Shown: positions 1 through 64,000 of the stretch, in pieces
Position numbering within the stretch: position 1 is the first letter of the stretch
Layout of the letters: every line of letters begins with the position of its first letter
Source: Vitrella brassicaformis CCMP3155
Lineage: Eukaryota > Protista > Chromerida
Length of the DNA stretch: 64,000 nucleotides
Direction of reading: 5' to 3'
Assembly: GCA_001179505.1 (NCBI GenBank)
Contig: CDMY01000471.1
Location: forward strand, 6,057-70,056
Position numbers and translations under genes: made by a program
Notes under the pieces: generated by a model
What the model saw: the letters and a program-made list of their open reading frames with translations, nothing else
Told to the model about the DNA's origin: nothing
The model's database searches: none

Positions 1-210
1 ATCTGACGTGTAAAGGCCGATATGGCAGGATGGGAAATGACACGAGTCATGTGCCACGCCCATCGTCCCACAGCCGCCCCACATGCGATACGCAGGCAAG
101 CACGACATTGACACTGACACGGCGACGACACGCACCACCCTTTGGTGCCAACCAATAAAACACCACGCCCGACCGATGTGCCGACGTGTCCACCAATGTC
201 ACGGCCTGCC

Positions 211-309
211 CTTCCCACACCTCATGTCGACCCTCGCGACCAGTGGGCAGTGACAACGGATCTGTGTCACCACACAATGATTGCCAGAGTGTTGATGACG
301 TGTGGGAAG
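211..309. ncRNA. Imperfect ~100-nt hairpin (pre-miRNA-like)
   Basis: cttcccacacctcat pairs with atgacgtgtgggaag; gtgaca/tgtcac close a 9-nt loop; several internal mismatches. Confidence 0.3.
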
Positions 310-2083
310 AGACTGGGATGATGTCGGAGCAGCAACCAGTGGCAGGACTGTCAGGTTTTGCACGCCATGGACACAGCCAAGTAGAGTTGAGAGCACTTCA
401 GGTCAAACACCTTGGTCCACGACAATGCGACGGCGGGAGGGAGGGAGGGAGGGAGGCCAGCACTCAGTCAGGCAGCCAGTCAGCCAGTCAGGTAGTCGGC
501 GGTTGATCGGTCAGTCAGTCAGTCACGGTGACTGAGAGACTACACATGTATGCATGCTAGTACACTAGCGGACGTACGGGGAGGCAGGAGGGAGGGAGGG
601 AGGGAGGTAGGGAGACAGCGTGTATGTATACGTCTCGAGCTCACGTATGTGTCCATGCACTCATGGATCGATCGTATTGTACCGTCTGTACCATGATGTA
701 TGTATGTGTCGCATGGTGGATGCTGGCTGATCCAATGCAACAACGACAGGAGACGATTCGAGACGAGACGAGACGAGACGAGACGAAAAACCGCTTTGCC
801 GATTCATTGATTAAGTGAGTCAGTAAGTGGTCGCGTGAGTGAGCCGACACTGTGACAAAGACCTGTGTGCAGCAGGCAGCCAGTGAGCCAGTCAGTCATG
901 ATGCGATATGTATCCACGTGTGGATGCAAGCGACGACGAGATAGAGAGGGAGGGAGGGAGGGAGGGAGAGACAGCCAGGGAGGTAGGCAGGCAGTTAGAC
1001 AGGCCGATCGACGTTCTCTATCTAAGCTCTACGGGTGCCAGCGACGACTCGCACACAGGTAACATGGTTGGAGGGACGAAAGTCACACCCATGCAGTTGG
1101 TTAGTCAGTCATTCATTGTCCATATACTGTACGCGTCGATACATATTATCACACTCACACACACACATGTCAAGTCAAAAGCCAACAGCCACGCACTATG
1201 TTAAGTGAAACCAACCAACATGGGGACAAAAGCCTCATCCGCGTGCACTGACTGTCACGGGCACCACGTGAGCACGGCGGACTACAAACTGACGCAGGAG
1301 GGAAAACGCAGAGAGATAAGGAAACAAATCACTTACCAATCAATCAATCACTTCGCACGTACGTGAAAGTACGATGGACAGACAGAGAGAGAGAGAGATA
1401 GAGAGAGACGTCCATTCATCTGATGCCATGCATGTGATATCTATAGGGACACACCCACCCCCACCCACCCACGCCTCCCAGCCGCCATAGCCTTTCCTCC
1501 AGAAAAAAGAAAACGCGACGACGTGACGACGGGTGTGTGAGCAGACACAGGGGCGCGCACAAAGGAACGAACGGAGGCAGGCAGGCAGAGAAAGTACAAG
1601 TGCGTTTCTGCACAGCCAGGGGTGAACAAAGGCAACGGCACAAACACAGCACAACACAAAGCAGAGATAGGATGACAACACAAGGCCACAATGAACACGA
1701 TGCACGAAACAAACACACCGCACCACAGCACACCTACCATAGCCACACGCGACAGTATCCTATCAGATCACATCGCCAATCCAATCAACCATTCATTCAC
1801 TCAATGAGCAAGGACCAAAAGCAGGAAAAAAGAGACCGCTTTGACCTTCCCTCTCTCCCCCTGTAGACCCCTCGCAGCCTCCCGCTCGCTCACAACAGCC
1901 AGCTAGACGATCCCCCCATAAGGCATGCATAATTAACTAACGTCTGATGTCTGTACTTGCACTAAAATCCAGCCTTCGATCCACACCACACCCAGCTAGA
2001 GAGATAGCTACAAGTAGATGGGCTGACTGATGGATCAACAAACGAGACCGAGCGACCGACCGACACACCACCAACCCCCTCCC

Positions 2084-4584
2084 TCAGTTGAAGAGGTCCT
2101 CGGAGGTCTCCTCGACGATCCTCGACGCCAGCCTGTTGATGGGGATGAGGTACTGCGCCGTGCCCCTCTTGCTGATCCGGCTCTTGACACCACCGCCGAC
2201 ACACGACATGAGGCGACGCAGCTGTGGAGACCCAAGTGGCCTGATGCCAGACATGGTGGTGGTGCGGCTCTGCTTGTTGCGGAACCGGTCGATCTCCTCA
2301 GCGGTAGGTTTGCAAGAGGCCAGCGTCCGTGTGCGGATGTCGCGTCGACCTACGGGCACAACGAGGCGAGGCGACAGCGCATCAAGTGCGACCTCCCCGT
2401 CGTCTGTGCTCGCACTCGTCGTGGCAGTGCTCCGTCGGTGCTTCAGCAGCGACTCACTGACGCCCATCTTGCCCACGGTCGGCGCAGGGGAGGCATCCGA
2501 GGCGCCCTCGAACTCCGACTCGGGCTCCTGCTGCAGGGGGAAGGGCTCCTCGGCGAACGAACCCGGGCTGGGGGTGCCCATATCAACCGGGGAGGCGGCC
2601 TCGGCCTCGTCCTCCTCCACGCCGGCCATCTCCATGTCCATCCAGCCGCCGTCCTCCGTGTCGCTGCCGTTGGAGGACCCCTCATAGCGGCCGAAGACGA
2701 ACTGGACGTCGTCACCCAGCCCCATGAGGCCGCCGAAGCCGGCGATAGGCGTCATGGAGGTGAAGGAGCGAGTGGACTTGAAGGGGAGGGCTGAGGGGGT
2801 GGGCTGTTCGGATATCTGCTCGGCGGGAGGGGGGAGGGAGCTGTAGGTCTCAGAGATGAGCTGGGTCAGCTCCGGGAAGAAATCGGTGGGTCGATCGCGG
2901 CCGTAGCTGAAGTCCAGGTGGCCCCAGTTGGGCACGATGCACACGCGACACCGGTTGCCGAAGTTCATCAGAAGGTAGGCCTCCTCCGCATCTGATGGCA
3001 CACAGACACACAGGAATGGATGGTTGTTTGTCGGTCGGTGTGCGCGCCTCACTGGACTCTCACCAGCATCGAAGAGGTTGTCCTTTCCTGCGAGGTAAGC
3101 GTCGACGGGAACGGAGATGTTGTGCAGGGGGTAGTCGAATGACTTGGTGCTGATGGGGCTGGTCTGGGCCTGGCCCTCGGCGTCCATCGTCACCTCCTCA
3201 GCCACTATCGTACTCGACCGACGCATCAGCTTGATCACGGGCACCCTCTTGTCGCCCACATACCTGACGGATGGATGGACGACACGGGGAGAGCGAGTGA
3301 GACAAGACGTTGGTGTCTGTCTGTCTGTGGTGTGTGTGGAATGGATTGTGTTGGCGTACCTGCCGATGGGTCTCTTTTCCTCGATGAGCTGCCTCCAGTG
3401 GCACATGTTCTTGTGGGCCTGGAAGCCGCCCGCCAGCTGACGATAAAGCATCGCCTGACCCAAGGACGAGCCGCCCAGGGGCGTGAAGTGGAACCCAAGA
3501 ATCTGTAAACAGCCATACAAGTGACACACACACAGCATGATCAACATGTTTCCCTCCCCCTGTGTGGTGTGTCGGGTCGGTCGGTCGCTGCTGCTTACGT
3601 AAGTGATCCACGGTCCGAAGAGCCTTCTGAGTAGGTGTGGCGCGCAGAACTGGAGCACATGGATGACTTTCTGGAAGGTGTAGGCCGTGTAGGTGGACCA
3701 GCAGATGAAGGCGAGGGCGAGGCGGGCCACCTGGTTGACGCGCTCGGGGGTGCGGAAGACGATGCCGGGCGCCAAGAGCACCAGACGATTGACCTTCAGA
3801 TTCAGATACGGGTTCAGCGAGAGAGCACCCAACACCTGAGTACCGCCCTGTTGTAGACAGACAGACAGACGGGACGACAATCCACACACACATGGATGGG
3901 ATGTGATGCCTTCCTGCTGGTGTCGGTTCGGTCGTGCGCGCATACCTGAGACTGGCCGAGCACAGTGAGTGATTCCTCCCCGGTGAAGGCCAGGACGTAC
4001 TCAATCATCTCGGGGAAGTCATAGTGCGCCATGTGCTCAAAACTCCAGCCGTCCTTGTCGTCACCCGTGCAGTCGCTCATGTCGGCGAACGGCGTCCCGC
4101 GGTTGTTGCCCAGCCACACGTCGAAGCCAGCGGCCACCAGCTGACCCGCCAGGCTGTCCTTGCCGCCGTTGAAGACCCAGGCGAACGAGGTCTCGGTGAT
4201 GCCCGACTGGAGGAACACCACGCCGGCGGGCTTCTCGTCTTCCCTGGTGTTGCTCTTGTTCTTGCTGCTCTTGACGATGCGGTGCATGGTGATCCTGACG
4301 TTGTCGCTGGTGCGGACGCTGTGTCGCTCCGCGGCCAGGTGGTCGCCGCACTCCATGTTGATGTACTCGACCACATCGTCGGTCTGGTTGAGGGGCAGGA
4401 AGGACCGGTGCCGCTTCCTCTGGCTCGTGTACGCCCAGACGTACCCCACAGCCAGGTACAGGAGCCGCATCAGGAAGATCCACACGGCGATGGCGACCTC
4501 GAGGGGGAGGAGGAAGGTCCGGAGGACGGACAGCAGCCGGACGGGGGGGGCGAAGAGCCGGGACACGTCCCGCTCAATCAACAT
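2084..4584 (-). CDS. Membrane-anchored alpha/beta-hydrolase lipase (acid lipase / Tgl1-Yeh sterol esterase-like), multi-exon
   Basis: N-terminal hydrophobic segment, then RTSDNVRITMHRI, VFLQSGI and GFDVWLGNNRG. The nucleophile elbow GQSQ|GG is split by an intron; GKDNL (Asp) and WGHLDF (His) complete the triad. Long low-complexity C-terminal tail; TGA at 2086-2084. Confidence 0.9.
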
Positions 4585-4803
4585 GACGAAAAAGGAGCCA
4601 AAAGGACACTCGAGGGGGGAGGGGTGGGAACTGTGAGGGAGGGAGCGAGGGAGGCGGGATCTCAGGGGGGGGAGGCGCGCTCCGGGATAGACAGACCTCA
4701 CGGAAAGGACGGACGACTCGCTGAAAACCGCCTCACAAAGCGCAAACAAGCAGCAAAGATTCGAAGATCCTCCTTTTCAAGCTCGCTGTCTTGCGAGCTA
4801 ATC

Positions 4804-4826
4804 AAACCCTAACCCTAACTAAACCC
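4804..4826 (+). promoter_or_regulatory. Telo-box-like interstitial telomere motif (AAACCCTAACCCTAACTAAACCC) in a divergent promoter
   Basis: Sequence read directly, 71 bp upstream of the SNAPC1 ATG; function is inferred. Confidence 0.4.
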
Positions 4827-4897
4827 GCTTCTCTCCCTCGATTAAACCTCTCCGCTCCACGCCTTTCCTCAGCGTTAGTGAGAGCGATAGAGAGGAT

Positions 4898-5347
4898 ATG
4901 GTGCAGAAGAAGGCGCAGAAGGAGCAGACCTATTCCACGGCCAAGGTCAAGCGCGTCGGGAGCTACTTCAAGGGCTTCTACTTCCCCCTGGTTCTCCAGA
5001 ACCGCTGCAAGCACTACCTGGCTGACCTGCAGACACTGATCAGGGAGTTCAAGGCGGATTACGAGGCATCCGACAAGGTGCGTGAGTAAACACAGGCAGA
5101 GGGACTGACTCATTGGCTGCTGGCATGTGTGTGGTTTGTGTGGTTGTGTGGCTGCAGAAGCATCCTGGGAGTTTTCCGCTGTTCCGGGATGTGTTTCGAC
5201 GGCTCCATTTCTCGGAGATCCACCGGACGGCTGAGGGGGAAGACCATGCACTCGCCTTTCAGCTGCTCACTGGCGTGTGCCTGGGTGAGTGAGTATGCAG
5301 ATATATCACATCAAAGCGGCCAGCCACAGACGCCGTGACGGGTGTTG

Positions 5348-5379
<32 letters not shown>

Positions 5380-7705
5380 TGTTGGGCTGGCCACAGAGCT
5401 GATGCGTTCGTCAGAGGAGGTTGTGCACCAAGTGGGGTGTCTGTACGGCCTGTATCTGCTGTATGAGACCCAGTTCCACATGCCGCCCAACCTCAACATG
5501 GGCGGCTCGGGCATCATTCGGCAGCCAATACCCGTCAATCTACGTAACACACACACACACACACACGACACGACAGAGAGAGCAGGGGCGAATTTGCGCG
5601 AGCATTCCCTGCCTGTCTGTGTGTGTGTGTCTGTCATCAGAGACTCTCGAGCTGCTCGAGTCGTTGATGAAGCGATGCGAGTCGAACGGTGAGGAGAGCT
5701 TCCCCGAGTGTGCGGCGATAGTGCAGCGGCTGCTGTCTGGTGAGGCCCTCACCCTGGGCTGCCGCGAGGGGCCGCTCTTCATGTTTCAGGACAGACAGGG
5801 GAAACCTCTCATCGCACAAACAGAGGCCAGGAGGTGGGTAAGGTGGGAGGGGCGAGGGAGGATCTGCCTGACTGTGTGACACACTGTGTCGTGTGTGCGC
5901 GTGTCTGGGGTGTGTGCCAGCTTCCTGAAGACACAGGGCTTCCAGACGAAGAGGGCCGATCTGGTAACAACAGACAGACAGGCAGCAGACGCTGCAGACC
6001 GACCGTTATGCTCTGTCTCTCTCTTTTCGTCGTATCTTGATGTATGGCTTCCATCCTGCTTCTGTCTGTCTGTCTGTCTGTCTGTGTGTGTGTGTGTGGA
6101 CGCAGGCTGGCCTCGTGCGTGGCACCACCGCCTTGATAGACCTGGCAGGGCGGTATGTGGCCCTCAGAGACCAAGAACGTAAGCTAAGCCCACTGCACCA
6201 AAGTGGAGGGACATCGATTCTCAGATTGTGGGCGTCATGTGTGGTGTATATCGCGTCGCAAAAGGCGGGCCGAATGCGAAGCCCCGTTGGAGCAAGAGCC
6301 GAGGTGACCTTCCCGACAACCTCCAGGCCATGCGCACAAACATTGAGGTCAGCAGACCAACCAGCCAGTCAGTCAGTCAGACCACACACACACTCACACA
6401 CACACAGCAGACACCGAGCAACGCGCACCATCCCTTTCCCCCTGTTTGCAGAAGACGCAGGCGACTTTTCCCGAGGCGATGCCAGCAGACATGCCCCTCG
6501 ACTCCCCAATTGGCTCGCCAAGACCCAAACCAAAGTCAAAGACCGCACCGACAGCACGGAAGCGAAAACGCCAAGAGGAGCCTTCACAGCCACCACAGCC
6601 GCCGGCGATTGAGGAAGGCCCACCAGAGGCTGCTGCGGCTGTTGATGAGGGTAGGGAGCCTGATGCCCTGGATCAGCTGATGGAGGACCATTTCGCCCCG
6701 AAGGGGAAGAAGCGGGCGTCTCGCCAGGTGAGGAGGGAGCCGAAGCCCAAAGCAAAGAGGAAGAGCTGCGCCAAGGCCAAGCCGTCAGCAGCAACAGCAG
6801 CAGCAGCAGGAGCGGTTGTGAGTGACGATGGTGTGATGCACCCTGATGAGAACGCGGACCTGATCGACATGGTAACAGCGCAACACAGCACGACTCGACT
6901 CGTATATTCTCCCTATGTCTGTGTATCTTTCTCTCCCCACCACACATCACACCTGTATGTCTGTGTGCAGCTGGAGCGCAGCCTTGAGGCGGCGCCACCC
7001 GAGCAGCAAGAAGACCTGCCTGCTATTCCAGCTCCACCCTCACCCCTCGCGGCCCCTCCCTCACCGCCCCCCTCCCCACCCGAGCCCAAAGCCAAGGCCA
7101 AGCCAAAGGCGAAGCGGCAGCCGAAAGCCAAGGCGGCCAAAGAAAAGCCGGCGGCCAAGCGGGCGTCAAGAGCCAAGGCCAAGACACCCGCAAAGGCCAA
7201 GGCTGCGGGGGGGGCGGCGGAGTCTGAGATTGAACATGAGATTGAGCATGAAGAGGACGATTCAACGAGAGTCAAGAAGGCGGTGGGGAAACGGGCAGCT
7301 GCCAAAGGAGCGGCGAGAGGCAGAGGGAGGGGCCGGGGAGCGAGGCCCAAGGGCGGGCAGAGGCTGACGGGCACCATTGCAAACCCAGCCAGGAGAAAAC
7401 GCGACCTGGTTAGTCACCACAGCACAGCACACGCACGTCGCTCATGTCATTGCCCATCTTCGTGTGTGCAGGGCCCCGAGGCTTCAGAGGAGGTATATGA
7501 GCCAGAGGAGCTGTCTGCTGGGTTGCTGGACAGCATGATTGCCGGCCAGGCTGAGGCCCCCCATCTGCAGCAGCAGCAGCAGCAGCAGCGGGTGCCGCAA
7601 GCTGCAGAGCCGTTAGACCGAGATGAGGAGTTGCTGCGTGAGCTGCAGGAGCTGGGGGCCGAGAGAGGGATGGAAGCTGACGAGGAGGACGAGGAGGAAG
7701 ATTAG
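4898..7705 (+). CDS. SNAPC1: snRNA-activating protein complex subunit 1 (SNAP43 domain) with long basic K/A/P-rich tail, multi-exon
   Basis: Spliced translation DLQTLIREF..SFPLFRDVFRRLHFSEIH..HQVGCLYGLYLLYETQ..PIPVNLETLELL..ECAAIVQRLL is colinear with human SNAPC1 as I recall it (DCEALLSRF..RFEDFTELWRNMKF..RVGALYLLYGLYNTQ..KIRVALKDW..DAAYIFRKL). Exons join in frame to ORF 6446..7705. Confidence 0.8.
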
Positions 7706-8407
7706 TGGACGAATGGATGGATGAGGGCCCTTGAACGAAACGAGATGTGTTGTTTTGAGTCTGAGTGAGAGTGTGAGTGTGTCTTCTGAGCGGACGGGTG
7801 GGTGAGGTGAGGCGAGTGGATTGAAACGAAGAAACCTCAATCAGTGAACCATGATGTCTGTTCATGTCACTCACTGTAGTCACGTCGTCACTCCGCCACC
7901 AACCGATGGATGATACACATACGCTCACTTGTCCTAGACAGACAGACTGAGCCTAGCAGAGCATAGCCTAGCCAGAAAGGCCAAAGGCGGTTGTTCGTTC
8001 GTTCGTTCGTTCGTTGGTTCTACAAATACAGCGTGAGAAGCCCTCTCTCCCTCTCTGTTGCTCGCTCACTCGCTCGCTCACTCCCAAGACACTCTCGCAG
8101 CCCCCGTAAGTACCATCAGCCCTTTACTGCTATAACCCCCCAGCACCCCACGCTCAGTGCGCCAGGCAGACAGACAGGCAGGTGCTGGCGGCTGGCTCTC
8201 CACTATCTGCAGAGCCGAGCGGTCAACAAAACCTGCCGGAGTCTGGCTGTCTGGCTCTCATTCTCGTACACACAGCACACCCACACGTACACACACACGT
8301 ACTTGTACGAGTAGAGAGAGAGAGATGGAGCAAGGGATACTGACAGATAGATAAGAGATCGATGTTGCTATAAAACCGTGTAGAGCATCGGGGGGGGGGG
8401 GGGGCCG

Positions 8408-8707
8408 NNNNNNNNNNNNNNNNNNNNNNNNNNNNNNNNNNNNNNNNNNNNNNNNNNNNNNNNNNNNNNNNNNNNNNNNNNNNNNNNNNNNNNNNNNNNN
8501 NNNNNNNNNNNNNNNNNNNNNNNNNNNNNNNNNNNNNNNNNNNNNNNNNNNNNNNNNNNNNNNNNNNNNNNNNNNNNNNNNNNNNNNNNNNNNNNNNNNN
8601 NNNNNNNNNNNNNNNNNNNNNNNNNNNNNNNNNNNNNNNNNNNNNNNNNNNNNNNNNNNNNNNNNNNNNNNNNNNNNNNNNNNNNNNNNNNNNNNNNNNN
8701 NNNNNNN
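8408..8707. other. Assembly gap (300 N) flanked by poly-G tracts
   Basis: N run, with a G-run followed by CCG on both sides. Confidence 0.99.
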
Positions 8708-8752
8708 GGGGGGGGGGGGGGGCCGGGTGTTGTCACACGTGTCAGTCACATT

Positions 8753-11700
8753 TCACATGTTTTTTTGCATGACTTTGCCGGTGGACCTGATCTGCCTCGG
8801 CGACCCCAGGCCGTGGAAGGACAGGCTGCACAGACCCCCCTGCACACGGAACTGCACCACAGACAGGAACCTCAGTTGCAATGGCGAGTGTCGGTGGTTC
8901 TGCACGTCGGCACCCGTACCTGTGAGGTCTGTCCCCTTTTGAATGTCACAAACCCGTCGAGTCTCAGTGCCCCCTGCCCGAAGTCCTGCACAGGCGGCCC
9001 TCTCGGCGCGCCTATCGAACGACCCAACTCAATCTTACGCAACGGGCCACGCACCCTGCACACACACCACACCACACACACTCACACGACTCTCCGCCCG
9101 TCACGTCCCTCTCCCTCACCCGGTATAGCTATCATACCTCAGTGCCAGTTCGGTGCTGCCCCTTCTGTCAAAGCTGCCAACGCTGCCCGATGAGGCCGAT
9201 GAGCCTGGGGGAGGGGAGGGGAAGTTGGCACCCACCCCTACAGCAGCCGCTCCTGCTGCAGCTGGGGGTGCCACTGGCGCGTCGGTCGGCGCGTGCAGTG
9301 GCGATGCGGGTGTGTTGGTGTTGGTGTTGTTGTTGTTGGCTGCCGCGGCGAGGTGTGTGGTGGAGAGCGGCTGTAGGAAGAGCCTGTAGCCGGGCATGGT
9401 GTAGGCCACGAGATAGTGCGCGTTGAACTTGTCGAACGCCCAGTGGCTGTGCTGGTCGGCCACCACCACACGGCACTCCTGAAACAAACAAAACACGTGT
9501 GTGTGTGTGTGTGTGTGCGTGTGACCCCGACGCACCTTCATTTCCAGCTCTCTGTTGGCGAAGTCGTCTTGAAGCGTCGCGTTCTGGTAGAATGCCCAAG
9601 CGTCCTTCTGTCAGCCAACCCAGCACACAAATGCGTCCACACGTGTGCCAACGGCCTGTCTGTCTGTCTGTCTGTCTCACGGACTGACTGAGTCACCGGT
9701 GGCTTGGCCTTGAGGTTCCCCGGCTTGAAGAGCCCGTCTCGGTTGTTGATGATCATCTCCTGTATGCTGACGTTGAAGTGCGCCTTCCCCTTGTGGTGCG
9801 CAAACACAATCGTCGCTATGCGCGGCTCAAGCGGACGCACCTCACCGTCACCGCTCACACGCACCACCAAGGTCTCCAGGTCAACGAGCTCCTCGTCTGT
9901 CACGCCGTTTGCGTCGTGTCGATATTCCTCCTCCCACAGGGCCGCGTCGTCTTGCTGCTGCTGCTGCTGCTGCTGGTCGTCGAAGACTGCTGCTGCGGCG
10001 GTGTCCTCGGCGTCGCTGTCGAAGTCGTCGGCGTAGCGGCAGGCAATCGACAGGGGGACCTTCTCCTGAACGAAAGAATCGAAAGCGCGGGTGACGAGTG
10101 TGAGCTTGTGTGTGTCTGTCTATATGGTACCTTTCTCCTCTCAATGGAGATTGAAAAGGCGAAGTTGTCTAGGGGTGTGGAGGCCCCCGGCACCACCTGC
10201 AGCTCAACCTGACAAGACACTCAGACACACGACAGCCATTGCTCCGGTCTGTCTCTCCCCTCTCCCGGGCACTTACCTCATCGGGTCTGTTTGCGTCGCG
10301 CCTGACGAGCATGACGTCGCCGTCCTCGAGGTCGCTGTCAAACGATACACGGCAGTACGGACGCCGAGAGGCACCACCATCTGACGTACGTGACACACAC
10401 CGACAGACAGATAGGTGGGTCGATGGGGGCATGGGTAGGTGACCGCACTCGACTGACCTCCGCCAACGTTAGTGTCGCTCAGGCTGGACGAGAGGTGGTG
10501 TGCGTCGGGGCCGGCAAGGAAGCGAGCGCACGGGGAGAACTTGCGGAACAGATCCGTCAGCGAGTTCACCTGACACACAAACGGAGGGAGGCCCAACAAA
10601 CAACCAAACAAACACATACATACACCACACGGAACCACACAGAGAGAATCCCTCTCTCTCTCTCTCTCTCTCGGCTGCCTGCCTGCCCACCTCTGCATCC
10701 TCGATGGGCAGCTCCACACCCTTCCTCGCGCCAGCCCCCATCCCATCAAGCGCCCCCACACCAGCCAGTGCACCCACTACCCGCTGCACCGGCGGCTTGC
10801 CGCCGCCGCCACCGCCGCCCGTTCCCCTCCACCCAGTCCGCTTGAACGAGTCCAGGATCAAGTTGGCCTTGGCCACGGCATCCTCACACGGGATGCAGTT
10901 TGGCGGCATCTGTGCCATCGGCTGCTGGAGGGGCTGGGGCGGTGGGGGTGGGGCGAAGGATGGATGCGAAGCGCCCAGTGTGCGCATGGCAAACTGCGTG
11001 AGACCTGGGTACGACGACGTGGCTGCCGATGGTGATGGTGGTGGTGGTGGTGCTGGTGGTGGTTGCCTGCTCTCGGGCGGCTCTTGCCGCTGTTGTGACG
11101 GAACCCGTCGCTCCTCACTCATCCTGGGAGGGGTCTCCGTCTTGAGCGGCCCGATCATGCGGTCGACAAGGGACTCGTTCATCTCGTCGGTGGTGGCCCG
11201 GTCGACATCCACCGACTGCTCACGCATGTAGTCGTCCGCCGTCACGGTGCCGTTGGTCTGCGCATAGGGGATCGGCAGAGGTGGCGGATGATGTACTTGA
11301 GAGAAGGGCTGCGGCGCCATGGCAGGGGGAGGAGGCCCACCGAATGAGATGGGAGGGCCATTGGGCGGTGACGGCAGCCTGCCGCGGGGGTGGGCCTGAG
11401 GGTGTGGCTGCACCTGCATCTGCATCTGCATCGGCCAGTGGTCGTTGGTTGCAGGTGGGCCTGGTGGCCTGGCCGGCTGGCCATGGTTGTACTGGGGTGG
11501 CGGGAGGGGGTACGGGGGAGCCACGAAGTGGTTGGGGGGCTGGGGGAAGGGGGACGGCTGAAGAAAGGAAGACAACAAACAAGAGAAAAGAGGCAGATGC
11601 ATCCAAATGCAGCGGGTGTCATGTCATGACCAGGTGCTCAGCCGCCTCGCCTCACCTGTCCGAACATGGCTCTGGGGTTCGGGGGGTGCCGCGCAAGACC

Positions 11701-12597
11701 CATCTGCTGCAGCTCTGCAGTAGGCAAGGCAGCAACGATGGGCAGAACACGCACATGAGAGAACGCACCCCAGGCCAGCAGCGCCTGTTGTGTCTGTGCC
11801 CCCCCGGGTCTTACGGTGTTCTGCGGCCTCGACGTACATCTCCTCGCGCTCAATGCGATCTGTCATGACAGACACCAGAGTGACAGCGTGTTGTCTGCCT
11901 GCCTGCCTGCCCGAGTGCCGTGATCCACGCGCCACTCACCTGTTTCGTGGCGGTTCTTTCGCACGCTCACGTGGAGGTCGGGATGGTGCTTCTGAATGTG
12001 GTCGCTGTAGTTGCTGACAGAACCAACAGCCACACACACACACACACGCACACACACACAGAGAGAGAGAACGAGTGAATGAGTGGATCTCCCTCCTTTG
12101 TCCGTCTGCCTCCCTCAATGATTCACACCTCCGCACTACAGACCTGTATGAGATGGCCTTTGGTGGGCTGCAGTGTGTGCAGACCTGCCACCACTCGCCC
12201 GAGGCCTTTTTGGAGTCGACGAGGCACTTGGGGTGCATGCGGCACTGGCTGTGTGGGTGCATCTGGCCGGTCGCCTCGTCCAGGGCGAACAGCACACAAC
12301 CCTCATCCCCCGTCTGGCACAGCAAACACTGACGCGGGTCATGCACCCTAAACACACACACACAACAAACACACACACATACACACACGCACGCACAGCA
12401 GCACATTCAACTCAGAGTCTGAGTCACTTCGCCTGTCCTCTCTCCTATGTGCGGGCGGACCTGAGCAGTTTTCTGTTGTCGAAGGTTTTGCCGACAGCCT
12501 CCTCGGCCTTCATGTAGAGCCCATCTTGCAGCTTGCCCCACCAGACGCCGTCATAGAGCGTCGGCGGCTTCTGCTTGGGCTTCCGTGGGTGCGACAT
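8753..12597 (-). CDS. Multi-exon protein with N-terminal PHD/RING-like plus C2H2-like Zn fingers, Pro/Gln-rich middle and unknown C-terminal domain
   Basis: Exons join in frame from MSHPRKPK through CLLC..HPHSQCRMHPKC..WWQVCTHCSPPKAISY|SNYSDHIQKHHP and the Pro-rich ORF 10469..11602 to QKNM* (TGA 8755-8753). Confidence 0.7.
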
Positions 12598-12883
12598 TCG
12601 GTCGGCCGGGCGCAGGTCAGACGGCGATGGATGGTGGGATGCACCAGACGGCCTCTCGCTTTTTTTGTGGGAGGAATTTCCCCGGATGCAGGGTTCGGGT
12701 TGCTGGGTTTCTTCTGACCAGCTCGCAAACCTGGCCTCGGCCAGGAGATCTCTCCTAGCATCCCCTCCTCTCACCAAAAGACCATGGGCAGGTGAGGAAG
12801 GGTGACAGAAGGGGAAGTGCCTGTGTTGGCGGCAAAGGTCTGCAGTCTGCGGCGAGAGGAGGGAGGGACCGGAAGAATTAAGG

Positions 12884-13853
12884 ATGTCAGCGTCATCAGC
12901 GCGGGTGCTGTTCCCCTCGTTCTTCACGTTCGCATGCTTTGCGGTTTTTCTGTGGCCCCTGGTGCAGACCATGTGAGATATGGACACACGCTCGATGGAA
13001 ACAGACAGCACGATCCACCTCGTCTGTACGTTCGTCTGTTCGTCTGTCCGTCTGTGTGAGTTCAGCTACCTCACCACTGACGTCAACTTCAGATACTGGG
13101 TGGGCTACTGGATGCTTATCTGCCTGGCCCTGCCCGTCCTGTACCTCGCCACCTACGTCATGCACCTCGTCCGCACCCGGCCGTCGCGGTCGCTCATCCT
13201 GGCGAGTTTCATTGCAAGTTCCTGCCTCTTCAGTAAGCGAATGCACTTCTGATGGATGGATGGATGGATGTGTGTGTGGTGTAGTTGTGTTGGGTGTGGC
13301 GCTTCTCCTGTACTCTAGTGGACTGGGCGACCAGCTGCTGTCCACCGACTGCGCCACGTGGAAGCGCACTCGGCCCCTCGAGCAGACCTACCAGGATGCC
13401 AGGGAGCTGTACGCCTGCTGCCTCTCCGAGCATGGCGACAACTCACTCAGCCAATACTGCCCCGCACCCGCAACCGCAACCGCAACCTCACCCACAGCCA
13501 ATGGCACATCCAGCAGTAATGGGCGGCAGGACATCCTGGTGACAGAGTGCGATAGATATGAGGACCTCTACAACGACCACAAAGGTGATCTGGCCTACCT
13601 GGCGTACCTGGAGACCTCCTACTACTGCAGCGGCTTCTGCACTGTGGCCGAGCGGCCGCTCTTCACCCGCACCCTCCAAGGCAACGACGCGTGTGCCGAG
13701 GCGGTGGCGAGCGTGATACGGTCCAAGGTGGATTTCCACGCGGTGCAGATGATCAGCTATGGGGGCATTACGCTGGTGCTGTTTCTGGCGTGGCTGGGCT
13801 TTACCAACAAGACGCTGAGGTTCCTCTCGAGGGACCAGTCGCCGCTCTACTGA
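12884..13853 (+). CDS. Tetraspanin-like 4-TM protein (alveolate type), 3 exons
   Basis: Three N-terminal TM helices, a large Cys-containing loop with YLETSYYCSGFC and a further C (DAC), then a fourth TM. Two GT-AG introns restore the frame. Confidence 0.75.
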
Positions 13854-13929
13854 CCGACTGACTGCTTCGGATGAATCCTCCCTCTTCTATCGCAATGAAG
13901 ATCATCGTTAGAGAGGGTGCATATATATG

Positions 13930-14229
13930 NNNNNNNNNNNNNNNNNNNNNNNNNNNNNNNNNNNNNNNNNNNNNNNNNNNNNNNNNNNNNNNNNNNNNNN
14001 NNNNNNNNNNNNNNNNNNNNNNNNNNNNNNNNNNNNNNNNNNNNNNNNNNNNNNNNNNNNNNNNNNNNNNNNNNNNNNNNNNNNNNNNNNNNNNNNNNNN
14101 NNNNNNNNNNNNNNNNNNNNNNNNNNNNNNNNNNNNNNNNNNNNNNNNNNNNNNNNNNNNNNNNNNNNNNNNNNNNNNNNNNNNNNNNNNNNNNNNNNNN
14201 NNNNNNNNNNNNNNNNNNNNNNNNNNNNN
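13930..14229. other. Assembly gap (300 N)
   Basis: N run. Confidence 0.99.
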
Positions 14230-16295
14230 CTGGGGCAATCTATCTGTCTCTGTGGAGCGAGCGGTGGACGAATCAATCGACTAGTTAAGGGACTAGCAGT
14301 AGATAGTAGGTAGTAGTAACACCACCGGATCGATGCGTCTGGTCTGTCAATAGCTGTCACTCAAGGTCAACACACACACACACACACACACGCATCCATC
14401 GCATCGCACACCGTTCTGTAAGTAATTATAACAGCCGGGGAGAGAGCGAGAAACAAACGGACACACACATAGGAGATCCCCTCAAGCAGCAGGTAAGAAT
14501 GTAGGCAGGCGGGTAGGTAGACACGAGAGGCATCTGTCTGTCTGTCTGTCTGTCTGTCAGCCGACACACACGGACGGATGAAGAAATGCACCCACACCAA
14601 CACATCCACCACCAACACACACACACACACACACGCGCGCGCGCTCATACTGGAAGCAGCTGTGCTGTGCTGTGTTGTGCTGCGCGTACGCGCACGTACA
14701 CACTCACTGCACCATGAATGGAATGAATGGTACCGTAGCGCCGTGGGGCGGGTGGGTGGGCGGGCGAGAAACAAGTTACACAACCAACCACATACACATC
14801 GAGTCGAGCGAACCTCCCCGTCTCGGCTTCACACACACAGGTATGCATGCATCGCCGTTAGATAGACAAGTAAGTACCATCACTCCCATATCGAGGACGA
14901 GAAATGTACGCAGGCAGGCACTTATATAGCCAGCCCTGTCTGCCTGCCTCATCGTATGCATCCCATGCCATGCCTTCTCAAGATACATACTGCGAACCAA
15001 ACCAACGGTTGGCAAGTTAGGTTGGGTCGGTGTGTGTGCGATGCGATACGGTGCGACGGAAAAGCGGACATCACGTCACAGGGTGGGTCGGTGGGGTGGG
15101 TGTCTGCACCGTCCTTCAATCAGCAAGCAGGGCAAGTTAGTATCGTGTGTGTGTTGACCAAACAGAGGTGAGGAAGAGAGGGAGGGACGATCGGTTCTCT
15201 CCCTCTCGGTATACGCAACACCAGCACGCCCCCCCCACCAACACATGCAGCGCAAAAAAACTGCCACCGACCTCGCCCCCCACTGGCAATCCCTCCCTCC
15301 CCGCCAGCCCACAGCGCTATACCCATCCCACCCACCCAGGCATAGCCAACAGCAGCACTACCACCACCACCACCAGCAGCAGCACCAGCAGCAAAAACCG
15401 CTCACAACTACGGCCGTCTCCCCTGCCTCCCGGGCTCCCTCTCTCTCTGCGCCTCTCTGCCTGCCAATTCAATGTGCCCATGTGTGTGTGTGTGTGTGTG
15501 TATGTGTGTGTGCAAAATCCACCAGCAGCAAGCATCATCCATCGACCGACCGGCCAAGCAAGCAACCAACCTGGCTCACCCACTCATTCACGCATCCGCA
15601 GTGGGAAAAATACGTGACGGTCTTCCTTCCGAGCCGAGCAGGTGTGACAAAAAGAGGGCCCCACACACAGACAGAAAGAGAGACAGACAGACAGAAAGAG
15701 ATAGGTAGAAGAGGGAGATAGATACATACACACATACACACATACACGGAATGCAATGCGCACACAAAGAGATCTTCGCTGGCTGGTTGGCTGCTTGAAA
15801 TCCAAGGCAAGGCGAATTCAACCGTCTGTCTGATCTGATCTGCCTCCCAGTGGCCAAGCACCCCATTGGCTGCTCTGCTCGGCTCGGCTCGGCTCGGCTC
15901 GGCTGGGCGGCCTGGACGCGCGCCTCGCTCACTCGCTGACATGTATGGACTGCCCTTAAAGCCTTCTGTCGTTCAAAAGCAATACACTTGCAGGCACGCA
16001 CACACCCACACCCAAACCCCCCTCCAATGCATGCCAAGCCAGCAAATATGCTCTCAAACACACGCACGACACGCACTCGACACAAGAAGCCGACCAGCCA
16101 ACCAAGGGATATTTACAACAAACACACCAAACACACAGGCCGTGACTCCCTCGGTCGTTATGAGCAAGTACCCACACCCCGCCCCGCCCAGCCTCCCCCC
16201 AACCCAGCCAGCCAGCCGAACCCGACCAAAAACGACCCACCCAGAGTATCCCGAAACAAAACCACCGACTGCCCCAGTGTCCCCGGTTCCCTCCC

Positions 16296-19200
16296 TCACG
16301 GTGAAGTCTCGCTCTTGCCGCTCGCAGACTGACCGCTCGCCGTCGTGGCCTCGCCCCAACCCTTGTCTGGCGCGGCAACAGGCACCGCACCGTTAGTCGC
16401 CACACCACCAGCCACAGCCACACCACCGGCCGCAGCCGCACTACTCGCCCCCCGTGCACTGGACGGAGGTCTCGGCTTAGGCGGCCGTGAAGACGTGCCA
16501 GCCGCCGGGGGCGCCGATATGGTCAGCACGGGGGCGTTGTGGGCAGGGGCGAGGGAGATGGGCGGGCTGAGCGGCACCGCGCCGTTGACGATGACCGGCA
16601 GGGGGGTCTCATGCTCGCTTTCCCGGTCCCACACGCTGGCCCCGTTGGTTGTGGTCTTGGGCACGGCCGAGCTCGGCCGGGAGCCGCCCCCCGACCCTCC
16701 TCTCTCATACGAGTCGTAAATTGGCACGGCAGACGCAGGCTGAGACGGGGTGGGGGTGGGGGTGCGCCGTGTGCGTGACCGTCCGAAGGGAAACCCGCAG
16801 CCCCGGTGAGGAGCGGGGTCCTCGTCGGGATCTGGCGGCAGAGTGGGGCTCGATGGCTCGCTCATCTGGCAGATCTGCCTGCCGTCGCCCCCGGGGGGGC
16901 TCACGCGGGGGTTGTCGGCCGACAGCCGATGGGGGTCCGCAATGGTGACGTGCAGGTCGGGTGTGCGGGGGTTTTTGCGACCACCCTCGCCTGAGGCTGA
17001 TGGTGAGAAGGAGCGGAATGAGCGTGAAGGGCTGCTGGCGTTGGAGGCAGCCCCGAGGCTGCCCCCCTGCTTGACCAGACGGCGGAGCTTCTTGACCAGC
17101 CGCTGACACAGGCGGTTCTCTTCATTGAAGAAACCACCCTGCACACCAGCCAGTGACCAACACACCGACACATCCATCCAGCCATTCTCCCAGGCACCCC
17201 ATTCTCTCCGTTGTTTCTCTCTCACCACGTGAGCGTTGATGGAGCCCTCCTCCGCCCCCCCTCTGGGCCTGAAGAGCTGCAGGGATATGGGTCCCTTGCG
17301 GCCCTCCATCTTCTGCTGCAGCAGCTTGAAGGGCGTGTTGCCCGAGTCGTCAGGCTTGGCGGGGTCGGCGCCGCGCTCGACGAGCAGGTCTGCGATGGCG
17401 TACTGGCCGAAGTAGACAGAGTACATCAGGGCCGTCCGGCCGTGGCTGTCAGCCTGGTCGTAGTCCAGGTGTTGACCTGTGGTGGGTGGGAAGAGAGGCA
17501 AGAAACGCTTTGTTGGGTGTGTTTGTGTGTGTCTTGGGAGGGGCGTGTGGTGTGGTGTGGTGTGCACCCACCTTTGGCCATGATGAGGTTGGCCATGGTG
17601 TGGTTGCGGCAGCGGATCGAGGAGATCAGCGGGGTCTCCTGACCGACCAACAGACCAATCAGACCAATCACATGCATCGTATCGCACCGCATCGTTTGTG
17701 GATCCGTCCTTCACACACACACGTACCCCGTTCTTGGTCTCGGCCGCATTGACATCGGCCCCAGACGTCAACAACACCTCAGCAACAGATGCCTGACACA
17801 CACACACACACACACGCACACACACACATATCAACGACACACCTTCCTTAATGTAAGGTGATATGATGATGAGCGTCCAGCCCACAGACACAGACAGACA
17901 CACATACCCACCCTGTTCTCGAGGCATGCGATGTGCAGTGCGGTCCTGCCCTTGCCGTCACGGAGGTCCACGTCCGCACCCTTACGCAGCAGCAGCTTGA
18001 CACACTCAACGAAACCTACACACACACACATGCAGGTGGAGTGGGCAAGGTGAGTGAGGCAGACAGACAGGCGGGGCGGCATGTGCAGTGCCTAGTGCCT
18101 AGTGCTCAGTCCTCACTCACCCCCGTTGGAGGCCAGGTGAACGGCGGCCAGGCCGTCGTGGCCACGGGCGTTCACATCCACACCTGACACACCGACCGAC
18201 CGACCGACCAATCCATCTCTCTCCCTCTCTCCCTCTCGTGTGTGTGTCTGCCCGTTGTTAAGTACCTCGTTCGATGAGGAATGCGAGCACCTTGGCCCTG
18301 CCCAGCCTGGCGGCCTGGATGTGCGGCAGCGACCACAGAGGGTGCTCACGGTGGAGCAGGTCCGGGTGACGACTCACCTGGCCATCCACAACACAACACA
18401 ACACAACACAACACGAAACAGCACAAGGCGACACGACACACACGCATCGGTAAGAGAATGATGGCGTACGTGTCTGTGTGTGTCAGGGACGGGACGGGGC
18501 GTGGCGTACCAGTGTGTTGATGCCTTTGAGGTTGCCCCTGAGTATGGCGCAGGTGAGCACGTCGGTCAGCACCCACCGCTTGCTGGCGCGAGAACCCGCA
18601 CCGAAGTCGAGAAACGTTTCCAACCAACCTGCACGCACACACGCTGCCTTAACTCCCCTCCCTCTCTCTGTCTGTGTCTCTGTGGCTCACTTGGGTTCTG
18701 CTGGTACGCGAGAAGTGTGGGCGTGTAGTGTGAGGGGTCCGACCAGTTGGGGTTGCCCCCCGCCTGCAGGAGCTTGATAATGATCTCGTCAATGTTGCAG
18801 CCAGACCCGTGACCACCGCCAGCAGCAGCACCCGAAGCAGCTGGGCCCATGGTCTCCCTGTAACCGCTCCACCGCCGCGTGTGCGAGCACCGAGCCGTCA
18901 CAGGACTGGCCACAGAGCTCTGGGCACCATCCTGCTGGACGTCAGCAGGTGGTGGCGGTGGTGAGGGTGGGGGGTCACTGGTGGTGGTCTCGACGTCAGC
19001 GGGCGAGAGGGGGGATGGCGGTGAGGGAGGGGAGGAGTGTGGGGCCTGGGTGCCGGCTGCAGCGGCCAGGGGGTTGGGGCGGTGGTGGCTGCGGTGGACC
19101 AGCAGGCGGCTGCGGCCCTCGCACGCTATGAACAGGGGAGACTTGTACCTGATTCATGTGTGTATCAGTGTCAGGGAGAGAGAGTGACACACGGACATTT

Positions 19201-19323
19201 CGCAGGGGTCTGTGAGGGTGCTTGTGTACGTTTTGATGGCCGGGGCTGCGGCGTCGAGGACCGCGCCGCGCTTGATCAACAGGTCAATCATGTCGCAGTT
19301 CTCATTCTGAACACCACAACAGC

Positions 19324-19361
<38 letters not shown>

Positions 19362-21168
19362 AATCGTGATCAACCGTGATCTTGCCCATGCACTCACTCA
19401 CCCGAATGGCGTGTTCCATGGGCGAGATGCAACTCAGCGAATAGGGGTTGGGGCTGCCACCTGACACACACACATACACACATACACACATACACACATA
19501 CACACAGACACACACACACGAAGAGGCATCCAACGATGTCTTCTGAAACACGAACTCTCCCTCCCTCCCTCCCTCCCACCGCCCCATCCATCCACCGTCG
19601 TACGTACCTCCCATGAGCAGCGTGGTGCAGATGTCGAGTTGGTTGGTCTCACAGGCGACGCTCATGGGCGAGCGGCCGAGGAAGTCCCAGATGTCGAGCT
19701 TGGCGCCTGCCGAGAGGAGGAGCTTGACCATGGGGCCGTCTCGGTTCTCGATGGCGACGGTGAGGGGGTAGGCCCAGCTGTCGCACTCGCCGTAGTGGCA
19801 GCTGCAGGGGCTGTTGACCAACACGTTGCCACCCTGACACACGGAGGGATCATGAGATGGGGGACACATGGCTAGATGGATGGCTAGATGGATTTTGTGT
19901 CGACGCACCTACCTTGTGTTTCATCAGGTGCAGGAGGTAATACTTCTTGAACTCGGTGTCCTCGGCAACCTCCTCCCACTTAACACAACAACACAGCGAC
20001 ACAACGCAGCGGCATGTGTATGTCTCTCTGTCTGTGTCACAGTCACACACGAACGACGCACCTTCTGCTCAAACGCTTGTATGGCCCTCTCCGCCTCCCG
20101 GAGGTCCTTCCTGTGCACGGCCGCCTCGAAGGCCGCCCTGTGTGGCTCCAGCCTCACCTTGTCGATGAGGCTCTTCATCGCCCACGTGCCGCACATGCCG
20201 ATACGCGGGTGCACCTTCAACGCTCGACTCCGCTCTATGATGAAATGCGCTACCTGCACACACACACAGGGAGGGAGGGATGTCTTAAGAGGCGCCCTCT
20301 GCTGTCTGTGCTCCCCCACCCTCCCCCCCACCCGGCTTGCTTACCCTTTCCACCGCCCCGAGAGACAGTCGCGTGAATGCTCCCGAGAACTGGTGGAATG
20401 CCGGCCACCTGTCCTTGGTGAGCTGCTCCAGGATGGGGGCGCCCGTGAGGTCCTTGGAGCGGCAGCACTTCATCGAGAGGTGCTCGAGTCGGGGCATGTG
20501 TGTGGTCAGCATGGTCTCCAGCCCCTTGTCGGTCAAAAAATGGCAGAAGTCGAACGCCAGCATGCGGACGTTGGTGGCGACGGTGCGCTGGGGGGTCTTG
20601 AGGGGCAGCGTCAAAATGAGCGCGATGGACGGATCCTTGAGCTGGTTGAGCTTCGACAGGTTCAGCAGAGACTGGGCGGTCTCGTCAGTGACCGACAGCA
20701 CCAGCGGCAGCACCTCGGTCGTCACAAAAGCGGGGTCATAGCCCTGGAAACCTGCACACCAATCAGTCAGTCACAATGAATGAAATGACGGCATCCTCTC
20801 CCTCTCTCCCTCTCTCCCACTGTCCCTCTCTCCCGTCAGTACCCACCGGAGAAGTTGAGCTGCCTGACGGTCCATGTCTTGTGGTAGAGCCGTCTGCAGC
20901 ACATGCGCACCGTCAGCAGCGACCGCACGTCATAGAACTGGGCGCACAGCCGCAGCAGCACCAGCGTCCACGTCATCGTCTCCTCCCGCCCAGACGAAGC
21001 CTGCGACCCCTCCCCCTCCTCCGAATCGTTGAAAGTGCCCCTGTCGCGCTTGTTGGCCTCCGAGTCGCTGTCCGTCAGGGCGTTGCTCTGGTTGGCATGT
21101 ATCTGGCTCACACTCGGCACCGGGTGGAGCCGATTGGTGAAGTGGGTCGATATCGACGTTTCCGACAT
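16296..21168 (-). CDS. F-box-like / leucine-rich repeat / ankyrin-repeat protein, multi-exon
   Basis: LLRLCAQFYDVRSLLTVRMCCRRL (F-box-like); LAFDFCHFLTDKGL and LEHLSMKCCRSKDLTG (cysteine-containing LRR); several ankyrin repeats (YPLTVAIENRDGPMVKLLLSAGA, GRTALHIAC, GRTALMYSVYFG); disordered tail ending ETSP*. Confidence 0.8.
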
Positions 21169-21607
21169 GATGCTGTCGTGCTGCGGTATCTGTTGGGTAC
21201 GTCTTGGGTAGACGGGATTGCGGGGTGGTGGGATGCCCTCTGTTGGCTCAGAGGTCGGGAGGGTCGTCCTCAGTCATTTCTCTCTGGGTCAGGAATCCGC
21301 CAACAACCGGTACGTACGGGCCGTGCTCCCCGGTCCGCCGGGGCAGTGTCGCGACAAAACCGCACAAAGACGTTATCACTGCCGTGATGCCTTCACACTC
21401 CAGGTGTGTGTGGCTACTCACTCACCTAGGCCGTCGCAAGTTCTTCAGCTCGCAAAAAAGCTCGCCATACTCTGTGGAGAAAAGGCCCTATCACAACACC
21501 CACCACGGGGGCAGCACCAGCCATGTGGGTGCCGTTTCGACGAAAAGATCTTCAGTGATCTCATTTCATTTCTGCCGGACATCTGTGTGAGGCGCACCAA
21601 TCTCTCC

Positions 21608-24531
21608 ATGACCACCACGGCAGCGCCGAGGTAGAGGACGAGGCAGACGAGGGAGAAGGGGAGGGAGGGAGGCACAGGGCGGGCTGAAGGACGAGCGAGC
21701 CGAGATCTGTGCTGTGTGCATGTGTGTCGGTCGGTGCCTCCTTGTCTGCAGGAACGTCAAGGCCAAGAAGCGGAGGAAGGAGAGGGAAACGCCATGGTAC
21801 AAGGTGGGTACGTCTGTGAGCCTCATGCATCAGCGACACACCCGAGACACACACTGGCGGGACACATGCGCATGCATTGCATGCAGGTGTTGGCGGGTGC
21901 GGTCATCTTGGTGGCTCTCGCTGTCGGCGTCTACTTCATGCCCAGCGACAAGGTCAGGGAGGGAGGGAGGGAGAAGGAGAGAGGGAGGGAGAGAGAGAGA
22001 GGGAGGCGGACACACCGGCGCCAGGACCGAGACAGCATTCTCTTCCATGTGTGTGTGGTGTGGTGTGGTGTGGGCATGCAGCACTTGGCTGTGCGTGAGC
22101 TGATCCGGACGTATGGGGGCTACATGTACACCACAGACACAACGCTCGACGGCAAACCGGTCAGTCAGTCACCCCACCCCACCCCACACATTCCGCCCGC
22201 TGACTCACTGTGTTGTGTGTGTGCGTTCATCAGAGTGTGGCGGCGTCGCGGTTCGTGCCGGCCAACACTGCGATAGCGTTTGTGCCGGTGGAGCTGGCGC
22301 TCAACTACAACCACACCGACGCCGCCGCACTGAGGCTGGAGCTGCACCAGGCTGTGCAGTTCAAACAAATCGGTGAGGCAGTGGGGGACAGTGGATGTCC
22401 TGGCGTGTGCTGTGTTGACGGGATGGGGGTCGTGTTGTGTTGTGTGTGTGTCCGTTCAGATCTGTGGAATGCAGCTGTGCTGTCGCTCATTGCTGAGAGG
22501 CGCAACACATCATCCTTCTGTAAGCGGCCGCAAGCGATGCCCAACAGTCTCCTCTCCTCTGTGTGTGTGTGGAGGAGATACGGACACCAACCGCACGAAT
22601 GGCGCTGTGCCTGTGTCTGCGGTGGGCTGGTGGTTGGTCAGACAAGGCGTGGCTGAACTCGCTGCCGAAGGAGTTCCCCTTCTCCTACTTGTTCACGAAG
22701 GAACAGAAGAAGGTGCTCAAAGGTACGTAACGTTTGCAAGACAGCCTAGCCTGCAGGTGACAGACAGCACACTCCTCGCGCCTGCGTCACGTCACCCCCA
22801 CAATGCAGTGCGTTGATTGCAATCACTGCAGGCACCCCTGCAGAGCCCTTCTTCAGCATGCATGACCGATACATTGACCAAATCACCACGGTACGGTAGG
22901 CAGGCAGGCAGGCACCAACACCGGCAGACGCGACACGCCACGCCGCCCTGGTCGTGACACGCCACGCCTGTCTCTGTCTCGATATTATTTATGGTTGCAG
23001 GCGGGTCGCACGCTGGACTTCTTCGTCAATTACCCCGACCCAGAATACGACTCAGGTCCCCCCCCCCCGTTCACTCAGACAGACAGGGCGGATGAGACCA
23101 GAGAGGCGGCCAGGCAGGTGGACATTCTTGCTTGATGTGTGCAGGGATATCGCTGGACGAGGCGGCGTGGGCCGTCGGTGCGGGCATACACATGATGTGG
23201 GGTACGTGACGTGTCTGCAGAGAGAGACACACTAGACCGCCAGCCATATGGAATGCAATGCAATGCTCGGTTGATTGGTTGGTATGTGTGTGGCGTGTCT
23301 GTGTCTGTGCAGGTGACTCGTTTGTGCCTGGTCCGCTGGATCAGATGCGCTTCCACTGGGACCCCGACAAGTGCGTCGAGCCCATGATGAAACCACAGGC
23401 CTTCGGGGGCACACTCGGTAGGTAGACACACACACACACACAACCAACGTGGCCTGGCCACACACATGTGGTTGCCTTGTCCATCCGTCCATCCATCCAT
23501 CCATATGTGCAGGCTACGTGCTGGTCTCCCCGCGTGACATCAACAAGGGCGAGCACGTAAGTGAGCAGCACGGCAACCATTTCATTTGTGTGTGCCTTCC
23601 TTGCCACACACACCTCTCTGTGTGTGGGTGCGGTGCAGTTGTTTCAGTTCAAGGGTCGTCTGTCGAGCGGCGAGTCTCTGGCGCTGCTGGGGTATGTCCT
23701 GCGGGACAACCCCCTCGTCATGACGAGCAGACTGGACCTGCCGCAGGACACCGTCACTGACAAGAAGACATGGGCCCAGATACTCACACAGGTAACAAGT
23801 CAGACAACCGATGAATGGCATGGAAGCGATGGATGTGTGGGTGGGTTGTGGGTGGTGTGTGTGGTGGTTTGCAGGTGTCCGAGTGCAAGCCCGATGACCT
23901 TCTGAAGATCCCCTTCCACGACGCCGAGCAGCTGGTGCCCGAGAAGAACCTCAAGTGCATCACACTGCTCATGCTCAACCACACACAACTCAGCGTAAGG
24001 TCACCCCAACCAGCCCCCAACCGACCCCCTCATCCATCCATCCATCCACATGTATGTGTACAGGCGGATCACCAGGCGCGCGACGCCATCACGTTCTTCG
24101 ACGTGTGGCCACGTGTGGCCGACCTGGCGCATCCCGACTGGCTGACCACTGAGCGCGAGCTGTACGAGAGCATGCAGGAGAAGTGCAGGTACGGCCTCGC
24201 GGCCGTCCTGGACGTCAACCCAGGTGGGCTCATGGAGGGGAGGGGGAGGGAGAGCGAGGGAGGGAGGTCATGGTGTGGTGTGGTGTGTCTGTCGGTGTGT
24301 GGTGTGTGTGCAGATGTGGTGCAGACGCTTGAGAAGCAGACCGACTCGATATCGCAAGACGCCGTGTTTGTCAGGTGGGTGAGAGGGTGGGTGGACTGAC
24401 GTGACAGACGTGGGTACGTCTTCCTTCTGGTGCTCGTTGTGTTGTGCATTGCGTGCAGGCGCCAGCTGCTGTCAGTATTGGAGAGGTGTCAGGGCTTCTT
24501 CCAGACACGCATCGACATGCTGCCCAAGTGA
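21608..24531 (+). CDS. SET-domain protein of the Rubisco LSMT/SETD3 family with N-terminal signal anchor, multi-exon
   Basis: MTTTAAPRNVKAKKRRK, then TM VLAGAVILVALAVGVYFM. YKAWLNSLPKEFP..KVLKGT, PRDINKGEH and LLGYVLRDNP are LSMT-family motifs; ends RIDMLPK*. Confidence 0.75.
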
Positions 24532-25983
24532 GTGGAGGGAGGGACCCCACAACACAGCCACACTTACCCACACACACCGCCACACACACCGCCCCGCTCT
24601 CTCTGATGCAGGCCCCGTGCAGTCCCTCCCAGCCCCTCTCCCGTTGCCGAGGCGCCTTCTGTTGTGGAGGAGTCTCGTGAGGGCCCCGCTGCTGTCTCAT
24701 GACCATGGCTGGCTGTCTGTGCGGGCTGTGCGTGTGGGTTGCTGTGGCGTCTGTCTGTCTTGCTTTCGTGGCCTTTTTTCGTCTTTTTGGAGGGAGGGAG
24801 GGAGGGAGGGCTTTCCAAGGGTGGGAGGGGAGGGGCAGGGGGGGAGGGGAGGGAGGGGACTGTATAGCGTTTTCTGTGCGTGTCATGTGTTGTATTGTGT
24901 TGTTCACTGGTCGCTATGATTCCGATTGGAAGCGAAGGCAGCGACGTTTAGTCTGGCTTTCTTACTCATTCGCTCACTGTCTACTGCATGCTGTACGTGC
25001 GCATGGATGGATGGATGGATGGCGATTTTTCTTTCCTTGTCGTGTGGTGTGGGGTAAGCATCTCTCTCTCTCTCTCTCTCTTGTGTTGTCATGAGGTCTG
25101 TACGGTCGAGGTCGATGGTTTGTCAGTCAGTCAGTCAGTCAGTCGTGTGGTGAGGCGTTCAAATCTCACCCTGTGGCAGCCCCATAAGAGTCCACCCGCA
25201 GCCCGAAGCAAGCACTGGACTGCTTCTACACACACACACACACACACTCACACACCCACCTGGATGCTCACACATGCACACGTCCCCCCCTCTCTATGTG
25301 CCACCAGCACCGCACACAAGACGCCTTTCTGTCTCTTTTTCCACAATGAAACGTGCGCTGTTTTCTCAGTCGCTGCCCCGTATACGTCACACACACACAT
25401 CGTGCGCTGACCGGCTGAAGAGGTCGGTCAGCCATGTGTCGGGATCTGACACACACACGCAGCATGTGTGCGCTTGATGCACACATGGCTTTTTCCAGAC
25501 ACCCCGCGCGCATCGGTGCGTGCGGACACACACATGGCGGCTCTCCGCTCAGCGGAGAGGGCAGCCAGTGCAAAGGACGGCGTGGCGCGGCGCGGCGCGG
25601 CAGCCGCTGCCGCTGCCTGTCGTTGGGAGGTGGCTCTCTTTCTGGCGCGATTGTTGTGTGCGCGGTATCTTGTCGTGTCGAGTGTCGCGTGGCGCCCTCT
25701 GGATGGCAGGCAGGCTCACAGACAGGCAGGCACAGAGGCTGCACAGAGAGACCTGGGCGAGGGGTACTCTGCTGGTGCGAGCGAGGAGGTGCCGTGTCGT
25801 GTCGGGTGCGTCGGGCTTGACGTGCAGTGCAGTTCGTGCATGCCTGCATCGGAGAGAGAGGCGGCCAGAGGACGACGGACAGACGGACAGACCAGCAGCA
25901 CAGGACAGCCAGAGGAATGGGAGGGCCATCTCGGCGGAGCCAGCCCCTGTGGAGAAAGGGAGCTGTGCCCACAGACCCACAGA

Positions 25984-27023
25984 CCGGCCGACTGACTGAC
26001 ACGGGGCACGTGCTGAGTCAGGCCGGGTGGTGTCACTGAATGGCGCGGCGGGAGTCGGGGGTGGCTCCCGTCGCAGGCCAGGAAAGGTGTCTGGGTCAGA
26101 CAGACAGACAGACAACAGACAGACAGACAGACGGGCAAGTCCCCCTCAGACACGTCGCCCCCAGTGGATGGGGGGGAGCCCGTCGTATCCCGCGCCGAGG
26201 AATCTGTCCTCGGCGCGCCGCGGTCGTGGCTGTGTCGGCTGTCGACATGTGCCACGCCAGCAGTCCGCGCCAGCGTGTGCTGGTGCGGATCGGACACCGT
26301 CTCTCCCGAGGGTGGAGGGGCGGTGCTGGCCGTGGGGAGTCTTGTCCGGCTCCCCACGTGAGCATGGGGGCGCTGCTGAGCTGCGGGCGATATGTACCAC
26401 TGTGGGACGGGACTCAGAGAGTGACGGGCGAGCGAGGTGGGCCTTTTGATGCAGCAGAGGCGTCATGGGATGGGGAGGGAGGGAGAAAAGACATGGCAGA
26501 GCCTCTGAGACAGTGCGCGGGTGGATCGGTGGATCGGTGGTCGCTCTGAGACACACCTGCGATTGCCGCACGGACGACACACAGGGAGGGTGCGTGAGGA
26601 GTGCCGGTCGGCTGCTTGTGGAGGGAGCCTTGCCTTGCTGTGGGGTCGCCGGCCGACCGACACGCACAAGTGAGGTCTCCGTCTCTCTCCGTCTTGTGGC
26701 TGGATGGCTGCACTGACTGACTGCACCGCTCCAAGTGTCTACCTGCACCTCTGTGGGTGAGAGATAGAGCGAGCCAGACCCCGCCGAGCTCAGCTCAGCT
26801 GCACATGTGTCTTCGTTGCCATGTCCTGCCTACCCTCCCCCATTGTGGCGGCTGTATGGGGTCCCCACTGTGACGTGTCACTCGTGTTGGGTCGTTTCCT
26901 GTGGTGATTCGGATCGGCAGATAAGCAGCGTCCCCATGCGGGCTTTGAGAGAGCGCCTGCACGCGGAGTGCAGCCGCTCGCTCGGCCCGGAACACACTCG
27001 CGTGGGCCGTAGGAACGCCTGCG
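25984..27023 (+). ncRNA. Candidate structured non-coding RNA (array of consecutive stem-loops), unidentified
   Basis: At least ten stems found by eye; G-U wobbles occur on the + strand; no credible ORF. Confidence 0.4.
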
Positions 27024-28017
27024 CGACTCGTCAGGGCAGACCGACTGAACGACTACTAAACTAAACATACCTCTCTCGTGAGTGGAACTGACTGACTGGT
27101 CCGAATGGAATGACAGACAGAGAGAGGCGCAGCTCAGCCCACCCTTTTTGCCGGTGTGGTGGCGTCTCGCGTGTGCGGTGGCTTCGTAGTGGTTCAGGGG
27201 CATGGTACTCCTCTGCTTTGCGCATGTGTTTCTTCCACCGTGCTTGCCTCCTGGGTTACGTTTCAGATGAGGCGCCGCTGCATGTGACGCGCACACCCAC
27301 TTGGTGGCACTTATTCTTTCTCGTGCTGAGTTGCGACGGAAGAGAGACAGACAGGCAGGCGTACCACAGACAGGTGGCTGGAGGCGGGTGGCATGTGTGT
27401 GTGTGTGCATCTGAGTGTGTGTTGTGTTGTGTGAGAGAGAGGTGGGGTGTTTAAACGTGTCACGGCTATGCACACTACGCTATGCTGTGTCGCGAGGTGA
27501 AGCGGCAGCCTCATAATGGTCCATTCCGCCCGCTTTGGAGCACTGGACCGCCCCGACTGACTGACTGACTGACCAACTGACCGACCGATCCATCGACCGA
27601 CCGATTGTATGACTGACAGACCGGAGAGAGAGAGAGAGAGAGAGAGACCCGCTTGTGTGCATGGACGGTATTTGTTAGCCCGAGGATCCATGCGCTGTGC
27701 CTGTGTGTTGACTCGATGCGATGCCTGTATAGCCTTTGTGAGTGAATTGTACACCTTACTTACACGAACATGCCCCTCGCTCTCGCCAAGCCCATTCACC
27801 TGTTAACAAATCCTCAGAGGCGTCTCGTCTCGTCTCACAATGCACATCAGCTTATAAACCACGAAAAGACAAGCACTCAATACTTGCGCACCGCACGCAC
27901 GAGCATGTCAGCCCAGCTAACATCAAAGAGAAGCCGGCGCCCCAGCGCCTACCCCTTTCTGTCTAACGCTACACCATCACTCTCCATCAATGACATCTTG
28001 CTCCAAGCCGAATTGTC

Positions 28018-29111
28018 TCAGCAGCCGGCGCCACGAAGGCGTCGACGGGGAAACGCACATTCACCGATGAGGCACACACGACCACCAGCAGCAGGCACCT
28101 CGGCTGTGACCAAGTAGATGCTCCCAGCCATCACCGCCACAAATGCGGCGACGGTGTCGTCAGGTCGGCAGCCGCTGACGAAGATGTGACGATATGGGGC
28201 CGGATTAGCGTCATTCAGGTTCCCTTTATCGAAGAGAAAGTCCAGTACGATTCCCTCACCCTCAGGCAGCTGATAAGGCACCACGTCGAAAGACCAACAG
28301 CCGCCAATCCGATAGAGTCCGGCGGCCGCCGGACCGGGGGCCACGAACTCCCCCAGTCGCCGTGCCCACTTCACCAGCGCATATAGGATGCCGTTGTCGG
28401 CTTGATCGAACACCAGGCTCCCTCCAAAGCATCTCAGCTGATGCTCGATGGTCTTATAGATGGCCACTGTTAGCGACAGCTTGTGGAAGGCCGTCTTGCT
28501 GGGCAGATAAGCCACCGACAGCACCAGAGGCAGCCCAGTGGTGGTCAGCCGATAGGTCGCGGCCAGGCGGACAATCGTGCCCATCACCCGCCACTCGCTT
28601 CTGCCCTCCTCCAGCACGTAAACAGCACCGCACCAGGTAGCTAAGGGGGTTGACAGCGACTCTCGGCCTGTCATCCACTGTGTGGCGCGTGCCGTGAGTC
28701 ACCTGGCGCAGGCAACACTGGCACCGACAAGGACTTCAGGCCGACAGACATCATCATCAGCAACAGAAGGTGCCGGTGAGTGTGTGGCAGCCGAGGGAGG
28801 CGTCGATGCGTTCTGTAAGGACAGCAGCGGTCACCACAGAGCTGCCCACGGCGCGACAGCTGGTCGGTCCGCAGAGCCACCAAGTCGGTCAGTGCCAGCC
28901 GAGGCAATACACCTCCACGCCACACCTCGGACAGCCAGTGAGTGCGCCATCGACACCGACAATACGTCAGATCTGAGCCAAACAAGCGACAAACACCATA
29001 GAAAGCATCCGAGGTTTCTTCCCTTCTCATCTGTGCCGCCGTCTTACCCTTGCCGGCGTCGGTAATCTCCTCACTACCTCCAACCTTTGATCTCGCCTCT
29101 TTCTGCGCCAT
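28018..29111 (-). pseudogene. Frameshifted copy of the lineage-specific family (F-box-like N-terminus)
   Basis: Homologous segments LSEVWRGGVLPRLALTDLVALR, PTSCRAVGSSVVTAAVLTERIDASL, LSYLVRC and VYVLEEG..IVRLAATYRLT..LPLVLS..RHIFVSGCRPDDTVAA lie in different frames (shifts near 28870 and 28630). Confidence 0.7.
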
Positions 29112-29475
29112 TTTTCGGCGTTTCTCCACAGAGGTGAGTGTGTGGGCGTCTGAAGGAGCATCTCAGCTGACGAAATCGGAAAACGAATTTGCCAGATTCG
29201 CAGCCGGCGCCGATTCGATCCTCAGTCGATCGGGAGGGAAGGAGGCACAAAGGGAAGGAAAGAGGCCTTTCTGGGGCGTGTAGCAACGACCAAGAGGGTG
29301 CTAGCATGACCACCGACTCGCTCCTGCGATTCCGTCGGTGACAATCACACGTTCTGCGTCGACGGGCGTGTCGAAGGGCAGCGTTTGGGTGAGGCGGATG
29401 AGCAGTGAAGCAGTGGATACATTCGTCGGCATACTTTGTTCGTCTGTTTCTGCAGGTACACGAGCACGCGCCGCC

Positions 29476-30615
29476 ATGGGTGACCAGTCGGCAGCTGACG
29501 TAGCAGCTTTGATCAGAGAGCATGGACCCACGGAGGAGCGCATCACCGCCTTCCTTCGCGCGCCAGGCACATCGGCAGACAAGATCCGCCTGCTGGCGCA
29601 GCTGATAGATCAAGACGCCTCACTCCTGACGACGCCCCAGCTGCTGCAGTGTTTCTGCCAGCGGCCGCAGCTGGACATCATCGTCTTCCTGCTGCAGCGC
29701 GGCGCTCACGTGACCCTGAATACTCACTTTGGCGAAGGGTCCCCCTTGGCCAGGGCGGTCAACAATGGCGCCACGTCCGATACGCTGCGCGCGATGCTCA
29801 CCTGGGGCGCCATGCCGCCCCATTCTCCGCCCCATTCTCCGGGGGTGCGGGCGAACGCTGAGCTGCGGTAAGCCCCGACTAGATAAAGGAAAGAAACCCG
29901 ATAGGAGAGTCTGCCAGCCATCGGCCCCTTTGTGTTTGGTTGCTTGCTTCAGGTACGCGTACGCCATGTATATTCGAGTAGATCTTGAGCAGGTCATGAC
30001 GTCGGTCATCCACAGCGCCTTCGAGTCCGTGGCCGCCGCCGCCCGGCTGCTGGAGGGCCTCGCCAGCCCCACACACCCCTCCCCCGGCGCCCCCCAGCCC
30101 CTCCAGTCCCCATCAGCGACACCCTCTACGCCCACATGATCGCATCATTCCTCACGGACCTGACGGCCATCGAAATCCATCTCCCCTTCCGCCCCACCAG
30201 CACTACCTTGACGCTCCACATCCACCAGGCGCTCGTCCATGCGGTGCGCTCGGCAGCGTCCACGTGCCATGGGAGTGCCGCACTCGCCGCAGCTGAGCAG
30301 CAGCTGCCAGAGATGCGCTGTTTTGCGCTGAAGGGGCTGCATGGCCGCAGACTGTGTCTGCGTGAGGTGGTGCGTCAGGCGTGTGTCGAGGAGCTGGACA
30401 AGTGGCAGCTGTCGACAGAAGGGGTGCCGCTGCTGTGTAAGCCCTTCGACTGGCAGCAGCTGGGAGGGGTGGAGGGACTGGCGACAGGGGGAGAGCGGTA
30501 TGTGCGTCTGCTGGAAGCTGGGATGTATCTGGGCAAGTATCGCAAGTTTGTAGGCCGTAGGAGGCCGCAGAGAGCGATTGCTAACATCTTGCCCTCTGCC
30601 GGGCAGGGACGCTGA
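29476..30615 (+). pseudogene. Ankyrin-repeat protein of an expanded family, with an apparent 1-nt frameshift in a C-run near 30090
   Basis: Ankyrin-like LDIIVFLLQRGAHV..GSPLARAVNNG. After the intron, YAMYIRVDLEQV runs to a TGA, while the adjacent frame continues PVPISDTLYAHMIASFLTD...GQGR*. Could be an assembly error. Confidence 0.55.
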
Positions 30616-30699
30616 GTAGTTAGGTTTCACCCTCGGCGACCCGTGTGTGGGGATTGTCTAGAGGTACTTCCAACACCGTATCGTATTGATGTGATATAG

Positions 30700-31408
30700 C
30701 TATCGACAAACCGACCTTTTGTTCGCGCGGTTGGCTGACATGGATTCAATGGTGGCTGACGCGAGTTATCCGTCAATGTGTGTATCACTCGCGTCGATGG
30801 GCCTCGCCGCGAACGCGGCTCGATGAACGGTTACGAGGGGGGAGGGGCCCCCGAGTAATGGGAGGCGATCGGGAAGGGACACCAGGCAAAATGTCGCACC
30901 AAAGTCGATTATCCACACTAAACCAGTGATCGCGATTGGCCACGGGCTGAAATCTAGGGTAGCTCGTGAAAGGGAAGATGCAAGATCCACAACGATTTGA
31001 CTGTATTTTGCAAGGATACGGGAAGAGCGGATGAAGAGGACTCAGTCATTAGCGGTAGGACTTGTCCAGAAGCCGAGAATCGACTGTTTTTGATGGGTGA
31101 TTGCAGTGAAGGCACATCGTGTGAAGTCAGATGTTCGTGTGGACCATGCAATGTCGCCCCCTCCCCCTTGAACGGGGGAGGGGGCTTCAAAAGACAAGCT
31201 TCAATGGGTCAATGTTGATAGGTAGGAGACAATATGGCAGTCGCACGCTGGTGCAAATTGCAGTTGGAAACCCGTCTGAAGACTCGTTGTGCTGGGGGGA
31301 GGGGAAGACAGACGAAGTGGGGCCTTTTACGCGCGAGTACATGCCAGAAAGCATGAATTCACCTCATGCTTACTCCTCGATCCTCGTCATTGGCCGGCAT
31401 CTATGGAC
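30700..31408 (-). mobile_element. Possible degenerate LTR-retrotransposon fragment (retropepsin-like WIIDFGAT)
   Basis: Microsatellite-free, compositionally atypical stretch beside a gap. One motif resembles copia protease WxxDSGA; no other retroelement domain seen. Confidence 0.25.
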
Positions 31409-31708
31409 NNNNNNNNNNNNNNNNNNNNNNNNNNNNNNNNNNNNNNNNNNNNNNNNNNNNNNNNNNNNNNNNNNNNNNNNNNNNNNNNNNNNNNNNNNNN
31501 NNNNNNNNNNNNNNNNNNNNNNNNNNNNNNNNNNNNNNNNNNNNNNNNNNNNNNNNNNNNNNNNNNNNNNNNNNNNNNNNNNNNNNNNNNNNNNNNNNNN
31601 NNNNNNNNNNNNNNNNNNNNNNNNNNNNNNNNNNNNNNNNNNNNNNNNNNNNNNNNNNNNNNNNNNNNNNNNNNNNNNNNNNNNNNNNNNNNNNNNNNNN
31701 NNNNNNNN
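31409..31708. other. Assembly gap (300 N) next to a poly-C tract
   Basis: N run. Confidence 0.99.
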
Positions 31709-32274
31709 CCCCCCCCCCCCCCCCCTTCAACACACACACACACACACATGGCGTGCTGCCGAACCCAATATACACACGCCCTCTTGCTCACCTTCACGCC
31801 CACACCAGCAGCCGCACACAAACACACCGCCCGCCGCACCAAGAGACATCCGCCAACCACATCACTGGCGGGCTGCACTGCACTCGAGGGACACCGTCAG
31901 TCAGAAAGGGCGCGCTCTCTTGCCATTTCTGTTGATGCTGGGCCGCTTCCAGCGGCCGGTGCTGCTGGATTGACTGATTCGACTGCGTGTGGTCCAATGT
32001 GTGGAGAATGAATGATGATACAGAAGAAACACTCATTCGAATGACGCATTGCTGCAATGAATGCCATGGCCATGGCGATGAAGTTAAGTTGATAAGGGTG
32101 AGAAGAGAAGAGAAGAGAAGAGAAGAGAAGAGAGGGGATGGATGGATTGATTGATTCAATCTACTCTATATATCTATATCCATCATCTTGGCCGTGGTCG
32201 ATCAATATACTACAGGGCATGGATCCTCACATATACACAAGTCAGTCACGTGTCGACACACGACCCATCCGCCA

Positions 32275-32570
32275 GAGGCGGCCGAGATGCTGCTCTTGAG
32301 GGTGGACCAGTGAGAGGCAACAGACGGCACCTGAGGCTATCGACACAGACAGAGAGGAATGAGTCATGGCTGCGGTGGTGATGGGATAACCTCTCTGACC
32401 TTGGGCGCGACATTGGCGAGGAACAAGCCCTTAATGGTGGTCACATCACACCCCACCTGACCCCAGCCCAAGGCCCAGCTGTGTGTCGTCATGGTCGTAT
32501 CTCTCACTTGTGTCAGCATTGTCAGCAGCGTCAGCAGCGTCCCTTCACCTCTTCAAAACTAGCTAAGCTA
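32275..32570 (-). pseudogene. Truncated duplicate of the 5' exons and introns of the family copy at 32644-34488
   Basis: Near-identical to 33893-34205 (e.g. gaggcggccgagatgctgctcttgagggtggaccagtgaga..gacacagacagagaggaatgagtcatggc). Confidence 0.8.
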
Positions 32571-32643
32571 CCCCGCGACATCGCCCTCCCCCATGGCTCT
32601 GGGCGACATCGCCCTCCCCCATGGCTCACCTGTCGTAGCTCGA

Positions 32644-34488
32644 TCAGTGTGGTACGTAGTGTGGTATGATGTGGGCGAGTTGGTGTTCGGTCAACAGGGC
32701 GCGGACCAATGAAACGGCGACGGGATAGCGGTCGGCCAGCCGCGTGTGGCCCTCGATCGCCGCCTCGGTCGTATAGAGGTTGATGAAGCCATCGGCCAGG
32801 TACAGATAGGTAGCGGTGGTGTCGTCCTCCGTGCCCTTGAGGACGATGAATCGGGAGTGGTCATCATCCCCCTCCCACTCGCAGATGCAGTCGTCGGTCT
32901 TGTGGCCGTCTATGGGGTCCGTCAGCAGCGACCGATACCGCTCATCGCCACGGCCCACTATCGCCCGAAATACCCCCTTCTCGTCCACCCCCTCTTGGTC
33001 AGTCCAGTGCCACAACACCATCCGTCGGATGAAGGCCGTGAATGAGGGGAGGAGCCAGTCACCGTGGCGGATGGGCGGGTTGAGAGAGTCGTATGTGCGG
33101 CGGTAGGGATGGCGGGGAGGGAGGCCGGACAGCGGCAGCGTCTCGAAGTGCCACTCGTGCTCGCCGCGTCCGATGCGATACCGCTGCGTCTCTGCCTCTC
33201 CCTCCTCTCGCTCCTCTCCATCCCCCCTCTCGGCCTCCTTCTTGCCCTCACCGTCATCGTCGTCGGCCTCATCCACCTTTGTGAGCGCCAGACTGGTGCC
33301 CCTGTAGTTGAGGAGGTGGCGGAATGTGCTGTACTGGCGAAGGGCGAGGGGCATTGTGTGGAAGTCGGCCTTGGTGGGCAGGTGGGCCGCCATCCACTGG
33401 GACGCCATGATCAGCGGCAGGCCAGTCGAGGGCGTTAGCTTGTAGATGTCAGCCAGCCGGATGAAGTCGGCCCACTCACACCACACCGCCCCACCCTGCT
33501 CCAGTGCATGGGCGCACTTGGTGTAGTACTGAAGTGTCGGGCGCTGCACGTCAATGAGGCCGGTCAGCGAGTGGCGGCTGAGGTGCGTGTCGACGCGGCG
33601 CAGCACGAAGTCCTCATTGATGAGCTCGGTCCCGTAGAACGTGTTTGCCGCCCTTGCCGGGCTGATTGCGTCACTGATGGGGAGGAACCCGACAATGTGG
33701 TCGCGATAGAGATCTGTCGGCAGGCGGTTCTCCGTGCGACGAGCCGCGTTGTCGGCATCAGCAGCACCTCCAGTGTATGTGGTGTGAGTGGGGGCGGCAT
33801 GGGCATCTGGCGGCGATGGATGGGGGGCTGAGGGAGGGGTGGAGGGTGGGCGAGTGGCCGCCATGCCTTGTGTGATGGCGGTGAGGGCGCAAGAGGCGGC
33901 CGAGATGCTGCTCTTGAGGGTGGACCAGTGAGAGAAGCAGACGGCACCTGAGGCCATCGACACAGACAGAGAGGAATGAGTCATGGCGGCGGTGGTGATG
34001 GCTGGATGTCCCACGTACATTCGGAGCAACATCAGCGGCGAATGAGCCTTCTGCAACCGACACATCACGCTCCACCTGACCAACACATGCAGCCACAACA
34101 AATGCCCAGCTGTGTGTATGTGTGTCATCGTCGTATCTCTTACCTGTGTCACTTGTGCCAGCAGCACTGAGAAGCGTCGCTGCAGCTCATCAAAGCTAAA
34201 GCTACCACCTGCCGTCTGCACACAGACACACAAGACAAACACACACAGCCGTGACGGGCACACAAAGGGCGGTCAAATGTGCGTGGGAGAGACCGCCCAC
34301 CGATGCGTCACCGGTCACGTCCATCTGCGGCTGCGATGACAATCCCCTCATTTGCCGATCTGACGACACATTACACAGCACGAGACATCCTCTCTGTATG
34401 TCTGTCTGTATCGTCGGTGTCGCCGTCCTCTCCTACCCTCGGCAAACCCGTCGATGCGCTGGCGCTTGGAGCCGTCAGCACCAGACAT
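32644..34488 (-). pseudogene. Lineage-specific family copy (F-box-like motif), probable 1-nt deletion at the start of the long exon
   Basis: MSGADGSKRQR plus short exons join in phase 0 to an exon with 23 nt before the conserved TGG, against 24 nt in the neighbouring fragment. The long ORF has LPTDLYRDHIVGFL and TPSTGLPLIMASQWMAAHLPTKADF. Confidence 0.6.
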
Positions 34489-34804
34489 CTCAAACACACG
34501 CTGGTTGATCGATGATCAACAGGCGCCACGGAGCGGAAACGGCGCCTCAGGCGGAGCTGAAAGGGCGCGAGAGGAACACTTATCCATCATCAGGGCGAAT
34601 TAGCGGTTCCGCCCACCTATAGGCACCGATGTCATCCCTTTGCCCCTCTCCATCTTCCTCTTTTCTCCTCTTCTTCCATTGTTTGATTGCGAGCCTAATT
34701 GCGAGCTTCTACTATTCTTCGGTCTCTTCGAGCTCCAGCTGCATCACCAGTGCATTCATTCCCTCCTCCTATTCTCTGACTGGCAGTACCTGTGGTTGTC
34801 GAGC

Positions 34805-36602
34805 ATGAGCGGTGAAGGAGAGCCAAAGCGTCCCCACACACAAGGCGGCGACTCGGCCGCTGCAAATGACAACACACCGGTGAGCATCCGACAAGCGAAC
34901 GCATTCATTCAAGAGAGCACACAGACGTCCATCATTCATCGTGTCTGTGTGTGTGTGCTGCAGTCCATCAGCGAGGGTTTGGTTCGTCTGGAGGAGCGCA
35001 TCGCATCGCTGCACACACACATAGATCAGGCACGTGGCGCATTAGAGGCCAAATGGCCTCACTGCTGGTGTGCTCTCATCCGCTGTGTGTGTGCGCGGTG
35101 CCTGCAGGTCACACGAGAGGCTGCCGGTGTGCAGCAGCTCTTCAACACCACAGTCGCCGCACAGGTCAACCAGACACACACACACACACACACAAACACG
35201 AGAGTACTGCAGCCGTCACTCTCTCTCTGGTTGTCTGTGTGTGTGTTTGGTGCAGACGCCCTTTCTCGGCGATAAGTGGCTCAGCGTCTTCGCCGCTCTC
35301 TCGTCGGCTAAAGATGCGCTGCGCGACGTCGACGATGGCGTCAAGGGCACCATTCGGCCCATCGGCTGGGCCAAGCCGCCCCCGCCCGCCGACTCGGCCG
35401 ACGGCCTGCCGCCTGATGTCTGCCGCGACGTCATCTACCCGTGGCTGCCCATCGACGAGGCCGTCTGCTCGGCCCGCCCCATCAGCAGGGCACACGGCAG
35501 CCAACTCGTCAATGAGGCCTTCGTGCAGCGCCGCATCACCAAGCACCTCAGCCGCCACTCGCTGACCGGCCTCATCGACGTGCAACGGACAGCAGCAGAC
35601 ACAACCAATGCGGCGGCACCCACCCCAGCCCCTCCGACCACCAGCAGCAGCAGCAGTGACGCACCGGCCCCTGCAGCTGCTGGTGGTGGCCGTCATGTGT
35701 CGCATTTCTGTCATCTGTGCCAGTGCTGCTATGCCCTCGAGCATGGCGGGGTGGTGTGGTGTGAGTGGCCCGAATTCATCCGGCTGGCCGACATCTACAA
35801 GCTGACGCCGTCGACTGGCCTGCCGCTGATCATGTCGGCCCAGTGGATGGCGGCCCACCTGCCCACCAAGGCCGACTTCCACACCATGCCCCTCGCCCTT
35901 CGCCAGTACAGCACATTCGGCCACCTCCTCAACTACCAGGGCACCAGCCTGGCGATCACAAAGCTGGATGAGCCCGATGATGGCGATGAGGGCAAGAAGG
36001 GCAAGAAGGAGGCCGAGGGGGGGGATGGAGACGGGGACGGTGGGGTGACGCGGCAGCGCTATCGCATTGGAAGCAGCGAGCACGAGTGGCGGTTCGAGAC
36101 GCTGCCGCTGTCCGGCCTCCCTCCCCGCCACCCCTACCGTCACACATACGACCCCCACAACCCGCCCATCCGCTACCATGATCACGTCGTCGGTGACTTT
36201 CTCTTCCCCTCATTCACGGCCTTCATGAAGTGGATGGTCTTGGTGGAGTGGTGTTTCCAAGAGGGGGTGGATGAGAAGCAGGTATTTGGGGCGGTAGTGG
36301 GCGGTGGCGATGAGCGGTATCGGTCGCTGCTCACGGACCCCATAGACGGCCACACCACCATCGACTTCATCACCGAGGGGGAGTGGGATGACGGGCAGCG
36401 GCGACTCATCATCCTCAAGGGCATGAAGGAGGATGACACCGTCGCTGCCTACCTGGACCTGTACGGTGGCATCATCAACCTCTACACCACCGAGGCGGAG
36501 CTCGAGGGCCAGACGCGACTATCCGACCGCTATCCCACCGCGATGCAGCTCGCCCGCTCTCTCCTCACGAAACACCGACTCGCCCACATCATACCACAGT
36601 AG
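34805..36602 (+). CDS. Lineage-specific family protein (F-box-like motif), apparently intact, 4 exons
   Basis: MSGEGEPKRP; three phase-0 introns (second is GC-AG, 35030-35107); long exon with LPPDVCRDVIYPWL, TPSTGLPLIMSAQW and an acidic insert; ends HRLAHIIPQ*. Confidence 0.8.
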
Positions 36603-37419
36603 CGGAGAGGAGACAATGCAAGTGAGCCACAGCGCGAAAGAGACAAATACACAAGATGCACGCAATGAGTGCCTCGATGACATTGGTGCATCTCTTTGTG
36701 TCTGTGTGTATGTTTAGGTGAGTTGATTCGTAGACAGTGAAGAACCTGGCAGCATCGAGTTGTACTGTTCGCTTAGCTGCGGCGGAGGGCCCACTTGCAG
36801 CGACGTGTGAGTAGATGGGCTGGAGGGGCGTGGTGTTGACTCCAGGAAAGTCCCATGATACGTGTATACGTGTGTTCATGTTCGTATGTGTGAATTGCAC
36901 CGACTTACAGTGGGCGAATTCACACACATCCAATCAAAGTGTGTCCACCAATTCAGTACACACACACGCATAAACCCACTCACACACACACACCCCTCCC
37001 CCCACAGAGCGCAAGCCAGCCTCCCCACACGCAGCACATCAGAACAGATTGATGACACAACGACTACCGGCCGCTTCAGTGTCTGTAGAGTAACGAGTCG
37101 TCACACGGCCGGCCAATACACTCCGGCAGAAGCCATGCCAATCGCAGCAGCAGCTGCCATGCATCAATCAAACTAGAGGGAAGGCAATGGAGCAGCCTAG
37201 GCCTCGTCATGTCTGTGTTGCATGGCAAAGCCGCCACAGCTGTGAAGGCCCAATGCATCCACGACTGCCTTTCCTTCTCCGTCTCTCTGGCTGATTCCCT
37301 GGCTGACTGACCGGCGACTGAATGGCATTATGGGCGTGGGATTTGGGTGGCCAAGGTATAAAAAGATGGTGCGTGAGAATGTGGCAGCAACAATACGCAG
37401 TCAGTGCACTGATAGAAGA

Positions 37420-37850
37420 TGGCTCACTTTGGCGTGGCCCACACACTCTATGGAAATCCAGCAATCCATCGAGCAAAACAAATCAAGCCCAGAACCCCCC
37501 AGAGGACAGTGTTGTGAATGATGGGCGGTGTGATGTGATGTGTTGTGTTGTGTGTGGCTGACTCAAGCAGCCAGGCAGGCAGGCAGGCAGGCAGGCGATC
37601 GTTCGAGTAAGCAAACCAAGCCCGAAAACCCCCCAACCAAGAGGACAGTGCTCGAAGCGGTATGATGAGATGTGTTGTGGTTTAGTGTCTCGCTTGGCTC
37701 ACCCACCCACCCGGCCAAGAGGAAGAGACAAGCACAGGGCAACCATTATCGCACGCACGAGCGAATGGGCGGTGTGTCGGCTCACTTTGGCATGGCCGCA
37801 CACACAAAGTCCCCAGCAATCAAGGAACCATGACAGACAGACAGACAGAC
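37420..37850. repeat. Imperfect local direct repeats in intergenic DNA
   Basis: ggctcacttt(g)gg(c)(g/a)tggcc..cagcaatc occurs near 37421 and 37779; aa(t/c)caagccc..aacccccc..agaggacagtg near 37481 and 37613. Confidence 0.55.
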
Positions 37851-38139
37851 AGACAGAGAGTGTTGAGAAGTGGCCCAGCAATAGAGGGCAAAAGAACAGT
37901 GTGTGTGTGTCTCTCCGGCCTATAGAGAATGACTTATGTACGACTCAAATCACAATGCACATGTGCCACGATATAGTGATATATACGCAAAAATAGGCCC
38001 CCCGTGTGTGTGGTGATGGTGACAAGAATTTCCTGACCAACACACACACAGAGAGAGAGAGAGAGACACCGGGTGTGTGCAGCACGAGTAGGGGTGTGTG
38101 TCTGTCTGGTGTGGCTGCATGGTCAGCCGCTTACTTGGT

Positions 38140-41100
38140 TTATTTCTTCGAGCCGGTGAACCAGCCGAAGAATCCAACCCCGCAGGACTTCTTCGTTGAT
38201 ACTGACCACCACCACAACACATCACATCACATTGCAGCACATCCCATCACAGCCGATCCCATCACAGCCGATCCCGTGTGTGTGGTCACTTACTTTTCTT
38301 CTTGGGAGCGATCATGTGTGCGGGCGGCGGGGCCATCATGGGCGGCCGCATCATCATCACCATGGGAGGGCCGGCAGGGGCAGCGGGAGGCGGCGCAAAC
38401 GGACGACCAGCACCAGGGAAGGGCGGCGGGGGCGCCATCACCATCTGCACACACACACACACACACACAGACGGGAAGAGACACAGCAATGAGTGCACAT
38501 GGGAGGTGACATCTGCCTGTGTGTCTGTTTGCTGTGTTGTGTGATGTTGTGTGTCACTCACGGGCATGCGGATGGGCGGCCCCTGGTAGCCGCACTGCTC
38601 CGGGGTCAACTTGTGCTCGGCCATCTACACAAAGAGAGAGGGAATGGAATGCACTCGTGTCTCTCACGCCTCGCTGTGTCTCATTTGTGTCTGTGTGTCG
38701 CGTACGATCTTGAGTTGGTGCTGGTTGGGGATCCATCCCTGGGGCGGCCTTTCCAGTGTGGTCTTGATGGGCTCGCCCACCTTGACGGGCGGGCCGGTCC
38801 AGGTGTGGCCGTCCTGCATCTGGCTGGGGTGCGGAAGGGGACCCAGCTCATCCACCGGCCACGGCTTGGCGTTCTTGACGTACTCGGGGAGCGGCTCACT
38901 CTCGAAATGGGCCTCTATAGACGTGGGCGCTGCACACAGACAGTAGAAAAGGGGATCATTGTGGACACGTGTGTCGTGTGTGTGGCTGACCGGCCCCCTC
39001 GGGCAGCGGCATTGGCGGGGCGATTTCCTTGCACTGATTGAGGTCGATGCCCTTGGTGGCCCGAACGTAATGCACCAGCTCTTCCCGGGTGATTCTCATA
39101 CCTTCAGACAGACAGACAGACAGACAGACAGACCGGTGGCCGAAAGGGATGGCTGCGGTGTGGATGAGCCCATTGGCTGTTCACCGGGCGGTATGTCGAA
39201 AGTGAAGTTGCCCTTGATGATCGACGGAATGACAAAATTGGTGGGGCCGAGCGGCAGCATCGTGGTCTTCTCGTGGGGAATCACCTACACAGACAGACAG
39301 AGACAGACATGGTGAGAGGTCAGGGAGGTAGCGAGGCGTGTGGTGCGCCTCCTGTGTGTGTGTGTGTGTGTGAGTGTGCTGACCACTGGGTATTTGTTGT
39401 GTTTGTAATCGTAGACCGGCACCTCATAGGGCTTCGGCACGTCGACGTACCTGAAGGCACACACACAGGGACCTTCAATCAGTGCAGTCGTGTGTGTGTT
39501 GTGCACACTGACTTGACAACTTCCACCTCCCGCTCGATGACCTCCTCCCTGACAGCACCATCAACGACACAGACAGCATCACACACACAGTGGATGGATG
39601 TGTGCGTGTGTGTGGGTACCGTTCGACGGGCACCTCCCGCCAGACTTCGATGACGGGACCCGGCACCTCCACNNNNNNNNNNNNNNNNNNNNNNNNNNNN
39701 NNNNNNNNNNNNNNNNNNNNNNNNNNNNNNNNNNNNNNNNNNNNNNNNNNNNNNNNNNNNNNNNNNNNNNNNNNNNNNNNNNNNNNNNNNNNNNNNNNNN
39801 NNNNNNNNNNNNNNNNNNNNNNNNNNNNNNNNNNNNNNNNNNNNNNNNNNNNNNNNNNNNNNNNNNNNNNNNNNNNNNNNNNNNNNNNNNNNNNNNNNNN
39901 NNNNNNNNNNNNNNNNNNNNNNNNNNNNNNNNNNNNNNNNNNNNNNNNNNNNNNNNNNNNNNNNNNNNNNNNGATGACGGGACCCGGCACCTCCACATCC
40001 ACCACCTGCACAGACACACCTTTGTCGTCTGTGTGTGGTGTGTGTGGTCATTCATGTGTGTGTGTACTCGTTCTTCAGTGATGATTTTGGGGACTTCTTT
40101 GATGACGGTCACCGGCACGTCCACGTACTGGGGCACCGGCACGTGCTCAATGCGCTCGATGGTCTTGACCTCCACCTTGGGCACATACTTGATCACCGGC
40201 ACCTGAACCTGCGCATGCACACAGGCAGAGAGACAGGCAGGCAGCGATGTATGGTCAGCCTGTCTGTCTGTCTGTCTGTCTGTGTTTGTGCGTGTGTGGG
40301 TTACTTCGACGGGCACTGGTTTGGGGACTTCCTTGATGACCTCCACCACATGGGGCACCTGCACCAAGACACACACATAGAGAGACGGAGAGGGGAATGT
40401 CATGGCATCGACCGCAGCGCTATGTGACGGTCGGTGTGGCGTGGGTATTACCTCAACGATTTTGTCTTTGTATTGGACGACGGGCACCTCCTCCACACGA
40501 TCGACCGTCTTGACCACCGTCGTGGGCACCACACGCTCCTGCACACAACACACACACGCCGTGTCTCCCTTGTGGCTGTCTGTGTGTCCCCTCCATGGAG
40601 CTGGCAGCTTACGATGGTTTTGACTTCGACCTTGGGCACATACTTGTTGACCACCTGCACCTGGGGCACCTGCACGCAACACCAAAGGCACACCACCCAC
40701 TCGTGTGTCCCTTCGTGTGTGTCATATGTGTAGGGTGGGAGTCAGACGTACCTCGACGATCCGTTCGACGTGCTGGACGACGGGCACCTCCACTTGGCGC
40801 TCGATCCACGAGTGGCTCAGCTCGGGCACCTGGCGGACCAGCTCATGGACCTCGGGCTCGGGGACGATCTTCTGCACGTGCAGCGGCACCGTACGCTCGG
40901 CGACGACGTCCTCGTAGTGCACGTCGGTGTACACGGGCACCTCCACCTCAATCTGACGACAGACAGACAACACACAACAAGACACAGGATGGACACACGC
41001 GCACATGGGATGCCCCTCTGGGCTCTCTCTGCTGCCCCACTCCGTGTCTCCTTCCCTCCCTCCCTCCCTCCTGACTGACTGACTGACTGCTGACTGACCC

Positions 41101-41324
41101 TTTGTGTGCCGGTCTGGATGGAGCCGGCGGGAGTGGTCCGTCCGAGGCGTATGAGCTGGGACTGTGTCATCTCCCCCTCACCACCTGACGAGACGATAGA
41201 CATAACACAGAGCCCCTCAGCCCCAAGAAGGGTCTCCCCTTCTGACTCTCGTGCATGTGTCTATTCCGCTCCTTCCCGCCTCCCCCTCTCCATTTGGCTC
41301 ACCTTGTTGCTGCTGTCCGCCCAT
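38140..41324 (-). CDS. Alveolin / inner membrane complex (IMC) family protein, multi-exon
   Basis: Repeated VEVP/VPV/KYVPKVEVKTI/ERIVE motifs, N-terminal MG, Pro/Met-rich segment; spliced C-terminus KKKISTKKSCGVGFFGWFTGSKK*. Confidence 0.9.
39673..39972. other. Assembly gap (300 N) inside an alveolin exon
   Basis: N run with an identical 24-mer on both flanks. Confidence 0.99.
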
Positions 41325-41618
41325 GGCCAGTGCGTCCCGCACACTGACCGGTTCGCTGGCGGCCTGAAAGGCCGCTGCCAGAGGGGATGAGCCCGATGGG
41401 GCCGGGCCACTCATGATGAAATCAACTCAGGGGAATGAGGGGCGGGGCGCGGTACGTTGATTGATCTGGGGCTTAGCAACAGAAACTCGGAGCAGTCAAA
41501 ATTCCGAAACACAATTCGCAGAGAGTCTTTTTTTTGTGAGGAAAAGATCTCGACGATTGCTTTGATCTCCCACTCATTCCGCGTGATGTTCACGTGAGAG
41601 TAGCTCGGGTTCTCCAGC

Positions 41619-43490
41619 ATGAGTGTCGAAGGAGAGCCGAAGCGTCCCCGCAAGGCGGCGACTCGGCCGCTGCAAATGAGAACACACCGGTAAGCATCAA
41701 TCGAGAAGCGAACTCAAGCAGGCCAGAGAGCAAACACAGCACGACAAGCGAACGCATTCACTCGAAAGAGCGCACACACGTCCATTCATCGTGGTGATTG
41801 TGTGTGTGTGTTGCAGCCCATCAGCGAGGCTTTGGTTCGTCTGGAGGAGCGCATCGCATCGCTGCACACACACATAGATCAGGCACGTGGCGCATGAGAG
41901 GCCAAATGGCCTCACTGCTGCTGTGCTCTCATCCACTGTGTGTGATGCCTGCAGGTCACACGAGAGGCTGCCGGTGTGCAGCAGCTCTTCAGCACCACAG
42001 TCGCCGCACAGGTCATCCACACACACACGAGAGTACTGCAGCCATCACTCTCTCTCTGGTTGTCTGTGTGTTTGGTGCAGACGCCATTTCTCGGCGATAA
42101 GTGGCTCAGCGTCTTCGCCGCTCTCTCGTCGGCTAAAGATGCGCTGCATGACGTCGAGGATGGCGTCAAGGGCACCATTCGGCCCATCGGCTGGGCCAAG
42201 CCGTCCCCGCCCGCCGACTCGGCCGACGGCCTGCCACCTGATGTCTGCCGCGACGTCATCTACCCGTGCCTGGCCATCAATGAGGCCGTCTGCTCGGCCC
42301 GCCCCATCAGCAGGGCACACGGCAGCCAACTCGTCAATGAGGCCTTCGTGCAGCGCCGCATCGCCAAACACCTCAGCCGCCACTCGCTGACCGGCCTCAT
42401 CGACGTGCACCGGACGGCAGCAGACACAGCCAATGCCGCGGCGCCCACCCCTGCCCCTCCGACCACCAGCAGCAGCAGCAGTGACGCACCGGCCCCTGCA
42501 GCTGCTGCTGGTGGCCCTCATGTGTCGCACTTCGGTTATCTGTCCCAGTGCTGCTATGCACTGGAGCATGGCGGGGCGGTGTGAGTGGCCCGGCTTCATC
42601 CGGCTGGCTGACATCTACAAGCTGACGCCCTCGACTGGCCTGCCGCTGGTCATGTCGGCCCAGTGGATGGCGGCCCACCTGGCCACCAAGGCCGACTTCC
42701 ACACCATGCCCCTCGCCCTTCGCCAGTACAGCACATTCGGCCACCTCCTCAACTACAAAGGGACCAGTCTGGCGCTCACAAAGGTGGATGAGGCCGACGA
42801 TGGCGGTGAGGGCAAGAAGGAGTCCGAGAGGGTGGACGGAGAGGAGGGGGAGGGGGACGGTGGGGTGACGCGGCAGCGGTATACCATCGGAAGCGGCCAG
42901 CGAGAGTGGCGGTTTGAGACGGTGCCCAAGTCCGGCCTCCCTGCCCGCCACCCCTACCGCCGCACATACGACCCCCACAACCCGCCCATCGGCTGCCGGG
43001 ACGTGCTCTTCCCCTCGTTCACGGCCTTCATCCGACGGATGGCGTTGCTGGAGTGGTATAACCAAGGGGGGGTGGGAGAGAAGGAGGTATTCGAGGCGAG
43101 GGAAGGCGATGGCTTTGAGCGGTATCGGTCGCTGCTGACCGGTCCCATCGACGACCACAAGACCGTCGACTGCATCTGGGAGCCGAATGACGAGCGGGAG
43201 CGATTTATCATCCTCAAGGGCATGAAGGAAGGCGACGCCGTCGTGGCCTACCTGTGGGTGGACAGCGACCGCATCACTCTCTACACGACCGAGGCGGAGC
43301 TCGAGGGCCACACGCGGCTCTCTGACCGATTCCCCATCGCGATGTCATTGGCCCGCACCTTGTTGAAAGAACACGGCTTTCAGTGCATCGAGGTCACGGA
43401 TAGCAATCAGTCTGACACTGTGTGTGTGCTTGTGCTTCGACCCGCCCCCTCCTGACCACGCACCGATTCGCCCAGATCATGCCGCAGTAG
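41619..43490 (+). pseudogene. Frameshifted paralog of the 34805-36602 gene
   Basis: Colinear including introns; -4 nt in exon 1 (ccccacacacaagg to ccccgcaagg) and -5 nt near 42580 giving TGA; about 85-90 nt inserted before the C-terminal HRFAQIMPQ*. Confidence 0.8.
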
Positions 43491-43993
43491 AGGAGAGCAC
43501 GTAGAATCGTAGAGGCCGGTGGGCGGTGGAGGGCTGATCGCCCCACAGAGATCCCAATGACTGGATGGGATGGAGGGGCCACGTGGGCTATCGGTGGATG
43601 CCGTGGCAGATGGATTATGTATTTGCCGCATTGTGTGCGCATGGTGGACTGCCTGTGTGTGCCGTGCAATTTCGATCATCTTTCAATGCGTGGGCAAGTC
43701 ATTCGTTGATCGTCCGTTGCGCAGTCAAATCCACCCACCCCACCCACCCCTTGCCACCCCCCTCGCGTTCAACATTCCGATCAGCACGACCGTCCATTCA
43801 TCCATCCATCCATCATCCTCTGCCGTACGCTGTGTGTGTGCGTGTGAGTGTGACCAACCCTCGATGAGAGGGCTACTTCATGGCCTATCTTCCACCACAC
43901 CAGCCAACTCCAACAATCACATCACTTCCCAATCAACCGTCACATCAAGCCTTATGCCGTAACCATTCCACCAAAGCACTCACTCTATCCTGC

Positions 43994-46900
43994 TCAACCG
44001 CCGTCTGTCTCAGGCAGGAAGGGCTCGTTGATCCACCGGCGCAAGTTGGGCAGCGTGTCAGCATGCGTCCCTTCGTGGCCACAATACGCACACCGAAACT
44101 TCGGCAGCTCCTCTCTCGATCCAGCCGCCTGGCGGTCCTTCGCTTGCTGCAGCTGCTGGGCGAAGTGGGCCTGCCACTTGGTATAGCACGGCTGGCAGAG
44201 GCAGAGGTGACGACACGGAACGAACATGACGACTGGGGGAGCGCTGAGACACGTCACACACTCGCGTTGCTGGGCAGTGGACGGCTGGGTGGCAGCGCTT
44301 GATGATGAAGCCGCTTGCTGCATGGTCAGCTCAGCCAGCCTGAGACATCAGCAGAAGGCCGACAGAGACATGGAACCGGCCTGCCTCACCTGCCTGCCTG
44401 CAATGGTTTTACTTTTTCTGGGCCTCTTCAAGCTGTCTTTTCAGCTCGTCCTCTCGCTCTTCCTTCCTCCTTGTCTCTTCCTTCGCCTCCTCCAGTCGCT
44501 GGCGCAGCTGATCCATCATACCTTCAGCCTCACTGGCAGAGACAGACCTATGAATGATGGAACGAGACAAGGCATCTTCACATGCCGATGGTCAAGGCAC
44601 ACAGTTCTCCGCCCCTTACCGGACGGCACGAGCACTGGCATCGGGTCTCTGGACCTGTCTCTCTCCGTGCCGAGATCCTGGCGCCGTGAGAGCACTTGCG
44701 GCGTCGTTCGGCTGGGGGGCGAGGGGAAACGGGGGAGGGGGCGGCAGAGGCTGGCAATCACCACTACTTCTGCGACCATACACGCGACAGAGACCGACTT
44801 GGCCTATCCCTCTTCGCTCTGAAGCTGGTACCTGTCAGTTTGGCCACGTACGCGGTCTTCGCGTACTCGTGGGGGGCGCGGAGGGGGAGGATAGGCCGGC
44901 CGTGGCGGCAAAGACGGGAGACTGATGATGAAACAGGAGATAACACAGTGAGATGAATCGGATTCGTTGCGATCCACTCCGACTTACGGCATTCGCTTTT
45001 CTGATTCTGGGAGGGCCTCCATCTGTTGTTTATGTTGGCGGTCTCTCTTTCTTCGGCTGACCACTGGCACGAAACTTTCGTCGCCATCACTCTCCCCGTC
45101 AACGGGCGGCGGAGACACGACACCTGCAGCATCAGTCGGCGGTGCCGAGGGGCCGCTGAAGACACAAAGACATGCAAGTGGGGAGACACGCATGCGAGGG
45201 GCCGCCGTCCAAATCTGTGTTTACGGGTGGAGGTCGGCAGATGACAATGAGGACGACGGCTGGTCATTCGTGTCTCTATCGATGGCACCGGACGCCACAC
45301 TGAACACGCACACACACGCATAGAGAGAGAAAGACAAGACAACACTGCTTACCTGCTGTCAGCCTCTGTCGATGGCAACGGCCACTGCTGTCGCGTTCCC
45401 TTCTTGCCGCCCATTTTGCCTTTCTTCTTTGCCTTCTCTCGCTTCTCATCGGCTATCAGCTCCTCAGCTATTCGAGCAGCCACGGCATCATCTTCCTGCT
45501 GCTGGGGCGTTGTCCCGGTACTTCCCTGCATGTCCTGCTGAATATCTTGCACGAGTTTGCATGCATAACGCTCGCCGGGCGTGGTCTTGTGCATCAGCTG
45601 AGTGTCGGCCCCGTGCTCGAGTAGTGTCCTGATCACCTGCTTGCAAGTGTCGATCTGTTCTGGTGGGGCTTTGTCTCTGAGCCGGTGACTGAGGCGCAAG
45701 CCAGCTTCCATCAGCGGCCGAAGGCCTAGCAGATTTGGCTTCTTGTTGATTTCTGCCGCACCGACATTCTTGCAGAGCCACTCGGCTACATGAAGCTGAC
45801 CCTTTACCATGGCCAAGTCGAGCGGCGTCTTCCCTCCAGAGCTCCTCGCACTGGGAGACGCCCCATGCTTCATTAGCAGATCCAAATAGCTGCAGACGAA
45901 GTCTGATGACAGCCGGGTAGAGAGTGCAGCGGCCACATGTATTGGAGTATTGCCTTTGCTGTCCTCCTCAACGGCGAGAGATGGGTCATGCTCCAGCAGC
46001 TGGTGATATACCTCCAGCTGGTCGGTCTCATACTGACGGCTCGGTTGAGTTGCTGGGACCGACAGAACGGGGAAGGCGAGGCACAGTCCATGCGTCGCCG
46101 CTCCATTCTTCAGAAGCACTTCGACAGAGATCGAGTCGGCACATCGGACGGCCGTAAGAATAGGCGGTGTGTCGAATACAGTACAGCGGCGGTCGGTGCC
46201 CACTTCCGCGGACACGAGAGCCCCAAGAACGGCGGCGTGCAGCTTGCGGCATGGCCACTTCGGCAAAGCGAGCTCTCTTCCATCGCCAAAATTCCACGGA
46301 CTCCAAGAGCAGTCGATCGCTAAGTACAGCAGTCCGAGAGGAATCACGGGAGAGTCTTCGTTGACAATGTCGCGTAAAGGAACGGCCATCGTGACGTCAG
46401 CTCCCGCTTCCACAAGACGCTTCACCTCATCAGCCGCACTACAAGCGGTACATTGCCAGAAAACTGACCCAGGGGGGTGGGAAACTGTGTTCTCTGCGGA
46501 AAACCGGGGCCCCATGCGGAAAACTGAGCCGGGGGCCCGGAAAACTGGTGATCTGCAGTGGAAAACTGACCACCTGCGTGGAAAACTGGTCTTCTGCCGC
46601 CTGTACCCAGTTTTCCATTGCCTGATGCCAGTTTTCCACTGTCTCTACCCAGTTTTCCAGTCTCTCTACCCAGTTTTCCATTGCCTGATGTCAGTTTTCC
46701 AATAAATGTGCCAGTTTTCCAATAGATATGCCAGTTTTCCAATGAATGTGCCAGTTTTCCAGTAGATACACTCGAGATCTAACGCAGCACGCACCAGTCA
46801 ATGCTTTCTGAAGTCAGTGAGAGAGTTGGAGAGAGCGCGGGCGTGCAGCAGGAGGGAGAGAGACACAGGGCAAGGATGGCCGGCCGGCCGTCAATAAAAG

Positions 46901-47520
46901 ACGGTGTCCGCTCGATGCACCCATCCACTCACTCAGTCATCGATCATCAGTACCTGTCATCATCATCCTCGCCCTTTCCGTGCACCTCCAACAGAGGGCA
47001 GAGAGCGACCGCACCTCGGAAAACTGGCAGATTCATCGGAATCATCGGAAAACTGGCACATTCATTGGAAAACTGGCACATTCATTGGAAAACTGGCACA
47101 TTCATTGGAAAACTGGTGGGTAGAGACAGTGGAAAACTGGTATCAGGCAATGGAAAACTGGGTACAGGCGGCAGAAAACCAGTTTTCCACGTGGGAGTGC
47201 CAGTTTTTTACTGCAGATCACCAGTTTTCCACGCAGGTGGTCAGTTTTCCACTGCAGATCACCAGTTTTCCGGGCCCCCGGCTCAGTTTTCCGCATGGGG
47301 CCCCGGTTTTCCGCAGAGAACACAGTTTCCCACCCCCCTGGGTCAGTTTTCTGGCAATGTACCGCTTGTAGTGCGACGAAATTCTACGGCACACAATCCC
47401 ACAGGCGAGCTCTAGACTCGCCACATGATTGTTGCCCTTCCGTAGGACGATAGCCGCAAGCTCGAAGCCTTGGCTGCGCAGAAGATCATCTAGTTGACTC
47501 TCGTAGGAGGGCTCCTCCAT
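43994..47520 (-). CDS. Ankyrin-repeat / coiled-coil / C-terminal RING-HC (C3HC4_3-like) putative E3 ligase, interrupted by a CACTA element
   Basis: Ankyrin repeats (GNTPIHVAA, GKTPLDLA, LRPLMEA); RING CVTC..VPCRHLCLCQPC..CAYC. The N-terminus MEEPSYESQ..CRRISS joins ADEVKRLVEAGADV when the insertion is removed. Confidence 0.85.
46437..47373. mobile_element. Non-autonomous CACTA (EnSpm/CMC)-type DNA transposon with long foldback arms, 937 bp
   Basis: Ends CACTACAAG...CTTGTAGTG with CG on both flanks (2-bp TSD). 46437-46590 is a perfect inverted repeat of 47220-47373; imperfect arms extend to about 330-360 bp with many GGAAAACTGG subterminal repeats; no transposase ORF. Confidence 0.92.
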
Positions 47521-47732
47521 CTGAATGTTTCGAACACTGGCAGACAGTACAGCACACACACGTCAGGGGGACCAGATCTCAGGCAAAGCGAGACCCTTTG
47601 TGCCATCACCTGTTCCTTGTGTTGGTTGGTTGGTTGGTTATTGCGTGTGTGCGCTGACAGCGAAGGGGAACTTGAAGCCTGACAGATGAAAGTGGCCCCC
47701 ACTTCGAGCTCGCAATCGTCCAGGCAGGGGAA

Positions 47733-48437
47733 ATGGAGAGCGGCGACTTCGGACGCTCCTTCGAGGAGTCTATAGAGCGGTTTGCGACCTACGAGGACTA
47801 TCTGGACGCTCAAATCACCGACACAGACCGGTTCTATCTCGAGGACGATGAGTTGGCCCGCCAGCTGGTGGAGATCGGATGCCGCAAGGGGGAAGTGCTC
47901 AGCAGGGAGGAGTTCGCCGCCAGGAGGGAGGCGGCCGAGCAGTCCAAGCGGGCCAAGCTCCAGAACGCCCCGAAGGTGCTCGCGAGTGCGGGGCGGGACC
48001 TCTCGCAGTACCCCTTTCTCCGCCACTTGGCCGCGAGGGAGGAGCTGGTCCGCAACGGTCGGCTGTCGACCATTATTTTCATCCGCGACCGCAACCAGAA
48101 GGGGCAGGAGATCAGCGGCTACGTTGACTACGGCTTCCGTCTCAAAACCGAGAACTTCGAGCCGTACTTCGACAGGAAGAGGCGGCTGCTGCCACGGCCC
48201 ACCGATCTGTCTTTCTTCAACTGGGACACGCACCACAGCACGGCCAACGACTCGCCAAACTTCCAGATCATCCCTGACCACGATCTGGGGCTGCTGTTCA
48301 AGAACAAGAGGGACAGGAAGGTCATCAATGTCGACCCCAATGCGGAGCCGGGCGACAACTCGAGAAGGCATGAGCTGAAGACGCATGAGTATCTGCAGGT
48401 GGTCATCTACGACCATATGACCAGAAAGAAGGCGTAG
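47733..48437 (+). CDS. CFAP299: Cilia- and flagella-associated protein 299 (C4orf22/DUF4464), intronless CDS
   Basis: FATYEDYLDAQIT..DRFYLEDDELARQLVE, LAAREE..IIFIRD..GQEISGYVDY, LLPRPTDLSFFNW, LLFKNKRDRKVINVDP, YDHMTRKK. Confidence 0.93.
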   Translation: MESGDFGRSFEESIERFATYEDYLDAQITDTDRFYLEDDELARQLVEIGCRKGEVLSREEFAARREAAEQSKRAKLQNAPKVLASAGRDLSQYPFLRHLAAREELVRNGRLSTIIFIRDRNQKGQEISGYVDYGFRLKTENFEPYFDRKRRLLPRPTDLSFFNWDTHHSTANDSPNFQIIPDHDLGLLFKNKRDRKVINVDPNAEPGDNSRRHELKTHEYLQVVIYDHMTRKKA

Positions 48438-49247
48438 AGTGGGAGGGAGGGAGACATGAGTTGGTGTGGCTGGGGTGGGGGTCTTTGTATGGCGAGTGGG
48501 GGTGAGACATGGACCCACCGTTCATGTGGGTGTCAGTGGGTGGATGGATGGGAATATGTATAGCTTCCGTTCCGTGCGGTGAGAAAACACACATACATGG
48601 GTGGATCCATTCACTGCAATGATTACATCGCATCCATCAGTCAGTCAGTCAGTCCGCATGCCAACCCATCAAAACTCTCAAGATGAGATGGAATGATACA
48701 CAAGTGTCATTCTTGCCCTGTGTGTGTGTGAGCAGCCAGTTAGCGCCGTCTCCGCCTCACGCTCGGCCTCTCCACAGTGGGTACAGGGAAAGCCCGTTCC
48801 CAAGGTGGAGGCAAGTGAACTGGGCATTCTCACACGCACGCAGGAATGCAATGCATGGATCAGGCAGGTAGGCGCCCGCGCAGGCCGCGCGCACAACTGG
48901 GTCGTGCGGCGGGTACATACATACACCACACAGCATCCTCCCTCCCTCCCTCCCTCCCTCCTCTCTCAACGACAAAAAACCCGCAACCACTCCGTCATAC
49001 ACACACACGTGTACGTGTACATGTTCACATGTGTATATGGATGGATGCCGTGTCTAATGGCTCTGTGCACACGTCGGGCCACAGGGCCAGGTCGTCGGGC
49101 AGAAGCTCGCGCTCTCCTGCCTGGTGCCCCAGCCTCAGTGCGAGCAAACACACACACACAGACAGGCAGACGTCGGCAGGGAACTGCTGCTCTCCCTCCC
49201 TCCCGCCCCTTTCCTCTGTATGCACACCCCCTCCCGTCCACACACAC

Positions 49248-51128
49248 TCATGCAGCAGCGGCGGTGGCTGTCTGAGCGGCCTGCTGCTTCTCCTTGGTGC
49301 CGCGCGCGATGATGTTGCGTGCCCGCGTGCCGCCCACCACTCGCTGCATCGACTGGTACCTGCAACACACACAGCAAATACGCAGACACGTTGGTTGATG
49401 GCTGGTGTGTTGGTTGGTGTGTTGGTCGCTGACCATGGTCCGATCTTTGAGTTCTGGAAGACGTCCTGCTCGCATCTGAACCCCTCAATGCTCTTCAGAA
49501 TGCTGTGGGTCGACAGGCAAACGATACACCACACCCACATGCAGCGTCTCTTTTGCACCCCCCCAGCCAGCGCACCTACCCGAAAATGTTGAAGTCAGCT
49601 TCGTTGGGCGTCTCGCCGCCCAGGAAGGTGCGCCTGCCGACGGCCTCAACAAACTCGTTCAACGCACCGTAGAGGGCCTCACGCTCATTGTCCACCTGCA
49701 GAAAGGCAGCGTGTCATGGGTGTGTTGGTGTGTGTGTTGCGGTATGTGAGAGTGTGTGTGTGACGTGCCTTGTATTTCTTCTTTCGCGACTTTGAGACGA
49801 GCCACATGACAAGAGTGCCGGAGAGGTGGGCGCCCCACTTCTCGAAGAAGGAGAAGGACGGGTGCGTCAACAGGTAGTCAAACGTCTCGGCGGACTCCTG
49901 CAGGTCAGGTAGGTGCACACACAGGGACATCGGATGAATGCCATAGTGGATGCATGTGGGTGTTATCTCTCTCTGTGTGTGTGTCTGTGTGTGTGTACCT
50001 TGAGGGAGCGGTAGATGTTCATCACAATCAGCTGAACCAACACGTCGTCAGACCTGCACACACACACAGACACACACGTCCCTCCCTCTCTCCCTCTCTC
50101 CCTCCCCCCCGTCCCTCTCTCATCCCATTCCAGCTGACCACTTGATCCACTTCTTCTCCTCTTCCTTGGCAGCCTCGCTCTCCTTCTGGCCTGCCTTCCC
50201 ACTGCCACCACCACCACCACCCCTGAGCCCCCCCTTGCTCTCGCGCCGCCTGGCCTCGTGTGCGACCAGGTTGTGCACGATGCGCTTGCTGTCCTTCAGG
50301 ACGATGGCAGAGGGGTCGTCGGGCGAGGAGGGCGGGACGGGTGAGCTGGCTGACGGGGGTGTGTTGGGGCGGATGACGAGGATGGGCACCTTCTTGTAGT
50401 CGGGGCTCCAGGAGGAGATCTCCTTCTTGGCCAAGGGATGCACCTCCACCACCTGTGTGTGGCGATACATATGGGGGAATGAATCGATGGATTGGATGGT
50501 GTGTAGGGTAGGGTGGTGTGTGGTAGTGCTCTCACGTTGTAGGGGATGTTGTGGTAGTCCAGTGCGATGCGCACTTTGCGGCAGAACGGACAGCTCCTGT
50601 CAACACACACACACACACACAGACAGACAGACATGGAGATGCCCAGACAGATCCCTCTCTCTCTCCGTTGGCTGACTGACTGACTGACTCGAATTGGTAA
50701 ATGGTGACATCGCTGTCCTGCAGCGACACGTCCGCGGCAATGAGGTCGTCCTCCTTCAGGAACTTGTCCACATCCACACCACCGCCAGGCACACTGATGC
50801 TCGCGCCACCTCCTGCTGCACCACTGCCACCAGCACTCTCAGCACAATGCGCCACGCCATAGTGCGGCCGCTTCGACGACGAAAAGGCGCCATAGCCGAG
50901 CAGCAGAGACCCGCCAATAACAGCGGCAGCAGCTTTGGCTGCATTAGACTGGTGATGGGATGGGCTGCCCTGTGTCGGCGTGTGCGGCGGCGCTTGTCTG
51001 AGGGAGAGGGTGATGTTTGCAGCGGCAGCTTGGGCAGCGGCGGGGAGCGGTGGCGATGATGCGTGAGGGGACGCTGCAGCAGCCAGGGAGCGCCGCAGCG
51101 AGGAGGCCAAAACGCGGATGTCCCTCAT
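49248..51128 (-). CDS. PTGES2: Prostaglandin E synthase 2-like glutaredoxin/GST protein with transit-peptide-like N-terminus, multi-exon
   Basis: TIYQFE|SCPFCRKVRIALDYHNIPY|VVEVHP..KEISWSPDYKKVPIL..LKDSKRI; W|SDDVLVQLIVMNIYRS; FLGGETPNEADFNIFG. Confidence 0.9.
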
Positions 51129-51558
51129 CTGTGTTCCTCTCACTCAGGCTGATGAGCTACAGGCAGATCTCGCACACCGGCCGTCTGTGCGCCTCGGAAA
51201 GACCCACAATGCAGCGCGAGACACCTGAGCTGTGCACGCTTAGCTCGCAGGTTGTGAAAGGATTCTTGCTGCCTTTCCTGTGGAAGAAGAGGTGGAGGAG
51301 ATCTGACGGAGAGCACACACCCAGCTCAGATCTCTTTCATCTCTTTCATCATCCTTTCATCAGAGGGAGGGACTGACTGACTGCAGTGAGTCCTTGGGCC
51401 AGCCTGTGTGCGCCTGTCCGCCTTGCGTGGCTTTAATTCGCCGTACCATGGAAGCCCTCTGACCGGCGTCCCACTACAGCAGCTCTTTTTATCTCTTTTG
51501 CTCGCCTCGGCTCTCATCGCCTGTCCGTGTCTGGTGTAGTGTGGTGTGGTTGGTGAGG

Positions 51559-54520
51559 ATGTCTCTGCGCGAGAGCTTTCAGTGCTACTGGAACGTGCTG
51601 TTCACGCCCTTCTGGTATGGCGTCATCGGCCTCCTCTGCTGCTTCTGCCCCCTCTTCATGGCCATCTCGTACGCACCAACACACACCGCACCACAACACA
51701 CCATACCACACCACACACAGAGGGAGAGAGGGAGGATTCGCTGCATATGTGTGTGCGTGTGTGTGTGTGTGTGTCAGGTGCATAGTGGACGTCACGACCG
51801 ACACGTTCGGCCCCGACGTCTACATGGTCAACGCTTCGGTGGACCTGATGTGCGGCCTGGTGGGCCCGTTGGCCATCTCTGTGGTCGGCAACATGTCACA
51901 GCCATCCAAGTTCGGCCGCAAGAAGATGCTCGTCTTCATCAGCGCCGTCAAGACAGTGCCGCTCATCGCAACGGCACTCACCGGGGTGAGAGAAATACAG
52001 AGGGAGAGGGGTGGACGGACGGACGGACGGACGGCTGAGATGCATTGAGTCTTCTGTACGATGGATGTAGAGTGGCTATGGGTGGATAATGGGGTCGATC
52101 TTTATGTGTGTGTTCGCTGCGCGCGAGCCGGGAGGGCTGGAGCCAATCCTGCAGGCCTGGATCACCGTACGGGAAGCAAGAAACATCGATCCACTCTTGC
52201 ATGCTTGCCTCTCTCTCTCTGTGCGTGTGTGTGACAGGATTGGGCGTCCGAGCGCGAGAAGATGTCCATTCTCGGAGTGGTCAGTCGGCACACCAACACA
52301 CAGAGCACAGTGGCTGCCTGTCCATCCATCCATCCGTGCGTCGCCTCTCATACCTGTCCGTCTGGTCCGTGCGTGCGTGCAGCAATCGGGCATTTTGTCG
52401 GCGTGTTTCGTGACCTTTTCCCTCTTGGCCGGTGTGCTCCTGCGCCGCGGGATCGTCACCTCCATGCAGCTCATGCAGGGCGCTGCCGTGTTCTCGGTCA
52501 GACACCACACACACGTACACACACACATAAAGTGTGCATGAGGGTGTGTGTGTGTGTGTGTGTGTCAGTGCCTGGGCCCCCTTTATTTTGCCTTCGTCTT
52601 CCCAACCAAGATACACAGGGAGAGGATGCCAGGTCAGTCAGTCGGGTGGACCAAAGGCCTTCCGCACAGGAAGTCGTCTGTCCATCTGTCTGTCTGTGTG
52701 TGTGTGTGTGTGTGTGTGTCAGATGGTGTGCCGGTTCCCCACCTGCCCCGGATGCGCAGCGGGCAGAGCCTTGCGAACATGAACTCTGTCACGATACTGA
52801 TCAAGTGACAACCGCACCCCTGCACACACCGATCACTCCATCCATGGACGGGCACATGGAGCGGTGTGGTGTGGTGTGTGTGCAGGTCGATGTGGCAGAC
52901 GAGTGTCCGTGCGTTCCGCTACCTGGCGTACAAGCACCACCTGCTGCTCGGCGTCGCCGTCATCCTCTTTGGCGTGCAGGGAGGTGCGCAGACAGACACA
53001 CACACATAGGGGGGAAGGGCACGTGTGAAAGTGGATGGATGGATGCGTGTGTGTTGCAGCGACGATGGAGGTGCAGCTGTCCTACATGAAGAGACAGTTT
53101 GCCGTCACGGTACGCCACACGCAGACACACAGACAGACACAGACACACAGACGCAGCGCAGAGTTCCAGGGCCTTGTTCATTGCGTGTGCAGGATTCGCA
53201 GTTGTCGTTCATGCTGACCTTCTCCGGACTCGCCGGCACTGTCGGACAGGTCAGTGAGTGAGGCAGTCCGTCACACACCACACCACACCACGCCATACAC
53301 ACACACATATTCAGTCACCCTCTCTCTTCTCTGTCGTCGCTTGCAGCTGTTGATCCTGCCCATCTTCCAAGCCTTCATGTCGGCCTACAGCGCCCTCGCT
53401 GTCTGCGTCTTCGCCGTCTTCACCCAGATGGTCGTCTTCACACAGGTGCGTTACACACACCCACCCGGCCGGTCGGCCGTGTGTCCGTGTCAGTCAATGG
53501 ATAGATTGTGTGATGGCATGGCTGCGTGTGGTGTGCGACTTACTGGTCTCTCTCTCGTTCAGGCGAGCACCCCTTTGGCCTTTTACGTGGGCATGGCGCT
53601 GGGCAGCGCGTCCTACATATCGATGCCGCTCATCATGTCCATCATTGCTAAGTGCCAAATGGACGGCTCGCTCACGACATCAGAGGAGAGAAACCAGGGC
53701 TCGGTGCGCCACACCCCCCCTCCCCTCCCCCCTCAACAACACGCAGAGAGAGGGAAAGATGATGATTGCCGTTCACCTGTCTGTGTGTCTGCCTGTCTGT
53801 CTGTCTGTCTGTGCGCATTGCATTCAGATTATCGGCGGCTTCGTGGGCATCCGTGCGATGGTCAACGCGGTGGGCCCCCTGTTGATCGCCCTCTGCCTGT
53901 CCAACTGGCCCCTCTTCCCCCCGCCATTCAACTTCCCCTCCGTCGGCTTCGCCCTCATGTCATGCCTCATGCTCGTCGCCACATTCCTCGCATGCCTTCT
54001 TGTCTTCCGCAAGAACCAACACGGCGACGCACCGGTCGTCTCACATGCAGCCCCGGTCAGCAGCGGCAGCAGCAGCAACGTGGATGCCACCCACACCCAC
54101 AGTGGGCCCAGTGGCAGCAGCAGTGACCCATTGCCGGTGCCGGGCCTCGGCGAAACGCCTTACGAGCAGCTCAATGGAGAGGAACACAATCACACGAGGG
54201 AGAAAGAAGCTGCTGGTGGCGATGATTCGCCAGGGGTGGGGATGGTCCGGTCAGAGAGCGACCAGACCGACCCCCTCAACCACACCGACCACCCCTGCCC
54301 ATCTCGTGGCTACCTCCCGCCGTCGCCCCGCTTCCTGTGGCAGAAGGGCCACGAGCTGCCCCTCCTGCACCAAGGCAAGGACGGTGGCTCTGCGGGCGGT
54401 GGTGGGCTGACGCCCTCGACCGCTGCCGGGACGCCTTTAAGCTTGGAGCGTGTCGACAGTGACGCCGCCTCTTGTGTGGAGGAAGGGCGACGCACGCACA
54501 GGCGGATGTCGTCCATATGA
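51559..54520 (+). CDS. Major facilitator superfamily transporter (Tet/HIAT-like), many small exons, disordered C-terminal tail
   Basis: Successive hydrophobic exons; loop motif VGNMSQPSKFGRKKMLV; GGFVGIRAMVNAVGPLL in the C-terminal half. Confidence 0.75.
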
Positions 54521-55211
54521 TATAGACAGCAGATGGGCTGGGGAGTAAGGGGGAGGGAGGGATTTAGGTGTTGGGGGTCTGAGTATGTCGCCCGGTGGAT
54601 GGAAGGGCGGCAAGTGGCGAGAGAGAGCGAGAGGCAGAAGTGTAAGCGTAGCGCAGCGAGAGGTCGAGCAGGTCAGAGAACGATCATGCTGGCATCGGCT
54701 GGTTTTGTCCTGTGTGTGGAGTACGATGCGATGCCACCAACGCCCACGGGATGTGATCTGGTGTGATAATACGGCTTTTTCTGTTGCATACTTACGTAGA
54801 TCTGTGTCTGCCAGGGAGGGAGGGAGGGAGGGAGGGACGGATGCATCGCACTCTCGAATATTCTCTCCACCCATTTCTGAGTCAACAAGCGATCATCGGA
54901 CACACACTCTCACACACACACACACACACATACACACATATGTGGCCCGGCCGGCCAGATGGCAGGGGCCGACCACTCTGACAGTGTTTTGTGTGTGTGT
55001 GTGTGCATGGCGCAGCCGGGCGTTATTGATACCTACCAGTACTTTTGGCGGCTGTGGCTGTGCAGCAGCAGCAGCAGGTCAAGAGGGAGTGGAACGACTG
55101 ACGTGCGTCGAGCCGTCGACGCAAGTAGCCGTCCAGCTCTCTGCTGACCTGCTGCTGCAGCCGCCACCAAGGGCAAGACAGGCATTGGCAGGGCAAGACA
55201 GTTCATTGGGG

Positions 55212-55251
<40 letters not shown>

Positions 55252-55884
55252 TGTGTGTGTCGGGATGTGACGGGATGGGACAGACATGAGGGTAGGGATC
55301 GTGAAGACACCCTAACCAACAGACATCTCCTGACTCTCTCTGACTGGTTGTGGTGTGGTGTGTATCCCCTTTCCTACTGGGTCTGTACCCTTTCATACGG
55401 CGCCCGCTTCCCACGATCTGATCTGCATGGGTGGGTCGCGTTGGTGCGCTTTATTTGACACAGTGCGTGGACATGGACATGTACGTGTGTGTACGTGTGT
55501 GTGTGTGTGTGCGTGTGTGTATGTGTGTTGTTTTCATCCTGTGCGTGTGCGTGTGTGTGGTCGCTATCGCTCCATTCGTTCTTTCCCTCATCCGCACGGG
55601 TGAGCATGTCTGTGTCGTCAGTGTCGATCGGCCTCTCGCTGTGTGTGTGGTGCGGGCGTGTGAGGGAGCCGCGGAAGTTGCAGTTGCAGTGGGTGCCTGC
55701 CTGCCTGCCTACCTGGCCTGGCCTGGCCCATCTCCTATGCCGTAATTTGAAGGCATCAAGCCAGACGGGCCGGTCCTCTTTTTCCACGCCTCTTTTTGTC
55801 ACTCGCCAACTGCTGTCTTTTTCTCTCGCCTGTGTCGTTTGTGTGCGTGTGTGCTCATGTGGTGGGGGGAAGGCAAATCGGTGG

Positions 55885-55994
55885 GTGACATTCAGCGTGG
55901 CCGAGCATGGCTTCGACAAGGCCAAGGTGGGACGCTGCTGGCATGCACCTTGGTTGGCCTTGTTGAACCCGTGCTCGGCCACGTGGAACCTCAC
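55885..55994 (+). ncRNA. Pre-miRNA-like long hairpin
   Basis: 34-bp core stem (55896-55929 with 55946-55983) containing 2 G-U pairs, 1 C-C mismatch and a 4-nt bulge; 16-nt loop; intergenic. Confidence 0.45.
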
Positions 55995-57270
55995 TTCGCG
56001 AACGACGTTTGTCGTCAGTCACCCCAGTGTCCATATGGATGTGTCTGCGCAGGCAGGACATCAAGGCGTCATTTTCTTTGCAGAAGTGGCCTCATCTCCA
56101 CGGTGGCAGCATAATCCGGTACTCACTGACGGAGAGTGAGCGGGGTCGCTGTTGCCTCTGATCTGACTGTCTTGCGCACTTCTGCCGGTGGCCTGCACGC
56201 CCACCCACCCACATGAGATACATGGCTGGCTGCTCGTTGCTGTCCGTCATGTACCCTCCCACCAAATCCTCCGATCGCACTTTATCGCATTCCATTCCAT
56301 TCCATCGCACTCCATGGATGTGTGTATGTATCTCATTGCGATTTACGTGAAGTGGGGGTGGTGGTGGTGATGGTGGCATTTGAAACGGCCGCTGGCTGGT
56401 ATGGTCGATCGAAGAGTGTGTGTGTGTGTGTGTGTGTTACTTTCAACTCAACGGGGATACATACATGGATGCGTACACTCATCACTACCTGATACGGCCG
56501 GCCAGTGCTTGTCTCGCCCTGCAGTGTGTGTGTGTGTGTCTGCATGTGGCGCCTTGCATTGCCACCTGCCACCTCTCGTGTCGTGTGCTGCTGTGTCGCA
56601 TGTTTTTATGTTGTGGTTGTTCCTCCCCTGCCTGTCTGCCTGTCTGCCTGTGCGCATGTGTATGTGTGTGGGGCATTTCAAGCGTGTGTGCGGTGCGCAT
56701 GGATGTGCGTGTGATGTTTGTGTGTCTGTCTGTCTGTCTGTGCGTGTGCCCATATATGTCACACCCCCCGCCAGCCCAGCCCAGCCCAGCCAGCAACATA
56801 GCCCACGACATCCATATTGCCTCTCTGCCTGTCAGCCAGCCAGCCAGCCTTGAGAAGACAGACACGGTGTGTGTGTGAAGGTGAGGTGGAACGCTCCGCA
56901 GCCAGCCAGCCAGCCCCTTTTATCAGTGTTATGATGTGTTCGACCGACCGACCGACCGACCGCCCCCTCCTCTCTGCGAGGCTGGCTCGGCTCATTTGTG
57001 TGAGTGATGCGGGTGAGGTGCGCGAGATCTACCTGATTGTGATGCAGTGCCTTCATTCACTCATTCATTCGTTCATTCGTTGGTCGAGAGGACGACAGAC
57101 ACACGGATGTATGTCTTGATAAACAAACAGCGGTCTCCTTGTGATACCGACCGACATACATGGACACCGCACACACCACACACGTCCATAACGATCAGAC
57201 CAGTCCCTTCACATCTCTGGGTGTCAGGCAGTCTAGACTGCCCACTGGCAAACACACGTGTGTCGGTCAC

Positions 57271-58263
57271 TCACACCAGCACGATGCCCCAGTTGATGAC
57301 GACACCCTCCAGGTTGAAGCGCTTCAGCACACTGCGCCAGAGGGGCGTTGACACGGGGAAACGCACATCGAGCACCTTGTTGAGCGATGGGGCTGGGCCA
57401 GCAACGGGTGGCTCGGTCGTCCACAGCTCGATCCGGTGCTCACCCACAAACAGATGGGCAGCGACGGTCTCACCGGGCCGGAAGCCGCTCACAAACACAC
57501 GACGATAGTCTTTTGGGTCGGTATAATTCCGACCGCCGACGTCAAAGCGGTAGTCCACAGCGATGCCCTGCTGCTCGGGGACATCGCCAGCTGCCATAAG
57601 CCTCTGATAGCGGTCCTGGGAATCACGGAGGATGATGAGAGAGAGAAGCACCCGGACTGGAGCCCATGGCCGTGACTCGAGCAGCGTGTGCAGCAGGAAC
57701 GACGACAGGGAGGGGGAGAGATCCAAGCCATGTCGGATGACGGGATCGCTCTCCTTGTATCTGCTGCGGTAGGGGTGGTCGGCCGGCAGCTCACCCAACG
57801 GCACCACACGAAACGACTGGGCGCCGATCCGATAGTGCCCATTGTTGGCTTGCTGCAGCGCCAGATTCCTCCCCCTGTAGCTGAGGTAGTGCCCGAATGT
57901 CTTGTAGGCGGCCATGATGAGGGGCAGCTCGTCGAATACCGTCGTGGCGGGCAGCGAACCAGCCGACAGCATAAGAGGCCGCGTCGCATTGGGGGTGAGC
58001 TGGTAGATTAAAGCCAGGCGGATGACCCATTTCATCACCTTCCAGTGGCCGCTGCATCGCTCCAGCACGTGGAGTATCTTGATGGCCCCAGCCACGTCAC
58101 CAATGTCGAAGGCCAGCACGTCACGAAGGCGTTCCCTGTCCATGGCCTGCTCGATGCGCTGCTCGAGGACGGCCGGCAATGTGATCCCTTTGGGGATCTG
58201 GGTGGGCGGCTGCTTGTTGATCTGTGTGTTGAGTGCCGGCCGCTTGGTGCGGTCATCGAGCAT
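57271..58263 (-). CDS. Divergent member of the lineage-specific family, one long ORF
   Basis: VIRLALIYQLTP..PLMLS..YKTFGHYLSY..YRIG..HPYR..RRVFVSGFRPGETVAA..IELWTTE matches the other copies; start uncertain. Confidence 0.7.
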   Translation of the reverse strand: MLDDRTKRPALNTQINKQPPTQIPKGITLPAVLEQRIEQAMDRERLRDVLAFDIGDVAGAIKILHVLERCSGHWKVMKWVIRLALIYQLTPNATRPLMLSAGSLPATTVFDELPLIMAAYKTFGHYLSYRGRNLALQQANNGHYRIGAQSFRVVPLGELPADHPYRSRYKESDPVIRHGLDLSPSLSSFLLHTLLESRPWAPVRVLLSLIILRDSQDRYQRLMAAGDVPEQQGIAVDYRFDVGGRNYTDPKDYRRVFVSGFRPGETVAAHLFVGEHRIELWTTEPPVAGPAPSLNKVLDVRFPVSTPLWRSVLKRFNLEGVVINWGIVLV

Positions 58264-58837
58264 GTGTGACGCCTTCTTGAGTGAGAGGGCCCACAGAGAG
58301 GGGACAGGTCGGAGGCCATGAGTGAGTGATCTGAATGCATGGGCATGGACAGCCACACAGCCACATGCAGACGGTATATAGCGTGCGTGGACTCAGCTTG
58401 CCTTTCTTACGTGTGCTGGTGATGGGTCAACCAACGGCCCTCCCTCCTGCTGCCACTGCGGCACGCACGATGTGACAGCTGCAAAAGGAGAGGCGAAGCC
58501 GCTTTGAACTTAATGCAAGTGCGTTGGTCTTTCACTTACCTTGTATGTATGAGTCAGTCAGTCAGTTATGGAGTGTATGGCGATGCAGTCGCCGGTGTGT
58601 CACACGGAACAGGAGATCTGCGACAGGGAGCCATGCAATACATGAATCAATCGACAGACAAGCGACAGTGTCGAGCTCACTTTCTTTCTTTAATTCGCGG
58701 GCGACGATGAGCTCCACGCGGAGGAAAAAGGAGGGGGGGAGAGGGGAGGGGAGCCAGCTGGAAAGCTCGCATGGGGGCTGAGACTGGAAGACGGAGTGCG
58801 AGACGAGAGCCTTGTACTCGTTGTTCTGATCGTTGCG

Positions 58838-61800
58838 ATGTCGGTCACAGAAGTGTTGTGCCGCTCGGCGGAATTGGGTGACAGTCAACGGATCACTGAG
58901 CTGCTGGATGATGATGTCAACCCCAATTTCTTTTCCTCTCGTCGGCTCAATCGGGCGGCTCTGCACTTGGCAGCCGCCAACGGCCATGCCGATATCGTCC
59001 TTATGCTGCTCCAAGTAAGAGGGCCCGGCGACATTTCATGCACTTTGCAATGGCTTCTCGCTCTGCCTGTCCGGCCCTCTTCAGGCTGGGGCGTCTGTGG
59101 ATGCGATTGATCGCTATGGCTGTACGCCTCTCATGGCCGCAGCGTAAAATAACCTATACGACTTTCTCGTGTGGGCCGAGCACTCCTTGCTGGGTCCCTG
59201 TTGTGTTCCCTGCAGCACGGGTTTCTGTCCGACTCGTTCGGTATCATGCCTTCGCGCATTGCTTGAGCACGGGGCTGACGTCAGCGCCGTGGACTCCCAC
59301 GGAAACACGGCCCTTCATCTGGTGAGACAGCCCGAGACTCCTCCACATACATTTCTTTGAGCGTCTCACTCCTCTGTGTGACATATACAGGCGTGCGGCA
59401 ACGGGTGCGTTTCATCTGTCGAGATACTGCTGGAAGAGGCCCAACCAGAGTGGCCGGGATGGGTACGTCTGTGCAGCTGAAGCTTCTCGCCCTCCGTAAA
59501 TCATTTGTGTCATCTGTCCGCTGTTGACTGTGTGCAGGGTCTGTTGTCTCCGCTTCACTTTGCGGCGGACGCTGGCTGCGATGCCATTGTGGTGATGTTG
59601 CTGGAGAGAGGGTGCGATCCAAACAGTGTGGACGCGTGCGGTATGCGGCCGCTGCACTGGGCGGCCCGTGGCGGCCATGCTGGTACCTGCCTGACTCTCA
59701 TGCAGAAGGGCGCAGACCCCACCGCACAGGACTTCGTAAGCACGAGACATGTGCTATGTGCTCGCACACGGCGTTTCAGCATTTGTTTGTGTTATTGTGT
59801 CGGCCGCACTGCAGAGATCCCTCACACCTGCCGATTTGGCCCTCATCTGCCGACACTTCTTTGTCGCATCCATCGTCGAAGGTGAGAGACACCGACGAAG
59901 CAGCTCACGAGAGCACATTGATCAGGTGGGCCTGTGTCTCCCCCCACTGACAGATTTTGGCCGGCGCAAGAAGAAGGCGGCACTCACGCAGGCAGCCCCA
60001 GAGGCACCTGCAGCCCCTTCTCCTGCCGTCGCCTTGCCCCCTCCCCCCTGCACCATGCCAGAGACACAAGCCCACCAGAACCGGCCGGCCTCATTCACCG
60101 CTCGCACCGAGGACCGCCGATCTATGCCCACCTCTCAATTGTCCACGAGGCCGCCATTCGTGCCGCCTCTGGTCTTGCCCGTACGAGAAGGCGATGTGCG
60201 CATCGATATGAAGAAGGAGAGGAAGGAGAGGCCCCCTCCACTGGGAGGGTGGTCGTGTCTCTGCGGAGGAGTTCTGGGCTTGCTGGCTGTGGTGGCGCGT
60301 TTGGCGTTTCTCTGGGCGGAGATCGGTGGCCGGATCTCGTACGTGGGGATGAATCAGTGCTGGGTGGCGGGCCTTGCCAGGGTGGGAGTGACTGGGACTC
60401 TTGGCGTCCCTTTGCTCATCTTCTTTGTCGCGTCTCTTTCGGCCTGGTGCAACCTTGGCGCGCGAGTCACCAGCTCACTCGTAAGTGGTACCTCGCTGCG
60501 ACGATCAAGTCGCTCACTCACTTTGCGTGTCTCTTCAGTGCTCCCTATGCGGTCGCTGCGTGAAGCAAGACGCACCCCTGACAGAGATTGTGGTCATCTC
60601 ACACGACACAGACCGAGAGGCCGAGGATCCTCACCGCCTCCAGCAGTCGAGCACATCCTGCATCCTTCGGGTTCTCGCATGCCCTCTGGTTGTCATTGTG
60701 GTCCCCACCACTTATCTGCTAATGATCCTCACGACCATTTTCGGCGTATTTGGGACGAAGCTGAATGCTGTCATCCCCTGCGCGGCGAACACATACCTCC
60801 GTCTCCTCTTCGGCGCGGCAGGCGATGAAAAGGCAGACATTTCCGCTCGTCAAAACGACACAGAAGACCACCAGCAGAGCGTTGATGTGGACGGAGCTCA
60901 TGTGTCTCTGAAGCTTCCGCCATCCTTGCCCTCGGTGAACCGTCCCGCCGCCATCGGTTGCGTCACTATGTCCACGGCCGACTCCCTCATCCTCCCCCCG
61001 GCCCCTCTGCAAGACAAGGAGGTGACCCCCATCAAAGAGGAGGACGATCTGAACATCGATTGCCCCGACAGCAGCCCCATCTCGCGAAGGGTCTTCCCGA
61101 CCAGCCCCCCTCGCCCCCCAATGCTGAGCCCCACCCCACACGTCAATGCATACCCGCTCGGCAACGCCTCTCCTTCGTCGTGGGCATCCTCACTCCGCAC
61201 ACGATTCTCCTTTCTGCCTCCCGTCTCGCCCAGCAACCCACCGGCAGGACAGCCAGCGTCGCAGAGACTGCTCTCCCGCCTGATGGCGCTTTGGGGCGGC
61301 AATGGGCAGCAGAACGACAAGCGAGCCAAACACGGGGCAGACGGGAATGGCCGCAAGCCGTGGCTCGTGTTCCGCTACGTCTTGTGGCAGCACCGGGGGT
61401 CGCAGCTGCAGTCACGTGAGAGGGAAATGAGGAAGCGCACCGAGGAGTCAGACCTGGATGAGGGCCCTGTTTTGCCAGTGGCGGCCAAGCGGCTGCCGAT
61501 GCTGCAGCGGCTGGACGACAAGAAGAAGAGGGAGGAGCGGATTTTCGAATGGTTTCTCTCGAGCCTCAAACACAAGCAGGCGGTGTACCGCGAATCGCTC
61601 AAGGGAAAGAACAAAGGCGAACCGGACAGTGCGAGCGCCTTTCCCCTCTGCAGTGCGCTTGAGTGGATGATAGAACAGTCGGACGACCTGCGCGAGGTAA
61701 CCAAGGAGAGACACACATCTGTCAGCACATCAGCATATCTTCTTGGCCACATCAGGACGCCTTTGTCATCTGGCGCCGGGAGTTCCACAAGAACTGTCAT

Positions 61801-62844
61801 TTCTTGGACTCAAACATGGGCTCAGACTCGGCCTGGTGCCCCTTAGACATCCAGCACGACACTCACTCGGTCATCCCACCCTCGCTCTCACAGCTGCTCG
61901 ACGGCGCCGTGGACACGTCTTCTCCCAGGTGCGCCATGCCCGTGTCTCCCTCGTCTTTTGGCTGGTCGACCGACCGCTCCAATGAGGACATGATCGTGCC
62001 GATGGGAGCTGAGGACCTGCTGAGAGACGGAGGAGACGAGCCAAGGAAGGAGGAGAAGAAGGAACAGAGCAGCAGCAGCACGGCCCCCAAGTCGCCGCCT
62101 TTGCCGCCTTTGGTGTACTTGCTGCCTCCCCGCCATCACCGCACGTCGAGCAGCAAGAGCGGTGCGCGGAGGACCAAGCGAGGCGTCAAGATGGGGTTCT
62201 TCAAGCGTCTGCCGCCACCGCTCGGCCCATCGCCGACTAAAGACAAGAAGCAGCAGAAAGACAAGCAGGACGCACCTGTGATAGAAGAGGCCGCAGAGAG
62301 CCACCACCAGGGAGAAGAGGCAAAGACACAGGCAGAGGTCGAGCACATTGGTGTGGAGCAGCAGTACGAAGGGCAGACAGCCTCTCGTGTGTCGTCCTCT
62401 GCCTCGAGCTCGCCCTTCGGTGTCTCTTTCGCCTTTGTGGTGTCTCTCCTGGATGCACTCGGGGGCTCGCTCCCCTTCCTAGTCTTCGCCCTCGCCAACG
62501 AGGTGCTCATTCACTTCCACCCCTCACACCCACTGCCCCACCCCTTCAACGCTGGCGCTCACATGGATGGCTGCCCGTCGCTCATCGCCTCTCTGCTGCC
62601 CCTCTGGCAACACCCAATCTCGATATTGTCACTTGCAGAGAAGGCGATTCGTGGCTGGGTGCACGTGTTGATGAGTGTCGGAGGGGGAGAGGGGGAGGGG
62701 GAGGGGTCGGTTGCCGACGGTCATCGCGAGTGGGTGCTGGTGCCGCTGTGCTTGTCGGCTGTGCATGGTGTTGTTGTGTTGGGGTGGTTGGCGGTGTGGA
62801 TGCTCAGAAGGTGGTGCGTGAAAGGGAAGAGGGGAACGCGGTGA
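58838..62844 (+). CDS. Ankyrin-repeat protein with multiple predicted TM segments and disordered regions, multi-exon
   Basis: About five ankyrin repeats (RAALHLAA, CTPLMAA, NTALHLAC, LSPLHFAA, MRPLHWAA) across GT-AG introns, then hydrophobic segments in ORFs 59749.., 60485.. and 61663..62844. Confidence 0.75.
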
Positions 62845-63225
62845 CGAATGACAGGGGACATATATGTATGGCTTGACTAGATTGTTGCGTGCGATTGAAT
62901 TCATCTTCCACAACTTGGTGCATTCACACGTGTGAGCATGTGTATCTGTCATGCAGTGCAGTCAGTGAACCCAGTCCCTCCATCTCATCTACTCACATGT
63001 CGCTGCAGGTGAGGTGAGTCCTCCCCACCAACGCAGCCAAGCTAATCAGCCTGCACACTCGATCGCTGCTGAGTTTATCACTGCCAGCACCACCAGTCTA
63101 CCCAACAGCTCACCTGCACACACACACAGACGCACCAATGTCATCCGGGCACTCGAGGCAGGCATCTTGTGCCTATATGAGTGTCTCTTCCCCACTGTGG
63201 CTCACTTGTGTGTGTCTCCTCTCCT

Positions 63226-64000
63226 CTACTGTGGTATGATGTTGGCGAGGCAGTGTCTCGTCAACAGGGTGCGGGTCAATGACATCGCGGTGGGGAACTG
63301 GTCAGACAGCCGCGTGTGGCCCTCGAGCTCCGCCTCGGTCGTAAAGAGGTTGATGCTGCCGGCGCACACCCACAGGTAGGCAGAAATGGCGTCACATTCC
63401 TTCATGCCCTTGAACATGATCAATCGCCGCCGCTCATTCCTGATGTAGTCGACGGTCTTGTGGCCGTCGATGGGACCGGTCAGCAGCGACCGATACCGCT
63501 CATCGCCCTCGTCCACTGTCGCCTCGAATACCTCCTTCTCTCCCACCCCCTCTTGGCCAAACCACTCGAACAACACCATCCACTTCATGAGGGCCGTGAA
63601 CGAAGGGAAGAGGTAGTCCTGGCGGCGAATTGGCGGGTTGTGGGGGTCGTATGTGTGGCGGTAGGGATGCTGGGGAGGGAGGCCGGACTTGGGCACGGTC
63701 TCGAACTCCCACTCTTCCTCGCCGTCCTCGCCACTCCCGATGCGATACCGCTGCCGTGTCACCCCGCCGTCCCGCTCTCCCTCGCCGTCCTCTCCATCCT
63801 CTCCATCCCCCCTCTCGGCCTCCTTCTTGCCCTCATCGCCATCGTCGGCCTCATCCACCTTTGTGAGCGCCAGACTGGTCCCCTTGTAGTTGAGGAGGTG
63901 GCCGAATGTGCTGCACTGGCGAAGGGCGAGGGGCATGGTGTGGAAGTCGGCCTTGGTGGGCAGGTGGGCCGCCATCCACTGGTGCGACATGATCAGCGGC
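63226..64000 (-). CDS. Lineage-specific family copy, 5' part outside the window
   Basis: PLIMSHQWMAAHLPTKADF..HCLANIIPQ*, highly similar to the copies at 35 and 42 kb. Confidence 0.8.
   Translation of the reverse strand, partial: PLIMSHQWMAAHLPTKADFHTMPLALRQCSTFGHLLNYKGTSLALTKVDEADDGDEGKKEAERGDGEDGEDGEGERDGGVTRQRYRIGSGEDGEEEWEFETVPKSGLPPQHPYRHTYDPHNPPIRRQDYLFPSFTALMKWMVLFEWFGQEGVGEKEVFEATVDEGDERYRSLLTGPIDGHKTVDYIRNERRRLIMFKGMKECDAISAYLWVCAGSINLFTTEAELEGHTRLSDQFPTAMSLTRTLLTRHCLANIIPQ

What the first reader, a model, noticed from the sequence alone, without database searches (positions are those of the whole stretch)
46435..47375. CACTA foldback transposon with built-in, frame-preserving splice sites (introner-like)
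Seen: removing the element plus one CG TSD copy restores an open frame in the ankyrin-RING gene (RRISS-ADEVK). Each terminus reads CACTACAAGCG|GTACAT inward and TTGTAG|TG outward, so there is a GT donor 11 nt in and an AG acceptor 2 nt from the far end. Splicing 47362 to 46439 on the minus strand (924 nt) leaves 11+2+2 = 15 nt, giving RRISS-HYKRA-ADEVK in frame. The retained 13-mer has no stop in any frame (unless the TSD starts with A), and the symmetric TIRs make this orientation-independent. The rest of the host gene looks intact. Established: maize dSpm elements can be spliced out, and introners in Micromonas and Aureococcus are DNA transposons that create introns. Inference: a self-masking CACTA family that may be generating introns in this intron-rich lineage.
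Basis: partly seen in the sequence, partly recalled or inferred. Interest (0 to 1): 0.88.

Follow-up and report, generated by a model that had tools for sequence, protein, structure and literature searches.

The report
Young CACTA transposon retained in mRNA
A recently inserted 937-bp non-autonomous CACTA-type transposon splits the first coding exon of an ankyrin-RING gene of the alga Vitrella brassicaformis. Its ends contain plausible splice signals, but the public RNA assemblies I could reach show it retained in the transcript, so it looks like an ordinary gene-disrupting insertion, not an intron-maker.

Summary
Window 46437-47373 is a 937-bp foldback element. It has CACTACAAG termini, arms whose first 154 nt are 100% identical, 19 GGAAAACTGG subterminal repeats and CG/CG flanks. 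Removing it plus one CG restores a continuous frame, and the proposed GT/AG pair would leave 15 nt in frame.

The introner reading is not supported. RNA assemblies from coded runs X4 and X1, and a JGI transcript contig, remove the seven true 53-73-nt introns of this gene. They nevertheless read from both exons 25-111 nt into the element, past the proposed donor and acceptor. No contig joins the exons, spliced or empty-site.

- The public gene model starts 48 nt downstream of the element.
- The transcript would fold into a roughly 330-bp duplex that buries both sites.
- A frame-preserving GT/AG pair arises by chance in 22-42% of random CACTA ends.
- A published screen scored Vitrella introner-free.
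- Class II transposons total only 0.17 Mb in this genome.

The best reading is a young CACTA/Mirage/Chapaev-type (CMC) non-autonomous insertion. Splice sites in CACTA termini were described for maize En/Spm in 1990. The scan raised the same idea on other DNA of this genome (s1-248664, s1-197145), and those follow-ups also found no splicing. A minor spliced isoform cannot be excluded from contigs.

The parts
46437..47373 (.). Non-autonomous CACTA/CMC-type foldback transposon, 937 bp, with no coding capacity for a transposase
   Evidence: Termini CACTACAAGCGGTACAT at both ends. Nested inverted repeats. ORFs within it have no homologs.
46435..46436 (.). Left CG flank, one copy of the putative 2-bp target-site duplication
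   Evidence: Read directly from the sequence. CG is a palindrome, so on this copy alone it cannot be told apart from an extension of the inverted repeat.
47374..47375 (.). Right CG flank, the second copy of the putative 2-bp target-site duplication
   Evidence: Flanks of other copies read CG, CT/AG and CA next to the terminus, which fits a 2-bp duplication that varies between copies.
46437..46590 (+). Left terminal arm, 100% identical to the reverse complement of 47220-47373
   Evidence: Global alignment of the two arms.
47220..47373 (-). Right terminal arm, 100% identical to the left arm
46459..46760 (.). Left subterminal repeat field. The GAAAACTG motif recurs at 20-21-nt spacing, 5 copies in forward and then 8 in reverse orientation.
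47019..47352 (.). Right subterminal repeat field, the mirror image of the left one, differing by insertions or deletions of repeat units
46771..47017 (.). Non-repetitive internal segment of the element
   Evidence: It lies between the innermost inverted-repeat arms.
47374..47520 (-). Host coding exon 1 (49 codons starting at the ATG), cut off from the rest of the gene by the insertion and absent from the public gene model
   Evidence: It is open only in the frame that continues into exon 2; the other two frames carry 3 and 5 stops. GC by codon position is .63/.41/.61, against .65/.44/.63 in exon 2. It is transcribed in RNA contigs.
47537..47609 (-). True 73-nt intron in the 5' UTR of the host gene, spliced in RNA
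   Evidence: Joint 47536>47610 in X4, X8 and X1. It is also removed in L003.
45353..46436 (-). Host exon 2, which carries the ankyrin repeats. The public CDS (P0046) starts at the ATG at 46389-46387.
   Evidence: Pfam ankyrin families. Gene model at L001 2262-4657 and the P0046 sequence. X4 contig 14.
47361..47362 (-). Proposed GT donor, 11 nt inside the element. RNA contigs read through it.
   Evidence: X4 contig 16 reaches 47347 and X1 contig 4 reaches 47344. L003 reads 111 nt into the element.
46439..46440 (-). Proposed AG acceptor, 2 nt from the element end. An RNA contig reads through it.
   Evidence: X4 contig 14, a spliced mRNA of 2232 nt, runs without a break from 45353 to 46463.
43994..44323 (-). 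Last coding exon of the host gene, with the C3HC4 RING finger
   Evidence: Pfam PF13920, E = 2.9e-9.

Best explanation
This is a young, non-autonomous cut-and-paste transposon of the CACTA/Mirage/Chapaev (CMC) kind in Vitrella brassicaformis CCMP3155. A transposase encoded elsewhere presumably recognises the CACTACAAG termini and the arrays of GGAAAACTGG subterminal repeats (inferred). The element integrated with a 2-bp duplication into the first coding exon of an ankyrin-RING gene. It is now co-transcribed with the host gene and stays in the polyadenylated transcript, whereas the gene's seven short true introns are removed.

The retained element ends the original reading frame 51 codons inside itself. 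It should also fold into a duplex of about 330 bp that buries the splice-like GT and AG (inferred from the predicted fold). The insertion therefore most likely disables or N-terminally truncates the protein. The splice-like motifs are a by-product of the CACTA terminus and are not a working self-removal device at this locus.
For: Anatomy of the element.

Genome identity: NCBI GCA_001179505.1, contig CDMY01000471.1, with P0046 named as a Vitrella brassicaformis CCMP3155 protein.

Recent insertion into coding sequence:
- The empty site restores one open frame.
- Exon 1 shows the same GC pattern by codon position as exon 2, and the other two frames are closed.
- The arms are 100% identical over 154 nt.

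Retention in RNA:
- X4 contig 14 has six introns removed and continues to 46463.
- X4 contig 16 and X1 contig 4 have the 5' UTR intron removed and continue to 47347 and 47344.
- No joint across the element appears in X4, X8, X1 or the DNA-like X3.
- The JGI transcript contig L003 has the 5' UTR intron removed and then reads 111 nt into the element.

Other support:
- The public model, built with stranded RNA-seq intron hints, starts at 46389 and has no intron over the element.
- The real introns here are 53-73 nt; the proposed one is 924 nt.
- The predicted RNA fold is -699 kcal/mol, z = -36, with both sites inside the terminal stem.
- Other copies exist and are transcribed. Distinct flanks appear as loose ends at both termini in DNA and RNA runs.
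- CACTA elements with CAC..GTG ends and 2-bp duplications are documented (PMC6004678; PMC12730594).
Against: - The RNA evidence comes from assembled contigs, not raw reads. Contigs drop rare variants, so a minor spliced isoform cannot be excluded.
- The Logan contigs reach only 25-30 nt into the element, because 31-mers become repetitive there. That is short of the tool's 31-letter bridging rule. Only the JGI contig goes further, and it has 2 mismatches to this copy after about 66 nt, so its distal part may come from another copy.
- By motif alone, the proposed donor (GTACAT) and acceptor (TTGTAG) fall within the range of the real sites of this gene.
- No transposase partner with matching ends was found or tested.
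- The 2-bp duplication is a palindrome on this copy.
- Exon 1 has no homologs, so the view that it is coding rests on frame and composition alone.
Confidence: 0.8

Rival explanations
1. Introner-like element. The GT 11 nt inside one terminus and the AG 2 nt from the other are used by the spliceosome, at least at a low level or under some conditions. This removes 924 nt, leaves a 5-codon in-frame scar, and lets the host gene tolerate the insertion.
For: The motifs exist, are the same in both orientations and preserve the frame. The donor and acceptor resemble the weaker real sites of the same gene. There is precedent in the title of Menssen et al. [quoted passage not shown] Downstream exons are still expressed at a word depth of about 49 in X4.
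Against: - No junction contig appears in three RNA runs or the JGI transcript assembly, while read-through is assembled at both boundaries with no fork at the proposed sites.
- The annotation has no intron there.
- The proposed intron is 12-17 times longer than the gene's real introns.
- Both sites lie in a perfect duplex.
- The motif combination is expected by chance in 22-42% of CACTA ends.
- Vitrella was scored introner-negative in a published screen.
Confidence: 0.1
2. The 49-codon upstream ORF was never part of the gene. The true start is the annotated Met at 46389, and the element sits harmlessly in the 5' leader.
For: The public model starts at 46389. Exon 1 has no detectable homologs. 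A 48-codon open frame arises by chance in about 12% of shuffles.
Against: With the element removed, the frame is continuous from the ATG at 47520 through 64 codons to the annotated Met, so scanning ribosomes would have started at 47520. GC by codon position matches exon 2, and the other frames carry 3 and 5 stops. The ATG lies 16 nt after a spliced 5' UTR intron.
Confidence: 0.07
3. The insertion is an assembly artefact or a chimera and is not present in the organism.
For: None specific. Repeats can mislead assemblers.
Against: Both boundaries are present, with identical sequence, in independent DNA-like contigs (X3, which equals L002 from ERR558149) and in RNA contigs from other studies. No empty-site joint was found in any run.
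Confidence: 0.01

Closest known systems
Maize En/Spm defective elements (dSpm) in a2-m1 and bz-m13
   Same: CACTA-type element with subterminal repeat arrays. The first 9 nt of the terminus, CACTACAAG, are as I recall the maize inverted repeat (from memory). The AG two bases from the end belongs to the terminus itself. By its title, Menssen et al. 1990 showed that En/Spm termini contain splice sites that turn a dSpm in an exon into a novel intron (reference lists).
   Different: Splicing is not seen in RNA assemblies here. The duplication is 2 bp, not the 3 bp of plant elements. The host is an alveolate with ~50-100-nt introns. The arms are far longer and pair almost perfectly.
Introners: transposon families that create spliceosomal introns (Micromonas, Aureococcus, dinoflagellates; Gozashti et al. 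2022 and 2025)
   Same: A multi-copy DNA element with inverted repeats and a target duplication, sitting in a coding exon, with GT/AG motifs positioned to leave a frame-neutral scar.
   Different: The defining property, removal from mRNA as an intron, was tested here and not met. Vitrella brassicaformis CCMP3155 is scored IE = 0 in Supplementary Table 4 of PMC9860276. At 937 bp the element is much longer than the host's introns.
CMC (CACTA-Mirage-Chapaev) elements with 2-bp duplications, such as ENS1_Cis of Ciona savignyi and the CMC-NA MITEs
   Same: 5'-CAC...GTG-3' termini, a 2-bp target-site duplication and a non-autonomous structure (PMC6004678). The wider CMCT clade makes 2-5-bp duplications (PMC12730594).
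   Different: No transposase was linked to this family here. Its very long, repeat-built arms give it a foldback architecture unlike that of a short MITE.
Foldback-type elements, whose long inverted arms are built of short tandem repeats
   Same: Arms of about 330 nt composed of 20-21-nt repeat units around a short unique centre.
   Different: The termini and the small duplication point to CACTA/CMC. 'Foldback' describes the shape here and does not place the element in a family.

Membership tests
CACTA/CMC superfamily (non-autonomous member) | Termini 5'-CAC(TA)...(TA)GTG-3' within terminal inverted repeats | tested here: met
   CACTACAAGCGGTACAT at both ends. The arms are 100% identical over 154 nt.
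CACTA/CMC superfamily (non-autonomous member) | Short target-site duplication of 2-4 bp | tested here: inconclusive
   CG/CG flanks, but CG is a palindrome. Flanks of other copies read CG, CT paired with AG, and CA. This fits a 2-bp duplication, but the two ends of individual copies could not be paired.
CACTA/CMC superfamily (non-autonomous member) | Arrays of short subterminal repeats in both orientations, which serve as transposase-binding sites in En/Spm | tested here: met
   19 copies of GGAAAACTGG against 0.16 expected, at 20-21-nt spacing in both arms. Binding itself was not tested.
CACTA/CMC superfamily (non-autonomous member) | Mobilised by a DDE transposase of the CMC type carried by an autonomous partner with the same ends | not testable with these tools
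   No tool here allows a genome-wide DNA search of Vitrella. An earlier scan note (s1-080122) reports a CMC transposase in this genome, but I did not see its ends.
CACTA/CMC superfamily (non-autonomous member) | Several near-identical copies in the genome | tested here: met
   At least seven distinct flanks adjoin the termini in DNA and RNA contigs. Summed depth over the element is 3-9 times that of the flanks in X3, which is only a rough guide.
Introner | Copies are removed from mRNA by the spliceosome, so that they are introns | tested here: not met
   RNA contigs read through both proposed sites. No junction contig appears in X4, X8, X1 or L003. The evidence is at contig level, so a rare isoform is not excluded.
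Introner | Splice signals supplied by the element and/or its target duplication | tested here: inconclusive
   GT at 11 nt and AG at -2 nt exist, but this is expected by chance in 22-42% of CACTA ends and no use of them was seen.
Introner | Many copies lie inside genes at positions of annotated or RNA-supported introns | not testable with these tools
   Other copies could not be fetched. A published screen of annotated introns scored Vitrella negative. Class II elements total 0.169 Mb against 16.41 Mb of introns.

The most novel reading that the evidence does not exclude
The Vitrella CACTA family may be a nascent introner. On this reading, a minority of transcripts, or transcripts under particular conditions, or other copies with shorter arms, are spliced through the GT and AG in the terminal repeats, as reported for maize dSpm. 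That would give partial rescue of hit genes and a route from a CMC transposon to a new intron in a chromerid.
Probability: 0.08. Interest if true: 0.55.

Novelty: new member of a known kind. Interest (0 to 1): 0.2.

Why it matters
If the element were spliced, it would be a CACTA-derived intron-maker in the closest photosynthetic relatives of apicomplexans, a lineage with about six introns per gene. It would also link the 1990 maize observation to the modern introner picture. The evidence here points the other way.

What remains is a clean example of a very recent and probably still mobile class II transposon in a genome that is otherwise almost free of transposons. It also shows that splice-like motifs in CACTA ends are expected by chance, so they should not be read as adaptation without junction reads. 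The locus may be useful for marking active transposition in Vitrella and for correcting one gene model.

Tried and rejected
- **Spliced or empty-site junction in JGI metagenome contigs**: no match, but the result is uninformative. The collection did not return the Vitrella transcript contig L003 when I scanned for its own 17-mer. All 58 hits of that scan were chance matches; none extend to a 21-mer.
- **Terminus scans of viral and prokaryotic genome collections**: nothing found, as expected.
- **Homologs of the host protein, to find an uninterrupted ortholog**: swamped by generic ankyrin proteins, with no close relative.
- **Search with the region around the junction**: only the public 666-aa model came back. 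Full-length spliced or empty-site products would be 730-735 aa, beyond that search's length limit, so their absence means little.
- **Element ORF as a handle on other copies**: no hits.
- **Exon-1 peptide against 1.84 billion representative proteins**: two weak hits. These are chance matches inflated by internal repeats of unrelated proteins.
This gives no support for or against.
- **Look-up of earlier scan findings by sequence**: blank. The operators state that such a blank means nothing.
- **The Menssen 1990 paper itself**: not held, so I could not read it.
Full report
**What is there**

Window 46437-47373 is a 937-bp element. Both of its ends read CACTACAAGCGGTACAT, and these are the only two matches in the 64-kb window, against 0.06 expected by chance. 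Its arms are inverted repeats: 46435-46597 against 47213-47375 at 99% complementarity, followed by nested arms out to about 330 nt. A global alignment shows that the first 154 nt of the two arms are identical. Further in, the arms differ only by insertions or deletions of whole repeat units and a few substitutions.

The arms are built from a GGAAAACTGG motif spaced 20-21 nt apart. It occurs 19 times, all inside the element, against 0.16 expected. About 250 nt of unique sequence lie in the middle. The element is flanked by CG on both sides. No ORF in it resembles any known protein, so it is non-autonomous.

**The host**

The DNA is contig CDMY01000471.1 of NCBI assembly GCA_001179505.1. The gene's public protein (P0046, 666 aa) is labelled Vitrella brassicaformis CCMP3155. 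The interrupted gene lies on the minus strand and encodes ankyrin repeats and a C-terminal C3HC4 RING finger.

- Deleting the element plus one CG joins a 49-codon exon 1 (ATG at 47520) to exon 2 in one open frame (...RRISS-ADEVK...).
- The proposed GT (47362-47361) to AG (46440-46439) splice would leave 15 nt in frame.
- With the element retained, the frame stops 51 codons inside it.

Exon 1 looks coding. It is open only in the frame that continues into exon 2; the other frames have 3 and 5 stops. Its GC content by codon position (.63/.41/.61) mirrors that of exon 2 (.65/.44/.63). The insertion therefore hit coding sequence. The intact exon 1 and the identical arms indicate that it is recent.

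**The splicing test**

Three behave as RNA: X4, X8 and X1. Their contigs skip seven CT..AC intervals, which are minus-strand GT..AG introns of 53-73 nt. The fourth, X3, keeps the introns and behaves as DNA.
- X4 contig 14 (2232 nt, word depth 48.6) is the host mRNA with six introns removed. It continues without a mismatch from exon 2 to 46463. That is 27 nt into the element and 25 nt past the proposed acceptor.
- X4 contig 16 and X1 contig 4 have the 73-nt 5' UTR intron removed. They run from exon 1 to 47347 and 47344, which is 15-18 nt past the proposed donor.

All three contigs stop where 31-mers become wholly repetitive. None stops at the proposed splice sites, which is where a competing spliced path would have forked the assembly graph.

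No joint across the element, spliced or empty-site, was reported in any run. An independent transcript assembly gives the same picture. JGI record 3300017297, contig Ga0186270_111571 (L003), has the 5' UTR intron removed and then reads 111 nt into the element.

The public annotation was made with Augustus using stranded RNA-seq as intron evidence (PMC4501334). It starts the CDS at 46389, 48 nt downstream of the element, and has no intron over it.

The test has limits.
- These are contigs, which drop rare variants.
- The Logan contigs reach fewer than 31 nt into the element.
- The distal part of L003 has two mismatches to this copy and may derive from another copy.
- A minor spliced isoform therefore stays possible.

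**Why splicing would be unlikely here**

The real introns of this gene are 53-73 nt. Genome-wide, introns total 16.41 Mb over roughly six per gene in 22,817 genes (PMC4501334 supplement), so they are short. The proposed intron is 924 nt.

The transcript across the element is predicted to fold at -699 kcal/mol (z = -36 against shuffles). Both the proposed donor and the proposed acceptor sit inside the perfectly paired terminal stem. By motif alone the sites (GCG|GTACAT and TTGTAG|TG) fall within the range of the gene's weaker real sites. The obstacle, if there is one, would therefore be length and structure. That step is an inference.

**Is the 'design' more than chance?**

It is not. AG two bases from the end follows from the CACTA terminus itself. 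In 20,000 simulated termini, a frame-preserving GT within 30 nt occurred in 42%, and one that also left a stop-free scar in 22%.

**The family**

Loose ends at both termini give at least seven different flanks, in the DNA-like run and in the RNA runs. Other copies therefore exist, and some are transcribed with their boundaries intact. Read outward from the element, the bases next to the terminus are CG (four flanks, plus this copy's two), CT, AG and CA. CT and AG are what the two sides of a single copy with a CT duplication would show, which fits a variable 2-bp duplication. I could not pair the two ends of any copy.

Several features place the element in the CACTA/Mirage/Chapaev (CMC) group.
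- It has CAC...GTG termini.
- It has subterminal repeat arrays.
- Its duplication is 2 bp. Such duplications are documented in this group (PMC6004678; PMC12730594).

I could not fetch other genomic copies or an autonomous partner, because no tool here searches the Vitrella genome by DNA.

Two published numbers limit the family's possible role as an intron source. Vitrella brassicaformis CCMP3155 is scored IE = 0 in Supplementary Table 4 of Gozashti et al. 2022 (PMC9860276). All class II elements together make up 0.169 Mb of the 72.7-Mb genome.

**Comparison with what is known**

The idea that CACTA termini carry splice sites is old. Menssen et al. [quoted passage not shown] I saw this title in two reference lists, but the paper itself is not held. 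Introners are now reported from most orders of transposable elements (PMC12130899). Even if this element were spliced, it would be a new member of a known kind of system. As it stands, it is a new member of a known transposon group.

**Earlier scan notes**

The same stretch was noted as a recent CACTA insertion that splits the gene (s1-197225). The same introner idea was raised for other elements of this genome (s1-248664, s1-197145), and the follow-up agents likewise saw no splicing. These are unchecked AI notes and I do not count them as independent evidence.

**Verdict**

- The transposon identification is supported.
- The self-splicing, introner interpretation is not supported at this locus.
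- The element is a young CMC-type non-autonomous transposon that is retained in the mRNA of an ankyrin-RING gene and most likely disrupts it. My confidence in this is about 0.8.

Noticed in passing
window 46438-46515 (minus strand) and 47295-47372 (plus strand): Each terminus carries an outward-facing ATG 79 nt from the end, with an open frame (MGPRFSAENT...TACS) that runs out of the element. At the left end it is in frame with host exon 2, giving the 388-aa ORF 45349-46515. This may be chance (a 1-in-3 phase match), but it could supply a start codon for a truncated host protein.
   Followed up: partly
window 47610-47733: The host gene's 5' UTR exon and the 5' end of the divergent DUF4464 gene (47733-48437, plus strand; it resembles CFAP299) lie so close that RNA assemblies merge the two transcripts into single contigs. 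This is a head-to-head gene pair with touching or overlapping leaders.
   Followed up: no
element 46437-47373; coded runs X13-X17: Marine sediment metagenomes from 2023-2025 hold 6-40% of the element's 31-mers. Vitrella or a close relative carrying near-identical copies therefore appears to be present in environmental samples.
   Followed up: no
window 46722-46763, 46439 and 47371: RNA contigs reveal variant copies elsewhere in the genome. One lacks two 20-nt repeat units (a 40-nt skip at word depth 98 in X4). Another joins its flank as ...CACCCTACAAG in place of CACTACAAG, which is either a variant or a damaged terminus.
   Followed up: no
window 46389 (start of public model P0046): The public gene model begins at an internal Met and omits the 49-codon exon 1 and the first 15 codons of exon 2. 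The model is probably truncated because of the insertion.
   Followed up: partly
window 47620-47650 and 49380-49440 (minus strand): Runs of CCAA/GGTT-type tetranucleotide repeats (ccaaccaaccaacc) occur in leader and intron-like sequence near both genes.
   Followed up: no
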